Source: an uncultured Pseudomonadota bacterium (GTDB lineage Bacteria; Myxococcota_A; Polyangia; Fen-1088). From it: 15,413 nt of DNA. The notes beneath the pieces were generated by a model. The model had not been told where the DNA came from and did not search any database. It saw only the letters and a list, made by a program, of their open reading frames with translations. The position numbers were made by a program, and so were the translations under genes. Below are positions 1 to 15,413 of this stretch, one piece after another. Location: positions 1-15,413 of the forward strand of contig CAWKBC010000046.1 in the NCBI GenBank assembly GCA_963847705.1. The letters run 5' to 3'. Position 1 is the first letter of the stretch; each line of letters begins with the position of its first letter.

Positions 1-237
1 CATCCCGGCGGCGTCGGCACGCTGCACGCCGGCTCCGCCATCGGCGCGCTGCGCCGGCTGGAGCAGCTCATCCAGGAAGCCGTCGTCACCGTGCCCCGCG
101 CGCTGATCGCCGAGACCATCGACGTGATCGCGGTGCTGTCCGGGCGGGGCGCCGCCCGCCGCCTCGCCGAACTCGCCGCCGTCGGGGACCTCGGTCCCGA
201 CGGCGATTACGTCCTCACCCCAGCAGGAGAGCCCTGA
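1..237 (+). CDS. trbB: P-type conjugative transfer ATPase TrbB (VirB11-like), C-terminal part only
   Basis: Frame 1 reads HPGGVGTLHAGSAIGALRRLEQLIQEAVVTVPRALIAETIDVIAVL...PAGEP*, containing the His-box (HPGG.GTLHA) of VirB11 ATPases. TGA 235-237 overlaps the trbC ATG. Confidence 0.92.
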   Translation, partial: HPGGVGTLHAGSAIGALRRLEQLIQEAVVTVPRALIAETIDVIAVLSGRGAARRLAELAAVGDLGPDGDYVLTPAGEP

Positions 238-557
238 TGCTGAATCGTCTTCGTGACCGCTTGGCGACGGCATCCGCCTTCGCCTTCTTCGTCCTCGCCA
301 CGGCGCCGGCCTATGCCGCCGGCTCCAACATGCCGTGGGAGCAGCCGCTGACCCAGATCCTGGATTCGATCCAGGGGCCGGTCGCCAAGGTGGTCTCCGT
401 CATCGTCATCATCACCACCGGTCTGACGCTGGCCTTCGGCGAGACCTCCGGCGGCTTCCGCCGGCTGATCCAGATCGTCTTCGGCCTCAGCATCGCCTTC
501 GCCGCGTCCAGCTTCTTCCTGACCTTCTTCCAGTTCGGCGGCGGGGCGCTGGTCTGA
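237..557 (+). CDS. trbC: Pilin TrbC/VirB2
   Basis: Signal peptide ending PAYA, then GSNMPWEQPL..ILDSIQGPVAK, two hydrophobic segments and C-terminal FGGGALV. RBS GGAG upstream. Confidence 0.93.
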   Translation: MLNRLRDRLATASAFAFFVLATAPAYAAGSNMPWEQPLTQILDSIQGPVAKVVSVIVIITTGLTLAFGETSGGFRRLIQIVFGLSIAFAASSFFLTFFQFGGGALV

Positions 558-826
558 TGGATCAGGCCGAACCGATCGCCGGGTTCTACGCGCCGGTCCA
601 TCGCGCGCTCACCGAGCCGATCCTGCTCGGCGGCGCGCCGCGCGCGGTGGCGATCCTGAATGGCACGCTCGCCGCCGCCGTGGGCTTGGGGTTGCGGCTC
701 TGGATCGTGGGCGGCGCCATCTGGCTGATCGGCCATCTGGCCGCCGTCTGGGCCGCCAAGCGCGACCCCGCCTTCGTCGATGTCGTGCGGCGGCACCTGC
801 GCTACCCGCAGCATCTGGTGGCGTGA
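557..826 (+). CDS. trbD: TrbD/VirB3 family protein (89 aa)
   Basis: Starts at ATG 557, overlapping the trbC stop: MDQAEPIAGFYAPVHRALTEPILLGGAPR...WAAKRDPAFVDVVRRHL. The track ORF 335..826 is over-extended. Confidence 0.92.
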   Translation: MDQAEPIAGFYAPVHRALTEPILLGGAPRAVAILNGTLAAAVGLGLRLWIVGGAIWLIGHLAAVWAAKRDPAFVDVVRRHLRYPQHLVA

Positions 827-835
827 GGCAGCGCC

Positions 836-3269
836 ATGATGAACCTCGCCGAATACCGCCACCGCAGCCAGAGCCTGGCCGACTTCCTGCCCTGGGCGGC
901 GCTGGTCGAGAAGGGCGTCATCCTCAACAAGGACGGCTCCTTCCAGCGCACCGCGCGGTTCCGCGGGCCGGACCTGGATTCCGCGACGCCGGCCGAACTG
1001 GTCGCGATCACCGGCCGGCTGAACAACGCGCTGCGGCGCCTCGGCTCGGGCTGGGCGATCTTCATCGAGGCACAGCGCCTGCCGGCCAACCGCTACCCCG
1101 AAGGCGAATTCCCCGACGCCGCCTCGCGCCTGGTCGATGCCGAGCGCCGGGCGCAGTTCGAGGAAGAAGGCGCCCATTTCGAGAGCCGGTATTTTCTGAC
1201 GCTTGGTCTGGCTGCCGCCGGCCGAGGACGCCGCCCGCGCCGAGGCCTGGCTCTATGAAGGCCGCGCCCGCGACGGCGCCGATTGGCGCGCGGCGCTGGC
1301 GGGGTTCATCGACCGCACCGACCGGGTGCTGGCGCTGATCGAGGGCTTCATGCCCGAGGCCGAGTGGCTCGATGATCCCGAGACGCTGACCTACCTGCAT
1401 TCCTGCATCTCGACCCGCCGCCAGCGCGTGCGCGTTCCCGAAACCCCGATGCACCTGGACGCCATCCTGGTGGACGAGGAACTGACCGGCGGCCTCGAAC
1501 CCCAGCTCGGCAGCGCGCATCTGCGCACGCTCACCATCATGGGCTTCCCGTCGCGCACCTGGCCGGGCCTGCTCGACGATCTGAACCGGCTGGCCTTTCC
1601 CTATCGCTGGTCCACCCGCGCGATCTGCATGGACAAGACCGACGCCACCAAGGTGCTCGGCCGCATCCGCCGGCAATGGTTCGCCAAGCGCAAATCGATC
1701 ATGGCGATCCTGAAGGAGGTGATGACCAACGAGGCGTCCGTCCTGATGGACAGCGACGCCGCCAACAAGGCGCTCGACGCCGATCAGGCCTTGCAGGAAC
1801 TCGGCTCCGATCTGGTCGGCCAGGCCTATGTCACGGCCACGATCACCGTCTGGGATGCCGATCCCCGCGTCGCGGAGGAACGCCAGCGCCTGGTCGAGAA
1901 GACCATCCAGGGCCGCGACTTCACCTGCATGCGCGAGACGGTGAACGCCATCGAGGCATGGCTCGGATCGTTGCCTGGCCACGTCTACGCCAATGTCCGC
2001 CAGCCGCCGGTCTCGACGCTCAACCTCGCCCACATGATGCCGTTCTCGGCCGTGTGGGCCGGGCCGGAACGGGATGAGCATTTTGGTGGGCCGCCGCTGT
2101 TCTTCGCGCGAACGGAAGGCTCCACCCCGTTCCGGTTCTCGCTGCATGTCGGCGATGTCGGCCACACGCTGATCGTGGGGCCGACCGGCGCCGGCAAGAG
2201 CGTGCTGCTGGCGCTGATGGCGCTCCAGTTCCGCCGCTATCCCGGCGCGCAGATATTCGCCTTCGATTTCGGCGGCTCGATCCGCGCCGCCGCTTTGTCG
2301 ATGGGCGGCGACTGGCACGACCTCGGCGGCGCGCTGGCCGACGACATCACCGAACCCGTCGCCCTCCAGCCGCTGTCGCGGATCGACGATGCCGGGGACC
2401 GCGCCTGGGCGGCGGATTGGGTCGCGGCCCTGCTGGCGCGTGAGTCGGTCACGGTCACCCCGGAACTGAAGGAGCATCTATGGTCCGCGCTGACCTCGCT
2501 TGCGTCCGCGCCGGTGGCGGAACGGACGATCACCGGCCTCTCCGTCCTGTTGCAGTCCAACGCGCTGAAGCAGGCCTTGCAGCCCTATACGCTGAACGGG
2601 CCTTGGGGGCGGCTGCTCGATGCCGAGACCGAGCGTCTCGGCGAGGCGGATGTCCAGGCGTTCGAGACCGAGGGGCTGATCGGCGCGGGTGCCGCGCCCG
2701 CCGTGCTGTCCTACCTGTTCCACCGCATCGAGGATCGTTTCGACGGCCGGCCCACGCTGCTCATCATCGACGAGGGCTGGCTCGCACTCGACGACAAAGG
2801 CTTCGCCGGCCAGTTGCGCGAATGGCTGAAGACGCTGCGGAAGAAGAACGCGAGCGTCATCTTCGCCACGCAGTCGCTGGCCGACATCGACGGCAGCGCC
2901 ATCGCGCCCGCGATCATCGAAAGCTGCCCGACGCGGCTGTTCCTGCCGAATGAACGCGCGCTCGAACCGCAGATCGCAACGATCTATCGCCGCTTTGGAC
3001 TGAACGATCGGCAGATCGAGATCCTCAGCCGCTCGACGCCGAAGCGCGACTATTACTGCCAGTCGCGGCGCGGCAATCGCCTGTTCGAGCTGGGCCTCTC
3101 CGAGGTGGCACTCGCCTTCACCGCCGCCTCCTCGAAAACCGATCAGGCCGCCATCGCAACCCTTATGGCCGAGACAGGAAAAGCCGGTTTCGCCGCCGCG
3201 TGGCTGCGCTCCAAAGGGCTGCATTGGGCGGCCGATATGCTCAACCAAAATTCGGAGGTGCCGTCATGA
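836..3269 (+). CDS. trbE: Conjugal transfer ATPase TrbE/VirB4, with one +1 frameshift near 1203-1206
   Basis: N-terminus MMNLAEYR..LADFLPWAALV..LNKDGSFQRTARFRGPDLDS; Walker A GPTGAGKS; Walker B LLIIDEGW; LRKKNASVIFATQS. Removing one base from ctTGgtc joins ESRYFLTL to VWLPPAED. Confidence 0.93.
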
Positions 3270-4009
3270 GCGGCTATCGTTTTCGCGCCGCGCTCGCCGC
3301 TGGCGTTGCCGTGCTCACGTTCGCCACGGCGAATGTCCCGGCGCGCGCGCAATGGATCGTCTATGATCCGACCAATTTTTCCCAGAATGTGCTGACCGCT
3401 GCTCGCGAGTTGCAGCAGGTCAATCAGAATATCCAGAGCCTGGAAAACCAGGCCACCATGCTGATCAACCAGGCCAAGAACCTGGCGAGCCTGCCGTATT
3501 CGTCGCTGGCTCAGCTCGAAGCCTCGATCCAGCGCACTGAGCAACTGCTCATGCAGGCGCAGAATATCGCTTACAGCGTCACGACAATCGACCAGGCGTT
3601 CACTCAGGTCTATCCGCAGAGCTATTCGGGATCGACATCCAGCACGCAAATGCTCGCCGATGCGCAAACGCGCTGGCAGAACGCGCGCGCTGGCTATCAG
3701 GATTCGATGCACGTCCAGGCGGGCGTGGTGCAGAACCTCCAGAACGCGCAGACGCAGATCAGCGCGCTGATATCCTCCAGCCAGTCGGCAAGCGGCGCGC
3801 TTCAGGCCGCGCAGTCCGGCAACCAGATCATGGGCCTCGCGGCGCAGCAGCTCGCCGATCTCACCGGCGTCATCGCCGCGATGGCGCGCGCGCAAAGCCT
3901 CGACAATGCCGGCCGGCTGGAGAGCGAGGCGCAGGGCCAGCAGCAGATGCAGAACTTCCTGAATTACGGCGCCGGCTATCAGCCCGGCAACGCGCAGATG
4001 TTCCACTGA
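3266..4009 (+). CDS. trbJ: P-type conjugative transfer protein TrbJ (VirB5-like), 247 aa
   Basis: ATG 3266 overlaps the trbE stop (ATGA), with GGAGG upstream. Signal peptide, then IVYDPTNFSQNVLTAARELQQVNQNIQSL, GALQAAQSGNQ and C-terminal YQPGNAQMFH. Confidence 0.92.
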   Translation: MSGYRFRAALAAGVAVLTFATANVPARAQWIVYDPTNFSQNVLTAARELQQVNQNIQSLENQATMLINQAKNLASLPYSSLAQLEASIQRTEQLLMQAQNIAYSVTTIDQAFTQVYPQSYSGSTSSTQMLADAQTRWQNARAGYQDSMHVQAGVVQNLQNAQTQISALISSSQSASGALQAAQSGNQIMGLAAQQLADLTGVIAAMARAQSLDNAGRLESEAQGQQQMQNFLNYGAGYQPGNAQMFH

Positions 4010-4290
4010 TGCGCGGCCGGCTTCTCAATCTTCCCGCGATCGGCCGCGCGGCGGGATGCCTGCTGGTTGCCGCGGCGATTATCGCGGCGGCCGTGCAGTT
4101 TCATCGCCACGGCGCGCCACGGCCTTTGCCAACATCTTCGGCGGCGTCTCGTCCCGATCCATTGGCGGCAGCTATGGCACGTTGCCAGGCGCTCGGCATG
4201 GCGGCGGAGAACGACGCAGCCTGCCAGGCGGCCTGGGCCGAGAACCGCCGCCGCTTCTTCAATGATTTGCCGGCGCCGGAGGCTCGGTAA
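4009..4290 (+). CDS. trbK: Putative entry-exclusion protein, TrbK-alt type
   Basis: Lies between trbJ and trbL; N-terminal hydrophobic anchor; DPL...ARCQALG.AA.ND.ACQAAWAENRRRFF two-Cys motif. Confidence 0.8.
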   Translation: MRGRLLNLPAIGRAAGCLLVAAAIIAAAVQFHRHGAPRPLPTSSAASRPDPLAAAMARCQALGMAAENDAACQAAWAENRRRFFNDLPAPEAR

Positions 4291-4295
4291 TCGCG

Positions 4296-5575
4296 ATGGG
4301 CGGCACCGGCGTCATCGACGGGTTCCTCGGGACCTTCACGCAATACATCGATTCCGGCTTCGGCCTGGTGCAGGGCGACGTGCGCTGGCTCGCCGGCGTT
4401 CTGATCGGCATCGACATCACGCTCGCCGGCCTGTTCTGGGCGCTGGCGCCCGACGAGGACGTGCTCGCCCGGCTGATCAAGAAGACGCTCTATATCGGCG
4501 TCTTCGCCTTCATCATCGGCAACTACAACAACCTCGCCCAGATCATCTACAATTCCTTCGCCGGGCTCGGCATCGAGGCGGGCGGCGGCACGATGAACGC
4601 CGCGCAGCTTCTGCAGCCCGGCAAGCTCGCCCAGGTCGGCATCGACGCCGGCAAGCCCATCCTGACCTCGATCTCCGGGATGATGGGCTTCACCAGCGTC
4701 TTCGCGAACCTCGTGCAGATCATCATCCTGCTCGTCGCCTGGATGATCGTCGTCATCAGCTTCTTCATCATGGCGATCCAGCTCTTCGTCAGCCTGATCG
4801 AGTTCAAGCTGACCACGCTCGCCGGCTTCGTGCTGGTGCCGTTCGGCCTGTTCGGCCGCACCGCCTTCCTCGCCGAGAAGGTGCTCGGCAACGTCGTCTC
4901 GTCCGGCGTGAAGATTCTGGTGCTGGCCGTGATCGTCGGCATCGGCTCGACGATCTTCGGCCAGTTCACCAACGGCTTCAACAATCCGCCGACCATCTCC
5001 GACGCGCTGACGCTGATCCTCGCCTCGCTGGCGCTGCTCGGCCTGTCGATCTTCGGGCCCGGCATCGCCAACGGCCTGATCGCCGGCGGCCCGCAGCTTG
5101 GCGCGGGCGCCGCTGTCGGCACCGGCCTCGCCGTGGCCGGCATCGGCGCTGCGGGCGCCGGGCTCGTGGCCGGTGGCGTCGGCGCCATTGGTGCTGCCGG
5201 CGGTGCCGTGGCTGGCGCCGCGCGCGGCGGCGCATCGATCGCGGGTGCCGCCACCACGGCCTATCGCGCCGGCGGCATGTCCGGCGTCGCCGAGGCCGCC
5301 GGCTCCGCCGCGATGAGCCCGCTGCGGCGTGCCGCCGCCAGCATGCGCGAAAGCTTCGCCGCCGGCGGCCGGGCCGTGACGGGAGAAGGCGTCGGGGGGT
5401 CGGCGCGTCTCCCGGTGGTTCGAGCCAGGGCGAAGCGGCCGGGCCGCCCGCCTGGGCGCGCCGGATGCAGCGCAACCAATCCATCAGCCGCGGCGCCAGC
5501 GCCGCCCATCAGGCGATCCGCTCCGGCGATCATCCGTCGAGCGGCGGCGGCATCGACCTGTCCGAAGGGGAATGA
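4296..5575 (+). CDS. trbL: TrbL/VirB6 inner-membrane protein, with a -1 frameshift near the G6 run at 5394-5399
   Basis: MGGTGVIDGFLGTFTQYIDSGFGL; IEFKLTTLAGFVLVPF; Gly/Ala-rich tail. The typical C-terminus GPPAWARRMQR...AIRSGDH...IDLSEGE* lies in another frame ending at 5575, and one extra G restores it. Confidence 0.9.
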
Positions 5576-5578
5576 TCC

Positions 5579-6260
5579 ATGTTCCGAAGGCCCATCGTCC
5601 GCTACGGCAAGACGCCCGAACCCGAGACGCCCTACCAGCGCGCCGGCCAGGTCTGGGATGACCGCATCGGCTCCGCCCGCGTCCAGGCGAAGAACTGGCG
5701 GCTTCGCCTTCTTCGGCGCGCTGGCCCTCAGCGGCGGCCTCGCCGGCGGCCTGGTCTGGCAATCGGCGCGCGGCACCATCACGCCCTGGGTGGTGCAGGT
5801 CGACAAGCTCGGCCAGGCGCAGGCGGTCGCGCCCGCGACCGCCGACTATCAGCCGACCGATCCGCAGATCGCCTGGCATCTGGCCCGCTTCATCGAGGAG
5901 GTGCGCAGCATCCCCGCCGATCCCGTCGTGCTGCGGCAGGACTGGCTCGACGCCTACAACTACGTCACCGACAAGGGCGCGCTGGCGCTGAACGATTACG
6001 CGCGCACCAACGATCCCTTCTCCAAGGTCGGCAAGACCCAGGTCGCCGTCGAGGTCTCCAGCGTCATCCGCGCCTCGGCCGACAGCTTCCGCGTCGCCTG
6101 GACCGAGCGCCGCTACGTCGATGACGCGCTGGCCGCCACCGAGCGCTGGAGCGCCATCCTCACCATCGTGGTGCAGCCGCCGACCGACGCCGATCGGCTG
6201 AAGAAGAACCCGCTCGGCGTCTACGTCCACGCCCTCAACTGGTCAAAGGAGCTCGGCTGA
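5579..6260 (+). CDS. trbF: Conjugal transfer protein TrbF (VirB8-like), with a +1 frameshift at 5703-5704
   Basis: MFRRPIVRYGKTPEPETPYQRAGQVWDDRIGSARVQAKNWRL joins AFFGAL...PWVVQVD...KNPLGVYVHALNWSKELG* on removing one T. Confidence 0.92.
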
Positions 6261-7247
6261 TGCGCGTAGCGCCCCTCGCAATCCTTCTGCTTGCCGGCAC
6301 GTCGCTCGGCGCCTGCTCCACCTGGAAGCCGCCGGAGATCAAATACGACGACACGCCGAAACAGGCGGTGCTGGCGCCCGATCCGCCGAAGCCGGTGGAG
6401 ATCGTCCAGTTGCCGCAGCCTCTGCCGCTGCCGGGCCAGCTCAAGCCGATCCCCGGCGCGCAGGACCGCGCCGCCGGAGGCCGCCGATCCGCGCGTCCGC
6501 GTGGATCAGGCCAATGGCGCGGCCCGCGTGCAGCCGACGCGGGCCGGCTACATCAATGCCATCCAGGTCTATCCGTTCTCGGACGGCGCCCTCTACCAGC
6601 TCTATGCCGCCCCCGGCGAAATCACCGACATCGCGCTCGAAGCCGGCGAGCAGCTCGTCGGCACCGGCCCGGTCGCCGCCGGCGACACGGTGCGCTGGAT
6701 CATCGGCGACACCGAGAGCGGATCCGGCGCCACCAAGCGGGTCCATATCCTGGTCAAGCCGACCCGGCCGGATCTCGTCACCAACCTGGTCATCAACACC
6801 GACCGCCGGACCTATCACCTGGAACTGCGCTCGGCCGAGAAGACCTACATGGCCTCGGTCTCCTGGGCCTATCCGCAGGACCAGCTCATCGCGCTGCGCC
6901 GGCAGAACGCCGCCGCCGATGAGGCGGCGCCGATCGCGTCCGGCGTCGATATCGGCGCGCTCAATTTCCGCTACCGGATCGAGGGCGACGATCCGGCCTG
7001 GCGGCCGCTGCGCGCCTTCGATGACGGGCGGCAGGTGTTCATCGAATTCCCGTCCGGCATCGGCCAGGGCGAGATGCCGCCGCTCTGGGTGATCGGCGCG
7101 GAGGGCGGCGCCGAACTGGTGAACTACCGCGTGCGCGGCAACCACATGATCGTCGACCGGCTGTTCGCCGCGGCCGAGCTGCGGCTCGGCGGCGAGCATC
7201 AGCAGAAGGTCCGCATCGTCCGCACCGATGGAAGGCCGCAGTCGTGA
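6260..7247 (+). CDS. trbG: P-type conjugative transfer protein TrbG (VirB9-like), with a +1 frameshift near the C4 run at 6451-6454
   Basis: Lipoprotein-like leader LLLAGTSLGAC; PLPLPGQLKP; GYINAIQVYPFSDGALYQLYAAPG; AAGDTVRWIIGDT; WRPLRAFDDG; ELVNYRV; VDRLFAAAELRLG. Confidence 0.92.
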
Positions 7248-8417
7248 CCGAGGGCGCGAACGATGCGGGCGGCGACGGGCGGCCGGCGGTCGAGATGCGC
7301 CTGCGCCCGAGCCGGGCGCCGGTCACGCGGCTTTCGCGCAAGGTGCTGCTGGGCCTGGGCACGGTGGCCGCCGTCGGCATCGGCGGCGCGCTGTTCTTCG
7401 CGCTGCGACCGCAGCATCAGACCGGCGGGTCAGAACTCTACAACACCAGCAACCGCACGACGCCGGACGGGCTGGCCAACTTGCCACGCGACTACACCGG
7501 CCTGCCGCACAACGCGCCGCAGCTCGGGCCGCCGCTGCCCGGCGATCTCGGCCGGCCCATGGTGAATGCCGGCACGGCCGCGCCAGGCATGCCGCAGCCC
7601 GCGGCGGGACCGAGCCCTGAGCAGCAGCGCATCGCCCAGGAGCAGGAGGCCGCGCGAACCAGCCATCTGTTCGCGACCACCAATGCCGGGCAAACCGTCT
7701 CCGCCGTCATTCCGGCGGCGGCGGCACTGCCCGGCGCCGTGCCCAACGGCTGCAGGATCGCCGGGCCTGACCTCCCAGGACCACAAGCTCGCCTTCCTGA
7801 ACGGCGACGTCGATCGGCGGACCGTCAGCCCCGATCGCGTCGAGGCGCCGGCCAGCACCAATATCCTCCAGGCCGGCGCGGTCATCGCGGCGTCGCTGCT
7901 GACCGGGCTGCGCTCCGATCTGCCCGGCCAGGTCACCGCCCAGGTCACCGAGAACGTCTATGACAGCCCGACCGGCCGCATTCTGCTGATCCCGCAGGGC
8001 GCCCGGCTTGTCGGCCAATACGACGCCCAGGTCGCCTTCGGCCAATCCCGGGCGCTGCTGGTCTGGAACCGCCTCATCATGCCGAACGGCCGCTCGATCG
8101 TTCTGGAGCGCCAGCCCGGCGCCGACCCGGAGGGCTATGCCGGCCTGGAGGACCAGGTCGATAACCACTGGGGCATGCTGTTCAAGGCGGCGATCCTCTC
8201 GACCCTGCTCAGCGTCGGCTCCGAGGCCGGCACCAGCGACAACGAGAACTCCCTCGTCCAGGCCATCCGCCAGGGCGCCTCGCAGAGCTTCAGCCAGGTC
8301 GGCGAGCAGGTGGTCGGCCGATCGCTGAACGTGCAGCCGACCATCACCATCCGGCCGGGCTTTCCGGTGCGGGTGCTGGTGACCCACGACCTCGTTCTCG
8401 AACCCTATCAGAGCTGA
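7244..8417 (+). CDS. trbI: TrbI/VirB10 family protein, with a +1 frameshift near 7742-7746
   Basis: GTG start overlaps the trbG stop. N-terminal half: PVTRLSRKVL, TM segment, PQLGPPLPGDLGRP. Second frame: LQAGAVIAASLLTGLRSDLPGQVTAQVTENVYDSPTG, GYAGLEDQVDNHW, QPTITIRPG, DLVLEPY. Confidence 0.92.
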
Positions 8418-8426
8418 GGACCGACC

Positions 8427-8666
8427 ATGGCCAAGTTGAAGCTCGGCGCCATCGACGACGACAAGCCGGTGAAGCTCACCGTCGAACTGCCGGCGGCCAT
8501 CCATCGCGATCTCGTCGCCTACGGCCAGGTGCTGGCGCGCGAGACCGGTCAGGGCGCACCCGAGCCGGCGAAGCTGATCGCCCCGATGATCGCCCGGTTC
8601 ATGGCGACGGATCGCGCCTTCGCAAAGCTCCGGCGGCCCGCGCCGGCGTCAGACAAGGCGCCGTGA
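8427..8666 (+). CDS. DUF2274-like small protein
   Basis: MAKLKLGAIDDDKPVKLTVELPAAIHRDLVAYGQVL...EPAKLIAPMIARFMATDRAFAK matches the small conserved gene usually found after trbI. RBS GAGGA upstream. Confidence 0.85.
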   Translation: MAKLKLGAIDDDKPVKLTVELPAAIHRDLVAYGQVLARETGQGAPEPAKLIAPMIARFMATDRAFAKLRRPAPASDKAP

Positions 8667-9547
8667 ACGGGTCTCGTCGCGCAGGTAGGCGACAAAACGG
8701 CCGACGGCCGCGTCCTCCAGCTCGGGTCGCCAGACCAGCTCGATCTGCAAGCGACGCATTCGTCTCTGCGATCGGCCGGAACACCACGCCGGGTACGGTG
8801 ACCTCGGCCTGGCTCGCCGTCGCCAGCGTCACGCCAAAACCCGCGGCGACCAGCGCGAAGACACTCTGCTTGCTCGCCGGCGTGCGCGATGAGAATCGCG
8901 ACGCTTTGCCCAGCAGGGACGCGTAGAGTTCCCGCGTCGCCTGACTGTCGTCCCATTCCTGAATCAGGATCGTCCTCGTCCCGGAGATCGGCCCAATCGA
9001 CGGACTTGCGCTCCGCCAGCGCGTGGTCGTGCGGCAGCTGCCGCGACAGGCGCTCGAGATAGAGCGGCAATGCTTGCCGCGCTGCCGCAGGGCGTAAAGC
9101 TGGTGATCAGTCCGACATCCAGCCGGCGGAGTTCCAAGCGCTTTGGCCATGCCGGCTCGTTCATCTCGGCGATCGTCAGCGCGACATTCGGGTGCCGCTC
9201 CCGCCAGCCCGCCAGCAGGCTGACCGAGTGGCTCACCGACGGGTGGCATCCGCACGCCGAGCCGGATCGCGCCGATATGTCCTGATCCCGTTCTCGCCGG
9301 CCGCGCGGACCACGGCGTCGAACTCGGCCAAGGTCCGGTTCACATGCCCCATCAGCGACTGGCCGCCCGCCGTGAGATGCACGCCGCTCTTCGCCCGCTC
9401 GAACAGGGCAAATCCCAACTCGTCCTCGAGCCGGCCGATGCGACGGCTGATCGTCGAGGTATCAAGGCCAAGCGACTTCGCGGCGCGGCCGAAATTGCCG
9501 GCGTTGGCAGCCGCGGCGAGATATTTCAGGTCGACGATGTCCATCAT
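8649..9547 (-). pseudogene. LysR-family transcriptional regulator, multiply frameshifted in this sequence
   Basis: HTH MDIVDLKYLAAAANAGNFGRAAKSLGLDTSTISRRIGRLEDELGFALFERAKSGVHLTAGG. Substrate-domain pieces in shifting frames: IRLGVRMPP, WRERHPNVALTIAEM, RRLDVGL, LPHDHALA, ALVAAGFGVTL, PGVVFRPI, IELVWRPELEDAAVGRFVAYLR..LV*. RBS AGGGAG upstream of ATG 9547. Confidence 0.85.
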
Positions 9548-9942
9548 CGGCGCGCTCCCTCGCGGCCGCTGATCCAGCCGTCCGGGCGCCAGCCATCCGC
9601 AAGGATTTCTGGCTGGAGCAGGTCGGAAACGGTGAGAGCGATAAGCCTTGATCTGTGCCAAACATGTGACGACCCTTTCTTTCGGTCGCCCGGCTCAGTC
9701 AGTTGCAGTGTTCGCGTGCCCGCTGTCCCCCGCGGCTGGCCTCCTGCGCGAACCGCACCTGGTGCCGGTGCAACCCATTCGCCAAGTGGCATCGTCGCAG
9801 GGCGACGCCGTCCACTTTGGGGAAATCGGTATGGAGGGCTTTTCCGTCAAGAAACGCGCCATTGGTCGGCCAGACACTCTGCGGGCCTCGTTCGAACAAG
9901 GACACGCCGACTGCGTCGTCCAAGGGCGGCAAGTCGGCGATG

Positions 9943-10028
9943 GATTATCGCGCATTTCAGATGCGGGAAAATTCTTGCTCCCCGGCGTCGAGTGTGGGAT
10001 TATCGCGCATCTGAGATGCGGGATAATC
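9943..10028 (+). promoter_or_regulatory. Two 31-bp palindromic operator-like repeats around a putative sigma70 promoter of the HipA-like gene
   Basis: 9943-9973 GATTATCGCGCATTT-C-AGATGCGGGAAAATT and 9998-10028 GATTATCGCGCATCT-G-AGATGCGGGATAATC are 27/31 identical at a 55-bp offset; copy 2 has 14/15 self-complementary arms. Promoter candidate: TTGCTC (9975-9980), 17 bp, GATTAT (9998-10003), with TG at the extended -10 position. Confidence 0.75.
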
Positions 10029-10030
10029 GA

Positions 10031-11887
10031 ATGGCGATCTACCTGGTCGGAGAGACGATAGACGCCAAACGAGCATACCAGCGCGCCCAAATCGGCGAGT
10101 TGATCCCGCTCGTTCGCGGCGTCTATGCCGATCACGACGGCGACACAGAGATGGCTATCCTGGGCCACGCCGTCCGCATCGCGCATTACCTATACCCAAA
10201 CGCCTACCTATCATCCGCCAGCGCGGTCCTGCTCGCGCCCACCCCGGATGGGCGCCTCTTCATCAGTGGCCGCCGCAACCAGCGCACAAGGTTGCGGACC
10301 CTGGAGATCATCCAAAACGAAGCGCCGAGCCACCCCTCGACGGCGATCGCCGTCATTGGCGATGATCTCGGAGAACTGCGCATCGCCGCGTCGTCGCCAC
10401 GACAGCGCTTCCTCGAAGCCTTTCGGCTGAGGAGCGAGCACGCCAGCGCCATCACCGCCGAGATGCGCGCGCAAATGGCCGCGCGGTTGGTGGCGGAACA
10501 CGGCACGCCCCAGGCGGCGGCTGATGCGGTTTGGGCACTTGCCCGCGAGAACGAATGGTATCGGGAGGGCGAGGGCGCCGAACGCTTTCTCCTCGCCAAA
10601 CCCGGCGGCGCGGCGCCTGTGAACAAGGCCGCGCTCAATCTTTTGGTCGCCTGGCACGGCGATCTGGTCGGTCGGTTGACCCATGACGGCTTCGAGTGGC
10701 GTTGGAAACCCGAGCGGCGCACCGGTCCGGCGCTCATCCGCGAGACGATTCCTGGCAAATTGCCGGCCTTCATCGAATCGTTGCTGCCCGAGGGCTGGCT
10801 CGCCCAGGTCCTGCATGAACGCGACGAGCGCGACACCCTGCGAAGTGGTCGACGCTACATGTCGAACATCGCCATCGTCGAAGACCGCGATCAGCGGGCG
10901 GCGCTGCCGGCCGACGTGCTGTCGACCCCACTCGCCAGCTTTGCCGCCGACGGTCGCTTCACAGGGGTCTATGCCGGCCCCCGACGCGGCGAAATCGAAG
11001 AGACTTTCGAGCAGAATCTGGCGCGCATGTTTGCGCGCGCCGAAACGCCACGCTTGTCGGGCGTCCAGATCAAGGCGCCGATGAGCCTGACCGAGGACGG
11101 CGCCCTGGTCCCGGCGATCGACCAGCCCTTCACCCACATCCTGAAGCCGGCCGGCACAGCGGGCTTCGACATGCTGCCGATCGTCGAATGGCTGTGCCTC
11201 GAACTCGGGCGCGCCGCGGGGTTCGAGACGCCAGACGCCGCGTTGATTGCGATGCCGGACGGCATGCCGCCGGCCCTGGTGGTCGAACGGTTCGACATCA
11301 GGCGGGGACCGCACGATCAGCGCCGTCTCGCGATGGAGGATTTTTGCTCCATCTTGGATCTTCCGACATCGGCGAAATACGACGGAACGATCGAGAGGAT
11401 GGCGCGCGCCTTGCGCCCGCTGTCCACTGATCCGGCCTCGGACCTCAACATCCTGTTCCGACGCGCGGTGTTCGCCTGGTTGATCGCCGATGGCGATATG
11501 CACCTGAAGAATCTCGCCGTCCTCAAGACGGCCGAAGTGGGGGCGAAAACGTTCACTTCCGTCCGTTTTGCGCCCCTCTACGATGCCGTGACCACGCGGG
11601 TTTTCCCAGGCCTTGCCGGCGATCGAATGGCCCTGAAACTGAATGGCAAGGATGATCGTCTGACGCGCCAGGATTTTATCGCCTTGGCGCGCACAATCGG
11701 TCTCAGGGTCGAGGATGCTGAAGCCGGGCTCGACGCCCTCGCAACGCGCGTCACTGATCGCCTTCTGACCCTTCAGCTCCCCGCTTTCGCCGGTGAGTTC
11801 GATGGCGCCAAGACCGTGCGCGATAAGGTTGAGGCCATCGTAGCCGCACGTTGCGTGTCTCTTTCCACGAAAAGCCGGTCTGAATGA
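10031..11887 (+). CDS. HipA-family Ser/Thr kinase (618 aa) with a ~195-aa N-terminal AbiEi-like extension
   Basis: Kinase motifs RLSGVQIK, HILKP, LVVERFD, MEDFCSIL, DGDMHLKN, FAPLYD; HipA N-subdomain LLVAWHGDLVGRL...LPAFIESLLPEGWL. Start set at ATG 10031 after GGGA; the track start at 9344 overlaps lysR antisense. Confidence 0.88.
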   Translation: MAIYLVGETIDAKRAYQRAQIGELIPLVRGVYADHDGDTEMAILGHAVRIAHYLYPNAYLSSASAVLLAPTPDGRLFISGRRNQRTRLRTLEIIQNEAPSHPSTAIAVIGDDLGELRIAASSPRQRFLEAFRLRSEHASAITAEMRAQMAARLVAEHGTPQAAADAVWALARENEWYREGEGAERFLLAKPGGAAPVNKAALNLLVAWHGDLVGRLTHDGFEWRWKPERRTGPALIRETIPGKLPAFIESLLPEGWLAQVLHERDERDTLRSGRRYMSNIAIVEDRDQRAALPADVLSTPLASFAADGRFTGVYAGPRRGEIEETFEQNLARMFARAETPRLSGVQIKAPMSLTEDGALVPAIDQPFTHILKPAGTAGFDMLPIVEWLCLELGRAAGFETPDAALIAMPDGMPPALVVERFDIRRGPHDQRRLAMEDFCSILDLPTSAKYDGTIERMARALRPLSTDPASDLNILFRRAVFAWLIADGDMHLKNLAVLKTAEVGAKTFTSVRFAPLYDAVTTRVFPGLAGDRMALKLNGKDDRLTRQDFIALARTIGLRVEDAEAGLDALATRVTDRLLTLQLPAFAGEFDGAKTVRDKVEAIVAARCVSLSTKSRSE

Positions 11888-11970
11888 TCGGGCTGAAAAT
11901 GGCGACCGCAGCACCCGACCTCCGACAGTCACTGCGCCCAGTCTTCATTACCCTCGATCCGGAGAGGTGA

Positions 11971-11998
11971 CGCGCGGATCGACATCCGCTCGGTTTTT
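11971..11998 (+). terminator. Possible intrinsic terminator downstream of the HipA-like gene
   Basis: Hairpin CGcGCGGAT-CGAC-ATCCGCtCG followed by GTTTTT. Confidence 0.35.
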
Positions 11999-12021
11999 CA
12001 AACGTCGAAGTGAAGTTCTCA

Positions 12022-13212
12022 ATGAACCCAAAAAAGAAAATCAAACGGTCGGCATTGCATCGCATGGTCTGGGAAGAGGCGCTTTCAAAGCTGGCGCCGA
12101 AACTCGGTTTGTCCGACGTCGGCCTGCGCAAGATCTGCAAACGCCACAACATTCCGTTGCCGCCACAAGGTTATTGGGCGAGATCGCCGGAACGACGGCT
12201 CGCCGAAGCGAATACCCTTGCCGCAACCTGACAAAGACTGGGATCTTGAATTCATCATTCCGCCGCAGGCGACGCCCGAAGGGAACAAAGCGAGCTGGAC
12301 GAGAAATTCGGGCCGCAGATCGCGGCAGAGAGTCTGCCTGAAAATCAGATTGCCGTGGTCGCGAACCAAGAGCCGCGCCATTTGATGACGAAAGCCGTCG
12401 CAAAGCGCTTGGAAAAGGCGCGTGCGGACCAGTACGGCGGGATCACCTGCGCGATCCCGGCGGCATTTCGCGTACGCGTGCCGCGAGAGTCGATTGATCG
12501 CGCCCTCGGCATCATTGACGCGCTCGCCGTAGCGTTCGACGCGCGTGGTCTAGCCATTGAGAAAGGAGCAGAAAACGGCACGGCCGAAGTCCGGGTCGGC
12601 GGCCAATTGCTGCGCCTTAGCCTTGAGGAAACCTCGTCCCGCCAGGTTCATCGAGCGACAGAAGTCGAAAGGGATGCAATCCGCCGGCGCGGCTACAGTT
12701 CTGCGCCGCTCTATGATTTTCGCCCGAGCGGGAACATGACGCTCAAGATCGAGAATATCTGGCAGGCAGGCGTTCAATCCTCCTGGCGAGATACGTCAGC
12801 CCGGCGGATCGAGGATCGGCTCAATGAGGTCATGGCCGGCCTCTACAGAGCCGCTCACGCCATAGACATCAAGGAACGGAAGGAAGCCGAGCGCCAGCGG
12901 CGCGTCGACGCCGAGAATGCTCGCCGCGCCGGCCTTCGGAGCGAGCGCGAGAACGAGGCAAAATTCTTCACTCAACTCGAGGCCAGCGCCAAAGACTGGC
13001 ATCGCGCTGAAATACTGCGCGGCTTCGCTGCCGCGGTTGAGGCGAAGGCCCGCCAAATTGACGGAACTCTGCCTGAGGATAAGGCGGCGTGGGTGTTGCG
13101 GGCGCGACGGATTGCGGACCGCGTCGATCCGTTGACGCCAAACCCGCCGTCGCCGCTCGACTACGCGGACGCCGACCTGCGGCCGCTCTATGGTTGGGAA
13201 ACCTTGGATTAA
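12022..13212 (+). CDS. Conserved hypothetical protein (~396 aa) with an HTH-like N-terminus; two compensating frameshifts (~12200, ~12282)
   Basis: RSALHRMVWEEALSKLAPKLGLSDVGLRKICKRHNIPLPPQGYWAR, then PKRIPLPQPDKDWDLEFIIPPQATPEG in the +1 frame, then back in frame EQSELDEKFGPQIAAESLPENQIAVV...WHRAEILRGFAAAVE...ARRIADRVDPL. Track ORFs 12010..12231 and 12355..13212 share a frame. Confidence 0.7.
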
Positions 13213-13280
13213 AGCATTCCGCATTACCTCAATCGCCATAGACACTGAGCAGAGGTCAGTCTTTAGGGCGGTTGGTATTA

Positions 13281-13423
13281 CTTGGACGGAAAAACATTCT
13301 CTTTAAGAATATCAAGTGGTCGGTCCGACCACGGACAATCGAGTGGGATCCGTTTCCGTCAAGAAATCCGGAACCTGATCGCCAAACGGACCGATTTTTT
13401 CGGTCGTCAAATCCGTACGGATT
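13281..13423. repeat. Cluster of short palindromes and ACGGA/TCCGT repeats
   Basis: GTGGTCGG-T-CCGACCAC (13316-13332), GACCGA-TTTTT-TCGGTC (13389-13405), AATCCGTACGGATT (13410-13423); seven ACGGA/TCCGT copies in about 140 bp. Confidence 0.65.
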
Positions 13424-13530
13424 GGTGATCCTGCCCTCGTGCGCGATCATGCCGCCGATATCAGCTAGGGCATTGCGGGGCTTTTTTCGATGGCCGCTAA
13501 ATCATCTTCGCGGGCCTGGTGGACCATGGC

Positions 13531-13565
13531 TCAATCTTGCGCGCAGCAATTTCGCGCAAGATTGA
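13531..13565. repeat. Perfect 13-bp inverted repeat with 9-bp spacer
   Basis: TCAATCTTGCGCG-CAGCAATTT-CGCGCAAGATTGA. Confidence 0.85.
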
Positions 13566-13582
13566 ATCCAAAACGCGCGAGT

Positions 13583-13744
13583 TTAAGGCTTATGCGCAGG
13601 ACTGGTTACGCGCAGGACCGCTTCGGCCTGGATGGACTTGGAGCGCGCCATCATTCGATCGCCGCCTCGAACGCGGTTGCTCCGCGCCAATCCGACCAGC
13701 AGAACTTCACCGTCCAGATCGAGGTGGACCTCGAAATCAGCCAT
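13583..13744 (-). pseudogene. Truncated HipA-family toxin, N-terminal ~28 codons only
   Basis: MADFEVHLDLDGEVLLVGLARSNRVRG resembles the start of XRE-paired HipA toxins, and its ATG overlaps the XRE stop (ATGGCTGA). The frame closes at 13583 with no kinase motifs. Confidence 0.6.
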
Positions 13745-14071
13745 TCCGCGGTCCTGCGGGGGGCGGCGCGAGGTGGACACGTTTGGGCAGGGCCGCACTC
13801 GCCAGCACCTGTCCGGTGGGATCGTTGCCGATGTCGGCGAGGTTTCCGAGACCTTCCAGCATGCCGAGCGCCTGGAGAACGCCGGCATAGATCCCGATGC
13901 TGACGTTGCGTCCCCCGCCTCGATCCGCTGGAGGGTCGAGCGCGACGTGAATGCGCGTTCGGCCACCACAGCCATGGGCAGCCGCCGGCGCCGACGGGCG
14001 TCGCGGATGTCAGCACCAAGCTTGCGCAAGGCACGCCGAACGGCCGCGGAGGGAGTATGGGGTGTCGGCAA
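13737..14071 (-). CDS. XRE/HipB-like helix-turn-helix antitoxin (~111 aa), with a -1 frameshift near 13908
   Basis: TTG start after AGGAAGG; LRKLGADIRDARRRRRLPMAVVAERAFTSRSTLQRIEAGD. Adding one base continues as NVSIGIYAGVLQALGMLEGLGNLADIGNDPTGQVLASAALPKRV...RNG*. Confidence 0.8.
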
Positions 14072-14102
14072 GTGACGCCTTCCTGAGCCAGTAAACGAGA
14101 AT

Positions 14103-14131
14103 AATGTAGCACGAAGTTCACAAAAACGCCA
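14103..14131 (-). promoter_or_regulatory. Possible extended -10 promoter of the XRE gene
   Basis: Minus strand TGGCGT-17 bp-TACATT with TG one base before the -10, about 30 bp upstream of the TTG start. Confidence 0.3.
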
Positions 14132-14299
14132 GTGGACCCTCAAGGCCGGGCTACGTTCAGGTTTAATCCATCGCCGCCTCGCCGATCACGGGGATATGCT
14201 TTCCGCTCTTGGTGCCCGGAAAACTGATGGCATGGTCTTGCCCCTGCACCAGGCGCGCTGAAGGCCCAGCGCCTTCAACGGCCAGCCGTCTTGGCAACT

Positions 14300-15413
14300 T
14301 TACCTTGGTAGCGGATCGGTCCCTTGATCGAGCAAGGCAAGATAGTCCGCGTAGGCGTAAATCCGGCCGCGTTGCCGTCCAGTGGTCTCGCGCACGATAT
14401 CGACCTTGATCAAATTATTCAGCGCGATCCCGGCGGTGGGAAAGGAGACGCCGAGCTTTTCTGAAACCGTCTGGATGGTGACGATCGGGCTGGCCTGCAT
14501 CAGTTCATGGACCCGAAGCGCTGACGCGGCGGCGCGGCCGAGGCGGGCAATCTTCTGTCGATGGGCGTCGAACATGGCGATCAGATCGCGCGCCGTCGCC
14601 GCGGCTTGTTCGGCGGTCTCCGCAACGCCGGTCAGGAAGAACTCCATCCAGGTCTCCCACGTCCCGGCCTGCCGGACCTCCTGCAGGAGCCGGTAATAGT
14701 CGTCGCGCCGGGATTTCAGGAACAGGCTGAGATAGAGGATCGGCTCGCGCAGCACCCCCGCCTCACACAGGATCAGCGTGATGAGCAGCCGGCCCAGGCG
14801 CCCGTTGCCGTCGAGAAAGGGATGGATCGTCTCGAACTGGACGTGGGCCAGGCCCGCCCGGATGAGCGGGGGCAGCGCCGGATCCTCGCTGTGTAGGAAG
14901 CGCTCCAGCGCATCCAGGCATTCGTCCAGCCGGTTCGGCGGCGGCGGCACGAACAGAGCGTTGCCAGGCCGGGTTCCGCCGATCCAGTTCTGCGAGCGGC
15001 GGAACTCGCCCGGTTGCTTTGCAGCGCCCCGCCCGGACTTGAGCAGGATGGCGTGCATCTCGCGGATCAGCCGGAGCGACAGGGGAAATCCGCCCCGCAT
15101 CCGGGAGACGCCATGCTCGATCGCCGCGACGTAGTTGGAAACCTCGGTCACGTCGTCGAGTTCGACCGTCGGCGCCTCGTGATTTTCGAACAGCAGGAGG
15201 TCCGACAGCGAGGATTGCGTGCCCTCGATCTGCGAGGACAGGAGGGCTTCCTTGCGGACGTACATGTAGAGAAACAAGGGCGTCGAGGGTAGGATCGTCG
15301 TCACGCCATCGAGGCGCCCGACCGCGGCGATGGCGCGTTCGTAGACGCGCATGAACCGCCCAAGCTCGAGCGCCGGCTTCGGCGGCAGCGGGGCGGGCAC
15401 ATAGGCGCGCACG
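14300..15413 (-). CDS. Fic-family protein (N-terminal Fic_N region, Fic core, C-terminal HTH-like region); true start probably beyond the window edge
   Basis: Catalytic loop HPFLDGNGRLGR; inhibitory motif SSQIEG; PGEFRRSQNWIGG; C-terminal IVTIQTVSEKLGVSFPTAGIALNNLIKVDIVRETTGRQRGRIY. Confidence 0.93.
   Translation of the reverse strand, partial: VRAYVPAPLPPKPALELGRFMRVYERAIAAVGRLDGVTTILPSTPLFLYMYVRKEALLSSQIEGTQSSLSDLLLFENHEAPTVELDDVTEVSNYVAAIEHGVSRMRGGFPLSLRLIREMHAILLKSGRGAAKQPGEFRRSQNWIGGTRPGNALFVPPPPNRLDECLDALERFLHSEDPALPPLIRAGLAHVQFETIHPFLDGNGRLGRLLITLILCEAGVLREPILYLSLFLKSRRDDYYRLLQEVRQAGTWETWMEFFLTGVAETAEQAAATARDLIAMFDAHRQKIARLGRAAASALRVHELMQASPIVTIQTVSEKLGVSFPTAGIALNNLIKVDIVRETTGRQRGRIYAYADYLALLDQGTDPLPR

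Follow-up and report, generated by a model that had tools for sequence, protein, structure and literature searches.

We found that one gene in the window (the whole stretch of DNA analysed, 15,413 nt, which is the entire contig C46 of a 6.1-Mb genome) encodes a single polypeptide in which an AbiEi-like module, a domain resembling HipS and a kinase of HipA/HipT type follow one another. This fusion architecture is real and conserved, is built of known parts and is apparently undescribed. It was not found in the literature searched; the family could still be present in subscription papers or among the candidates that defence screens list in their supplements. In the available text of a survey that distinguishes ten gene organisations of Hip kinases (Gerdes, 2021; PMC8262856) none is like the fusion, which is thus an organisation missing from that set; ten family motifs also found no match in its Table S1, for which the positive control worked and where the cells, cut at 400 letters, cover the N-terminal motifs. 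The features of the locus are collected in Table 1.

Table 1. Features of the fusion kinase gene and its upstream region (positions in the window)
Feature	Position	Strand	Details and basis
Distal palindrome (operator 1)	9943..9973	.	Two 15-bp half-sites, 1-bp centre; both palindromes in 77/80 loci
Predicted -35	9975..9980	+	TTGCTC, often TTGAC in relatives; inference from conservation and spacing
Predicted -10	9998..10003	+	GATTAT within operator 2, 17 nt after -35 and with a TG two bases ahead of it; inference from spacing and conservation
Proximal palindrome (operator 2)	9998..10028	.	31 bp, ends 2 nt before the start codon; 2-nt gap in 62/77 loci
AbiEi-like / HipS-like / HipA-HipT-type kinase gene	10031..11887	+	618 aa
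Reduced winged helix	10031..10135	+	aa 1-35: strand, helix 12-20, wing hairpin 24-34; AlphaFold model
AbiEi C-terminal-like domain	10136..10594	+	aa 36-188, nucleotidyltransferase-like fold, arginine-rich; Foldseek/structural alignment
Flexible linker	10595..10630	+	aa 189-200; pLDDT <50 at 192-197
HipS-like domain	10631..10885	+	aa 201-285, E254 and W256 (= HipS E63, W65); sequence alignment
Kinase core	11036..11758	+	aa 336-576: Gly-rich loop with S343, catalytic D489, Mg-binding D518; Pfam and alignment

The open reading frame, its coordinates and its motifs, as read from the letters in the earlier note, all recur in the translation. The start codon, ATG 10031, is kept across loci, and at least 600 aa are encoded in 77 of 79 of them. 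A longer N-terminus, offered by an 847-aa reading frame, was ruled out: 61 of the 79 loci have an in-frame stop at most 15 codons upstream of the equivalent ATG, so the extension is incidental. A full-length model (pLDDT 91, pTM 0.75) matches HipA, HipT and AbiEi. Contigs of four RNA runs cover genic and intergenic DNA equally and are therefore uninformative on expression of the gene.

The kinase part is the most easily recognised. Pfam HipA_C matches residues 342-576 (E 4e-43; 148 bits, cut-off 30.5), with nothing above cut-off elsewhere in the protein, and the best sequence match in the PDB is Legionella HipT (122 bits vs 75 for HipA and 61 for HipT(Ec)). The catalytic residues noticed previously are indeed intact, and the catalytic Asp could be narrowed to the second one of DGDMHLKN, D489, which aligns to D197 of HipT(Lp). 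Segments S343-K348 and D489-N494 as well as D518 are invariant in all 23 members aligned, and the kinase motifs are intact in 217 of 217 full-length members of a partly redundant set. The protein is a member of the HipA-homologous kinases and its core is intact; kinase activity is predicted. Since the target of HipT(Lp) is likely not one of the known HipA/HipT targets (PMC10653801), a tRNA-synthetase target should not be assumed.

The middle part had been taken for a HipA N-subdomain and its Trp motif had been missed; our comparison places it nearer the HipS of split systems than the sampled HipA N-subdomains. A profile of the family domain gives a median of 13.9 bits on 20 split HipS vs 4.2 on 21 fused HipA. 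Residues 205-270 are closest in sequence to HipS chains, both matches being weak (7czo, E 0.011; 7ab3_B, E 0.069), and the match to Couple_hipA is weak as well (E 0.064). SLLPEGWL of the fusion aligns to SLAPEGWL of HipS, which puts E254 and W256 at E63 and W65. In E. coli HipS, W65 wedges the Gly-rich loop of the kinase outward and is required for neutralisation (PMC10627512); the HipS of Legionella pneumophila does not use the Trp. PEGW is present in 213 of 217 full-length members (again partly redundant) and missing in three of 11 distant fusions. This Glu/Trp motif is not exclusive to HipS: at least two of 40 ordinary fused hipBA kinases carry PEGW (2/16 among the matches listed). Because the inhibitory Trp motif lies here, the middle domain seems the likelier antitoxin, and the AbiEi-like part would serve as a repressor and possibly as a sensor.

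The N-terminal domain has the two-domain fold of AbiEi, a likeness that is clear by structure prediction and weak by sequence. Its AlphaFold model (aa 1-194, built from 93 sequences, pLDDT 94) was searched with Foldseek, a check that the earlier note had named, and S. agalactiae AbiEi (6y8q) came top (E 3.5e-6; Z 11.5, rmsd 5.4, 167 residues aligned), with Rv2827c as the next entry. Model residues 1-188 align to AbiEi 14-195, and 1-194 to Rv2827c 27-274; the other matches are nucleotidyltransferase folds, including MenT1 (Z 10.2). At the sequence level the PADLOC AbiEi profiles reach only E 0.02-0.05, while AbiEi_4 matches two distant fusions (E 4e-4 and 1.5e-3). The canonical order of the winged helix in AbiEi is H1-S1-H2-H3-wing (PMC3985639). 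In the model, strand 3-6 is followed by a single helix before the wing hairpin, and AbiEi residues 1-13 are left unaligned; H1 and most of H2 are predicted to be lacking, with the recognition helix and wing kept. The C-terminal-like domain is as conserved as the kinase (mean pairwise identity 84% among 78 members).

We also searched for the N-terminal domain on its own. A free-standing form could not be substantiated: the 120 best of 452 shorter matches vary in length and are fragment-like. ESM Atlas contains unnamed look-alikes of 170-203 aa, one with AbiEi_1 in 20% of members. The domain was further seen behind unrelated sequence (deaminase, WGR domain) or as a 157-aa frame (P0242, P0246, P0247; L092), in what are probably broken or chimeric genes.

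Two palindromes precede the gene, in agreement with the operators that had been proposed there; their binding by the fusion protein is predicted. We compared 80 sequences, namely 79 loci and the window (L002 was left out as truncated), and 77 contain both palindromes, with a spacing of 55 nt in the window and 53-56 nt across loci. A profile trained on the same 80 sequences that were first counted has no match at 911,575 other positions, and a scan of the 6.1-Mb genome with it returned these two sites only and no further operator of a wider regulon. Among 29 held-out loci, two sites were found in 17, one in eight and none in four; two more were left out as their start motif was unmatched. In the subgroup of 60% identity the palindromes are 62-65 nt apart.

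The predicted -35 lies between the palindromes and the predicted -10 within the proximal one, a layout that suggests a repressor. The TTG of the -35 is conserved to 98-100% in the 62 loci with 55-nt spacing, vs 33-59% for the spacer behind it, and the proximal palindrome of relatives holds GATTA(T/A) 17 nt after the -35 hexamer; a consensus promoter scanner found no promoter at these positions. Autorepression of the gene through the palindromes is likely. An RNA hairpin was rejected as their main role because the mismatches of the proximal palindrome are mostly non-pairing (31 G-T, 50 A-C and 111 other) and the distal palindrome precedes the predicted -35. It should be mentioned that base 3 of the half-site tracks helix residue 12 (scored with base 3 masked while calling sites): a residue other than K/R goes with T in 77 of 77 cases, and K/R with C in 20 of 22, the other two being tied. 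This post hoc relation is suggestive: each character changes four times on a 46-row tree, but only two independent pairs are on well-supported branches, too few for significance (p 0.5).

The gene is monocistronic and without a conserved partner, in line with the earlier statement that no antitoxin gene is co-transcribed upstream; the nearest upstream gene in the window is a divergent, frameshifted lysR whose end is 483 nt away. In total, 617 genes around 79 loci formed 432 clusters, and 11 loci is the most in which any of these neighbour clusters adjoins the gene. No partner gene is common to the 10 annotated plasmid regions. Same-strand genes within 110 nt occur upstream in five and downstream in six of the 79 loci and are nearly always different. 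No adjacent HTH antitoxin gene (hipB) is conserved in the 79 loci, no AbiEii nucleotidyltransferase occurs among the 112 representative neighbours scanned with Pfam, and no downstream gene is conserved. Four loci (L008:5321-5896, L010, L009:4928-5509 and L088:1-625) have separate genes of the AbiEi family or DUF6088 a short way upstream of the fusion. At L037:2436-5780 (minus strand) three genes in an unusual arrangement, an HTH gene, an NTP_transf_8 nucleotidyltransferase and a HipA, follow one another and are divergent from the fusion.

Of the 79 loci, at least 39 have mobile-element genes nearby and at least 15 other toxin-antitoxin genes; at least 22 have recognised defence genes no more than 6 kb away, a raw count uncorrected for background. 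By type, as lower bounds, the defence neighbours are Azaca (10), RM/GmrSD (4), Gabija (3) and others; since ten loci share one Azaca-bearing context, the 22 are not independent. The gene adjoins Azaca in L011, L014, L017, L019-L022, L024, L028 and L029, often in a recombinase/ParB element by an integrase. No PADLOC model, run also on 26 neighbours, covers the fusion kinase.

In the window the gene is located in the cargo region after a trb conjugation cluster (genes named by homologues in L003 and L013); the order is trb cluster, DUF2274, lysR, fusion kinase gene, split hypothetical gene, hipBA remnant and Fic gene. The trb genes and lysR (800-9550) are frameshifted. Alignments of 7.9 kb with close relatives contain 24-28 gap openings, and LysR is intact in L003 (296 aa), so a good number of the breaks probably stem from errors in the assembly. 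Another trb cluster, at G000:C4:25381-32913, is 77-85% like this one. Behind the kinase gene, 12010-13212 (plus strand) holds a hypothetical gene that is split in two and 86% like the one following the L005 kinase, and 13660-14120 (minus strand) is the remnant of a separate hipBA operon, a frameshifted HTH gene and the first hipA codons, 72-75% like plasmid hipBA loci. This hipB-like remnant 1.7 kb downstream was rejected as an antitoxin because 12042-14231 is missing in three close relatives, L001, L002 and L071. A convergent Fic gene (14300-15412, minus strand; PADLOC SoFic, E 4.7e-121) also stands beside the kinase in L001 and L002.

As had been anticipated, the family has homologues under a generic HipA label, which is their annotation throughout, and they are numerous. 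Of 7997 scored candidates, 2343 pass E 0.001, a count that includes generic HipA. We collected 80 genome loci at 70-98% identity, nearly all from Alphaproteobacteria, the closest relatives being from Acetobacteraceae (95-96%). Full-length matches occur in 70 plasmid records (at least 80% coverage), about 40 of them of one Pseudosulfitobacter plasmid type, and in three of 15 viral loci; phage records gave no full-length match. Cultured carriers include Acidiphilium cryptum JF-5, Nitrobacter hamburgensis X14, Caulobacter sp. Root655 and rhizobia. The N-domain profile found 279 matches in 1.84 billion representatives; among the 150 listed (18 scanned), HipA_C is present in each of the 11 that measure 600-684 aa, whose identity goes down to about 30%. 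The gene is absent from all 25 same-genus genomes searched, and 400 genomes of the class yielded one partial match (eight candidates scored per genome). The 19 sampled fusions form one clade (support 100/99). The best-scoring metagenome outsiders are split HipS+HipT pairs, followed by fused HipA without the Trp. The tree picks no sister, as the AU test rejects neither a grouping with split systems (p 0.36) nor one with fused HipA (p 0.41), and an origin by re-fusion of HipS and HipT was not retained. The gene is accessory, and its family is monophyletic, patchy and mobile.

We lean towards a self-contained module in which an AbiEi-like repressor, a HipS-like brake acting in cis and a kinase effector are combined and released by a trigger, most plausibly phage. 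Very probably, the helix and wing would bind the four half-sites, one protomer each as in AbiEi/Rv2827c, and the bound protomers would cover the -35 flank and the -10 and keep the protein scarce. W256 would then probably wedge the Gly-rich loop outward as W65 of HipS does in HipT, and autophosphorylation of S343 may be a second brake. The last step is evenly poised in our judgement: the loop would be freed by cleavage or by a trigger that either the tethered AbiEi C-terminal domain or the surface of HipS detects, and the kinase would phosphorylate an essential host protein, which need not be a tRNA synthetase, leading to abortive infection. A fused toxin-antitoxin is hardly able to kill after segregation, and therefore a triggered role is favoured, as in CapRel (PMC10440598). 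More tentatively, and with rather more doubt than belief, one may see in these proteins a new family of immune kinases encoded by single genes, each chain containing the whole of a HipBST-like circuit. The place of HipB would be taken by a module derived from AbiEi, with a minimal helix-and-wing reader, that both acts as repressor of the gene and detects a phage product; the covalently tethered HipS would be a releasable allosteric brake, a single residue-base pair (residue 12 and half-site base 3) would set operator specificity, and the whole would be a kinase counterpart of CapRel.

Other readings deserve attention. The protein might resemble YjjJ/HipH in being a regulatory kinase of mild activity that represses its own gene, adjusts the growth, division or metabolism of the host to the benefit of the mobile element and plays no part against phage. 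HipH follows the same monocistronic logic of a DNA-binding domain plus kinase, YjjJ phosphorylates RpmE and CsrA without conferring antibiotic tolerance (PMC9948734), and many loci are without a recognised defence neighbour; however, YjjJ is not kin (NCBIfam YjjJ, 14.3 bits against a cut-off of 401), the gene is accessory and the inhibitor-type motif is kept, and we regard this reading as unlikely. The cargo position after trb, the full-length copies on plasmids and the exposed linker of the full-length model would suit an addiction or maintenance module of ICEs and plasmids, in which proteolysis after element loss strips off the N-terminal AbiEi/HipS portion, so that the kinase persists in a stable and toxic form. 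Yet toxin and antitoxin share one chain, and because the flexible linker lies before HipS, a cut there leaves HipS on the kinase, which makes such a module quite improbable.

Finally, the AbiEi-like domain could itself be the antitoxin or an enzyme: it might hold the kinase in check or promote kinase autophosphorylation, counteract AbiEii-type toxins in trans, or be a nucleotidyltransferase. The conservation of its C-terminal part, the likeness to MenT1 and two AbiEii matches elsewhere in the genome agree with this, and so does the finding that AbiEi, besides binding AbiEii, brings about AbiEii autophosphorylation (bioRxiv 10.64898/2026.01.19.700257). On the other hand, the strand after the SSASA helix (75-80), where an Asp-x-Asp motif is expected in a nucleotidyltransferase, has no conserved motif of this type, AbiEii is absent from the 112 neighbours scanned, and AbiEi itself matches the same nucleotidyltransferase folds (PMC7319586). 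We give this possibility very little weight.

The releasable module that we favour matches the earlier idea of an antitoxin/regulator domain grafted onto a toxin kinase in its AbiEi fold, intact kinase and operators, and departs from it in that the likelier antitoxin is the HipS-like domain; the label type IV given to AbiEi has also shifted, as AbiE is classed as type VII in a 2026 preprint (bioRxiv 10.64898/2026.01.19.700257). With its AbiEi module attached to a toxin from a different class, the fusion is a direct example of the shuffling of antitoxin domains. Because HipS is fused to the kinase and its inhibitory Trp is nevertheless kept, the question of dissociation vs an allosteric brake becomes testable in one protein. 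The control of monocistronic Hip kinases was stated to be unknown (PMC8262856), and here an operator, a predicted reader helix and a candidate brake have all been mapped for one of them.

Comparison with known systems showed that the fusion is not a member of HipBA, HipBST, HipH or AbiE. It shares with AbiEi and Rv2827c the two-domain fold and long inverted repeats across the promoter, with two operator pairs as in Rv2827c and one in AbiEi (PMC7319586), but its winged helix is reduced, its arms are 15 bp with a 1-bp gap rather than 23 bp with a 3- or 13-bp gap, and, unlike AbiE, it is attached to a kinase and has no cognate AbiEii. HipH/YjjJ has the same domain logic with an HTH part of about 100 aa in a total of 443 aa, whereas the fusion has a 190-aa AbiEi-fold module and a HipS-like domain. 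HipL is also monocistronic, comprises three domains including a HipS-like one and is proposed to act in phage defence, but its order is kinase-HipS-HIRAN and the fusion is without HIRAN. CapRel would resemble the fusion in its model of action, with toxin and inhibitor in one chain and activation without dissociation (PMC10440598), and has no homology to it. HipBST of E. coli O127 and Legionella pneumophila has the equivalents of both HipS residues and, in HipT(Lp), the best PDB match of the kinase; it consists of three separate genes, hipB, hipS and hipT, whereas the fusion is one polypeptide of its own clade, has no HipB and carries an AbiEi-fold regulator. The predicted mode of action is that of a HipBST joined into one chain, its repressor being of AbiEi type.
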